From: Octopus vulgaris
Taxonomy: Eukaryota
Reading direction: 5' to 3'
Length of the DNA stretch: 64,000 bases
Assembly (NCBI GenBank): GCA_951406725.2
Contig: OX597830.1
Span: 23,188,001 to 23,252,000, forward strand
Position numbers and translations under genes: made by a program. Positions 1-64,000 of this stretch are shown here, piece by piece. Numbering within the stretch: the stretch's first letter is position 1; each line of letters opens with the position of its first letter. The notes under the pieces were generated by a model. That model was given only the letters and a program-made list of their open reading frames with translations, had not been told where the DNA came from and did no database searches.

Positions 1-158
1 TTTGTCTTCATGTTCTGAGTTCAAATTCTGCTAAGGTTGATTTTGCCTTTTAGCCTTTCGGGGTCAATAAAATAAGTACCAGTTCAGTACTGGGGTCAAT
101 GTAATTGACTATCCCCCACCTAAAATTTCAGGCCTTGTGCCTATAGTAGAACGGATTA
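1..158 (+). mobile_element. SINE family B, 5' end cut by the window edge
   Basis: B-box-like GAGTTCAAATTC followed by the GACTTTGCCTTTCATCCTTTCGGGGTC-type central segment shared with 2044-2275. Confidence 0.75.
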
Positions 159-499
159 TGTTGGTCTACATACATACAAACACACACATACACACACACA
201 CATCTACATATGCATATTCAAACACATAGACACATATATAAACTCTGTAAAGTAGTTGGCATTAGTTATCAGTTCATAGAAACCATGCCAAAACAGATGA
301 CTGGCACCTGGTGCAGTGCTCCAGCTTGGCAGCTCTTGCCAAACTATCCAACCCATGCCAGCATGGAAAATAGACATTAAGTGCTAATGAGAATTCAAAC
401 ACACACATACATACATACATACATACATATACATGCACATTTACAGATATATACATTTCCATATATATCATATACATATACAAACATGTTCATATATTT

Positions 500-648
500 T
501 GGTTGGCATTAGGAAGGACATCCAGCCGTAGAAACCATACTAAATCAGACTGGAGTCTGGTGTAACTCTCTAGCTTGCCACCTCTGGTCACACTGTCCAC
601 CCCATGCCAGCATGGACAATGGATGTTAAATAATGATGATGATGATGA
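500..648 (+). mobile_element. Retroposon family C, (GAT)n-tailed; a degenerate copy also lies at about 250-390
   Basis: GGTTGGCATTAGGAAGG-CATCCAGCCGTAGAAAC...CCCATGCCAGCATGGA...(GAT)n, recurring more than 10 times in the window. Confidence 0.75.
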
Positions 649-1106
649 TATACATACATACATGCACACATAGTTTAACTACATACTTTAAAAAGAACTT
701 GTAGCCAAAAACAGGCAGTGAGTTAAATTATAAGATGGATGTGATGTTGAACTCCTGGTCAGCCATGATAAACTATGATAAAGAACATTCCAGCCATGAC
801 TATGGAGTCTCCTGTCAGAGTTTTGTATAGCTCAAACTATGAGATACAAAGTATCCTATTTTTTTTTAAGGTGGTGTAGTAAAAGAAAAATTTGGCTGCT
901 ATTTCTAACAGACTCAATGACTACATCGTGGCTTCTCGATAAATAGTTGATGTTGTTGTTCTGTCGCAACCTCTCAAATCAATCATCAGTGCTTAAGTGA
1001 CCGTATGATACAAATATAATTAAGTAAAAGAAGACAACCACAAATCTGGCACACTGTCAATATGTATCGTTATGGTTTCATCAAGATGTATTGCAGTACA
1101 AACGAA

Positions 1107-1487
1107 CTCCCCAGGCTCTCAGAAATTGTTGAGACCCATTGGTTTAGAACAGAAGGTTGTGCACAGCTGTTGATCATCACAGGCCTTCAAAAGCTACAGA
1201 GATAGATTAGTTTGGTTAGATGAGCAGGACCGTGACCTCCCCAGGCTCTTAAAAACTGGTGAATCTCATGGTTCATAACAGAACATAGCATGTACAGAGG
1301 TCTCAGTCTTCACAGGCCCTCAGAAGCCTCAGAGATTGATTGGTTTATTTAGAAGATGAGCAGTACTATGACCTCCCCAAACTCTCAGAAATTGGTGATA
1401 CCTGTTGGTTCAAAACAGAAGGTGGCACAGAGCTCTCGATTTTCACAGGCTCTTAAAAGCCTTGGAGATTGATTGGTTTAGTTAGGT
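1107..1487. repeat. Diverged tandem repeat, 3 units of about 130-136 bp
   Basis: Units start at about 1107, 1235 and 1371 with (A)CCTCCCCAGGCTCT(C/T)A(G/A)AAA; shared AACAGAA, TCACAGGC and GAGATTGATTGGTTTA. Confidence 0.8.
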
Positions 1488-1655
1488 TGGTAATAACAGT
1501 TGGCCTAATCAAGGGGTAGGCAGTGCATTTGTGACCTTCATGAGTCCTCCCACCACTGGTGAGAATGGTACAATTTATGTTTAGCTTGAACACCTATAAG
1601 TCTACGGCTACATGAAAAGCAGAATGTGGGCAGGGAAACCCCAGATTATTTAGAT

Positions 1656-1924
1656 CAGTGGTTCTCAACCATTTTTAGCCTATAGTCCCCTTTGATTTCT
1701 ATTTTACTCATGCGGACCCTCATAGACATCTGATGCTTAAAAAATTCAATTATATTTTTATGATTAAATATTATTAGGAATGGTATAAAACAAAAAAATT
1801 GTTAAAATATTTGCTGTATTACAGAAGTATAAGCAATTCCTTAGACCTAAAATTTTAACAACAAAATCTTAAATGGACCCCACAAGGGCCATATAAGATT
1901 TTGGACTCCAGCTGAGAACCACTG
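1656..1924. mobile_element. hAT (Charlie-like) MITE
   Basis: TIRs CAGTGGTTCTCA...TGAGAACCACTG; perfect 8-bp TSD ATTTAGAT at 1648-1655 and 1925-1932. Confidence 0.92.
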
Positions 1925-2043
1925 ATTTAGATGCTGGTAGGAGGGATTGAACAAAGGGGGTTAGTGTGAGACCAGGATGAGGGGAGATGTTATTACAAGT
2001 CTTTCACGTTTCTAGCCTGTGGTCTTTGACAGAAAGGATTAGG

Positions 2044-2275
2044 AAGGTGAGCTGGCAGAAACGTTAGCATGCCGGGTGAAATGATTAGCGGTATTTCGTC
2101 TGCCGCTACAATCTGAGTTCAAATTCTGCTGAGGTTGACCTTGCCTTTCATCCTTTTGGGGTTGATTAAATAAGTACCAGTTACGCACTGGGGTCAATAT
2201 AATCGACTTAATCTGTTTGTCTGTCCTTGTTTGTCCCCTCTGTGTGTAGCCCTTTGTGGGTAGTAAAGAAATAAG
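2044..2275 (+). mobile_element. SINE family B, full length (tRNA-like head; central segment resembles the MetaSINE domain)
   Basis: AAGGTGAGCTGGCAGAAACGTTAGC...GAGTTCAAATTC...GCCTTTCATCCTTTTGGGGTTGATTAAATAAGTACCAG...AAAGAAATAAG. Confidence 0.85.
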
Positions 2276-2355
2276 AAAGGATTAAGAGGGCATAAGAGGA
2301 GAAACAATGAAAAAAAAAAAAAGGGAGAGCGATTATAAGTCAGTTAATGCAAATC

Positions 2356-2590
2356 ATCATCACAATTTAACATCCACTTTTTCATGTTTGCATGAATCAG
2401 ATGGAATTTGTCAAGGCAGATTTTTCTATGGCCAGATGCCCTTCCTATCAGCAACCCTCACTTGCTTCTGAGCAAGGCAATATTTCCCTATACCAAGACA
2501 TGTTTTTCCACAGGAGACTAGAACTGAACATCGCTTGTGTGATGTTTATGATGGTGATGTTCATTTGCAATAATCACATAGTGTCTAGAC
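2356..2590 (-). mobile_element. Family C variant
   Basis: (CAT)n, then TTTAACATCCAC and GATGCCCTTCCT; mirrored by 51375-51580 on the + strand. Confidence 0.55.
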
Positions 2591-2865
2591 AAGGGAACAT
2601 ACACACACACACACACACATGTATTATGTATACAGTAATCCTATTGTGGGTGTTACGTTTCAACCCCACCCCACCTGTGATAGGTGAAAATCCACAAAGT
2701 AGAAACAGTCCTGTATATATTACATATATAACAGAAATTATAAATAAGAATGGAGAATTATACATTCTCAATAACTTGTTTATTGCAGTATAATATACAA
2801 TACATTGACTTAAATCTCAGTCTAAACACACACACACACAAATATATATACACACATATATATAC

Positions 2866-3029
2866 ATGATGAGCTTCTTTCAGTTTCCATCTACCAAATC
2901 CACTCACAAGGTTTTGGTCGGCCTGAGGCTATTTAGTAGAAGACACTTGCCCAAGGTGCCACGCAGTGTGACTGAACCCAGAGCCATGTGGTTGGTAAGC
3001 AAGCTACTTACCACACTGCCACTCCTATG

Positions 3030-3032
<3 letters not shown>
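2866..3032 (-). mobile_element. SINE family A, 5' half
   Basis: Reverse complement of the family A head and GTGAGTGGATTTGGTAGATGGAAACTGAAAGAAG. Confidence 0.85.
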
Positions 3033-3080
<48 letters not shown>

Positions 3081-3107
3081 TTAGGTGTGGTGTACAGATG
3101 TTGAATA

Positions 3108-3615
3108 TTGAGAAAAAAGGTCGCCAGAATTTTGGAAAAAAGTCTTTTTATTTCTTCATTATTATTAATAGAGCTTTCGTTGGTTTCTTGAACTTGTCAA
3201 ATAGAATTTTGTGAATGTAGAAACAGCTTGTTCATTTATATAAAACAGATGTTTTTTTTTTTGGTGGGGGGGGGGGTCTGTTTACAAAAGAACATTGTTT
3301 TTATTCTGTTGGGTGAGATTTCATGACAATGGAGACACCTCTCTCTACCTATCTATCTGTGCATCTATCCATCAACCTATCTATCTACCTATCTTTCTAT
3401 CTATCTCCACTGTCACGGAACCTCATCCCAAAAGACAAAAACAATGTTCTCCTCTTCTAAACAAAACCCTAAAAAAACATCTGTTTTATATAAATAAACA
3501 AGCTGTTTATACATTCATAAAATCCGATTTGACAAGTTCGAGAAACAACGAAAGCGCTAATAATAATGAAGAAATAAAAAGATTTTTCCAAAATTCTGGC
3601 AACCTTTTTTCTCAA
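3108..3615. repeat. Long imperfect inverted repeat (arms 3108-3335 and 3404-3615) around a (CTAT)n spacer
   Basis: TTGAGAAAAAAGGTCGCCAGAATTTTGGAAAA...GACAATGGAGA is the reverse complement of TCTCCACTGTC...TTTTCCAAAATTCTGGCAACCTTTTTTCTCAA. Confidence 0.9.
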
Positions 3616-3955
3616 CACACATACATATACATGCAGATTTCTTTGTTTTTATGTTATAATACAAAGAATTTTACATTAAACTGAAGGATTACTCAACACA
3701 GCTGGTAGAGTACAAACTTACTATTCTTTAACAAAAACAGTGTTGACAGTAATTTCAAAGTTTTGACTAGCTAAGCCATCCACATAATCTATATATATAT
3801 ATATAAGAAGCTTCTTTCAGTTTCCATCAACCAAACAAAAAAAAAACACTCATAAGGCTCTGATTGGCCTGGAGCTATAGTAGAAAATACCAGTAGTGTG
3901 TGGTGGTTGTTGTCATTGGGTTTGCTGCCACACTGACCATACTATGACTAACATT

Positions 3956-4219
3956 GTTTGTTCCTTCATGAGCCATGCCTGGCTCATAGGACCAGTTTCC
4001 CAGTTTCCTTGGCGTATAGGTTCCCCACCTGGACGGGACGTCAGTCTGTCGCAGGTGAGCTGCATTAAGAGTCAGCAGAGGTTTGCCATTACCTTCTGCG
4101 GGATCGGCGTGGAGCTTAGGTGTCTCGCTCATAAACACACACATCGCCCGGTCTGAGATTCGAACTCAGGATCCCTTGACTACGAGTTCGTTGCTCTAAC
4201 CACTAGGCCATGTGCCTCC
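3956..4219 (-). mobile_element. tRNA-derived SINE family D
   Basis: Minus-strand A box TGGCCTAGTGG and B box GAGTTCGAATC; 12-bp TSD ATGACTAACATT at 3944-3955 and 4220-4231. Confidence 0.92.
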
Positions 4220-4381
4220 ATGACTAACATTAGTATTACTCAAATTAGGCATACAAACTGTGTATTTCTATTCAAAATGTGAGTAAAGTAAACTTAATTC
4301 AATTGGGATACAGATATAAGGCACTAAAGTAAATTGAATTAATAATACCCTATAAATTGTAAGCATTCTAAAATAAACTAT

Positions 4382-4802
4382 AGGCGCAGGAGTGGCTGTG
4401 TGGTAAGTAGCTTGCTAACCAACCACATGGTTCCGGGTTCAGTCCCACTGCGTGGCATCTTGGGCAAGTGTCTTCTGCTATAGCCCCGGGTCGACCAATG
4501 CCTTGTGAGTGGATTTGGTAGACGGAAACTGAAAGAAGCCTGTCATATATATGTATATATATATATGTATGTGTGTGTGTGTGTGTTTGTGTGTGTGTGT
4601 TTGTCCCCCTAGCATTGCTTGACGACCGATGCTGGTGTGTTTACGTCCCCGTCACTTAGCGGTTCGGCAAAAGAGACCGATAGAATAAGTACTGGGCTTA
4701 CAAAGAATAAGTCCCGGGGTTGATTTGCTTGACTAAAGGCGGTGCTCCAGCATGGCCGCAGTCAAATGACTGAAACAAGTAAAAGAGAAAGAGAAAGAGA
4801 AA
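4382..4802 (+). mobile_element. SINE family A, full length (tRNA-like head, internal TA/TG microsatellite, AAAGAG tail)
   Basis: A box TGGCTGTGTGG and B box GGTTCAGTCCC; about 20 related copies in the window. Confidence 0.92.
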
Positions 4803-4966
4803 CCATAATTTTCTTATGTGCAAACACCGAAAAATAAGAAACCGTATAATTCTACTTACTTAACTTACTTATATGTAAGTTCTGTTATTCTTCTTTGAGA
4901 TGTAAAATGTCCAATAACCTCATCACACATAATTAGTTTTGAAAACAAATTAAGATCAACGTTGTA

Positions 4967-5181
4967 TACTCTTTTACTCTTTTACTTGTTTCAGTCATTT
5001 GACTGCGGCCATGCTGGAGCACCGCCTTTAGTCGAGCAAATCGACCCCAGGACTTATTATTTGTTAGCCCAGTACTTATTCTATCGGTCTCTTTTGCCGA
5101 ACCGCTAAGTGACGGGGACGTAAATACACCAGCATCAGTTGTCAAGCAATGCTAGGGGTACAAACACAGACACACAAACAC

Positions 5182-5228
<47 letters not shown>

Positions 5229-5393
5229 CGACGGGCTTCTTTCAGTTTCCGTCTACCAAATCCACTCACAAGGCACTGGTCGGCCCGGGGCTATAGCAGA
5301 AGACACTTGCCCAAGATGCCACGCAGTGGGACTGAACCCTGAACCATGTGGTTGGTGAGCAAGCTACTTACCACACAGCCACTCCTACGCCTA
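4967..5393 (-). mobile_element. SINE family A, full length
   Basis: Close reverse complement of 4382-4802. Confidence 0.92.
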
Positions 5394-6720
5394 TGATGAT
5401 ATTATAAGGAAAAAATTATTGTAAAACAAAAAAATTAGTTTTAGTTTAGGAATTTCAAATTAATTTAAACGTACAGCTTCTCACCACAAAAACGAACATT
5501 CAACAGTGTATTTCTAAGGTGCCACTCATAACCATACAACCACATTTCTGTTTATAGCCATGCCCAGCTGATCCCTGGGTGCAGTCGATGGAGTTCATTC
5601 CTCTCCAAGCATACAAGCAAGTTCTCTAATTTCACGTTAACTTCCTTCCTTTTTTCCAATTAGCTTTGGAAACCCAGAAAAAGAGCAAAGGATCATGGGA
5701 GTTACCATTCCTGCCCTGAAGTATATGGAGGAAGGCAGGCGGAATGAAAAGGAAAAAAAGAAAATCAATGTTTTCAACTCGTTTGCTAAAAATAAGATTA
5801 ATTATGCAATATGCAAGCATGGATAATGTTTATGACTTGATGTTGAATGAGTAAATTGGTAGCAAGACTAATTGTGTTTTAATCATATTAACATGTTTAT
5901 AGCCATTAGATAGGGTTTCACATACGGAACTACTTTGGTAAACATGCTGTGCGCTTTTCCATATCGCCACAGAATAAAATTAGGTTTTAAATGTATGAAG
6001 GTGTGTGTGTATATACATACATACATACATACATACATACATACATCATCATCATCCTCATCATCATTTCACATCTGTTTTCTACATTGGTATGAGTTGG
6101 CAGGACTGTTTGACAGAAGGTGGTGAGCCACAGGGCTGCATAAAGCGCCACTGTCAAGCTCTGGCAGGATGGTTTCTACGGTTGGATGCCCTTCCTAATA
6201 CCACCCACATACATATATGAGTGAATTGGTAAGGTCCTTAGACTCATCATCATAATCCTCATCATCGTGCTAATGTCTACTTTTCCATGCTTGTACAGGT
6301 CAGGTGTCCATATCATTCGACCAATCCCAGAAAAACAAACAGCCAATCCATTCATATCCACCTCATATCTAGTAACTACACAGAACTGGAGCTATAAATT
6401 TGCACACTATACGTGTTTAACACTTTAATATCAGAGCAGAGATTTTCCAATGTTGGATGCATTCCCTGATGCCAAGTGAGGTAATAATAATCTTTCAGTT
6501 TAGTGAACAATGAACAACTTTGACCTGCTTACACAGAGAACTGGAAATAAACATATTACATGAATGAACCTTTATCGTGTTTTTACAACTAGTGAACAGA
6601 CATAAAGACAACAGAAATAAGCAGTGACATACACAAAGCCTTTCATGTGTGTCAGTGCATTTGGTAGATGGAAACCGAAAGACAACCACTGAATAAATAA
6701 ATATATATATATATATATAT

Positions 6721-7207
6721 CATCATCATCATCATCATCATCATCGTTTAGCGTCCGTTTTCCATGCTAGCATGGGTTGGACGGGTCAACTGGGTTCTGT
6801 GAAGCTGGAAGGCTTCGTCAGGCCCAGTCAGATCTGGCAGTGTTTCTACGGCTGGATGCCCTTCCTAACGCCAACCACTCCGCGAGTGTAGTGGGTGTTT
6901 TTTACGTGCCACCTGCACAGGTGCCAGACAGAACTGGCGAACGGCCACGAACGGATGGTGCTTTTACGTGTCACCGGCACGGGGCCAGGTGATGCTGGCA
7001 ACGGACACGAACGGATGGTGCTTTTACGTGCCACCGACACGGGGCCAGACAGAGCTGGCAACCGGCCACGAACGGGCGGTGCTTTTACGTGTCACCGGCA
7101 CGAGGGCCAGCCGAGGCTGGCAACGGACGCGAACGGATGGTGCTTTTACGTGCCACCGACACGGTTGCCAGACAGAGCTGGCAAACGGCCACGAGCGGAC
7201 GGTGCTT
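6721..7207 (-). mobile_element. Family C copy with an internal tandem array of about 60 bp (about 5 units, 6895-7207)
   Basis: (CAT)n tail, GGATGCCCTTCCTAACGCCAACC, then repeats of GGTGCTTTTACGTG(C/T)CACCG(G/A)CAC...CTGGCAACGG(C/A)CACGAACGGAT. Confidence 0.85.
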
Positions 7208-7240
<33 letters not shown>

Positions 7241-7319
7241 GTATATGTATATATATATTTATATATACACACATATATATATACATACATATATATATAT
7301 ATATATGTATTTACATGTC

Positions 7320-7620
7320 AAGGCACATGGCCTAGTGGTTAGAGCAGTGGACTCGCGGTCGAGGGATCACAAGTTCGAATCTAAGACCGGGTGATGTATG
7401 TGTTTATGAACGAAACACCTAAGCTCCATGCGGCTCCAGCAGAAGGTAATGGCGAACTTCTGCTGACCCTTTCACCACAACTTTCTCTAACTTTTTCCTC
7501 CTGCATCTTGCAGCTCACCTGCAATGGACCGACATCCCATCCAGGTGGGGAACCTATATGCCAAAGAAACCAGGAAACCGGCCCTAATGAGCCAGGTATG
7601 GCTCGAGAAGGAACAAACAA
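7320..7620 (+). mobile_element. tRNA-derived SINE family D
   Basis: GGCACATGGCCTAGTGGTTAGAGC...AGTTCGAATC...GAAGGAACAAACAA; homologous to 3956-4219. Confidence 0.9.
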
Positions 7621-7884
7621 TATATATATATGTATATATGTGTGTATAAATCAGTCAGTTTTCTTTAAGTCATATAAAAGCTCACCGTAAAAGAAATCTT
7701 GAGCAGTTATATTCTAAGTAGTTGACATGCTGTTGGCGATTTCTTTTCCTTCTTTGAACTTTTCCATTTCTCTGTTTCAAGGGTGAGCTATGCTCAGAAC
7801 ATCAAACTCCCTCTTTTTACCGGGTGTCAATGTTGTAAAGTGGATTCCTCCCACTGGTGAGATGTGTGACTGCCGTTGTACAGT

Positions 7885-8084
7885 ACTCTTTACTCTTTTA
7901 CTTGTTTCAGTCATTTGACTGCGGCCATGCTGGAGCACCGCCTTTAGTCGAGCAAATCGACCCCGGGACTTATTCTTTGTAAGCCCAGTACTCATTCTAT
8001 CGGTCTCTTTTGCCGAACCGCTAAGTGATGGGACGTAAACACACCAGCATCGGTTGTCAAGCAATGCTAGGGGGACAAACACAA

Positions 8085-8115
<31 letters not shown>

Positions 8116-8287
8116 CATATATACAACAGTCTTCTTTCAGTTTCCGTCTACCAAATCCACTCACAAGGCATTGGTTGGCCCGGGGCTAAAGCAGAAGACA
8201 CTTGCCCAAGATGCCACGCAGTGGGACTGAACCCTGAACCATGTGGTTGGTTAGCAAGTTACTTACCACACAACCATTCCTGCGCCT
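7885..8287 (-). mobile_element. SINE family A, full length
   Basis: Reverse complement of the family A sequence. Confidence 0.9.
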
Positions 8288-8722
8288 CATAGTCGCTGTT
8301 TCACACTAGTAGCCACAATAGTTACTTGTCATCGGATACCAATGTATCTCTTCGAACCAGAATAGAAATACACTAACTTCTTCTGTTTTACTAGCACTGA
8401 TAGCTCCCAAGACACTGACTAGAACTGTCGGCTCTCAACTCTTTGACCCTCTTTTGATGACCGGCTACTGGTCTATTTTTAATGGTTGTCTCCTATCACT
8501 TTTTATCAGGAGGGGTATACAGATTCACTATACAACAGTCAAGCTAATACATTCATTGAGCATATCTCCTTATTGTTCATTAATTTTATTATTTGAATTG
8601 GGTAATATATCCTTGCTCATAGCATATAATGAGATGCAGCTCTCTGGCTTACCAATTCTAGTCAAACCGTTTAACCCATGCCAGGATGGAAAGCAGATAG
8701 TAAATGATGATGATGATGATGA

Positions 8723-8771
<49 letters not shown>

Positions 8772-9227
8772 TACATTTATACAATATATTTATATAAATT
8801 CTTGCTCATTTATTCATCTGTCAGCTTACAACTTGTGCTAACAGAGTATAGATGTGCTTTTTAGAGCATTTTGGCATCTATTTCTAGCATGTTCGTGGGT
8901 TTATCCAAACCCTTTAATATAATTATATATTAGTATATATATAGTGTATAGAAGGGGTGCATAGAAGCTGTGTCCATGTGAAGCACATCTTAATGCTCCA
9001 GTGATCGAAAGTACATATATAGATATTTTATTTCAAATGCGGCATACATACTAGTTGAAAATTCTGGTAAATCATATTTACAGAGTAAGTGTATATAAAA
9101 AGAAAGACAGGAAAATGTGGTATATTTTTAATGAAAATGTTAAAAATATACCAAACTTTCCAGTCTATATATATAAATACACACACACACATACATGTAT
9201 TTTTGAATACGTATGTATCTTTTACAT

Positions 9228-9638
9228 GTTTTCAGTCTTAGACTGTGACCATGCTGGGGCACTGTCGCGAAAAATTTATGTTGAACACATAGACTACAAT
9301 ACCGTTTTTTCTTCTAAAGCCTGATAATTATTCTATTGGGCTCTTTTGCTGAACTGCTAAGTTACAGGAATATAAACACACCAACACCAGTTGTCAAGAA
9401 GTGCTGGGGGACAAACACAGACGCAAAGGCACACACATCTATGTCTCTCTCTCCCCATATATATGTGTGTGTGTGTGATGGGCTTCTTTCAGTTTCCATC
9501 TACCAAATCCACTTACAAGGGCTTTAGTCGACCTGAGACCATAGCAGAAGACATTTGCCCAAGGTGCCATGCAGTGGGACTGAACCTGGGACCATGTGGT
9601 TGGGAAGCAAACTCTTCTTACCACACAGCCATGCTTGC
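9228..9638 (-). mobile_element. SINE family A, older copy
   Basis: Diverged reverse complement of family A. Confidence 0.8.
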
Positions 9639-10124
9639 AGTTTGTTATTTTTATTCAATATGAGTTTTCTCATTTAAGTCAACAGGGTATAATCTGAGGG
9701 AAATTTGGCTGTCATTTTTGCTAGAACCTAAGAGGCCACACATAGAGGACAGAGGTTTCCCTCACTGTCTCACAGTTAATTGTAGTTTGATTATGCTGCG
9801 ATGGTGTATGGATGGTATAGAAAGGTTTGACAGTCATGGTATGCTTAATAGAATACAACGATAGCCAAGGTATGTTTTATAGAAAGCAATGAGGTATCAC
9901 CACCACCATCATCTCCAACATCACCACCACAACTACTACCACCACCACCAGTTTTATTTTATAGAATAGTAAAATATGAGTAATGTCCATCAATATATAT
10001 ATATTAAATAAATGTAATATTTGGCTACGTTTCATATCGAGGTGTGCCAAAATCTTTTGTATGTAATTGTTGTTGTTGTAGTGGTGGTGTTGGGGTCGGT
10101 GGTCACTGGGGATGTTGTTGCTGT

Positions 10125-10330
10125 TGTTGTTGAGCCCCTTGTTGATCCTGGATATGGCAGGTCCTATTATCAAAGACAACCCAACCAAGACCATCCCAAC
10201 ATTTTGGGTGTCGTTGTCTAATGTATGCTTTTTTAAATTTTTTTTAAGACACAGCAAAGTGATAGTGATTTGAGATTTGGCTGCTATTTCTAACAGGCCA
10301 AGTAATGGGGTAGAAGCTCCTTTGTAGGTT
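10125..10330 (+). mobile_element. Interspersed repeat family G (unclassified); other copies at about 745-940, 11720-11930, 16935-17160(-), 43700-43880(-), 44310-44480(-), 58555-58795 and 59720-60150
   Basis: Recurrent GTTGTTTAGCCC...ATGATCAAAGGCATTCCAGCC(A/G)TGACC...GATTTGGCTGCTATTTCTA(G/A)CAG motif. Confidence 0.65.
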
Positions 10331-10439
10331 CGCAACTGTTGTTGTCGTTGTTGCTGTTGTGATAAGTTATTGTTGCAGATACTGTAGTGACAAAGGCTGT
10401 TGTGTTGGTGATAGTAAATTATGGGATTGCTGTTTGGGT

Positions 10440-10685
10440 AGTTGTTGTTGGTGGTGGTGGTGGGGAGGGGTGATGGTAATGGTGGTTATGATAGTGGCAG
10501 TGGTGATGGTGGCAGTTGTGGTGGTGGTGATGGTGGTGGTAGAGGTGATGGTGGCAGTAGTGATGGTGGTGATGGTGGTAGGTGATGGTGGTGGTGATGG
10601 TGGTGGTGGCAGTGATGATGGTGGTGGCGGTGGTGATGATGGCAGTGATGGTGGTGGTGGTGTTGGTATAGGTAGTGGTACTGGT
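10440..10685. repeat. (GGT/GAT)n low-complexity tract
   Basis: Degenerate trinucleotide run. Confidence 0.85.
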
Positions 10686-11062
10686 TATAAATGTTGCAGT
10701 CATTTCAATATGTCTAGTTTCTTTTGTCCTATATTATTGAGCTGATAATGTCATGGCATGGTGTGGCAGGGGTCAGTTAAAGCTTGTTGTTGTAGTGGTG
10801 GCTGCAGCAATAAAAAGATGTTCTTGCTACTGTTGTTGTATAGCCCGAGGTCAGTCCTGTTCCACCAGTCCTATGGCAAGTGGGTAGGCTTAGGCCAAAC
10901 AACAAGATGACATCAATCAAGTTGTTCGTTCTGGTTATAATACCAAAATCTGCCTAGTTTAGGACCACACTGAACACTCTGACCTGCAGGGTTTTAATTC
11001 TTTAGGGTCCAGCATCATAGCCAGAGACATGTTGCACTCTCTCTACAACTCCTGCACTATTA

Positions 11063-11275
11063 TGGTGGTAGTAGTAGTAGTAGTATAGAAATAGCGGTGG
11101 TGATGGTGGTGGCAGCTGTAGTGGTAGTGGTGGTGGTTGAAATAGTAGTGATGGTGGTTGAAGTAGTAGTGGTGGTGGTTGAAGTAGTAGTGGTGGTGGT
11201 TGAAGTAGTAGTGGTGGCGGCAGCTGTAGTAGTAGTGGTGGTGGCAGCAGCAGTAGTAGTAGTGGTTTAGTAGCT
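11063..11275. repeat. (GTA/GTG)n tract with a 21-bp higher-order unit GTAGTAGTGGTGGTGGTTGAA
   Basis: Unit repeated about 4 times at 11120-11205. Confidence 0.8.
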
Positions 11276-12432
11276 GGTTAGTTCTGAATGAGCCAATTAA
11301 AAAAAAAAATTTCAATTTTTTTTTTTAAGTTGAAGGGATATGTCCTTAATAACCTGATTACAAGGCTTCCAAGGTTAATGAGAAGGATCAAGGAATTGAG
11401 GGAGAGACAGGAAGGGACCCCCAAATCAGAAACCTCTTATGAATGCGCTGTTCCAGGGTTTTGGAAGCCTTGCTCTGGGGAGCGTAACCAACAGGTGTTG
11501 CAACAGTTTTTCTATGGGATAAGTGTTCTGGGGAGTTCATAATAACACCCTGATGAATATTGTAGTAGAGTCCCTAGGGGTGGATGTTGCAGTAGTACTC
11601 TATGGACAATGTAACAGTGCTCAGGGGGGGGGGCGGTTAGTGGTGCCCTGGGTGGTTTGTAGTAATATTTTGGGAGTATTGGGAGCTTGAAGGCTGCTCA
11701 AGTGATGGTAGAGTTGGTTGGTTGTTGTTTAGCTGAAAATCAGCCCTGATTTAGTAGTCTTATGATCAGAGGCATTCCAGCCGTGACCACCCTGTCTGCT
11801 ATTTGAGCTATATAAAAACAATTTATTCCAATGTATCCTTCATTTGTTTTTTAAAGACAATTGTATATGATTTGAGGGAGATATGGATGTTATTTTTAGC
11901 CAGTCAAGTAGAGGCTCCCTTACTGGCTCAATGGTAAGGAAATGTGTTGAGAGAGGTAGTGGTGGTGTTGGTGGTGATGGTAGTGCTGGTAGTGGTAGAG
12001 GTGATAGTGGTGTTGATGTTGCTAGTAGTGGCAGTGGTGATGCAGTGGAGGTGGTGGTATTGGTGGAGGTGTTGGTGTGGATGGGATGGTGATAGTGGTG
12101 GTTAAGACAATTGTAACTCTGGTGATGATGGTGATAACATTATAAGTTAAAGTTGTCTTGGCGGTAGTGGCAGCGGTACTTGGTGTTCATGATACAGTTT
12201 GTTTCATCTCTGTGTACTTATCAATGAATATTGATTCCAATAATTAGATTATTCATATAGATCTCTCACACTTTCTCCCTCTCTCTCCCCTCTCTTTCCT
12301 TCTCTTTTCATTATTTTTAAACTCATATATATATATATATATATATACAAATATTATATTTCAATGAACTTTATATAAATGAACACACACACACACACAC
12401 ACATGTATATTCACAAGCATAAACACACACAC

Positions 12433-12470
<38 letters not shown>

Positions 12471-12778
12471 TATACATGCATGTATGTATGTGGTACATAT
12501 ATGTGTGTGTGTGCAAGTATGTGTGTATATACACACACATACCATTAAGGATCTAAGTAAATTAAATATTTCTCCCCAACCCTCCCCTCCTTGCTCGTCC
12601 ACTCCCCCACCTCGTCTCTCCCTCTCTTCCTAACACCACTACCACTACTATTACTACGATGTTACATCTTATATTAAATTTTCTCACATGCTTCCTAAAA
12701 TATTACAAATACATTTATATATGTGTGTATATCTATCTATATATATATGGGTGTGTGTGTGTATGTGTATATATATAT

Positions 12779-12847
<69 letters not shown>

Positions 12848-12850
12848 AAC

Positions 12851-12892
<42 letters not shown>

Positions 12893-13248
12893 TCAGGTTT
12901 TCATTAAAAGTTTTGGCTATTTATGTCTTTATCGAATGGGACACCTAACATTACTCTCTTTACCTCTCGCTCCCTTTCTCTCTCCCCCTTATTGATCAAA
13001 ATCCCTGCCCGATATCATTCAACCAGTTAACCTCCACCCCCTCCACTTTCACAAGCAATAACTCCCATCAAACTTTCCTTTCTATCATCAAATTTTCACT
13101 CCTTTTTCATCTTTTCCCTTATTTTCTTTTTGCCTTTTTTTATTACTTATATTCCCCTGCTTTTTGTTCAATTATATATATCTTCTGTTCATTATTTTTT
13201 TTAAAAAGAAAATTTTGGTCTTTCACAGTACTAATATATTATGGTATG

Positions 13249-13293
<45 letters not shown>

Positions 13294-13495
13294 CTTATCT
13301 ATCTATCTACTTTATCGATCTAACTATCTATCTATCTACTTTATCTATCTATCTATTTATCTATCTATCTATCTGTCTGTCTGTCTATCTATCTACCTAC
13401 CTACCAATCTATCTTCATCCATAGGAATTTATATGCACATGTGATTGCAGTTCTTTTATGTATGTTTGGAATTACATGCCTTTGTTTTCTGAGTG

Positions 13496-13543
<48 letters not shown>

Positions 13544-13563
13544 ATAGATAGATAAATAGACAG

Positions 13564-13598
<35 letters not shown>

Positions 13599-14599
13599 AA
13601 TAGATAGACAGACAGAAAGACAGATATAGATATGAATGAAGAATAAACAGACACATGTATATATACTCATAAACACAATAAAACACAAACACACACACAC
13701 ACGTGCCTGTGTATGTGTGTATTCTTTGTTTTCATAGATATTAGTACAAATATTTGTATAAGAAAGAGTGGGTTGGTAGGTAAGCAGTTGTGATTTATAT
13801 GTCTATGGAAGTGCGAATGTGTTGTTCTTATACAGTATGTTTATGCAGATAGACCAATAACATGGGTCCGCCAATCCACGCGCACATATGCATGCACACA
13901 CATACAAAAATAAATATACACATCCTAGCTCACCATGCAATATATATATATATATAATATATATTATATATACACCCACTCAACAAAAGTTACTTAGCTG
14001 AATTTTGTTTAAATCATTCAAATTATGTAAGCACAAAATATGTTTTATTTTTCCTGTATAAGCCTGAATCCTGAGTCCCTTGGTTATAAGAGATAAGGTT
14101 GGATGGCAAATGTTGTGTCTGATGATGGCTATTGAGTCAGAAGCACGTCCAGGACTGTCCTCTTATTTCCAGACAATAAAACTGCCCTTTTCCTTAATGG
14201 CATATCAACTTTGGATAATTCTTGATTCTTTGGATCTGTCTGTCCGTCCATCCATCCATCCATCCATCCATCTACCCACCTGTCTGTCTATTTATTTATT
14301 TATTTATCTATCTAGCTAAATAGGTGTATGTATGGATAGATAGAAAGATAGATAGATTTCAAACAGATGGACAGACAAATGGAGGTAGACAGACAGGTGG
14401 ACAGACAGACAGACAGATAATTAGACAGAGAGCCGGACAATCAAGCAGATAAACAATCAGACAGACAGACAGACAGGGGCATATGCATGCACACAAGCAG
14501 AAGCACAGCTGTGTAGATACAGAGTCTGCTTCATCATTATGTAGTTCTTGGTTCATTCCCAATGTATGGCACACTAAATGAGGGCCAGCTAATAAAGGG

Positions 14600-15085
14600 C
14601 ACTTCTACATGGCATTGCATGAGCACTTTAATGTGACACTGCATGGGTGCTTTTACATGGTGTCACATGGGTGCTTTCACATGGCATCACAGAAGTGCTT
14701 GTATGTAATGCTACATGGGCGCCTTTATGTGGCGTTGCATGAACACTTTTACATGGCACTACATGGGTGCTTTTACATGGCACTGCATGGGGGCTTTTAC
14801 ATGGTACTGCATGGGTGCTTTTACATGGCACTGCATGGGTGCTTTTACATGGCACTACATGTGTGCTTTTACATGGCACTGCATGGGGGCTTTTACATGG
14901 TACTGCATGGGTGCTTTTACATGGCACTACATGTGTGCTTTTACATGGCACTGCATGGGGGCTTTTACAGGACGCTGAATGGACACTTTTATGTGGCATC
15001 ACACGGGTGCTTTTACATGGTATCACATGACCGCATTTATGTAATGCTGCATGGCGCCTTTATGTAACATCACATGGGCACTTTC
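14600..15085. repeat. 24-bp minisatellite (GCATGGGTGCTTTTACATGGCACT), about 20 units
   Basis: Direct inspection; 8-aa periodicity in the overlapping ORFs. Confidence 0.92.
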
Positions 15086-15089
15086 ATTC

Positions 15090-15470
15090 ATCTTTTCCTT
15101 ATTTCATTCAGTGAACTGTGGTCATGCTGGGGCACCACCTTCACAGGTGTAGTTGGACAAATAGTTCCCAGTACTTGCTTTTTGATTGTAAATCTGGCAC
15201 CGATTCTATCGGTCTCTTTTGCTGGACAGCTAAGTTACGAGGCTGTAAACAAACCAACACAGGTTGTCAAGCAACAGAGACAAACAGCAAGGACATACAC
15301 ACATGTAATGGGCTTCCACTCAGTTTCCGTAAACCAAATTTGTTTGACAAGGCATTGGTTGGCCTGTGGCTATAACAGTAGATGACACTAGCCCAAGATG
15401 CTGAGCTGTAGAAGAGAACCTGAAACTATGTGGCTGTTGAGCAAGCACCTTAATCACACAGCCATGCCTA
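15090..15470 (-). mobile_element. SINE family A, old degenerate copy
   Basis: CATGCTGGGGCACC, TTCTATCGGTCTCTTTTGC, ACAAGGCATTGG and CACACAGCCATGCCT blocks. Confidence 0.7.
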
Positions 15471-15479
15471 TGTCCACTG

Positions 15480-16020
15480 ATGGAGAAGACAGAAAGAGTA
15501 AGATGGGAGCAGAAAGCATGGGAAGGTGAGGAAGAAAGAAAGAGGAGAGCAAGGCATAGATAGATAGATAGATAGATAGATAGAGAGATTGATAGATAGA
15601 TAGAGAGAGAGAGTGTGAGAGAGTAAGGAAAAGAGAGAATGAAGGAGATAGATGAGAGGGGCTGGACAGATAGAGAATGGGGAGAGGTAGTGAAGGGAAG
15701 GGTAAGAGGGTGGAGAGAGGGATAGAGGTGGAGGGTAGATGGGAGAAAAGAGATAGAAAGGAGGAGGGGGAAAGAGGCAAGAGAGAGGAGGAGGAAGAGA
15801 AGCAAGGGTGAGAAAGAGGAGTGAGAAAGAGAGGGAGAGTAAAGAGAGGGGTAGAGGGTGGGCAGGCAAGAGGGAGAGAAGACAGAGAGAGGTAGGTGGG
15901 AGAGAGAGAAATGGTGGATAGGAGAGATAAGGAGATGTAGGAGAGAGGGGAAGCACAGGTGGGAGAGCGCAGGTGAGAGGGTGGGTAGGTAAGAGGGGGA
16001 GTGAACGGAGGTAGACCAGA
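15480..16020. repeat. Purine-rich (GA/GGA) low-complexity tract
   Basis: Strong purine bias on the + strand. Confidence 0.8.
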
Positions 16021-16416
16021 ACAGACCAGTGCAGGTTTGGGTATAAAGCACTTTGCACGCACAAACACGCACGCACACGCACACACACACAACACACCAC
16101 CACCAGCTTTCTGAGTCTGTCTGTGTGTCTATATGTCACTTGAGACAAACGACAGATGAGCAATTAGTGTGTTTATTGAGGCAAGGAATTGAACCAGCTA
16201 ACGCTTGGTAGAATTGCTATTACTATCAATGTTTCATTTACATTCACAGACCACACACACACATATATACATATACACATTCACATTGTACAAATATATT
16301 TACAAATTGATAACATACACATATACACGCTGACATGGATGCACTGATACACACAGAACATATAAATATATATATATATATATATAAATCATCATCATCA
16401 TCATCGTTTAGCGTCC

Positions 16417-16452
<36 letters not shown>

Positions 16453-16718
16453 ACGTGTATGTATGTGTGTGTTTGTAACAAAGTATGTGTGTGTGTGTAT
16501 GTATGTGTGTTTGTAATAAAGTATGTGTGTGTGTGTGTACGTGTTTGTAATAATGTGTGTGTGTTGATGTATACATGTGTCTGTGTAAATGTGTGAGCAT
16601 CAATTTGTCAGTAAGTGCACATGTTCTTAGCAGGTGTGTGTCGTGATGTTAGTGCAAGAATGCATGTGTATGTGTGGTATGTACGTGTGTGTGTGTGTGT
16701 GTATAGTATATATATGTA

Positions 16719-16749
<31 letters not shown>

Positions 16750-16854
16750 AAATGGCTACTACTGTCCACTCTGAACACATCCGACTGACCATGTTGGCAT
16801 AAATTGGCTGTACCAGATTTTAATGAGGCAATTTTCCACTGTAAACACATGTGT

Positions 16855-16911
<57 letters not shown>

Positions 16912-17370
16912 AACTCTCATTCAGTCAAGCAGCTTGGACCAACAAAGGAAGCCTCTACATGGTCGACTGACCTGCTAGAAAAAGCAGCCAAATCTCCCGA
17001 TCATATTATATCCTATTGCCTTCATATAGGACATGTGGTCAGTTCATGTGGTCCTGGGATCTCTTCAGAAAAGAAGAGCAATGGGATGGTTAAGGATGGA
17101 ATGCCTTTGATCATGTCCCAAGTCTACTCAATCAGGGTTGACCTGGGGTTATAGAACAACAATCTAGGTTAACTCAACCTACACATACATGCAAATATCC
17201 ACAGGCATAAAAATATACACACACATGTATACACACACACACACACACACACACGCACGCACTCACACACAGACTTAAATATGAAGAGAACTGACTAAGT
17301 GCCTTGTCATCTTGATTGAAACACTGATAATGTATAAAGAATAGAAATGCTACATTGAAAATCAGAACAA

Positions 17371-17790
17371 TATCATCATCATCATCATCATCATCAACTT
17401 CATCATTCCCCACCACCACCACCACCATCATCATCACTATCAGCATCATCATCATTATCATCACCATCGTCACCAATACCTTCATCATTGCCAACACCAC
17501 CATCACCACCACCACTATCATTACCATCATCACCACCACCTTCATCACTACCAACACCACCACAACCATCACGCACCACCACCACCACCACCACCACCAA
17601 CATCATTATCATCACCATCATCATGACTATCATCATTATCCCCACCACCACCATCATAATCCCCATCATCCCCCGCACCATCCTTGTCATCACCAGCATC
17701 CTCCTCATTACAGTCATCATCATCATCATCATCAACATCCTCATCACCACTGACCACACCACTGTCCATCATCATCAACATCAATAACGT
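17371..17790. repeat. (CAT/CAC)n low-complexity tract
   Basis: Degenerate trinucleotide run. Confidence 0.85.
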
Positions 17791-18259
17791 TATTGTTATC
17801 AATAATTGGCTGGACATCATCAATGTCGACCAATCAGTATAAATATTCATAGTTTCTATTTACATGTTCGCCAAAGGGAGGATGGTCACCGCCTTTGACC
17901 TTCAGAGGTCACGCTTTCAAAGTGGCAAAATGAAAAGCTACAGGACAAAAAAAAAAAAATAATGGGGGGGGGTAGAGGGAGACATAGCTGTTTGGTTAAG
18001 AAGCCTGCATTATAACTACATGAAGCAAACTTCCTTAAGGGTTCTGCCCCACTGTGCAGTACCCTGGTTAAAAAGCCTACTAGAACACCAAACTGGTCAA
18101 TGCCATGTGAGTGAATTTAGTAGGATTTAATGCTGGATTCTGCTTATTAATTAAATTTGATATAATTAAATCTGATATATTTACATCATTGTTACATAAT
18201 TTACATATATGGTGTATGTCTCTGTGTATATATGTATTTGGCTATGTCTACCAATGCCA

Positions 18260-18323
18260 TCACAGAACCAGACTAGAGCCAAGTTCAACAGGGTCTTCTT
18301 TCCCCACTGATCTGTCCAAGCCC
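18260..18323 (-). pseudogene. Short diverged 28S (LSU) rRNA fragment
   Basis: Minus strand reads GGGCTTGGACAGATCAGTGGGGAAAGAAGACCCTGTTGAACTTGGCTCTAGTCTGG, matching the conserved eukaryotic LSU sequence GGGCTTGG..AATCAGCGGGGAAAGAAGACCCTGTTGAGCTTGACTCTAGTC (recalled from memory). Confidence 0.85.
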
Positions 18324-18428
18324 AATTATATTTGACATTAACCCTTTCGTTACCAACCCGGCTGAATCTGGCTCTTTAGTATAAATGTCTTGTTTTCATA
18401 AGTTTTGAATTAAAATCTTCCACCAAGG

Positions 18429-19022
18429 CCGTCTTTGCCTATCATCCTTTTGGGGTCAATAGATTATATACCAGTGAAATACTGGGTTGATGTAATCGAC
18501 TAGTTCCCTCCCCACAAATAATTGAAGACCTTGTGTCTCCAGTAGAAAGGATTATTATTATAATTATTATTATTATTATTAAGGTGGAGAGGTACCAGAA
18601 TCGTTACCATGCCGGACAAAATGCTGCTAAGTATTTCCCACCTGTACGTTCTGAGTTCAAATTCCGTTGAGGTCGATTTTGTTATTCATCCTTTATAGAT
18701 TATATACCAGTGAAATACTGGGGTTGATGTAATCGACTAGTTTCCTCCCCACAAATTTGAGACCTTGTGTCTCCAGTAGAAAGGATTATTATTATTATTA
18801 TTATTATTAAGGTGGAGAGCTACCAGAATAGTTACCATGCCGGACAAAATGCTGCTAAGTATTTCCCACCTTTACGTTCTGAGATCAAATTCCGTTGAGG
18901 TCGATTTTGTTATTCATCCTTTAGGGATTGATAAAATAAGTACCAGTTGAGTATTGGGGGGGGGGGGGGATCGATGTAATTGTCTTATACCCACCCTGAA
19001 AATGCTGGCCTTGTGCCAAGAT
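18429..19022 (+). mobile_element. Head-to-tail SINE B array containing a tandem duplication of about 230 bp
   Basis: 18459-18694 and 18695-18922 are near-identical, with (ATT)n linkers. Confidence 0.85.
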
Positions 19023-19574
19023 TTTTCCTGACCAAAACTTGTGTGACTGGAATGCCCAATGACCACACCATTGTTATCCATTATTATCAACATTGTTAGT
19101 ATTATTGGTGTTACCTATCCAATCACCCATCCAGTGTTTTACATCCGGGTTCTGTCCCTGTTAACAGGAGTGGCTGGATCTACCTCAATGCCATAGCAAC
19201 CGAGGTAGGCCGGTGCAGCCCACCCCAACCTTTAGGCTGGCTGGTGCCCATTCTCCTTTGCTATCATGAGGCTTTTTGGAGCTGGATTTTCTATGGGGAG
19301 CATTCTCTTACTTACCCACCAACCTCAGTTTCTAGACACGAGTGGTCCCAAGACCAAGTCTTTTACCACGATTTTTAAGAAATGTAGTGGAAGACTAGCT
19401 CAGGAAGGCAGGGACGCTACTCTCTGAAACCCCTTTCAGAGACCTCCCCCCAAACAAGTGGTGTGAAAATATGTCCAGAAATAAGAGAAACATTAACTTG
19501 TTTGAAAACAGGTGAGAGCTGGCAACAGAAAAGATTTCTAGCCATTCTTCTACTCTTTTACACATTTACACATT

Positions 19575-19788
19575 TCAGTCATTTTCACTGTGGCCATGCT
19601 GGAGACCACCTTAAAGGGTTTTAGTCAAAGAAATCAACCCCAGGACTTATTCTTTGTAAGCCTAGTACGTATTCCATCAGTCTCTTTTGCCAAACTGCTA
19701 TGTGATGGGGACATAAACACACCACCATCCATTGTGAAGCAATCGTAATGGTGGTGGTGGTGGTGCAAATAAATATAAACACACACAC

Positions 19789-19845
<57 letters not shown>

Positions 19846-20250
19846 TATATATGACAGGCTTCTTTCAGTTTCTTATTTCTTTAATGCCTACAAGGGGCTA
19901 AACATAGAGGGAACAAACAAGGACAGACAAAGGGATTAAGTCGATTACATCAATCCCAGTGCATAACTGGTACTTAATTTATCGATCCCGAAAGGATGAA
20001 AGGCAAAGTCGACCACGGCGGAATTTGAACTCAGAACGTAACGGCAGACGAAATAGCGCTAAGCATTTCGCCCGGCGTGCTAATGTTTCTGCCAGCTCAC
20101 TGTCTTTCAGTTTCTGTCTACCAAATCCACTCACAAGGCTTTGGTCAGCCCAAGGCTATTATAGAAGACACTTGTCAGTGGTGTCACACAGTGGGACTGA
20201 ACCTGGAACCATGTGGTTGGGAAACAAGCTTCTTACCACACAGCCATGCT
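19575..20250 (-). mobile_element. SINE family A interrupted by a SINE B insertion
   Basis: Family A sequence resumes at 20103 after the insert. Confidence 0.85.
19874..20102 (-). mobile_element. SINE family B inserted into SINE A
   Basis: 13-bp TSD TCTTTCAGTTTCT at 19861-19873 and 20103-20115. Confidence 0.92.
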
Positions 20251-20566
20251 ATAGTAACTTTATCTCAACAAATTCCATTTAACCCATGCAGAGAGGGAAA
20301 AATGGACAATGAAATATTCATGATGATGATGATGATATTTAACACATAAATATAATCTTAATTCTTTTAAATTTTGTGTTGATTATTTTATAATTCTCAG
20401 AGCTGTTTCTCATTAAATTTTTTTTAAAAAAGCGACATATTCCTTTTCTTTTCTTTTGTAACTTTCACCATTCTAATTAGTGACTTGAGGGTCTGTTTTA
20501 TTGCTCGTTTTTTGCAATCTAATTGGAAATGACTTCCAATATTCTTTCCATTTTAAATTTTTTAAC

Positions 20567-20709
20567 AGGAGTGGCTGTGTGGTAAGTAGCTTGCTTACCA
20601 ACCACATGGTTCCGGGTTCAGCCCCACTGCATGGCACCTTGGGCAAGTGTTTTCTACTATAGCCTCGGGCGGAGTGGATTTGGTAGATGGAAACTGAAAG
20701 AAGCCCGTC

Positions 20710-20758
<49 letters not shown>

Positions 20759-20973
20759 CGTATATGTTTGTGTGTCTGTGTTTTCCCCCCACCCCAACAT
20801 CACTTGACAACCGATGTTGGTGCGTTTACGTCCCTGTAACTTAGCGCTTCAACAAAAGAGTTCAATAGAATAAGTACTAGGCTTACAAAGAATAAGTCCT
20901 GGGGTCGATTTGCTTGACTAAAGGCGGTGCTCCAGCATGGCCACAGTCAAATGACTGAAACAAGTAAAAGAGA
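20567..20973 (+). mobile_element. SINE family A, full length
   Basis: Family A head, microsatellite and tail all present. Confidence 0.9.
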
Positions 20974-21260
20974 GGTTCTTAATATTGGGGTTCATACAAG
21001 ATTTTGTGGTAAAAATTTACAAGCAATAAATTGATTAAATTTCTACAATACACAAAATAGTTTCACAACTCTTTTAGTACAATTCCTAATAATATTTAAA
21101 TACAAAGATATAATGGGAATTTTTAAACATCAATGAGGGTCTAGCTGAGTAAAATAATAATCAAAGGGGACCCTGGACAAAAAATGGTTGAGGACCACAA
21201 GTTTAGAACAAAAATAAAAAGGAAAGAAAGGAATGATAAGACTAATATATAAGTCTATAT

Positions 21261-22167
21261 CAGTAGTTCTCAACCAAGGTCCGTATGACCCCTGAGGGAC
21301 CATATAAGATTTTTGGGGGTTCATGCAAGCAAAGGAGTAACTTAGGGATCCTCCGTAGTATTTTAAAGATCTTTCAAAAAAAATTTTGCATTAGAAGTAT
21401 TTATTGCAAGAACTAGGGTTTTTTTTTCTCTAACAGTTCGTATAAAATTTTTGGGGGCCCATGCTAGCAGAGGAGTAAATTGAGGATCCTTGGTAGTATT
21501 TTAAGGGTCCATGAAAAAAATGTTGCATTAGATATATTTATTGCTAGAAACAACTAGGTTTCTTTCTCTAACGGTCCATATAAGATTTTTGTGGGGTCCG
21601 TGCAAGCAAAGGAGTAACTTGGGGATCCTCTGTAGTATTTTAAAGATCCTTGAAAAAAATTTTGCGTTAGATGTATTTATTACAAGAAACACCTAGGTTT
21701 CTTTCTCTAGCGTTTTACATAGTTCAACATGTGTCTAACCCAGTGCTTTTCAAACTTTTTGCTGGAGTGGAACCCCAAGGAAACATTCCACTGGCTTGAG
21801 GAACCCCTGTGCAATAATTTAATAGTCTTATGCACACATATCTGCACAGGAGACTTAAAAATTACTGACGATTTTAGCAGTTTTGTAACTTCCTGCGGAA
21901 CCCCTGGACTGTACTGGCGGAACCCTAAGGTTCCACGGAACCCTGGTTGAAAACCACTGGTCTAGCCATTGAAACATTCTTACCATTGTTCTCTTTGTGA
22001 GTGCTATTGCAAACTTACACAAGTGAATGTGTGAGGAACAAAACAAGAATTTTGAAAGAAGTAGCTATAAAACTAGTTTGTGAACATCAAGAGTTTATGA
22101 TGAAGGCCCACCAGAGTAAAACAGTAACCAAAGGGGTCCATAGGTATAAAATAATTGAAAACTATAG
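21261..22167. mobile_element. hAT MITE with an internal triplication and a nested MITE
   Basis: Left TIR CAGTAGTTCTCAACC, degenerate right TIR, 8-bp TSD GTCTATAT at 21253-21260 and 22168-22175. Confidence 0.85.
21741..21959. mobile_element. Nested hAT MITE
   Basis: TIRs CAGTGCTTTTCAA / TTGAAAACCACTG; TSD GTCTAACC / GTCTAGCC. Confidence 0.88.
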
Positions 22168-22619
22168 GTCTATATTCACAAGCAAAATGTGAGTGGGAGG
22201 GTCTAAGTAAAATAAAGTGAAACCCATGACAATTTAATAACCACTTCTATTTATATAACAACTGGAGACCAGTCAGACAGAAACAGCCTGAAGAATAACA
22301 GTGGTTGAGAATAGGACTTGTGTGACTCTTGAGTAGAATGCTTACTCACTCACAATATACCCTAAAATACCAACTTGACTAATAACACTCCTGAGGATGG
22401 CCAAGGGTGTGGTCGAAAAAAAAAAACATTTCATATTCTCAAGGGTAGCAGACTTTTTTTTTTGTTCCCTGCACTCTAATAACAGATGTTTAAATCTATA
22501 TGTAGAACAACAAAGAACAACAAAAAAGGAATTCTTGGTTATAAAAATGAATGAATTAATATGCACTTGCAAATATAACCAATCGTAATATTAAGAACGC
22601 AAGCTTAAATATACATATA

Positions 22620-22665
<46 letters not shown>

Positions 22666-22667
<2 letters not shown>

Positions 22668-22875
22668 CGGAAGCTTTATGAAAATAAACAAAAGACGAAG
22701 GCAGGTGGAATACAAACAAACAATTGTATTAGTATGGTGCTCAGGAATATAAATAAAACAAGTCTTTTACGTTTCGAGCCTACGCTCTTCAACAGAAAGA
22801 TACACAGAAAAGAAACACGGAGAGAAACAAGGAGAGAAAAAAAATGCGTGCAGAAGCTAGCGAATCAACATGGCG
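22666..22875 (-). mobile_element. PLE terminal-repeat-like element inserted in (TA)n; near-identical copy at 48921-49125, degenerate copy at 40455-40590
   Basis: Three related copies, each carrying a hammerhead-like motif on the minus strand. Confidence 0.65.
22763..22800 (-). ncRNA. Minimal type I hammerhead-like motif, variant core CUGUUGA
   Basis: UCUUU-CUGUUGA-A-GAGC-GUAG-GCUC-GAAAC-GUA-AAAGA; stems I and II pair perfectly. Confidence 0.6.
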
Positions 22876-22883
22876 ATCTGGCG

Positions 22884-22954
<71 letters not shown>

Positions 22955-23869
22955 TTGTGTGTGTATGTATATATAGTTTCAAAGCAAACTTGCAGTTTTG
23001 TTCAGCTAGTTTTGAAGTGTGTGTGTGTGTATACACATATACACTCAGACACACGTATATGCATACATAAGCATTAATATATATATATGGATGTTCATAT
23101 ATATATATTTATATATATACATACATATATATACAAATATATAAAACATACACACACAAACAAACATATATATATATATATATGATATACACAGATATAT
23201 ATATATATATATACATGCATACGCACACACATTTATGTCTGTGTGCACACACCCACATACATACACTCATGTATACCAGAGTTTTTTAATATCATCTGGC
23301 AATGGTTCATTAGAAAAACTATACAGTGACTGTTGATTGAAAGTCAAGTTGGGTGGGCGAGGGTAGAAAGGGGTTTGAACTGTTTTGTCACAGCCGGAAT
23401 CTACTTGTTCTTTTCTTTCCTTTGTTTACTATCTAAATATAACATATACACATTTATAAAGCACCTGTACCTATCCACACACACATACACACACTTACCC
23501 ACATGCATACACACGTTCCCAAATGCACACACACATACGAACACACGTACACATGGTGACCAAAGAAGCACACACATACGGCTAGATGTGAGTGCATGTG
23601 TATGCATGAGAGTGAGAGAGAGAGAGAGAGTGTGTGTGTGTGTGTGCGTGTGTGTGTAGACATACAGGCACACACATAACTATGCTTATATTTACACATA
23701 TTTACATAAAGCATAGATATACACTGACTAAAAAACATGCTACAAAAAACACCTCTATATGCATATGTATATATTTATATACATATACATACATACATAT
23801 ATATGTATACATATGTATATATATACATACATACATACATACATATACACATATACCTATACACACCCT

Positions 23870-24061
23870 CGTGCCGGTGGCACATAAAAGCACCTACTAC
23901 ACTCTCGGAGTGGTTGGCATTAGGAAGGGCATCCAGCTGTAGAAACTCTGCCAGATCAAGATTGCAGCCTGGTGCAGCCATCTGGTTCGCCAGTCCTCAG
24001 TCAAATCGTCCAACCCATGCCAGCATGGAAAGCGGATGTTAAATGATAATGATGATGATGA
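23870..24061 (+). mobile_element. Family C, well-preserved copy
   Basis: GTGCCGGTGGCACATAAAAGCACC...GGAAGGGCATCCAGCTGTAG...(GAT)n. Confidence 0.85.
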
Positions 24062-24062
24062 T

Positions 24063-24093
<31 letters not shown>

Positions 24094-24903
24094 CATACAT
24101 TATATATATACATACATACATCACACACATACATATACATACCAACATACACACACATACATATACATACATATATTTACATACATACATAAATACACAT
24201 ACATACTTATATATATGAGAGTGTGTGAGTAAAAGAGTGTGTGTGAGAGTGTGCGTGAGTGTATGCATACAACAATACACACCCACATAGACACACAAGA
24301 ACATTTTTCTAACAAGCACACATATCAACACAACCCACATACATACCATGCATACACACACACACACACACACATACACACGTGTTAAAAGCATAGACAC
24401 ACAGTAAATGCGTTTGAAGGAAGCCATCCATTGTTCTTAGTGTAAACTTAAAGAATGGTTCTGTTCAGTTCTAAAGATGATGGTAAACATCTAGAGGCAG
24501 CATCTATAAACTGTAGTCTATTATTGGCATTGTTCTTCTTCATCACCACCAACATCAAGATAAACTTTGTTATCTGCATGATGAAGACGACGATGATGAT
24601 GGAAATGATGTTGATGGTGATATAAATCATCTTTATCATTCAAATTGATATCGTTAGCTAGTATTACTACCATTTACTAATAACACACAAAACGTTACTA
24701 AATAAATATATGACCATCACAACAGTAATGCAAGAACAGTGATGACAGTACTGACATTAATAGCGATGATGATGATAATTCTTTCTACTATAGGCACAAG
24801 GCCTGAAATTTTGTTGGCAGGGTCTGGTCAATTATATTGACCCCAGTGCTCACGTGGAACTTATCTTACTGACCCTGAAAAGGTGTTGATAAAAAACAAC
24901 AAC

Positions 24904-24948
<45 letters not shown>

Positions 24949-24949
<1 letters not shown>

Positions 24950-25419
24950 GTATAAAAGATGGGCTGCAGCAAATATTCTGCTCAATACCACAGATTTGCT
25001 TGTCGGTTGTTTGACCTTAACCAGTTGAGCATGTCCCTTAGTGGCTGACAATATGTGCATCTCTCATCACGAGCAGAAGTAGTGGGGGAGCATCATAGCC
25101 GTGTGTTGAAAAGAATTCTTAGAGGTTTGGATAATTCACCTCTGGAAACACGGGTGTTTCATTCAACATCCTTAAACAACCCTTATTCGGGGACCTTTCG
25201 AGCAGGATGGGTTACTCAACCAGAAGAAAATTCTAACTGGGCCCCACCTGCAAGGTCATGTGCTGTTTATCTTGATATGAGATCCCCCATGTCGCACACA
25301 TATGGTTGTGATGCATGTGCCTGGTGTACCCTTATCAGATGGGTAGTCATGATGGGTATACTGGGCTTCGTATATTTTACCCCAGTGTCACTTTGATGGC
25401 ATGCACTGCTCTCTCACTC
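24949..25419. mobile_element. Non-coding segment of about 470 bp embedded in an (AAT)n microsatellite, probably an inserted element
   Basis: Higher-GC complex sequence flanked directly by (AAT)n on both sides. Confidence 0.55.
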
Positions 25420-25456
<37 letters not shown>

Positions 25457-25498
25457 GCATTTCACTTGGTGTGCTAATGATTTTGCTGGCTTGCTACC

Positions 25499-25542
<44 letters not shown>

Positions 25543-25544
<2 letters not shown>

Positions 25545-25842
25545 AAACAAGAAGTCATACTACCTAACAAATAAGAAGAAGAAGAAGAAGAAACAACAAA
25601 AGCTATAAAACAAATGAAATCCAAACTAAAACTAGAACAGCAACAGACCTTGATAAAATGATGGCAAGAAAAGCCCCTTCATGGCAAATACTGGGCTAAA
25701 CTAAATGCAAAAGAAATAGACAGAGAAAAATCCCAGCAATGGTTGACAAGCTCAGGACTCAAAGCAGAGACTGAAGGATTTTTAATTGCAGCACAAGAAA
25801 CTACCAAAAACATATAATGAAAAGAAACATAACAAGTGACTG
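25543..25842 (+). mobile_element. Dong/R4-clade non-LTR retrotransposon fragment (post-RT region, disrupted)
   Basis: Translates to ...K*WQEKPLHGKYWAKLNAKEIDREKSQQWLTSSGLKAETEGFLIAAQ/NYQKHIMKRNITSDC; the LHG...WL..GL..ETEGF..A.Q pattern is typical of R4/Dong; starts immediately after (AAT)n. Confidence 0.8.
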
Positions 25843-26749
25843 TTATATCACCACAATATCACTCTCTGCTAAATATTGTATCCTAAACATATCTCTTTCT
25901 CTTCACCTTTTACTTCTGCAAACTTTTTAACCACATAATGAGTATTCCTTCCCCACCTGATTGCATGTCGTTAACACTTCACTTTCCTCTTTTTCTCTTG
26001 CCATCTTCTCTTCTTCTTCGCCTCTACCTTCAGCTGACCACATGACACATTTGGTCTAAGTGTATTACTATTAATCATCTTTCTCTACTACTTCCTCTCT
26101 TCTTTCTTCACCCCCACCCATCTTGCTCTCTCTCATTCTTACTCCATCTCCACAACTAACTACAGTACTACAGTATAACAGGCGGATGATCAAACAAATT
26201 ATTATATAGATCAGCTGACCCCGTGCTGTCAAAAAAGACAGCTAATTGTAGTATTTTACATATAAGGTACAAAATAAGGAACATAATAATCACAGATACA
26301 AACATTCACATACTTTCCTTGTACACGCACACACATACTCACACAGAATTGAAACGCTGTTTGAATTTTCTTTTCAGAGTTGAATGTTCACCATCCCACT
26401 TCCATTGCATACACACACACACACAAACATTCACATGACTCCCTTTTACATACACACACACACATATACTCCTGCAGAATTGAAAAGCTGTTTGATTTTA
26501 TTTCCCACTGTATAACTTCCATTATCCCACTACCAAGTTTGCCATCACCCCTTCCTTTCTCATTCATATGTTGTGATGGAGAAAAACACAAGAATATCAT
26601 TATAGTAGATTACTGCAGTGAGCTGGCAGAATCGTTAGCATACAGGAGAAAATTATCAGCAGCATTTTGTGTCTCTATGTTCTCAGTTCAAATTAAACTG
26701 AGGTTGACTTTGCCTTTCATCCCTTTGGTGGGGGTCAATGAAATAAATA

Positions 26750-27381
26750 CAGGGTGCAGCAGAAATACTGCCTACATTTGAAAGGTTGACAGGCATAGGA
26801 GAGGCTGTGTGGTAAGTAGCTTGCTTACCAATCACATGGTTCCAGGTTCAATCCCACTGCATGGCACCTTGGGCAAGAGTCTTCTACTATAGCCTCGGGC
26901 CAACCAAAGCCTTGTGAGTGGATTTGGTAGATGGAAACTGAAAGAAGCCCATCGTATATAAGTATTAATACATATATATGTACATGTGTGTATATGTTTG
27001 TGTGTCTGTGTTTGTCCCCCGCCCCAACATCGCTTGACGACCGATGCTGGTGTGTTTACGTCCCCCGTAACTTAGCGGTTTGGCAAATGAGACCGATAGA
27101 ACAAGTACTAGGCTTACAAAGAATAAGTCCTGGGGTCGAACTGGTCGACTAAAGGTGGTGCTCCAGCATGGCCACACTCAAATGACTGAAACAAGTAAAA
27201 GAGTAAAGAGTAAAAGGAAAAAGAAACAACATTTATGAAAAATTAATTTTACTGTTGTTTAGACAAAGGGTTACAGTTTTTGTTCATTAGCTAAATGAAA
27301 ACATTGTTGGCACTTGCATAAGTTCGTTAGCGACACATAGGGGAAAGTTTGAAATGTGGGAGGTATTTCTGCTGCACCCTG
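26750..27381. mobile_element. Tc1/mariner-type MITE containing a SINE A
   Basis: TIRs CAGGGTGCAGCAGAAATAC / GTATTTCTGCTGCACCCTG with TA on both sides. Confidence 0.9.
26791..27213 (+). mobile_element. SINE family A, full length
   Basis: Matches family A along its length. Confidence 0.9.
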
Positions 27382-27693
27382 TACCAGCTGAGCACCAGGG
27401 TTGGTACAGTCGACTCCCCCACCCTCCCCACAAAATTTCAGGCCTTGTGCTTATAAAAGAAAGGGTAATTATAATTGCTAGTATAATCGTTGTTGATAAT
27501 AACTGATTTCTCCATTCAGTAATTATAATAATAATTATCATTATTATAATTAGTGTCATTACTGTGTAACGGCAACAACAGGAAGAACTTCAATGGAAAA
27601 ATAGAAAGCAATTATCTAAGAGGAGAAAAAAATGTACTGGGGAAGGGAAATCAATACAGACTATTTTCAATTCATCTGTGTTTGGGTGTGCGT

Positions 27694-28990
27694 GAGAGAG
27701 AGGGGAAGGGGAGGAGGAAAAGAGACAGAGAGGAAAAGGAGAAGAGAGAGAGAGAGAGGAAGGGAAAGAAGAGAAAGAGAGAAAGAGAGAGGGAGAGACA
27801 GAGAGAGGAAGAGAGAGAGTGATATAAGACATGGCTCTGTGGAGGAAAGGAGGGAGGAAGAGAGAAGAGACACAGAGCAAGAGAGAAAGAGAAAGAAGAG
27901 AAACAGGGAGAGAAAGAGAGTGATATAAGACATGGCTCTGTGGAGGAAAGGGGGGAAGAAGAGAGAAGAGACACAGAGGGAAAGAGAAAGAGACAGAAGA
28001 GAAACAGGGAGAGAAAGAGTGAGAGGAGGAGAGAGGGAGAGAAAGAGTGAGAGGAGGAGAGAGGGAGAGAGGAAGAAAGAGAGAGAGAGAAAGGGAGAGA
28101 CAGAGAGAGGAAGAGAGACATGGCTCTGTGGAGGAAAGGAGGGAGGAAGAGAGAAGAGACACAGAGGAAGAGAGAAAGAGAAAGAGACAGAAGAGAAACA
28201 GGGAGAGAAAGAGAGTGATATAAGACATGGCTCTGTAGAGGAAAGGGGGGAAGAAGAGAGAAGAGAAACAGAGAGAGAGAGAGAGAACGAGACAGAAGAG
28301 AAACAGGGATAGAAAGAGTGAGAGGAGGAGAGAGGGAGAGAGGAAGAAAGAGAGAGAGAGAAAGGGAGAGTGATATAAGACATGGCTTTGTGGAGGAAGA
28401 GAGGGAGGAAGAGAGAGAGAGGAAGGAAGAGAGACAGAGGAAGGGAGAGAAGAAGAGAAATAGGAGGAGAGAGAGAGATATATAATAAGACATGGCTCTG
28501 TAGAGGAAAGGAGGGAGAAAGAAAGAGAGAGAGAGAGAGGAAGGGAGGAAGGAAGACAGACAGGAAGAGAGAGAAGAAGAGAAATAGGAGGAGAGAGAGA
28601 GAGTGATATAATAAGACATGGCTCTGTGGAGGAAGAGAGAGAGAGAAAGATACAGAAGAGAAACAGAGGAAGGGAGAGAAAGCAAGAGAAGGAGAGAGGA
28701 AGAGAGAGTGATATAATAAGACATGGCTCTGTAGAGGAAGGGAGGGAGAAAAAAGAGACAGGGAGGAAGGGAGAGAAGAGAAACAGAGGAAGGAGAAAGA
28801 GGCGGAGGAAGAGAGACAGAAGAAGAGAGAGAGAGGAAGAAGAGAGAGAGAGGAAGAAGAGAGAGAGAGGAAGAAGAGAGAGAGAGGAAGAAGAGAGAGA
28901 GAGGAAGAAGAGAGAGAGAGGAAGAAGAGAGAGAGAGAGAGTGATATAATAACATATGGCTTTGTGGTAAGAAGTTTGTTTCACAGCCAA
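27694..28990. repeat. Homopurine-rich compound satellite with recurring GTGATATA(ATA)AGACATGGCTCTGT(G/A)GAGGAA motif (about 9 copies)
   Basis: Motif at about 27819, 27920, 28117, 28216, 28370, 28480, 28603, 28708 and 28941, separated by GA-rich tracts. Confidence 0.9.
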
Positions 28991-29608
28991 ATAGTTTCGT
29001 GTGTGTGTGTGTGTGTGTGTATGCACATACATGCATGTGTGTGCATACGGTTATGTATACATACATGGACCAAAGGCATGAAGGCTCTAATTTAGATCAC
29101 TTCAAAACTGGGAAGTGCTACCATACAACTTGGGATGGTCACAGGTGGATTTCTTAAAGGTTAAGTGACATGGTTTCTACCAGCATCATATACACAGGGG
29201 AGTCAGAGCTAATGGAGCATCAGGTGAAATGCCTTGTGATATATATTCCAGCTTCTTTCATTCTCAGTTCAAATTCCACTGCAGCCAAATTTGCACTTCT
29301 CCCTTCTGGAATTGATACTGTACCAGCCTAGGACAGAATGTCTTTCAGAATTTGTCAGGGGTTCTTTGGTTTGAGAGTACCTTCCTCCTCCTCTCCTGCC
29401 ATTCTTGGAGACCCTACAGGGGCCTATCATCTATCCATCTGTCTGTCTGTCTATTTGTTTAATGAGAGACAGAAATGGAAGATATGAGAATTTTTATTAA
29501 TCACCACAATTGTTTCGACCCATCTAGCATCGATCCCTCTCTCATTAACCAAATACATAATGAACACTGTGAAAGTGATTGTGCTTTACCAGTAAGCTAC
29601 TGGGTATA

Positions 29609-29673
<65 letters not shown>

Positions 29674-29812
29674 TTATGAGAGGTAATGGTGTCAGTGAGA
29701 CCCAAGGGTGTCAGATAATGCTGACTAAGTGCTATGGATAGACCATAGTTGAGTTCCAGGCTTGGTGATTATGCGAATAAGGGGTCCAACGTAGGTCATA
29801 TATCAGCGTCTG

Positions 29813-29995
29813 TATATAAATTTTTTTTTTTCCGTAATGAGATAAGAAACCAAGGCTGTGTAGATTTTAGAACATTTATAAAAAGAAGGTCTTACAGCTG
29901 TTTCGAGGAACAGCTGTAAGACCTATTTATAAATGTTCTAAGATCTACACAGCTTTGGTTTCTTATCTCATTACGGAAAAAAAAAATTTATATAT
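29813..29995. repeat. Palindrome with arms of about 88 bp and a spacer of a few nt
   Basis: TCCGTAATGAGATAAGAAACCAAGGCTGTGTAGA...GGTCTTACAGCTGTT pairs with AACAGCTGTAAGACC...TCTACACAGCTTTGGTTTCTTATCTCATTACGGA. Confidence 0.92.
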
Positions 29996-30039
29996 ATATT
30001 GAAGAGACTTGCTGGGTAAGGTTGGAACAATGTGAGACG

Positions 30040-30299
30040 ATATAAAGTAAACTATGAAAAGAAAACAAAATTGGAGTTTTACTTTATAATTCTATACTTT
30101 CAGGCTTATGAGCCCTTCTTCAGGGTATGTGGACAAGTGGCAGATGGAAAAAAGATCATTGCTCAAATAAGGTGACATGTGCAAATTGGTGTTGCTATAG
30201 TAACCAGTCTACTTTGGGTAGCTCTTTTCTATAATTTATGACTGGTATCAGTTTGTTAATAAGGAAGGCCTCCATGATTCCGATATTGTTTCTATTGCA
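30040..30299 (-). mobile_element. Penelope-like element 3' fragment (GIY-YIG C-terminus plus hammerhead-like core)
   Basis: Minus strand encodes CNRNNIGIMEAFLINKLIPVINYRKELPKVDWLL* (E..I....P.iN pattern), followed by CUGAAGA-A-GGGCU-CAUA-AGCCU-GAAA at 30098-30123. Confidence 0.65.
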
Positions 30300-30314
30300 A
30301 TGAGTTTATATTAT

Positions 30315-30530
30315 CTTTTATCTTTTACTTGTTTCAGTCATGAGATTGCAGCAATGCTGGGGCACAGCCTCGACAAAATTTAGTTGAATGAATTAACCCC
30401 AGTAGTTTTTTTCTTTTTTCAAGCCTGCTACTTACTCCATCAGTTTCTTTTGCCAAACCTCTAAGTTATGGGATATTAAACACACCAACACTGGTTGTCA
30501 AGTAGTGGTGGGGGACAAACCCAAAGACAC
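30315..30530 (-). mobile_element. SINE family A, 3' half
   Basis: CTTTTACTTGTTTCAGTCAT...GGTTGTCAAG...GGGGACAAAC. Confidence 0.75.
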
Positions 30531-30541
30531 ACACACATGTA

Positions 30542-30576
<35 letters not shown>

Positions 30577-30594
30577 GCATGCGTGCGCGCGCGC

Positions 30595-30713
<119 letters not shown>

Positions 30714-31068
30714 AAGCCGATATCTATTCTGACCAGCCTTAGCAGAAAAAAAATGTTACGTTGACCTCAACAGGAATCAAACTCAAAATAGCAAATTGAG
30801 ACAGAATTTAAAGCAATTAATAAAGTTGCGTTGTGCTTGTACCAAACTATTCCTCCACCCAAGTTAAGTAACAATAACAATAATAATAACGATAAGCCAT
30901 TCTAATAGAGTGCATTTGTCTGATAACCAGGGGAGTCGGCCCAGCTAGAGAAGAAGAAGTCATAAATCAAGGAGGCTCATCATAATTTAATTGGGTGTAA
31001 TTTCCTGTCAAGATTTCAAAACAAATTGAACTATATTTAAAACTGGTGGTCAGAAGGGAGTTCGGGGC

Positions 31069-31305
31069 AATGATGATGGTGGGAACAATGAAGATGATGA
31101 TGATGATGATGGTTGTGATGAGAAAGATAGTAAGAATGATAATTATTGAGATAACGATGACAATTATTATGAAAATGCGGATTATGATTACGATGATGAT
31201 GATGACAATGATGATGTCATTGGTGATGATTGTGATGCTGATGATGTCAATGATGATGCTGTCATTGGCGATGATTGTGATGCCGATGATGAACACAATG
31301 AGGAA
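31069..31305. repeat. (GAT)n-derived low-complexity tract
   Basis: Degenerate trinucleotide run. Confidence 0.8.
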
Positions 31306-32815
31306 GATTCACAGATAAGACATATAATGCCCCAAATTTAGCCCTATTACTGGGAAACGTGGAGATATGATATTCACATCTTTCTTCTATAATAGCAGGA
31401 CAAATACTTCAAAAGAATTGAAAACAAGCAAAAAAAATGAAACAAAAGAAAAAAGCAACAAAAAGTAAAAAAAAAAAACTAACAATAACCGAATGCTGAC
31501 AAAAGCCAGCAAATGTTAAAAAGTAATTTGAATAGCAAAGTACAATATCAATATGCCATAACGAGCACAAAACCAATAGGAGCAAGACATTTGTAGCATC
31601 AGTCCACAGTATGTAGTGTCTTCTTGTTGTTGGGTTTCAATGAAACCTAACGTAATTAGACGGTGGGAGCGAGTGGAGGGAGGGGGTGGGTGGGTGGGGT
31701 GCGCGCTTTAGCTTGCGAGACGACATCAGTAATGTAGGAGAACAATGCAAAATACGACATATTGCTGAACAAATTAGACATCTAACGACTATCCATTCTG
31801 AGAGCAAAAGAAGTGGCTGGCTGACGGTGGTGGTGGTGGTGGTGGTGGTGGTGGGGATGAATGGGTGGGTGGCAGGAAGGGTGGTTGGTCGGCTGACTTT
31901 GGTGGCAGGGTGGGGTGGGGTGGGGTGGGGTTGAAGTGGGGCCGGGGGAGGCGTCAAAGAACAGATAAAAGAAGGTAACTATTAATGTTGTAATACTAAC
32001 ATTTTAAAGCTGCAAGAAAAAAGAAAAAAACGAAAGCAAAAAAAAAAAATAATAATAAATAAAAAGAAAATGGACAGAAATTGTCAAAGGTTTCAAATGG
32101 CCACATCAGAAGTGAAAGCAGTCGTGGGGAGGGGCTGGGGAACAAAAAAAAAAAAACGACAAACATACGTAGGCACAGGCATGGTCATGTAGTTAAGAAT
32201 CTCATTTTGCAACCATGTGATTAGGGGTTCAGTCCCACTGTGTGGCACCTTGGGCAAGTGTCTTTGGCTAGAGTCCCAGGCTGACCAAAGCCGTGTGAGT
32301 GAATCTGATAGACAGGATAATACAAATATAAATGTATGTTTGTGTGTGTTTTCATATCAGTGTTTGTCACTGCCTCCCACACCTTAGCAACCAGTGTTGG
32401 TTTGTTTATATCCCTCCAACTTAGCAGTTTGCTAAAATAGACTGATAGAATAAGCATTAGTCTGAGAAGTAATCAGAATAAAATAGACTGACAGAATAAC
32501 TAGAAGAATTGTTGATTTGTCTGACCAAAATCCTTCAAGGCAGTGCCTTCAAGGGCTGCCTCAGTCAAATCGTCCAACCCATGCCAGCATGGAAAGTAGA
32601 CGTTAAATGACAATGATGATGATACACACACACACATATATATATATATAGTGTACCTGATTGTGGAGTTCCACATGCTTTTCACATATTTTGGCTTTAA
32701 ACTTGGTACATAGTGATGTCGTGGATCCATAGGGTTGTATACTTATAAGTTTGTGTTTACATTCATTCTGTGAATCATGTGGGGGGTCATACACGTATAC
32801 AAACACATGTATGCA

Positions 32816-32853
<38 letters not shown>

Positions 32854-32855
32854 AA

Positions 32856-33253
32856 TAGGTGTAGGAGTGGCTGTGTGGTAAGTAGTTTGCTTACGAACCA
32901 CAGGGTTCTGGGTTCAGTCCCATTGCGTGGCACATTGAGCAAGTGTCTTCTACTATAGCCTCGGGCCGACCAAAGCCTTGTGAGTGGATTTGGTAGACGG
33001 AAACTGTAAGAAGCCCATCATCTATGTGTATATATATGTATGTGTATATGATTCTGTCTGTGTTTGTCCTCCCCAACATTGCTTGACAACCGATGCTGGT
33101 GTGTTTACGTCCCCGTAACTTAGTGGTTCGGCAAAAGAGACCGATAGAATAAGTACTAGGCTAACAAAGAATAAGTCCTGGATCCGATTCGCTTGACTAA
33201 AGGCGGTGCTCCAGCATGGCCGCAGCCAAATGACTGAAACGAGTAAAAGAGTA
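32856..33253 (+). mobile_element. SINE family A, full length; an older copy lies at about 32171-32460
   Basis: Matches family A along its length. Confidence 0.9.
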
Positions 33254-33994
33254 GAGTATCCATACATGTATCTTTATACATACAATGCACATGCATCTCT
33301 GCATCTGCATTATTCATCATTTTGTTTGCATTTGGATGTACACTCAGAACTGTGGAGTTTCACATATCTCTCACATAATTGACGTCAAACTTGGTTCACC
33401 TACGATATATAGTTGGTATTCAAAGTTTAGATTTGTGTGGGGTGGATGTAGATATGAGTGGGTGTTTACAGAGAGAGAAACTATTATATGTACAATAATG
33501 AATATAAGTTGGTTGTCTGATGTGCCAGGCAACACCATTAGTCGGTTAGTAATAAAAAGAGAACTTTTAATAACTAAAAAGACAAAAAAATAAATAAATA
33601 AATAAATACCCAACTAATTTCTAAGGCAAGATGCAACACCATAAGTGCTGGAGATCAAGTCAACATCAAATGGAGGATATCCACACCAAATGATATAATT
33701 ACAATTGAAAAACAAAAACGGCAACAACAAAAAAAAAAAAAATCGAAGAAAAATAGTACAAAAAAATATACATACATAAAAAGTTATTTAAGATACAAAA
33801 ATCTGCATAAAATATATATATATATATACATATGAAAAAATACATATAAAATACAAAACATACTGAAAATACTGTATAGGGTTCTAAGAAATTTTAACCA
33901 ACAAAAAGACCAGCAGTTAACATATAACAAAGACTGACATTATAATCTATGGGAAAATATATATACATATATATATATATATTTGTATATGTGT

Positions 33995-34051
<57 letters not shown>

Positions 34052-34832
34052 ATATGTATGTATATATATGAAGAGGGGACATTAATATGTTAATTGATGT
34101 ATCAATGTTGAGTGACTGTAATGATGTGTAGGAGAAACTTGAGAACTTAATGAACTCGGATTTGTGTTGATGTTGAAAATGTTGAATAGAGAATGTTGTG
34201 GCAAGTGAAGAAATGTCTGTTAGTCTGTTTATCTTTATCTTTGTAGTTATTAGTAGAGCAGGAATGATATATGCTCGGTTCTATATCAACAGATACTAAA
34301 AGAAGATGACTGCTGATAATAAATATCGGAAGTATTTCAGCAGAGATGATATTATAAAGGGACTTTCCTAATGGTTACTTGACTTTCTAGAAATAATAAC
34401 CAAAGGCCTTCCTGAAATCACACCCTCCCATCTAACAGAAAAAAAAAATTATATAAATGCCATGAGATATACATCTTTTCTGCTTGTCTTGTTTCAGTCA
34501 TTGGATTGTGGCTGTCTGGCTGGCCATGCTGGGGTACCTTTTTCAGGGGTTTTAAGTAAATAAATTGACCCCCACCTCCCAGGACTTACATTTTAAGTGT
34601 GGTACTTATTCTATTGGTCTGTTTTGCCAAATGAGTACAGGGATGTAAACATATCTACACCAGTTTTGAAGTAGTGTTGGGGTGAAGCATTAAATGCAGA
34701 CAATGGCACACACACATACACATATATACACGAGTATATACTTATATATACATACACATACATACATATATGTATATACATACATTACATATATACACAT
34801 ACATACAATTCATAGACATATATATATATACA

Positions 34833-35210
34833 TTGTGGCACTCAGGCAGTTACAATGATAAGGGTTCTAGTTGAGCCAATCCATGGAACAGCCTGCTCAT
34901 GAAATTAAAATGCAAGTGGCTGAGCATTCCACAGACACGTGTACCCTTAACGTAGTTCTCGGGGATATTCAGTGTGACATAGTGTGACAAGGCTGGCCCT
35001 TTGAAATACAGGTACAACAGAAACAGGAAGAAAGAGTGAGAGAAAGATGTGGTGAAGGAGTACAGCAGGGTTCGCCACCACCCCCTGCCAGAGCCTCGTG
35101 GAACTTTAGGTATTTTCACTCAATAAACACTCATAACACCCGGTCTGGGGATTGAAACTGCGACTCTACAACCGCAAGTCCACTGCCCTAACCACTGGGC
35201 CATTGCAACT
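34833..35210 (-). mobile_element. tRNA-derived SINE family E (D-like head, different tail), inside the microsatellite of an old SINE A
   Basis: Minus strand TGGCCCAGTGGTTAGGGC...CAGACCGGGTG; family A halves at about 34480-34700 and 35265-35320. Confidence 0.8.
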
Positions 35211-36394
35211 CTACATATATATAAACATATACATACACAACATACACACACATATATATATACATATGATAGGCTTCCATACAGTTTCTGTCATTCAAAT
35301 TCATTCACAAGGCATTGGTTAGTTTAGCACCATGCCTGGACCTACACCTATAAAGAATACTAACTCAGTTTAAAACAGAGACGAGTGCATATACTGCACT
35401 TAGCTGCAAAGAGATATACATGTACTGATGCAGCAGTGAAAAAAAAAAATAGAAGACCACACAAATTTTCTAAATACCCTGGCATTTTCTGATTCACTTC
35501 AAAAAGCTCATGGAACACCTGCGGATTGCTGTGAAAAGGTCAGCTGTAAATGATTCTATAAATATAGTTAGAGCATTCATTGGAATCTAAAGCATTTATA
35601 AATTTTTACTATTTATAAGTAAGACTTCCAAGAAATACATTGTATTATTTGTGATAGAAAGTAAACTATTAGATCAATCTCCTCAATAGAATGATCAAAT
35701 ATAAATATCATCATCATCATTTAATGTCTGTTTTCCATGCTGGTGTGGGTTGGATGGTTTGAGAGGAGCTGGTAAGCCAGAGGACTGTGCCAAGCTCCAC
35801 TCTCTGCTTTGGCATGGTTTTTATGGTTGGATGTCCTTCCTAATGCCAACCACTTTACAGTAGCAATGGTTTCTAATTTAGGTACAAAGCAAGCTGTTTT
35901 GAGGGATGGGAGTTAATTGATAAAATGAACCCCAAATAATCAATGTGACCTACGTATTTGCATCAGAACAGACTTAGTAACAGTCACCTTAAAGCTAGAT
36001 GCTGGTAAACAGCTTTGAGATTAAGTCAAGAAAGGATATAACATTTTTGTACAAAAAACGGACTGAATCTCCAGGCCCTTTTTAGTTCACGCTTTGTACT
36101 TAATTATTTATTCAACCCTTGAAGTGAAAAGAAAAAAAAGTGAGGTCAACTTTGACATGATTTGAACCCAGAACATAGCTACATGCAGCAAAATTTTGCA
36201 TGTTTTTTAGTTTGGTGTTCAAGTGTTTCAGACACAAGACCACAAATCATCGATGAAGGATAAATCTTATTACATTATCCCCCAATACATGACCGATAAG
36301 GGCAGATTTATTTTATATATACTTATTTTATCAACCAGCTTTAAAAAGGTGAAAGATACAATACACTGGAGTCCCTAGATAACATTGCCTAAAT

Positions 36395-37072
36395 CAGTGG
36401 TTCACAACCAGGGGCTATATGGCTTTTGGGAGCCCATATAAGATTTTGTTGTTAAAATTTATCTACAATAAACTGGATTTATTCCTACAATACACAAAAT
36501 ATTTTAATAATTATTATACGATTCCTAATAATATTTAATTATAAAAATATAATGGGAGTTTTTAGATGCAGTTTTTAGATGAGTTTATAGGTGCAGGAAT
36601 GGCTGTGTGGTAAGTAGCTTGCTTGCCAGCCACATGGTTCCGGGTTCAGTCCCACTACGTGGCACCTTGGGCAAGTGTCTTCTACTATAGCCTCGGGCCG
36701 ACCAAAGCCTTGTGAGTGGATTTGGTAGACGGAAACTGAAAGAAGCCCGTCGTATATATGTATGTGTGCGTATATGTTTGTGTGTCTGTGTTTGTCCCCC
36801 AAACATCGCTTGACAACTGATGGTGGTGTGTTTACGTTCCTGTAACTTAGCGGTTCAGCAAAAGAGACTGATAGAATAAGTACTAGGCTTACAAAGAATA
36901 AGTCCTGGGGTTGATTTGCTCGACTAAAGGCGGTGCTCCAGCATAGCTGCAGTCAAATGACTGAAACAAGAAAAAGAGTAAAAGAGACATTGTATGGGTA
37001 TGAAGGTCGCTCTGCCCTTAGTAATATAGGAGTCAAAGGAGTCCATAGGTAAAATAAGGTTGAGAACTATTG
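36395..37072. mobile_element. hAT MITE interrupted by SINE A
   Basis: TIRs CAGTGGTTCACAACC / GGTTGAGAACTATTG; degenerate TSD GCCTAAAT / GTATAAAT; internal sequence related to 1656-1924. Confidence 0.8.
36590..36986 (+). mobile_element. SINE family A, full length
   Basis: Matches family A along its length. Confidence 0.9.
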
Positions 37073-37753
37073 GTATAAATAGAAAGACAAGAGGGTCATG
37101 GTTTTAATGTCTTTTGATCATAGTCCTGCTCAACTGATATGACCTGGGGTTAAACAACCACAATAAAAACAACTACAACAAAAGGGATAGTTGACTAGAG
37201 AACATAAAGGGACACCGATTTCAATGAAAAGGACAGGGACCCGAAATTTGGGTTAGAAGTGATTAGTTATATTGACCCCTAATATAGGACAAAATAGGGA
37301 GCTGGTAGAATCCTGGACATGTCAAACAAAATGCTTACCAGCATTTCTTCCGGATCTGAACTCAAAATTTGCTCATTCTGAGCTCAAAATCTGCTGAGGT
37401 CAACTTTACCTTTCGTCCCTTCAGGGTCGATGAAATAATATACCAGTCAAGAGCTGGATTCAATGTCATTGATTTGTCTCCCTTCCTACAAAACTTACTG
37501 GTCATGGACCTTGCAAAAGACTAGCATCCCCTCCAGGTAGTGTGTTGTGATCTCAGTCACTCATACACCTTGAAACCAAGCAACTGGCATGATGAGTCCT
37601 ATGAATCAAGAAAACATATTTAAAAATTCCCCAAAACATGACTGGTATTTTATTTTACTGAACTGTTAGAAAGATGGAAAACAAAGACGAACCTACAAAA
37701 CATTTTCCATTGCTATTGTGGTTTACGTTATCCATTATCATAATAGTTATATG

Positions 37754-38075
37754 CTGAGACCCCCTTCGGTCATGACTGATCACAGGATTGCACCTAGGAA
37801 GTTACCCCCCCCCCCCAGGCACAAGTCTGGGCAAGGTTGTTTATGCATGCCGGCCTCGCCTCTCCACACCACCAGTATTATCCAAGGGAACGGCAAAGGC
37901 CGATACAGCTTGGCACCTGTGACGTCGCAATTCATTTCTACAGTTGAGTGAACTGGAGCAGCATGAAGTAATGTGCCTTGCTCAAGAACACAACACACAG
38001 CCCGGTCCGGGATTCGAACTCACAACCTCGCGATTGTAAGCTCGACGCTCTAACCACTGAGCCATGTGTCTTCAC
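37754..38075 (-). mobile_element. tRNA-derived SINE family F (CORE-like middle segment)
   Basis: Minus-strand A box TGGCTCAGTGG and B box GAGTTCGAATC, then TTGAGCAAGGCAC...TGCTCCAGTTCACTCAACTG. Confidence 0.8.
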
Positions 38076-38129
38076 TGTTATATAACAATGGTTATATATA
38101 TAATAATAATAATAACAATAATAATGATG

Positions 38130-38340
38130 ATTTCAAATTTTTCCACAAGGGGAGCCATTTTTGGGGAGGGGATAAGTTAATTACATCAACTCCCCAGTGT
38201 TTCACTGGTACTTAATCGACCTTGAAAGGATGAAAAGCAAAGTCGACCGTGGCTGAATTTGAACTCAGAGCGTAACAATGGGTGAAATATCGCTAAGCAT
38301 TTCCTCCAGCACGCTAATGATTCTGCCAGCTTGCCACCTT
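38130..38340 (-). mobile_element. SINE family B
   Basis: Reverse complement of family B, between (AAT)n and (ATT)n. Confidence 0.8.
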
Positions 38341-38630
38341 AATTTATTATTATTATTGAAAAGGAGGCAGAGACACGAGAGAAGAGAATGAGTACACTCA
38401 CATACAGACACGCATACACACGTCTTTCCATTAATGTTTAAATCTTATATAACTGCATAAACACACACACACATATACACATATGTAATATGATTTTATA
38501 TACATTTATGTTGTGTGTGTACATAAATATACAGCATACATATTATGAAGGAGAAGGAAAAATGAAAGGAGATACATACACAGACATATCTATCTATCTA
38601 TATATGTTTATATATATGTGTGTGTGTGTT

Positions 38631-38728
<98 letters not shown>

Positions 38729-40785
38729 CATGTATCTCAGAGCAGACTAAGAGAGGTTATAAAAAAGACAGAAGAGTGAGAGCTTGAAGGGGGGAGAGAG
38801 GGGGGGAAGGAGGCAGAGAAAAAAAAAGGGGAGAAGTAGTGTACTACCCTTGGAGAATATTTTGGGGGTAGTGGAGGTAAAAATAAAGGAGGCCAAGAAC
38901 AATGTGGATAAACAGATCGATAGATCTGGAAGGTCACACCTACAGGATTTGGTCTGGAATGGAAGAGAGGGTGGTGTTTCAGAAAGGCCATTTTCAAGGT
39001 GAAGCAAATTGGGAATTCAGAGAACCCCCACTGAATCTTTCTCCCTAGGGAGGCATAGTAGTGGTAGTGGTGGCAGTGGGGCTGGGAAGGCGGGATGGGG
39101 CTGTAACCCATTTTCTTTTGAGTGGAATTATATTTATTCATCGTTTATTTTTATTTTGTATCATTTTTATTTATTTATTTTTATTTATATTGTTATTAAA
39201 TTTCGTTCATATTAATAAATTATATTTTTCCATTTACTAAATGTTTGTAATTGTCTAAACCTCCTCCACACACACACACACACATACAAATGCACACCAC
39301 AAAAGCACATACATATACACATACAAGCAAACCACATACTCATACATAATACACACATACACACACACACATATACACAACCTCACTGTGTGTGTTTTGG
39401 ATGTGTTTAGATTTTGCTTGCTTTTTGCATTATTATTTTTTTGATTTGCAGCCCTTGAGGCAAAACAGATCATCATCATAATCATCATTATTTTTATTAT
39501 TATTATTATTATTATGAATTCCATTATTATTTCAATTATAATTATCAATTTAGAAAGAAAAGTGAAAGGGAGAAAGAAATACAATTAAAACAAAGACAGA
39601 TGCAAATGTTAAAACGAGGACAAGTATACATAGGGATATATGTGTATGTGTATATATATATATATATAGATGTATGTGTGTATATATATATATGTATGTG
39701 TATGTGCGTATATATATATATATATATATACATGTGATATGTATATAGGTATACACATGCTCACAAGCATATGTATGTATACAAACATACATACACACAC
39801 GTATATGTATGTGTATACACACACACACAAACACAGAAAGGGGGAGGGTGTTAAAGTAAAAATATACAAAGAGAGAGAGAATGAAAGAAAGGAAGAAATG
39901 CAAGAGGAGGGGGGGTACAGAAGAAAGGGATGGGAAGGGGGAGAAAGAGGCGGAAATATTTCTATTATTATAAAGTTGCACGTTCAGATGAATCTTGCGG
40001 GGAGTAAAAAGAAAGAAAGGAAGAAAGAGAGAAAGAAAGAAAGAAATAAAGAAAGAAAGGAAGAAAAAACCGTTCAACCTAATTTGTAAATATATTGCAG
40101 AGATGGTGGTGTGGTAGTGGTGGTAGGAGAAATAACACACACACACACACATACACACACTTACAATTTATATATAAACAACACAAAATTATGACAAATA
40201 TTTACACAACACTGTGCGTGTGTGTGTGTATATTGTTACATATATGGTATACCAATCCACAGCATTCGTTAACATGCACATCATATAATAAATATACATA
40301 CATTGCGCAACAGATAAATACCTATACATCCCAATGCATAGATATACAGATATGTAAACATGTATACACAACACACACAAATATGCACACTGCACAATGT
40401 ATATAACACAATCACACACACACACACACATGTGTGTGTGTGTATACATAGTACGAATGTACAGAAAACAAAGACAAAGACAGGTGAGGGAACAACAAGC
40501 AGGTGAATTAGTTTGACAGTTGGGAAGAATGGAAAAACCCTTGATGTTTTGAGCCTATGCTCTTCAACTGAAAGGCATGAGAGGAAATATATATATATAT
40601 ATATAGTGTAAAGAGAGTTAGCGGTTATAATAACTAAGGGATAACATACCCGTAATACTATCGGTATCCGTTACCTGTATTATATAGGTAAAAAATGGTT
40701 GAGAACCACGTGTAATAAATCTTTCATCTTTATGAGCAACAGCTGGAAAGATGGTGTGTGAGTATATATATATATATATATATAT

Positions 40786-40845
<60 letters not shown>

Positions 40846-40867
40846 ACATACACACATATATATATAT

Positions 40868-41266
40868 ACTTTTATTCTTTTACTTGTTTCAGTCATTTGA
40901 TTGTGGTGGTCATGCTGGAGCACCACCTTTTAATCGAACAAAGCGACCCTGGGACTTAATCTTTGCAAGCCTAGTACTTATTCCGTCGGTTTCTTTTGCC
41001 AAATCACTAGGTCACAGGGATGTAAACACACCAGCATTGGTTGTCAAGCAATAGTGGTGGTGGTGGTGGTGGGGACAAAAACAGACACACACACATATAT
41101 ATACATATACGAAGGGCTTCTTTCAGTTTCTGTCTACCAAATCTACTCACAAGGCTTTGGTCGACCCGAGGCTATAGTAGAAGATACTTGCCCAAGGTGC
41201 TATGCAGCAGGACTGAAACCAGAACAACATGGTTGGTAAGCAAGCTACTTACCACACAGTCACTCC

Positions 41267-41272
<6 letters not shown>
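40868..41272 (-). mobile_element. SINE family A, full length
   Basis: Reverse complement of family A. Confidence 0.88.
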
Positions 41273-41338
<66 letters not shown>

Positions 41339-41607
41339 ATGGAGGCCTCTTCTTACTTTCTGATACCCACTTCTAGTTAGATAGATTTGGTCATTGAGAG
41401 TCATGTCTATAAACACTGACAACATGTAGCTAGTAACAGAGTATGAATTACTGGTATCAAAGTCATCTGTAGCTGTCATGTTTTCTAACTAAGATACATG
41501 GCCACAAAATTTAAGGCATGGGTTAATCAAGTTGACTGACTTCTGTACATAACTAGTCTTTAATCAGCTAAGATCAAGAGCAAAATTAACTCCTGTGGGA
41601 TTTGAAC

Positions 41608-42678
41608 TTTCTTAAGTAGGGACTTGATATTTGATTTATCATTTAGCCTTGGGTCAAAGATGATCCAGTAAAGATTTGAAGTAATGTTTGCTGATCCAAC
41701 AAAGGACATCTGAACTGTGCTCTTAGCCATTCTATCTTTTTGAATATCAAAGATTATGGAAATGTTCAATATAAACTGAAATAACTTGTCATCATCACTA
41801 TCATCATCATTATTATTTAATGTCTGTTTTCCATACTGGCATGGGTTGAGCTCACAAGGCCATCAATTTTAGGGGTGGTGGGGTTAGTTGATTACATTGG
41901 TCCTTGTACTTGACTGGTATGTTATTTTATCAACCCTAAAAATAGATGAAAGATGAAGTTGGCCTTGGCAGTATTTATACTTGGAAGGAAGGTAAAAAGC
42001 TGGAAAAAAAAATACCACGAAGCATTTTTGTCCAGCACACTAACAACTCTGCCAACTCACCTTTTCACCAGCTTGCCACCTTTGCCAGCTCATTGCCTTA
42101 TCCCAGTATTACATGGCATTTTGTCCAGCACATTACCAATTCTGTCAGCCACCAACTTTCAAACCACTTTCTGCAACAGGCTTCCAATTTTATCATCATA
42201 CACTAAAATAATTCAAACTATTTTCTCCAGCTCTGCAGTACATCAACCTTCAAGCAGTTTTACTTAGTACTCCATCAAGTTTGCCCACCACTGACCTTCA
42301 AGCCATGATGTTTAGCATTTCATTGATACTACCATCCACTAAACTTCATGATAATATTGATTTCTCACAGCGATTACATAACCTCTAATTCACAGAGAAT
42401 GGAAGTAAAGGAGATTTTTGAAATTCATGCCTTTATCATGGAAGAGAGCATTAGCAATGATATAAGTGAAGTGGTTTTGAACAGTGAATAGAAGCCAGGC
42501 TAATAATTTTTATTTCTTAAGTAGGGACTTGATATCTGATTTACCATTTAGCCTTGGGTCAAAGATGATCCAGTAAAGATTTGATCTAAGGTTTGCTGAT
42601 CCAACAAAGGACATCTGAACTGTGCTCTTAGCCATTCTATCTTTTTGGATATCAAAGATTATGGAAATATTCAATATA
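41608..42678. repeat. Local direct duplication of 166 bp (41608-41773 and 42513-42678)
   Basis: Colinear at offset 905 with only a few substitutions. Confidence 0.92.
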
Positions 42679-42984
42679 TCGTTCTTTTTCATAAAATAGA
42701 ACGGCATGATGTGAGAATGATACAGCTGTTATTTCTAGCAGTTTGAACAATCATGTAAGGACTCCTATGTTGGCTCAATTGATGCCAAATGAGTTTTAAG
42801 AAGAGGTTATAAGAGTCATTCTTAAGATCATTGGTGCCATAAATGACATCAATTAGATTCCAATATTGAAAGGTGGAGAATATGGTAACAGAAAAAGTAC
42901 AGCGAAATTGCTATGGGAAGTGAAGTGACGAACATTTTGGACAGATACTCCTGAAATGTTGGACAGAAAGAGGACCTTCTCAAG

Positions 42985-43205
42985 ACATAAGGGCTGGTTT
43001 CCCAGTTTCATGGCATATAAACTCCCCACCTGGACAGGGCATCAGTTTGTCACATGATTGCTCACTTTTGCCAGCTGAGTGGACTGGAGCAATGTAAAAT
43101 GAAGCGTTTTGATCAAGAACACAACGCGTTACCTCGTTCAGGAATTGAAACCATAATCTTATAATCATGAGCCCAACACCCTAACCACTAAGCCATTCAA
43201 CTCCA
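42985..43205 (-). mobile_element. tRNA-derived SINE with F-like middle and D-like tail; a + strand copy lies at 53941-54180
   Basis: TGGCT(C/T)AGTGGTTAGGGTGTT...TTGCTCCAGTCCACTCAGCTGGCAAAA...GGAAACCAGCCCTTATG. Confidence 0.8.
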
Positions 43206-43234
43206 CACAGAAAGCATACTGTAGATTGCTGTGG

Positions 43235-43506
43235 GGAGAATTCATCTACGAAGTAATTGCCTCAGCTCCCCTTCAGGGTTGGCGAAAGCGATGTGGTGAA
43301 CAACTAAAAACCTGGCTGATGACAGTCAAGGCTGATCTGGAACCCAACATGTCTACGGCTTTCACCACTGGAATAAGAAGTGGTTGGAGATCACGTGGTC
43401 GTTAGCCTCAAATCGCCAGGCCTGGTCAGTGTTTGTGAGAGATGCAGCATTGAGGACGAATGAAGCCAGCTCAACCCACCCCAGGTAAATGCTGTCTCAA
43501 GACAAG
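43235..43506 (+). mobile_element. RTE-clade LINE 3' terminal fragment, frameshifted
   Basis: GEFIYEVIASAPLQGWRKRCGEQLKTWLMTVKADLEP / HVYGFHHWNKKWLEITWSLASNRQAWSVFVRDAA...*; typical RTE C-terminal W.R..G.Q..TW...V..D and A..R..W pattern. Confidence 0.75.
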
Positions 43507-44536
43507 AAGTGGAGAGCAGACATCTGCTCCCCACAACAATTTATTGTACTTATTCTGTCACTTTTTCCAAGTCTTGCTGATGTAGACCACAACGAGTCTC
43601 CTTGAAGTAAGTTTGCTTTATCCAATTATTAAGCAACGACCTAAATTCTGTATTTGTGTAAAAGTGGGAAAAAGGTTTCTTACAGCTTAGTAACATAATG
43701 AAGTACCCAAATGGCTAAATCTTCCTCAAATTCTATCCAACACCCATAAAAAAGGAAGGCTATGTAAGATAATGTAGTCCAAGGGTAACTATTATCTGAA
43801 AACAAAATGATAGGAAGATCACAGCTAGTATACTTTGATCGTAGGTCTGCAGGATCAGACCTGACCAGGGGCTAAACAACACCATAAATTAAGGTGTGCA
43901 ATTTTGGGTAACGAAGGTAGCACACCCCTATGGTTAAGTGTCCAACGAAACTGTGTCCCACGCACCCAAAACAGTTAACAAGTGGCTGGGTAGGGCTTAG
44001 GAGTGTCACTGAAAGCGCACCCCTGCAGCTCAACTTGTCCCAGACTGAATCGCCCCTCCCTAAGTAATACGATGCCAAAGCTAACGTGAACATATAATAC
44101 TACCGTCAACATCACCACCAACACCACAACTGTCATCTACTGCCAACCCCACCACTACCATCCATCAGAACCACCACAAATATTGTTGTCACCAACATCA
44201 TCAGCATTACCATAGACATCATCACCAATACTACCACCACCACCACCAATATTATTACTACTAATATCATAACTATTATCATCACTACCACCTTCACCAA
44301 AAGTCAATAAGGGAGCTTTGCTTGGTTGCTTGAGCTGCTAGAAACAACAGCCAAGTCTCCTTCAACTAGATCCCATGTCTTGAAGGAAAAATAAAAGGGG
44401 TCAAGTTCGATGATCTGGTCGTGGGTTTTTCTGCACGTAAGTTAGTAGACGAGCTAGTCATGGATGGAATGTCGTCAATCAGAATTAAAGAACACCGCTA
44501 GGGATCTTTTCAATTTCAGTCAAGTTTCAAACTGTT

Positions 44537-44960
44537 TACTCTTTTACTTGTTTCAGTCATGTGACTGTTGCCATGCTGGAGCACCACCTTTAGTCGAGCA
44601 AGTCGACACCAAGACTTATTCTTTGTAAGCCTAGTACTTATTCTATTGGTCTCTTTTGTCGAACTGCTTAGTTACGGGTATGTAAACACACCAGCATCGG
44701 TTGTCAAGCGATGTTGGGGGAACAAACACAGACATACAAACATATACACACACATCTATCTATCTATCTATCTATATATATATATATATATATATACGAT
44801 GGGCTTCTTTCAGTTTCCGTCTACCAAATCCTCTCACAAGGGTTTGGTCGGCCCGAGGCTATAGTAGAACACACTTGCTCAAGGTGCCATGCAGTGGGAC
44901 TGAACCTGGAATCATGTGGTTCGTAAGCAAGCTACTTACCACACACCCACTCCTACATCT
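44537..44960 (-). mobile_element. SINE family A, full length
   Basis: Reverse complement of family A. Confidence 0.88.
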
Positions 44961-45167
44961 ATGCTTAGTTAAAAAAAAATTAACTAAAAAATTTGTGACT
45001 GAGATTAAAAAGATCCCACCACTGTAAACACTAACCCCATCACCATTATCATCATCATCATCATCAATACCACCATGACTACCAAAATCTTTACTACCGC
45101 ATGTCCCCTATGACCACCACCACCACAACCAATAATACCACTACCACTGTCATCATTACAACCACCT

Positions 45168-45393
45168 ATTTCTTTACTACCCACAAGGGGCTGAACACAG
45201 AGAGTACAAACAAGGACAGACAAACAGATTAAGTCGATTATATCGACCCCTTAACTGGTACTTATTTAATTGACCCTGAAAGGATGAAAGACAAAGTCGA
45301 CCTCTGCGGAATTTGAACTCGGAACGTAACGGCAGACGAAATACGGCTATGCATTTCGCCCAGCGTGCTAACATTTCTGCCAGCTTGCCGCTT
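45168..45393 (-). mobile_element. SINE family B, full length
   Basis: Reverse complement of 2044-2275. Confidence 0.88.
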
Positions 45394-46384
45394 TACAACC
45401 ACCACCACCACCACCTAATACCATCACTACAACTACTATTGGGACCACGACCACGACCACTACTACCATCATCACCACCGTTATTGCAACCACCACCACC
45501 ACCACTACCACTACCCCACCTCTACTCAAAACACCAAGACATAAAAGTTCTGTGACATTATAATTATATTAGTGACTGGTAACAAGAGACGGGGACATGG
45601 ATAGACGGGGGTGGGGATGTGTAAGATGTTGAAAAGTATGTGTGGGGGAGGAGAAAGGGGGAGAGTGTATGTGTGTGCCTGTGTGAGCAGGGATAGTGTG
45701 TGTATGTGTATGTGTGAGTTAGTGTGTGAGAGTATATGTGTGTGGGAGGAAAAGTGCATGTGTGTGTATATATGTTAATGTGTATACATGTTTGTCTGTG
45801 TGTGTGTATATATATGTTAATGCATATGTATAAATTTGTGTTAACGTGTGTGTATACATGTTAATGTGTATGTATAAGTGTGTGTGCATGTGTAAGCTAA
45901 TGTGTGTGTGTAAGCTAGTGTGTGTGTGTGTGAGAGAGAAAGTGCATGAGTGTGTATGTGTGTGTGTATAGAAGTCAGTGTGTGTGTGTGTGTGTGTGTG
46001 CATGTGGATGAGTATGTGAGAGAGTGTGTATACATGTGTTTAAGTGAGTGTGTATGAGTATGTCTGAGAGAGTGTGTACGTGAGCAAGGGCCGTGTGTGT
46101 GTATGGTTAAGTGTGCGTATGTATATCTGTAAATGAGAAAGAGAGAAAGAGAGCATTTATGGTGTAAGCATGTATGCATATGTAGGGGTTGTGAGTTTAT
46201 GTAGTGTATAAGGGAGCGCCAGAGTGTGGTGGTGGTGAATATGATGGCTTTAACCCTTTAGCATTTAAACTGGCCATATCCAGCCAAATTATTCTTCCTG
46301 TTTATATTAGAACTGACCAGATCCAGCCCATCACACCTACCCTACAATGCCATTCTAAAAATATACAATCACATGCTTCACCTT

Positions 46385-46885
46385 ACCAGCACTTGTGCTG
46401 GTGGCATGTGAAATATTCGAGCGAGGTCGTTGCCAGTGCCGCTGGACTGGCTCCTGTGCAGGTGGCACGTAACAAGCACCATTTGGGCGTGGCCGTTGCC
46501 AGTACCACCAAACTGGCCCTCATGTTGGTGGCACGTAAAAGCACCCACTACACTCTCAGAGTGGTTGGCTTTAGGAAGGGCATCCAGCTGTAGAAACTCT
46601 GCCAGATCAGATTGGAGTCTGGTTCGCCAGACCTCAGTCAAATCGTCCAACCCATGCTAGCATGGAAAGCGGACGTTAAATGATGATGATGCTGATGATG
46701 GTGACATGTAAAAAGCACCCACTACACTCAGTAAAGTGGTTGGCACTAGGAAGGGCAGCCAGCCACAAAAACGAAGTCAAAACAGATAATGGAACCGGAT
46801 GCAGCCCCTGGCCATGCCAGGTCCTGTCAAGCTGGCCAAACCATGCCAGCATGGAAAATGGATGTTAAACATTGATGATGATGGA
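46385..46885 (+). mobile_element. Two tandem family C copies
   Basis: Two GGTTGGC..TAGGAAGGGCA...CCATGC.AGCATGGAAA...(GAT)n units. Confidence 0.85.
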
Positions 46886-46960
46886 TGATGGCATCATGGA
46901 GATCCTGAAGTCATGAAATAATACAGGATTAATTCAAAACAATGAGAGTAAGTAAAATAC

Positions 46961-47268
46961 AGTTCTATATTTAAGAGATGAGGAATTATGCACATTATTT
47001 ACAGTTGACGGATATTTGTCCTCATCTTGTTTGTTGGTAACACAATATTTCAGCTGATATACCCTCCAGCCTTCATCAGGTGTCTTGGAGAAATTTTGAA
47101 ACTGGGTTCTCATTCCTAAGGTATTTTTTGATATCATTATTATTATTATTATTATTATTATTCAATTCACTACCTGGAATAGAACTCGGAATCTTGGAGT
47201 TAGCAGCCTGTGCTCTTAACCACCACAACAAACAAGATGAGGACAAATATTCATCAAATGTAAATAAC
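46961..47268 (-). mobile_element. TSD-bounded element with a tRNA-like segment, (AAT)n, a hammerhead motif and a PLE-style inverted end
   Basis: 13-bp TSD GTAAGTAAAATAC at 46948-46960 and 47269-47281; inverted arms at 46991-47036 and 47226-47271. Confidence 0.8.
47039..47084 (-). ncRNA. Minimal type I hammerhead ribozyme-like motif
   Basis: GACAC-CUGAUGA-A-GGCUG-GAGGGUAUAU-CAGCU-GAAAU-AUU-GUGUU. Confidence 0.7.
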
Positions 47269-47569
47269 GTAAGTAAAATACGTTTGATAGAAGAATCTGA
47301 ATACTAAAGGGTTAAGATATTGGTATAGGTGGGGGCCAGAAGAGATTGATATAAAACAGGGTGGTGTTAGTGGTTATCATCATCACCATCACCATCATTT
47401 CACAACCACTCTCCAATCTGCACCAGGCCCCAGACTATATTGTCTAGGTTTCTATGGCTGGATGCCCTTCCTAATGCCAACCACTCCACAAAGTGTACTG
47501 GGTTTCTTTATATTAGAACTGACCAGATCCAGCCCATCACACCTGCCCTACAATGCCATTCTAAAAGAC

Positions 47570-48586
47570 ATCTGGCATGGATGTCTTTCATGTGTAACTG
47601 GCACAGCTGCCTTTCACATCTCACCAACATGAATGTCTTTTATACATTGCTGGCACAGGTGCTTTTCATGTATCACCAACATAGATGTCTTTTACATATA
47701 TCACTGGCACACGTGCCTTTCACGTGTTACCAACATGGATGTCTTTTACATGTTGCCGGCACAGGGGCCTTTCATGTCTCACTGGCAAAGTACTTTCCAT
47801 GAGTCACTTGATACAGGTGCATTCCACGTGTCACTTGGCACAGGTGCATTCCATGTGTTACTTGGCACAGGTGCATTCCACATGTCACTTGGTACAGGTG
47901 CATTCCACATGTCACTTGGCACAGGTGCATTCCACGTGTCACTTGGCACAGGTGCATTCCACGTGTTACTTGGCACAGGTGCATTCCACGTGTTATTTGA
48001 CACAGGTGTATTCCACGTGTTACTTGGCACAGGTGCATTCCACGTGTTACTTGGCACAGGTGCATTTTACACGTGTTACTTGGCACAGGTGCATTCTATG
48101 TGTTACTTGGCACAGGTGCATTCTACATGTCACTTGGCACAGGTGCATTCTACGTGTTACTTGGCACAGGTGCATTCTACGTGTTACTTGGCACAGGTGC
48201 ATTTTACACGTTACTTGGCACAGGTGCATTCCACACGTTATTTGGCACAGGTGCATTCCACACGTTACTTGGCACAGGTACTTTCCACGTGTTACTTGGC
48301 ACAGGTGCATTCCATGTGTTACATGGCACAGGTGCATTCCATGTGTTACTTGGTAAAGGTGCATTCCAGTGTTACTTGGCATAGGAGCATTCCACGTGTT
48401 ACTTGGCACAGGTGCATTTTACACGTGTTACTTGGCACAGGTACATTCCATGTATTATTTGGCACAGGTGCATTCCACATGTTACTTGGCATAGGTGCAT
48501 TCCACGTGTTACGTGGCACAGGTACTTTTCACGTGTTACTTGGCACAGGTGCATTCCATATATTACTTGCACAGGTACTTTCCACT
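47570..48586. repeat. 27-bp minisatellite (GGCACAGGTGCATTCCACGTGTTACTT), about 29 homogeneous units from about 47800, preceded by degenerate units
   Basis: Direct inspection; 9-aa periodicity in the overlapping ORFs. Confidence 0.93.
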
Positions 48587-48740
48587 GCTAAAAAAGACAG
48601 AATCAAGCTGTCTGCATTTTAAAACCGAAAATTAGAAAGCAAAATTTCCATAAACCTTTTCCCCCATTTCGCCCACCCATCACCACATCACTCCCAAATT
48701 TTCACTTTTACCGTCACAGTCAACGCATTCACAATGGCGA

Positions 48741-48803
48741 GGCAAGACTTCTACCCGTCCCATCCCAGGGGGTATTTTGAGGGGGATGGGCAGAAGTCTT
48801 GCC
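48741..48803. other. Isolated strong hairpin (pre-miRNA-like)
   Basis: GGCAAGACTTCT-A-CCCGTCCC pairs with GGGATGGG-C-AGAAGTCTTGCC: 20 of 21 positions paired, including one GU. Confidence 0.6.
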
Positions 48804-49018
48804 CACATGTGCATACACACACACACACACATGGCCAAGTCTGAAAAACAAAAACATTTGTACACAGAAAAAAAAACCTACACATACATACACACAAGCT
48901 TATATATATATATATATATAAGAGGAAGCTTTATGAAAATAGACAAAAGACGAAGGCAGGTGGAAAACAAACAAACAATTGTATTAGTATGGCGCTCAGG
49001 AAATATAAATAAAACAAG

Positions 49019-49056
49019 TCTTTAACGTTTCGAGCCTACGCTCTTCAACAGAAAGA
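49019..49056 (-). ncRNA. Minimal type I hammerhead-like motif, variant core CUGUUGA
   Basis: UCUUU-CUGUUGA-A-GAGC-GUAG-GCUC-GAAAC-GUU-AAAGA. Confidence 0.6.
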
Positions 49057-49435
49057 TACACAGAGAGAAAAAAACACAGAAAGAAGGAGAGAAAAAAAAT
49101 GCGTGCAGTAACTAACGAACCAACATACATATATATATATACATATATATACATATATATACACATATATATACATATATATATATACATATACATATAT
49201 ACATATACATATATATACATATACATATATACATATATATACATATACATATATATACATATACATATACATATACATACATATACATACATATACATAT
49301 ATATACATATACATATATATATACATACATATACATACATATACATATATATACATATACATATATATATACATACATATACATATATATACATATACAT
49401 ATATATATGTATATGTATATACATATATATATATA

Positions 49436-49816
49436 CTAGCAGTATCGCCCGGCGTTGCTCGAGTTTTTAAGGGAAATAACTATAAAGCATTTTTAGAGAG
49501 TTATAGCCAAAAAATAGAAAAAAATGGAAAAAAAATTATGGTAAATTTTTTTTGAGAGTTAAAAAGGTCGAGTTGCGTCCCCTAGACAGTCAGTGGTTTG
49601 TATTTCTGATTCTCGACCCCATGTCGAATTTATCGATTTTTTTCAGAACTGGTGGAACTTTTCAAAATTTTCGCTGCGTTAGTTTTGAATTATGACATTG
49701 GGCTATGTGTGTGTCAAGTTTCATCAGAATCGGTTGAAAGCCATGGTCAGGGTGAGGGTACAACCTGACAGACACACAGACACACACACAGACAAACTGC
49801 CGTTTATATATAGAGA
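49436..49816 (-). mobile_element. Non-autonomous Helitron-like element
   Basis: Minus strand A|TCTCTATATATAAA...CTCGAGCAACGCCGGG-CGATACTG-CTAG|T: 5' TC, subterminal hairpin, 3' CTAG, AT target, no TSD. Confidence 0.8.
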
Positions 49817-51311
49817 TATATATATATATATATATATGTATACACACACACAAAAGAAAAAGCTTGCACTAAGTAAACTACTTTCAAATGAACTCTGGAA
49901 ATTAATCTCGTAATAATAATAGTAGTAGTGGTGGTGGTAGTGGTGGTGGTAGTAGTAGTAGTAATAGTCATGGCTGTTATACATAACGACTAGTACACCT
50001 CTGTTTCTGAATCCGGTTCTCCAGTTCATTCCGTTCGTTCATTCTCGAGACTCTTGGTAATCTCCTCTCATTTGCAATGGCCTCTTTTTTTTTTTCCCCC
50101 TATTGTTCCACAAATTAAAATGTTTTTGCACCCCGCCCTGCCCAATCCTTATAATACAATCCCCTTTCTCCCCACCTCCAATTAACTGCAATTAGGGTGA
50201 GGTCATGCGATGTGGAGAGAACGGGGGGGGGGAGGAAGGATAAAAAGAATTCATTTGCCAGGAAGTGTGTGTGTGTGTGTGCATGTGGAGGTGGGAACAC
50301 ACAAAATATCATGACTTCGTCAACTTCACAGATAATTATAACTTCTAATTTAGGGATAAGGCCAGCAATTTGGGGTCAATTAAATTGACCCAAGTAGAAG
50401 ACTGGTATTTTATGGTATTGACCTTGGAAGGATGAAAAAATATGTTGCTTTCAGCAGGACTTGAACTCAGATTGTATAAAGACCGAATGCACACTTAATT
50501 AATGAATGATTCAGTCAATCCATTGCTCAAATAATTTCAAATTTATGCACAAGGCCAGCAGCCAGCAGATTTGAGGGAAGGTCCTCAAGATCAATGGGAG
50601 AAAGGAGATAAACAGCAAGGGCCTGGTTTGAATGTTTGTTAAAAGAGTTTAGTCTGCAAAGGGTACCCAAAGGCCAGACAGGTAATCAAAGGTGATTAAT
50701 CACAATAATGAATGGTCCTTCAACCACACTTCTACACAATGCCTGTCGATCAAATTCTACTTGCATGACTATGAAAGAAAATGACTACCCAAAGTGAAAT
50801 GCAGTGGAGTTGAACCTGAAATCACATAGATATGAAGCGAGTACCTCAGCCAGACAGTCATGCTTGGATCAATCAATTTAGTTGCCTCCGATACAGCAGC
50901 ACTTAATTGCTATTTAATTTATCAACCTTTGAAATAAAGAGTGAAGCAATATTGATCCTGATAAGATTCAAAATTGGAACATAATTATATGTAACAGGAA
51001 AAGAAAAAAAAATGTAGATTAGCTGTGTGGTTAAGAAGTTTGCTTCCCAATCATGTGGTGTGAGGTTCAACCTCAATGTGTGGCACCTTGGACAACTGTC
51101 TTCTACTATAGCTCCATGCAGACCAAAGCCTTCCTTGTTAGTAAATTTGGCAGATGGAAACTGGAAGAAACTTGTGTAATATGTATATGTATGTCTGGGG
51201 CATTTTCATTTTGTCTAACTTTAAAGTTTTTGACACTACACATTTTTGGAAGGACCTTTCCTAGACACAAAAATACTACAGCTACATGTGTTTAACAATA
51301 TATACATATTA

Positions 51312-51369
<58 letters not shown>

Positions 51370-51786
51370 AGACATCTTGTGAGGGTCATAAATGAGCATC
51401 ACTGTCATACAAGATGATGTTTGTTTCCAATCTTCAATGAAAAATATGCCTGGCCATAGAGAAATATTACCTGGTTTCAAAACAGGTGAGGATTGGTGAC
51501 AGGAAGGGCACATCTGACCATAGAAAATAAATTTGCTTTAACAAACTCTGCCTAACCCAAGTATTCATTGAAAAGTGTTGTTTAGTCACAATCTTTTAAT
51601 TGGACACAATGTGTGTCCATATATATATATATACCCTCTCCACTCATCACTGATGAGGCCCCAATAAGGAATGAAAATTGATTAAAGTAGTTTTTCATGC
51701 TTTTAGTTTCTGGTAAAATTGGTAAATTCGACAAGTTTGTATATCTACTACACAGGTTTATACGCACGCACACCTCTCTCTGACTT

Positions 51787-52143
51787 TTATTTGATTCAGT
51801 CGTTTGACTGTGCCCATGCTGCGGCAGCACCTTGAAGGGCTTTAGTCAAACAAATCAACTTCAGGACATATTTTTTTAAAGCCTAGCACTTATTCTATCG
51901 ATCCCTTTTACTGCACTGCTAAGTTATTGGAATGTAAACAAACCAACACTGGTTGTCAAGCAATGGTAGGAGATAAATACAGACACAAAGACATAGATAT
52001 ATACATACATATATATATACGTATATAACGGAGTTCTTTCAGTTTCTGTCAACCAAATCCACTCACAAGACTTTGGTCGGTCCAAGGCAATAAGTAGATG
52101 CTTGCCCAAGGTGCCATGCAGAGTGAAACTGAACCCATAACCA
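51787..52143 (-). mobile_element. SINE family A, older copy
   Basis: Diverged reverse complement of family A. Confidence 0.8.
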
Positions 52144-52266
52144 TATATATATGTCTAGCCGAAATTGCAAAGATAATCTGGTACTCGACTGAGGAAAGAA
52201 AACCCCGAATGACCCGCCCTTGTTTTCTTTGTATCATCTATCTGGTTGTTTTGTTGTCCCATTTTG

Positions 52267-52317
<51 letters not shown>

Positions 52318-52934
52318 ACACACACACAAACAAACAAGACTTAAAAATTAGCAGTTCAATTTATAGATCATAGAACCTAAATACTTTATACATATACACA
52401 AATTTAAAGAATGAAATATTTTCAGCCTTCAACAGTATTTGAAACCATGTACTAATTTTTGAAGATATGACTCTTAAGTGAAGAATTTTAATAACTTGGA
52501 AACATGGTTTTTAAAATGAGGAATTTTAATTTTAATTACAGAGTTCCAAAATAAACTGCATGTACACTGTCATCTAAGAAAAACAAGTGAGAAAGCTTGT
52601 GTGTGTGTGTGTTTGTATGCATGAGTGGGGGAGAGAGAGAGAGAGAGAGAGAGAAAGAAAGAGGAAGCTGAATAAAGAAAGAAAGAAAGAAAGAATGAGA
52701 AAAAGTCAAGAGAAACAGAAGGAAAAAGAAAAATCAAGAGTTTGACATCAGAAACTTATAAAGTTTCGCTTCTTCACACAATCTTCATTTCTGAGAGCTT
52801 TACCCCAGGGGCAGGCAGCGGGAATAAACTTTGGAACTGCGTATGAATTTCGAAGATGATTTGTTGGGAAACCATGCTGTTTCAAGACAAAATCAAATCT
52901 TTATCTCTTTATATTTGCATGTGTGTGTCTGCAT

Positions 52935-52974
<40 letters not shown>

Positions 52975-53060
52975 GGTAATAGAATAACACTTAATCAGCC
53001 AAGAAAGTAAAGATAATATAAAAACTACTAGTTTATTTTGCATGACTTGTGGTTTTTATC

Positions 53061-53149
<89 letters not shown>

Positions 53150-54951
53150 CATGTCTATATGAATATATTCACATATATATCCACACACACACACACGATA
53201 TACATAAATATATATTACACTTCTAAATGCATATATGTGTGAGTGTATATACACATTTGTCAGCACAGCATATATTTTATACCCACACAGTAAAAAAAAA
53301 AAATGCGGTCTATCCAAGGCCAGCATACGAAATACGATGCAGAACAATGTAACATGGGCAATAAATACAGAAGGCCTACCGAAATTTGATATGAAAATAC
53401 GTAAAAAATCTTTTCCATGTGTAGTGTCAACTTACGAGCAAAGTAAAATTAGTTGTAAAATAGTGACTGACATCAAAAGTATTAACTGATGCTTATGGAC
53501 ATGTAGACATGTGTGTGTGAATATCCTCCTCCTCATCATCATCAGCATCATCAACATCATTTTATATCCACTTTCCATGCTGGTAAGGGGTGGATGGGCT
53601 GACAAGATCCCACGTTTGTCTGTCAGAGTGACGAGGACCATCTCACAGTATCCCAAAAAATCTCTGATGACTGGCGCATTGACTTTGTTTCAAGTGAAGA
53701 AGAATTGTGTCAATCACACTCTCCGACTTGTGACCATCTTCAATCCAGTGGTAAGACCAGGTCAAGATGACCGCGGTCAGTGACAAATGCTGTGGATGAC
53801 CAAGATGTCTTATTCACTACATCATGCTTTCTGTACTCCACAATGCCTCGCTGTGGCTGCCTTTCACTCTATTGAACCTTGGAGGTTTCTTCTGCATAGT
53901 CTGCCATATCCAGTCTGCAAGTGTATAGGTAGGCAATAGTGGAGGTGCATGGCTCAGTGGTTAGGGTGTTAGACTCATGATTGTAAGATTGTGGTTTCGA
54001 TTCCTGGACCAGGTGACACGTGTTCTTGAGCAAAACACTTCATTTCATGTTGCTCCAGTCCACTCAGCTGGCAAAATTGAGTAACCCTGCGATGGACTGA
54101 TGTCCTATCCAGGTGGAGAATATCTACACAAAGGAAACTAGGAAACCAGCCCTTATGAGTCATTGTGACTCATGAAGGTAATTTTACCTTTTTTTTTTGT
54201 TTTTGTTAGGCAAGCCCTAATATACTTAATTAATCCACATAGACCTGGGGATAATAGTGGCTAAGAGGTGATTCCATTTTGTTCCAGTGTCCCAGTTTTA
54301 GCATAGTTTCTATGATTGGATGATCTTCCTAATGCCAACCAATATGTGACTTCAGCCCCTGTGAGGTCACCCTGTAACCTACAGAAATTGAGAATATTAG
54401 AAAGGGAGGTGGATTTTTATGGGCGGCGCTGAAGAGTTAAAGCATGATAGAAGGGTCACGAACAGGTTTGATATTATGGATGAAATTAAGGGCTGCTCGA
54501 TATTCTACATGGGTTGATGAGAGTCAATGAAGTGGAGCCAAAAAAATGGTGGTGATAAGATGCTAGAGTGTACTCTCATGGTACAGGAAGGTAAATTGAA
54601 GAGAGCACGGGGACAGAATATCAGGAACGTTTAAGGTTACAAGATGTGGGGAAAAGATTGAAAGATGGTTAGAAACAGGGGTAAGAATGAATGTAGCGGA
54701 CAAGATTGGGGGTGGGTAGCTGGAGTGGAGAAACAGTAAGAAGAATAAGGGATGGATATCAGAAGAAATGGCTCAAGGGAGAGGATGTGATGACTGGCAG
54801 TACAGAAAGTGGGGCAGATAGTCAGCAGCAAAATATGGTAGATAGGGGAATAATGAAGGGACAGTTGACAAAATGATGTAAAAGAGAGATGTGTATGTGT
54901 GTATAACACACATATACATACACATACTTATCACACACACAGATATATATA

Positions 54952-55329
54952 CTAGCAGTATCGCCCAGCGTTGCTCGGGTTTGTAAGGGAAATAACTATA
55001 TAAGCATTTTTAGAGAGTTATAGCAAAAAATGCATTAAAAATGGGAAAAAATGATGGTAAATTATTTTTTAAATCGTTGACTCATCGTAGACATTTTTAG
55101 AGAGTTACTTTCCTTATATAATAGCGAAAAAATGCATTAAAATGGAAAAAAATGATGGTAAATTTTTTTTTAAATCGTAGACGCGCGCTAATACCCAGAA
55201 GGGCTCGATATGAATCACAACTATAAGATATCCGGTTTTGGTTAAACTGCACCGCAAAATGTAGGAGTAGTTAGGAATCTAAATCATAGGAGACAGACAC
55301 TCACACAACTTCACTTTTATATATATAGA
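54952..55329 (-). mobile_element. Non-autonomous Helitron-like element
   Basis: A|TCTATATATATAAAAG...CCCGAGCAACGCTGGG-CGATACTG-CTAG|T; 3' end shared with 49436-49816. Confidence 0.8.
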
Positions 55330-55717
55330 TATGTGAAAGAGAGGTCTTTTTTCTTTGTTCAGTTTCTTATGTTTTCTTATTTTTTGTGCATAATTTCATT
55401 TATTTAAGATACTGACACATGCAGTCTTATTTGCGTGCATAAAACATACAACTACTTTCTTTAGATTATTGTGACCTTTCTCTCTCTTTCTTGCTTTTCT
55501 TTCTTCCCCCCTTCTCTCAACTCCACTGCCTTCCTTTCTTTATCTACTCTACCTGCTTTCTTTTCTCTCTATGGCACTTGTTTCTGCTCTGGTCTGTTAT
55601 CGTTTTTTCTCATTTCAGTTTGCTTGGTTTACACACCAGTTTTTTTCTCACCATTCCTTGCACAAAGGCATATATCTGAACACCAAATCATTTATTTGCT
55701 TTTGCCTTTTAGTATTG

Positions 55718-56042
55718 TACATGTTGCACTATTGCTTTGTTTTATTTTAATTTTAAAAGACTCAGGGTATTTTTTTTATGCTTATTGCTAAATTTTAACC
55801 ATATATTTGTTCATGTTCTTGTATTTTCTGTGTCCCAATCACTAAGATTTAACTTATATTTTTTATCTTTTGTGACAACTGTTGTCACAAAAGATAAAAA
55901 ATATAAGTTAAATCTTAGTGATTGGGACACAGAAAATACAAGAACATGAACAAATATATGGTTAAAATTTAGCAATAAGCATAAAAAAAATACCCTCAGT
56001 CTTTTAAAATTAAAATAAAACAAAGCGATAGTGCAACATGTA
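55718..56042. repeat. Near-perfect 325-bp palindrome centred on 55880 (162-bp arms, 1-nt spacer)
   Basis: Arms are reverse-complementary with two mismatches seen; ORFs 55737..55949(+) and 55811..56023(-) translate identically. Confidence 0.97.
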
Positions 56043-56801
56043 TGTTCATGCTACACAGGTAGCAGATCTGTCTAATATATTGAAACCATGTAAATCATTA
56101 GAGGCAGAGCTGATGAGGGGTATTTCCTCATTTACTGTGTCATCTATTTGTTTTCATCAATTGTGCCTAATTTCTCATCTACATCCATATACATGTCTGT
56201 CCTAGCTGGTGTTTGTTATACTAGTCTGAAAGCTGGTGTTGTTCTGTATCTGCTCATACTTTGCAACTTAGCAATCTGATAAATATAGATTGATAAAATA
56301 AATACAAGACTAAAACAAATAATGATGTCAATATGATCAACTAAAACTTTGGAAAGTGATATTCCTAGATAGACATAGTCCACTGACTGAAAGAACGAAA
56401 AAAATACACATGAACACACGCACGCACACACACACACAGAGGCTGGAGCACTGCCTTGTAAGGTTAGCTGAACAAATTGACCCCAGTACTTATTCTGTCA
56501 GTCTGATTTACCAAAACACTAAGTTATAGGAATGTAAACAAACCAACACTGGTTGTGAATGCAGTGGGAGAACACAAACATGCATGTATGCATACACACA
56601 TACTCACAAAAGTAATTATTTGAACTTTGGGTATATGTCTAGTAGTGTGCCGATCAAAGCACTTACATCATTTAGGCTACCTGATGTTATCTACAGTTAT
56701 GGTATAATTATCACTGGATCTATGACGGGAATTCCACAGTGTTCACCGAGTTTGTAATGAATGAGGAAACAAGGAAATGGAATTAGCAAGAATTTTTATT
56801 C

Positions 56802-56906
56802 AACACGATTGTTTCAACACATCCTGTATCCATCCCTTACGTGTGGGATATTGCACATCTACGTTGTGTTGCATCCACCTTTGCAGGCTGCATTTCATCA
56901 GGTGTC
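56802..56906 (-). ncRNA. Degenerate type I hammerhead-like motif with an expanded, branched stem II
   Basis: GACAC-CUGAUGA-AAUGCAGCCUG...CAGGAUGUGUU-GAAAC-A-AUC-GUGUU, followed by AAUAAA. Confidence 0.55.
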
Positions 56907-57116
56907 ATGTTTTAAATAAGATACTTCGTTACATATACTAAATTTTGCTTGGCATATTGTGGTTGCCTGTAGGACATTGGCCATACTGACAGCGGATGGA
57001 AAATATTTCTGGGTTACAACTGGTCGATGGGTTTGGCTATAGTTCAGTGAATGCGTAGCATAAATTAAAGTAATATGATATATATTATATAAGAGAACAA
57101 AGTATATGTACGCCAC

Positions 57117-57500
57117 TAAGGCTTCATTTCCACACTCGCCAGCTTAATTCAATACGTCCTTAGTCAAAAGACACCTGTTGTTATATCCTGTTATTATTTT
57201 TATTGTATTTATATTTGTGTAACATTATCTGTTTATTCCGTCCTTGTTTTTGTGTGCATTCACTGCTTTCTTCCAGGGAATCTGATGCTCTTGGCCTGGT
57301 TTTTCCTTGGGGCTGGCCAGATTGGAGCAATCTCAAGAATAATCAGCCGAAATTGCAAAGATAGTCTGGTGCTTGACTGAAGAGGGGGAGCTTCGAATGA
57401 CCCGTCCTTACTTTCTTTGTATCGTCTATCTGGATGTTTTGTTGCCCCTTTTTGTGTCGCCTGGCTGTCCGGATGTTTTGCATTCTTGTCCCATTTTGTA
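57117..57500 (+). mobile_element. Probable PLE 3' fragment; its 3' part is also present at 52156-52270
   Basis: AGCCGAAATTGCAAAGATA.TCTGGT.CT.GACTGA.GA...CGAATGACCCG shared between the two loci; the start resembles a decayed LIF.LG.L.P.GLN terminus. Confidence 0.4.
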
Positions 57501-57520
57501 TTATGTATATATATATATAT

Positions 57521-57817
57521 ATCATCATCATCATTATCATCATCATCATCATTTAATGTCCGTTTTCCATGCTAGCATGGATTGGACGGTTTTGACTGAG
57601 GGCTGGCAACCAGATGGCTGCACCAGGCTCCAGTCTTGATCTGGCAGAGTTTCTACAGCTGGATGCCCTTCCTAACGCCAACCACTCCGAGAGTGTAGTG
57701 GGTGCTTTTTATGTGCCACCTACACGAGGGCCAGTCAGGCGGTACTGGCAATGACCTCGCTCGAATCTTTTTACACGTACCATCGACACAGGTGCCAGTG
57801 AAGCGACATTGGTAATG
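57521..57817 (-). mobile_element. Family C copy
   Basis: (CAT)n-TTTAATGTCCGTTTTCCATGCTAGCATGG...GGATGCCCTTCCTAACGCCAACC. Confidence 0.85.
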
Positions 57818-59159
57818 ATATATATATATATATATATGATGGGCTTCTACACAGCTCCTTTCTATCAAATTTACTCACAAGACATTAATTGACCCAGGGT
57901 TGTAGTAGAAAACACTCGCCCAAGGTGCCATTCAATTAGGTTGAACTAAAAAAAATCACATGATTCTCAAGTAAACTTCTTAACAATACAGCTGTGTCAG
58001 CAACTATATTTCCAACACACATACACATTTATATATGCATAAACACATACGCATATATGAGTATGTGTGTGTGTGTGTGTGTGTGTGTGTAACATGACAC
58101 AACACTACTTTTTTATAGCATAACAAATGTCTTAGAATAGGTAAGTAAATTAAGAAATTAAAATTGAATGCTAGGCTAATTATTATTTTTATTATTTTTA
58201 TCATCATTATATTTAACATTATTATTCTTCTTATTATTATTACTGTTATCTTTTATTATTTTTTTTTTTTTTTTCTCAATTTATCTAGAAATGGAAATCA
58301 TATCTTGAAAGATACATGAATCAATAAAACAGAATTTATGGAGAGAAAAAAAATATAATAATTATCTAAGTACAAAACAAATTGAATGTGGAGACACAAA
58401 TTTCATCATTAATAGAAATCGTGGTTCACTGCAATTGTCTATTAAATGAAAGAAACTAGTTTTCAGAAAGCGGTGGTGGTGGTGGTGGTGGTGGTGATGA
58501 GGTTGATGAAAGTGGAGAATGTGGCAGTAGTGGTGGTGGTGGTGGTAGTTGTTCTTTGGCGCTGTATCAGGCCCGATCCAGTTGGTATATGATCAAAGTC
58601 TTTCTAGCTGTGCAGGGTACCTTACGTTCAGGGTACCCTATGTGCAGGGTACCCTAAACTTCATAATTCGGTATGTCATTTTCTTTTTTTTCTAAGATGG
58701 TAAGGTGTAGTTGGGGGTGGTGTGGGGGTAGGAAGGGATATCTTGCTGCTATTTCTAGCAAGTTGAGTGACCATGTTGAGGCTTCTTAGCTGGTTCCTGG
58801 TGGTGGTAGTGGAGGTGGTGATGATGATGTTGAGACTGTATGATGTTGTGGTGGTGGTGGGGTAATGGTTTTAGTGGTGTTGATGATGGCAGTGGTGGTG
58901 CTCCAAATAGTGAGGGCAAAGGTGGTGATGGTGCAGAGGTTTGTAGTGTTGTTACAAACCTCTGGTGGTGGTGATGGTAGTGTTGGCGGTAGTAATGTTG
59001 GTGGTGTTGGTGAAGTTGGAAATTTGTGGTGTTTGCAGTAGAGGTGAGATTGTTGGTAGGGATGGTGGTAGTGGTAAAGTTGTTTGTGTGGGAGGTGATG
59101 GTGGTAGTGTGTGTGGAGGTGGTGAAGATATGATGCGGTGGTTTATAAGGTGTTGGCTA

Positions 59160-59358
59160 TGGTAGTAGTAGTAGTAGTACAGGTATTCAAGGTAGGTAGG
59201 CAAGTAAATAGGTAGTAGTTATAGTGGTAAAAGCAAGTAGTAGTAGTAGTATAGTGGTAGTAGTAGTAATAGTAATAGAAGCAACAGCAGTAATAGTAGT
59301 AGCAGTAGTAAAAGAAGTAGTAGTAGCAGCAGTAGAAGCTACAGTAGTAGTAGTAGTC

Positions 59359-59394
<36 letters not shown>

Positions 59395-59620
59395 AAAGCA
59401 ACAGTAGTCGTAGTAGTAGCAGTAGTAAAGGAAATAGTAATAGTAGTAGAAGCTACAGTAGTAGTGGTAGAAGCAACAGTAGTAGTAGTAGTAGTAGTAG
59501 TAATAGAAGTTACAGTAGTAGAAATAGTAGCAGTAGTAAAAGAAGTAGTAATAGCAGCAGCAGCAGTAGTAGTAGTAGTAGCAGCAGCAGCAATAACAGT
59601 AGGAGTAAATAATAGTAGTT
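59160..59620. repeat. (GTA/GCA)n compound microsatellite with higher-order repetition
   Basis: Recurring AGAAGC(A/T)ACAGTAGTAG interruptions. Confidence 0.85.
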
Positions 59621-60906
59621 GATGATGATGATTTTGGTGGTGTCAGTGCTGTTAGTACAACAGTACTAGTGACTGATGCTGTTGGTGGTAGTATAGGCAG
59701 TAGTGTTTGTAACTTATTCGTGTTGCTGTTTACAGCCAGATTGATCTGACTTTTCCATGAAAGAAATTCCAACCATGACACCCATGTCTTATTTTTCATG
59801 CATCGCGTGTCTACAACTGCATCTTCTTAAATATGTCCTTCCTTTCTTTTTTTTTTTCAAGAAAGTTGCATGTGTGCAATTTGATTTGAGGGAATTTTAG
59901 CTGCTGTTTTCAGCAGATCAAATGAACCATATAGAAGAGTATGGTGTAGTTGCAGTTGTTGCTGATTCAGTAAGCTTAAGATCTTAAAGTGTTCTAACCA
60001 TGACCATCCTGAATTTTGTTTTCCATGGCCACACTATGTTATTTCCCTTCTTAAAAATAGTAGGGTGCAGATGGAGGGAGGGAGGGAGCAGAGGGTTTGG
60101 CTGCTATTTCTAGTAAGCTGAGTGACCATATACAGGACCCCTTGTTGGCTTCTCTGTTAGTGTCGCTGTTGCTGATGGTATTATTGATGATGGTAGTGTT
60201 GGTTGGGTACTGGAAGCGGTTGGTGGTGGCACAGGTGGTGATGACAGTGGTGGCTGAGGAGAAGATGGTGGTGGCAGTGGTGGTAGTGATAGAGATGGTG
60301 GTTGATATGGAGGTGATGATGGTGGTGGTGGTGGTTCAGGTGGGGAAGAAGATGATGATAGTGATGGAAGTGGTTGTGGTGGTAATGGTGGTAGTGAGTG
60401 TGGTTGAGTGGTGATGATGATGGCAGCAGTAGTAGTGGTGATAGTGGTGGCTGGTGGTATTGTTTAAATTAGAATAGAAAATTCTATATTTAACATGTGA
60501 TATGCTTTTTTTTTTGTTTTTGTTTTTTATTACATATTGACTCTGGAATTTTATTTGGAACTTTCTGTCTGTTCACTTCCTGTATTTTTATCTTTGATAT
60601 TTTCTTATTCAAAGAACATTTTTGATTTTCTAGATCTGGAGTTAAAAATACAATGTCACAGTCACATATGATCTCTCTCTCTCTCCCTTTCACACACACA
60701 CACACACACACGCACACTGAGACAAATGCACTAACACACATGTACAATCACACTAGCAGGCACATATGCACATACACACATGAATGTGTACATACACAAA
60801 TGTGCACACACACACAGATGACACACACAAACACACACAGAACACACACAGATCACACACAGACAGATGACACACTGACAACACACACAGACAACACACG
60901 CACAGA

Positions 60907-60941
<35 letters not shown>

Positions 60942-61498
60942 TGTTACAGAGCTGTACAAGGAGTGAGATGAGAGAATGGCAACTGGCCAAGACAATAGGG
61001 TGAAATACTGGCACACATAAGACGACAGAAGAAAATGTCTACAGTTTCTATCTCATCATCGCCATTGCTGCATTTATGACCCTTGCCAAAAACACTTAAT
61101 TCTCAAATAATATCTCAATCAAATCCTGCTGTAAATGGGGGCATTGTCTTGGTTGAATAGATATAACCCCTTTTACCTGGCTCGGCACTTCCGCATAGTC
61201 TTCAGTGATTTTACCAAAGACCTGTTCTTGTTATAAGCATTTGAGTCAGATCTCTAGGGTTTCCAGGGTCCCCAGGCTGAGGGAAACTCAATATCTTCAT
61301 GTATTGTTTACTGAGAAACTAATACAGTTTATGGTCTCCTCTCCCTATCAATCTCAGAGATCCTACAAGGTTCATGGCAACAGCCCTTTCCCGCCGCCGC
61401 CGCCATCATCATCATCATCATCATCATCATTATTATTATTATCATCATTATTATTATTATTATTATTATCATCATTATTATTATTATTATTATTATCA

Positions 61499-61532
<34 letters not shown>

Positions 61533-61548
61533 CATCATTATTATCATC

Positions 61549-61745
61549 AAGGCGGTGAGCTGGCAGAATTGTTAGCACGCTGGGCAAATTGCTTTGTGAC
61601 ATTTCATCCATCCTTACGTTCCGAGTTCAAATTCTGCTGAGTTCGACTTTGCCTTTCATCCTTAAGTACTAGTTATGTACTGGAGTCAATGTAATCGACT
61701 AGCACCCCTCCCTGAACTTGCTGGCCTTGTGCCAAAATTTGAAAT
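61549..61745 (+). mobile_element. SINE family B
   Basis: AAGGCGGTGAGCTGGCAGAA...GAGTTCAAATTC...GACTTTGCCTTTCATCC. Confidence 0.82.
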
Positions 61746-62130
61746 TCTTCTTCTTATTATTATTTATTCATGTTCCCTGCTGACATGGATTGAATGATTT
61801 GAAAGATCCAATGGACCTAAGGACTTTGTCATGCTTCAGCATCTGCTTTATCATGGTTTCTGCGGCTGGATACTCTTCCTAACACCGACCACTTTAGAGT
61901 ATAATGTGGTGCTTTTATCATGCCAACTACATTTGCAAAACTACAAATCCTAGTGGTTGTTTCTGGGGGCAACTTTATGTTAGGAGATGAGGGACAAAAG
62001 AGGAGTAAAAGTATGAGAAGAGGGGCCAGAGCAAAAGGAATTTCTTCCTGTAGAGGAGGAGCCACAAAACTCACATTTTAGAAGGGAGTATTGTCCTCCT
62101 TTTATACCCTTGAACCCTCAACCCTTAAAT

Positions 62131-62458
62131 CAATGGTCCTCAACCGGGGTCCATATAAGATCTTTGGGTGTCCACGCAACAAATAAGTAAATTGGGAATC
62201 TACAAAAGTATTTTAAGGGCCCCTGAAAATATTCTGCTTTAGTTGTATGTATTGGTATATATTGCAAGAAACAGCTGGGTTTCTTTCTCTAACATTTTCC
62301 ATAGTTCAACCTACAAGTTAATGTGTGAAAAACAAAATAGGAATTCAGAAAGAAGTTTCTATAAAATTTGTTTTTAAGCATCAAATGGCTACAGGGGTCC
62401 ACCAGAATAAAATAGTAATCAAAGGGGTCCATAGATAAAAAGTGGTTGAGAACCCCTG
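62131..62458. mobile_element. hAT MITE, single-unit relative of 21261-22167
   Basis: TIRs CAATGGTCCTCAACC / GGTTGAGAACCCCTG; shared internal blocks. Confidence 0.8.
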
Positions 62459-63006
62459 CTCAAATGAGTCATGGTGTGTTGTCATGACATTAGGGGTGAG
62501 TTGGGTACTTGACCTTTTTGTTACCATACTCTACTGAAATATACTGCTTTTAAATTTAATTTTGAAAATAATCGCAAATTTAATATAATTAATTTTGTTG
62601 TTCATCTGATGTTTGAAACATAAATTGACATGAATTTTTTTTTATGTAATGTTTTAATTTACGTAAAAATACTTAATTATAGGGATGTAAGCAGACCGAC
62701 ACTGGTTGTAAAGCTGTGAAGGGACAAACACAAAGCGTCACACACACACATATACGTATGTCAGTTAATACAAACAGGAAAAAAGAACTCCAGACACGAC
62801 ATGTGTATGTGTGTGTGTGTGTATCCTTTTCCTATTTTCCAATTTTTAATTGGCTGAAGTTACAAAGTGACTCAAGACCCGAGAGTTTTGTGCAATACAC
62901 CAAGCTAAGTATCATTTATGAAATTCTTGGTTTTTGAACTTCTTTGCATTTTTTGTTGACTAAAAATATAAAAAATACATGTATACACACACACATGCAC
63001 ATACAT

Positions 63007-63161
63007 GAAAGGCTTCTTTAAGTTTTAGGCACCCAGATTCACTCACAAGGCATTGGTTGGCTTGAGGCTATAGTAGGAGACACTTGCCTAAGGTACCGTG
63101 CAGTAGGATTGGACCCCAAATTATGCGGTTCTGAAGTGAGCAGCTTAACCACATAGCCACT
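63007..63161 (-). mobile_element. SINE family A, 5' half
   Basis: CACTCACAAGGCATTGG...GACACTTGCC.AAGGT. Confidence 0.75.
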
Positions 63162-63360
63162 GTGATTTTTCTAGTTGATGTTGTTTGTGCATGTCAGTTA
63201 TAGTGAAAGCCATGTTAGAATGGTGGGAGATGAAACAGCAAAGAACAAAAAAAAAACACTAAAACATTCTATCTCTCTCTCTTTCTGTCTCTCTCTTTCT
63301 CTTCACAATAGAGGTCGTTTGGCTCCAGAGTAGCTTTGATCAAGCAAAATCTATGATAAA

Positions 63361-63577
63361 CCCTTTAGCACATAAACCAGCCATATCTGGCCAAAATATC
63401 TTATTTGCTTTATGTTCAAACAGGACAGATCCAACCTCTCACACCTACACTACAATGTCAGTCTAAAAATAAACAACTGGATCAAAATTTCAGCGCTATA
63501 AGATCATATAAGATTAATTCAAAACAACGTGAACAAATAAACATCACATTTGACTGAGTAAACTGAATGCTAAAGGG
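63361..63577. mobile_element. piggyBac-like MITE, uninterrupted; a further fragment lies at about 63895-64000
   Basis: TIRs CCCTTTAGCA / TGCTAAAGGG; degenerate TTAA flanks; internal homology to 46254-47311. Confidence 0.75.
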
Positions 63578-64000
63578 TAACATTTTAGCGTTTAAACAGA
63601 CCAGTGGGTTTGTGGCTGCAGTAAAAAAGACAAAACAAAGCCGCAGAATACGACAAAGAGATGGGATTCCTTATCTCAAGTAGCTGAGTAAGAGGGACTG
63701 CCAGCAAAGTGGGGTCCTAGGTGGGAATGCAGAATTGATATATGTATGGGGGAACATTTTGCAGTGAGGGGGAATAATATTTTTTTTCAGAATTCTAGAA
63801 CATCACAGTTGCCAACATTTGCCCTGCAAAACCTATTTTGAACAATGTGGTTATAGATACATATAAAAGACGTATTTCACCAGGCATTATTAATAAATAT
63901 ATTCTACCTGTTTACTATACAAACTGGCCAGACCTGGCCTCTCACACCTACCCAACAATGTCATTCAAAATATAAGCAGTCATGCCATTGAAATCCCAAA

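Follow-up and report, generated by a model that had tools for sequence, protein, structure and literature searches.

A decayed Penelope-like element insertion in Octopus vulgaris, and its family with a tRNA-derived head that may serve as a Pol III promoter

The insert at 46948-47281 of the window (the whole 64,000-nucleotide stretch of Octopus vulgaris DNA analysed here) is almost certainly a fragment of a Penelope-like element (PLE). The locus is ordinary, a decayed PLE insertion of a common kind, and the family behind it is a variant PLE with a surprising possibility attached: its terminal repeat begins with a tRNA-derived head which, as we are slightly inclined to think, would function as an RNA polymerase III (Pol III) promoter and make the template RNA. 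A protein-coding mobile element copied from a Pol III RNA would be unexpected. By the prevailing view, Pol II transcribes autonomous non-LTR retrotransposons and Pol III transcribes SINEs (PMC10886601; here and below, cited papers stand for those parts of their text that were accessible). A coding PLE using a tRNA promoter would break this split. It would also provide a route to SINE-like repeats without a separate non-autonomous lineage, turn the translation of Pol III RNA into a testable matter in a natural, very abundant element, and mean that thousands of short copies would be mis-annotated as SINEs. Should the Pol III reading fail, what is left would be an ordinary PLE with a captured tRNA fragment.

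The anatomy of the window copy agrees in outline with a preliminary description of this DNA: a perfect 13-bp direct repeat (46948-46960 and 47269-47281) encloses 308 bp, and on the minus strand a tRNA-like segment, (AAT)n and a hammerhead can be read in that order. Its parts are the following.

46948..46960, plus strand: TSD at the element's 3' (tail) end, from direct-repeat comparison
46961..46991, minus strand: PLE tail, 31 nt, present in the main arm only, ORF codons ~41-51
46961..47113, minus strand: codons 1-51 of the 830-codon ORF found in the autonomous element, open here, with the ATG at 47113-47111
47084-47039, minus strand: minimal type I hammerhead, predicted from sequence and pairing
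47084-47080 / 47043-47039, minus strand: hammerhead stem I
47079-47073, minus strand: hammerhead core CUGAUGA, then an extra A
47071-47067 / 47056-47052, minus strand: hammerhead stem II, then GAAA and the palindromic stem III
between 47044 and 47043, minus strand: predicted hammerhead cut
47136..47162, minus strand: (AAT)9 microsatellite from head to ORF start, its length differing among copies
47163..47226, minus strand: tRNA-derived head, 5'-truncated within the A box
47187-47176, minus strand: B box, with one change at a conserved position
47206-47200, minus strand: anticodon-like loop
47226-47220, minus strand: A box remnant, half of the box being lost
47226..47270, plus strand: inverted 5'-truncated second arm, ending at the tail-less site
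47269..47281, plus strand: TSD copy adjoining the inverted arm, from direct-repeat comparison

The inverted end copy that had been pointed out earlier is indeed there: 45 nt at 47226-47270, 91% complementary to 46992-47036 (47 nt and 94% when set against the family majority sequence). Positions 46961-47113 are 94% identical to ORF nt 1-158 of the family majority. The tail, a concept taken from PMC11167929, would be the interval 46961-46991 between two reverse-transcription start sites. On the minus strand, the first 5 nt of the tail-side TSD (46956-46960) match the element's own continuation, a microhomology. At a distance, the insertion is flanked by an inverted pair of 66 nt and 79% identity (46720-46785 and 47435-47500), seemingly part of other repeats in 46500-46900 and 47400-47500.

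The CTGCTAA loop and the AAUAUU palindrome on which the preliminary description dwelt are present in this copy, but they do not characterize the family, which has CTACTAA and AACGUU. Both are changes of the window copy, which also has U in place of C11.1, and its palindrome duplex is predicted at -0.2 kcal/mol against -3.5 for the 6-mer of the family. These changes in ribozyme and boxes would reflect CpG decay rather than compensation, and the insert is likely a dead copy, shortened as well as decayed.

Recognition of the hammerhead rests on features of the family, because the window taken by itself gives weak signals. The window contains one instance of the bare core motif, for 0.16 expected, and 15 of 100 window shuffles reach as many; the region folded alone does no better than shuffles (z -0.11); and an Rfam scan returned no hammerhead among its 14 matches over 45000-49000 at E<=5, and no tRNA either. 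ARAGORN likewise found no tRNA anywhere in the window. In the family, sequence and pairing give 5-bp stems I and II, an extra base after A9 and a palindromic stem III, so that the PLE-type minimal hammerhead proposed at the outset finds its match. The A and B boxes are intact in the family majority, again as anticipated, while the stems of a cloverleaf are not. Compared with host tRNAs of six isotypes at 30 loci, the head scores best with Arg (64, 61), then with Ala (58); tRNA-Arg is the best-scoring candidate donor.

An autonomous element stands behind these fragments. Searching the 2.8-Gb genome with the insert gave 4,936 candidates at first look. Its last 28 nt have 4,414 exact matches (the reversed control has none) and, as 15 of 28 independently found copies match this 28-mer exactly, tailed copies should number, very roughly, 8,000 or more. 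Endonuclease-like coding sequence lies directly 5' of the head in 3 of the first 30 loci. Conversely, 29 of 30 loci retrieved with the ORF end run on into the head (one of the 30 is the query, three on C31 are near-duplicates and several have internal deletions), with RVT_1 frames upstream of this end (RVT_1 E 1e-10). The tail passes straight into the ORF at five loci (L160, L163, L164, L171 and L174), the mark of a partial-tandem pLTR, and the head is found upstream in two of 25 copies of the ORF 5' part (L163 and L174), both of which start there. A PLE sharing the 3' end of the insert, which the preliminary description had advised looking for, therefore exists. Built by column (depth at least 9, median 28), its majority ORF is a single open frame of 830 codons, with the ATG just after (TAA)n (47113 in the window) and the stop ~30 nt before the next head. 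The unit thus runs head - (TAA)n - ATG - hammerhead - tail - RT - endonuclease-like part - stop - next head, the hammerhead lying within the first 25 codons, and hammerhead and tail together within the first 51.

By the features tested, all of them read from sequence, the family appears to be an EN+ PLE of Penelope/Poseidon type. GIY-YIG and CCHH motifs were read by eye at the C-terminus of the protein; two C-terminal fragments were unmatched in Pfam, and three homologs carry PF01541 (GIY-YIG). Among 138 homologs at E<=1e-20, the closest relatives (P0001-P0011) have 52-74% amino acid identity, one cluster consisting of barnacle (Amphibalanus amphitrite) proteins at ~59%, and an 836-aa protein of Anolis carolinensis, not equated with PAc, is 37% identical over 808 aa. 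Sequence searches of the PDB returned no PLE structure. The best 30 loci for a distant PLE protein all belong to this family (88-94% to the majority, one at 84%), which dominates the Penelope-type content of the host genome; a second PLE family, sought as a control, is absent from these 30 best loci, and no older sister subfamily was found starting from the 84% copy.

The way copies are inserted also bears the signature of PLEs. Of the 4,414 tail matches, the 90 that come first by position on C1 were taken as a sample; 54 of these copies have an inverted arm reaching the 3' part of the body, and 50 of these arms stop 24-38 nt short of the main arm, which is the one-sided PLE tail. Among these 54, 29 have TSDs of at least 9 bp, a length reached at 5 of 450 control placements, and the window copy is typical of this pattern. 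Tail, inverted arm and TSDs, together with an RT ORF sharing the pLTR, bear out mobilization by a PLE, as first proposed. In 30 copies (L067-L153) the start of the TSD overlaps the element's continuation by 1.07 nt on average, versus 0.53 in shuffles, with some overlap in 14 of the 30, reaching 4 nt at most among them and 5 nt in the window copy, a modest hint of pairing between target and template at priming. Copies end at the tail sites and in the head; none of these ends is set by the predicted ribozyme cut. Some copies lie within local or segmental duplications and share their flanks (L352/L353; L046/L054/L055).

The preliminary description had also seen in the insert a separate non-autonomous retroposon, and here it finds no support: head, hammerhead and tail are all part of the autonomous element, and no diagnostic split separates short copies from coding ones. 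It is highly improbable that the short copies form an independent, non-autonomous SINE, driven by Pol III and mobilized by the PLE. To be sure, many of them are SINE-like and have TSDs, and copies starting at the head are far commoner in short form. A 31-mer of the head has 1,639 exact matches in the genome, and among 30 head-anchored loci (two pairs of which are not independent) the ORF end is found upstream in three and lacking in 27. Yet the PLE body follows in 24 of these 30, the other six breaking off in (TAA)n, and no other body was seen downstream of the head, so that the joining of head and hammerhead, first noted at one locus, holds across the family. When 30 short copies starting at the head were compared with 47 ORF-linked pLTRs, only 4 of 252 columns differed at p<0.05, fewer than the ~13 that would arise by chance. 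The two groups share their segregating variants, T/A at the free core position N7 among them, and also their two-site haplotypes, one of which is more frequent among short copies (6 of 15, with 1 of 11 among ORF-linked ones, small numbers). No separate non-coding SINE lineage emerged. Finally, in the Anolis element the template must include ORF sequence lying past the main start site (PMC11167929), and solo copies would partly lack it.

At their other end, copies converge on the head. In the 90-copy sample 76 arms reach it; 62 stop there, and 14 continue into an ORF end. Pooling 61 arms gives 42 plain ends, 11 mirror junctions and 8 arms that run into the ORF; 40 of the 42 plain ends fall at or inside the position 14 nt before the A box, on which the mirror junctions are centred. 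The upstream edge of the copies thus lies 13-14 nt before the A box, with ends spread over ~25 nt, and very probably the template's 5' end is at the head. The spacing at which Pol III starts transcription fits a 5' end placed 13-14 nt before an A box. A fixed start does not name the polymerase, however, since in D. virilis the start of Penelope is likewise within the pLTR, where a LINE-like promoter without a TATA box is used (PMC2377424).

A different account of this edge invokes a 24-nt hairpin (-9.1 kcal/mol) that overlaps the cluster of 5' ends: reverse transcription of a longer read-through RNA would stall, or fold back, at this structure 5' of the A box. The mirror junctions, centred on the hairpin, and the scatter of ends over many nucleotides rather than one base would suit such a process. 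Still, we hold it to be improbable. Stalling should leave ends at the stem's 3' foot, whereas most ends are inside the stem or at its 5' side; a mere two of the 42 plain ends go beyond the 5' edge; and the loss of T-runs, considered below, would go unexplained. As a separate matter, recurrent internal deletions (L098, L049, L032 and L041) remove most of the head and join the A box or its 5' flank to (TAA)n, a configuration also met in RNA reads (L163:1008).

T-runs stop RNA polymerase III. The 2.8 kb of majority ORF and pLTR contain no sense-strand run of at least four T: the ORF (2,493 nt, 21.7% T) has 13 T3 runs, no T4 run and 27 runs of at least four A, where synonymous shuffles have 3.0 T4 runs on average (P=0.028). 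The absence of T>=5 from the ORF alone is uninformative (P=0.61), and the ORF is equally devoid of G>=4 runs. In real copies of the family the density is 0.5-0.63 per kb: 29 of 30 loci, spanning 43.1 kb, hold 27 T4 runs, and 103 segments, spanning 134 kb, hold 67. For controls, PLE frames were taken from metagenome contigs; of 80 loci, the 76 with at least 900 aligned nt were used. They carry 686 T4 runs in 126 kb; the 39 with 20-26% T have 194 in 59 kb (3.28 per kb), and the 22 with 19.5-23.5% T have 52 in 32.6 kb (1.6 per kb). Unlike the family, 73 of these 76 segments contain T4; the three T4-free ones are all shorter than 1.5 kb, and none of the 18 spans of at least 2 kb is T4-free (minimum 2 runs). 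Host LINEs show 19 T4 runs in 10.5 kb (15 segments, 20% T; 1.8 per kb), 8 of them T5; pieces of an abundant LINE reverse transcriptase that served in this comparison lie at 25542-25849 on the plus strand of the window and at L061:7869-8999. With a rate of 1.36 per kb, the Poisson chance of finding no run in 2.8 kb is 0.022; it falls to 0.006 with 1.8 and to 0.0001 with 3.28. The absence of T4 seems to go beyond chance, at P about 0.01-0.03 for one family, with the caveat that a majority sequence is cleaner than single control copies.

Some figures temper this result. One site gains a T4 in 7 of 66 copies and another in 6 of 70; these copies are perhaps minor source lineages still spreading. 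No shared variant creates T4 in 68 columns, a count of low power (16 of 434 synonymous changes to T would do so). The ORF protein is low in Phe, 17 of 104 homologs being as low or lower, and its closest relatives, compared as proteins, are equally low. As for the control loci themselves, ARAGORN found no tRNA in 60 of 80 scanned. One of them, L247 (2518-2571, 4930-4970), combines a minimal hammerhead having the same AACGTT palindrome with a separate A/B-box repeat; this box pair, considered as a PLE head, was rejected, as the repeat it belongs to is a separate one, with T-runs after it, and lies ~490 nt upstream of a truncated PLE ORF.

Pol III as maker of the template is suggested by the 5' edge before the A box combined with the loss of T4, and the Pol III drive of the preliminary description is a serious candidate. 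An RNA made by Pol III carries no cap, and cutting at the predicted hammerhead site would take away the ATG, two points that count against it, as do the absence of G4, the low Phe of relatives, the sites gaining T4 and the hairpin at the 5' cluster. The main competitor, which we hold to be unlikely without dismissing it, is an ordinary Pol II PLE whose pLTR once picked up a piece of a tRNA or SINE, now at the Pol II start or serving as such, and where the lack of T4 is due to chance or follows from coding that is rich in A and poor in Phe. A capped RNA would suit an ORF that has to be translated; the T4 test goes no further than the P value above, and minor lineages may bear T4. Penelope is a precedent for a start and internal promoter within the pLTR (PMC2377424), and Kojima holds that, where TRIMs bear tRNA sequences, their autonomous partners have to be transcribed by Pol II, Pol III being weakly processive (PMC10886601). 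On the other hand, both boxes are intact in the family majority even though the cloverleaf stems are not, the edge of the copies sits where Pol III would start, none of the 18 long control PLE spans is T4-free, and host LINEs show no T4 avoidance.

If Pol III does make the template, the following cycle can be proposed. Initiating 13-14 nt upstream of the A box and encountering no terminator, transcription would cross the ORF and reach the next repeat. AT-rich DNA would be nicked by the PLE protein, which, by analogy with PAc, would prime at either tail site: priming at the first would produce SINE-looking copies of ~280 nt, such as the window copy, and priming at the second, copies bearing the ORF. 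Insertions would often be made of a pair of arms in head-to-head orientation. The same source elements would yield the short copies as by-products, these having no lineage of their own. The protein might perhaps come from a Pol II read-through RNA, the Pol III RNA being the template; selection would act against T4 whichever RNA is translated, because ORF-bearing templates must be transcribed to the far tail. As to the ribozyme, cleavage in PAc is protein-assisted and dispensable for insertion in vitro (PMC11167929).

Placed among known systems, the family has much in common with other PLEs. It shares with PAc and Penelope a single ORF for RT and a putative C-terminal endonuclease as well as a partial-tandem pLTR (PMC11167929, PMC2377424), with PAc a hammerhead overlapping the ORF start (PMC11167929), and with the PLEs of Anolis and D. 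virilis a tail of 30-40 bp, an inverted truncated arm and a transcript start in the pLTR (PMC11167929, PMC2377424). It departs from Penelope in that the pLTR begins with tRNA-derived A and B boxes instead of having a LINE-like TATA-less promoter (PMC2377424). Its ribozyme is the minimal PLE hammerhead, with a 5-bp stem I and an extra base between 9 and 10.1, the G10.1-C11.1 pair and palindromic 15.2-16.2; the family shows no difference from the published type, and the window copy has lost C11.1 and the strong palindrome (PMC4209133). Most genomic motifs of this minimal kind come from truncated PLEs (PMC4209133).

On the features tested the family is neither a SINE nor of retrozyme or SM-alpha type. 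SM-alpha also combines a Pol III-type promoter with a hammerhead in a retroposon, but it is non-coding, often tandem and freed by cleavage (PMC6765202), whereas here a coding PLE ends at tail sites. Retrozymes are likewise short, hammerhead-bearing and related to pLTRs (bioRxiv 10.64898/2026.07.22.740005; PMC7229834); they are defined as tandem arrays (bioRxiv 10.64898/2026.07.22.740005), while copies of the family are dispersed, with TSDs and inverted arms. In the latter study neither 'tRNA' nor 'Pol III' occurs, and the same is true of the accessible text of PMC13343379. TRIMp3 elements (Cassandra, Helenus, Ajax) have a Pol III promoter derived from a small RNA inside their terminal repeat, yet they are non-autonomous LTR elements (PMC10886601) and the family is an autonomous PLE. 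No tRNA-headed or Pol III-transcribed PLE was found in the accessible literature; Repbase, Dfam or supplements may hold the family, perhaps as a SINE. Ohshima and Okada reportedly described in 1994 three octopus SINEs with tRNA-derived heads, OK, OR1 and OR2, the last two of which are said to derive from tRNA-Arg. The head of the family, best matched by host tRNA-Arg, resembles OR1 and OR2 in this respect, in a comparison made by description. OR2 has been described as a CORE SINE (PMC4758252).

RNA from a related organism (three RNA-seq runs, with 9,289, 7,469 and 6,897 reads aligned) covers the segment from head to tail at a depth of hundreds to thousands, and the ORF at less than ~20 beyond its first bin. 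Both strands are equally represented, as if the libraries were unstranded, and there is no site where many molecules start or end. Such a pattern is expected of passenger transcription of many copies, and it is silent on the polymerase. The junction between ORF end and head is present in this related organism as well, in loose read ends.
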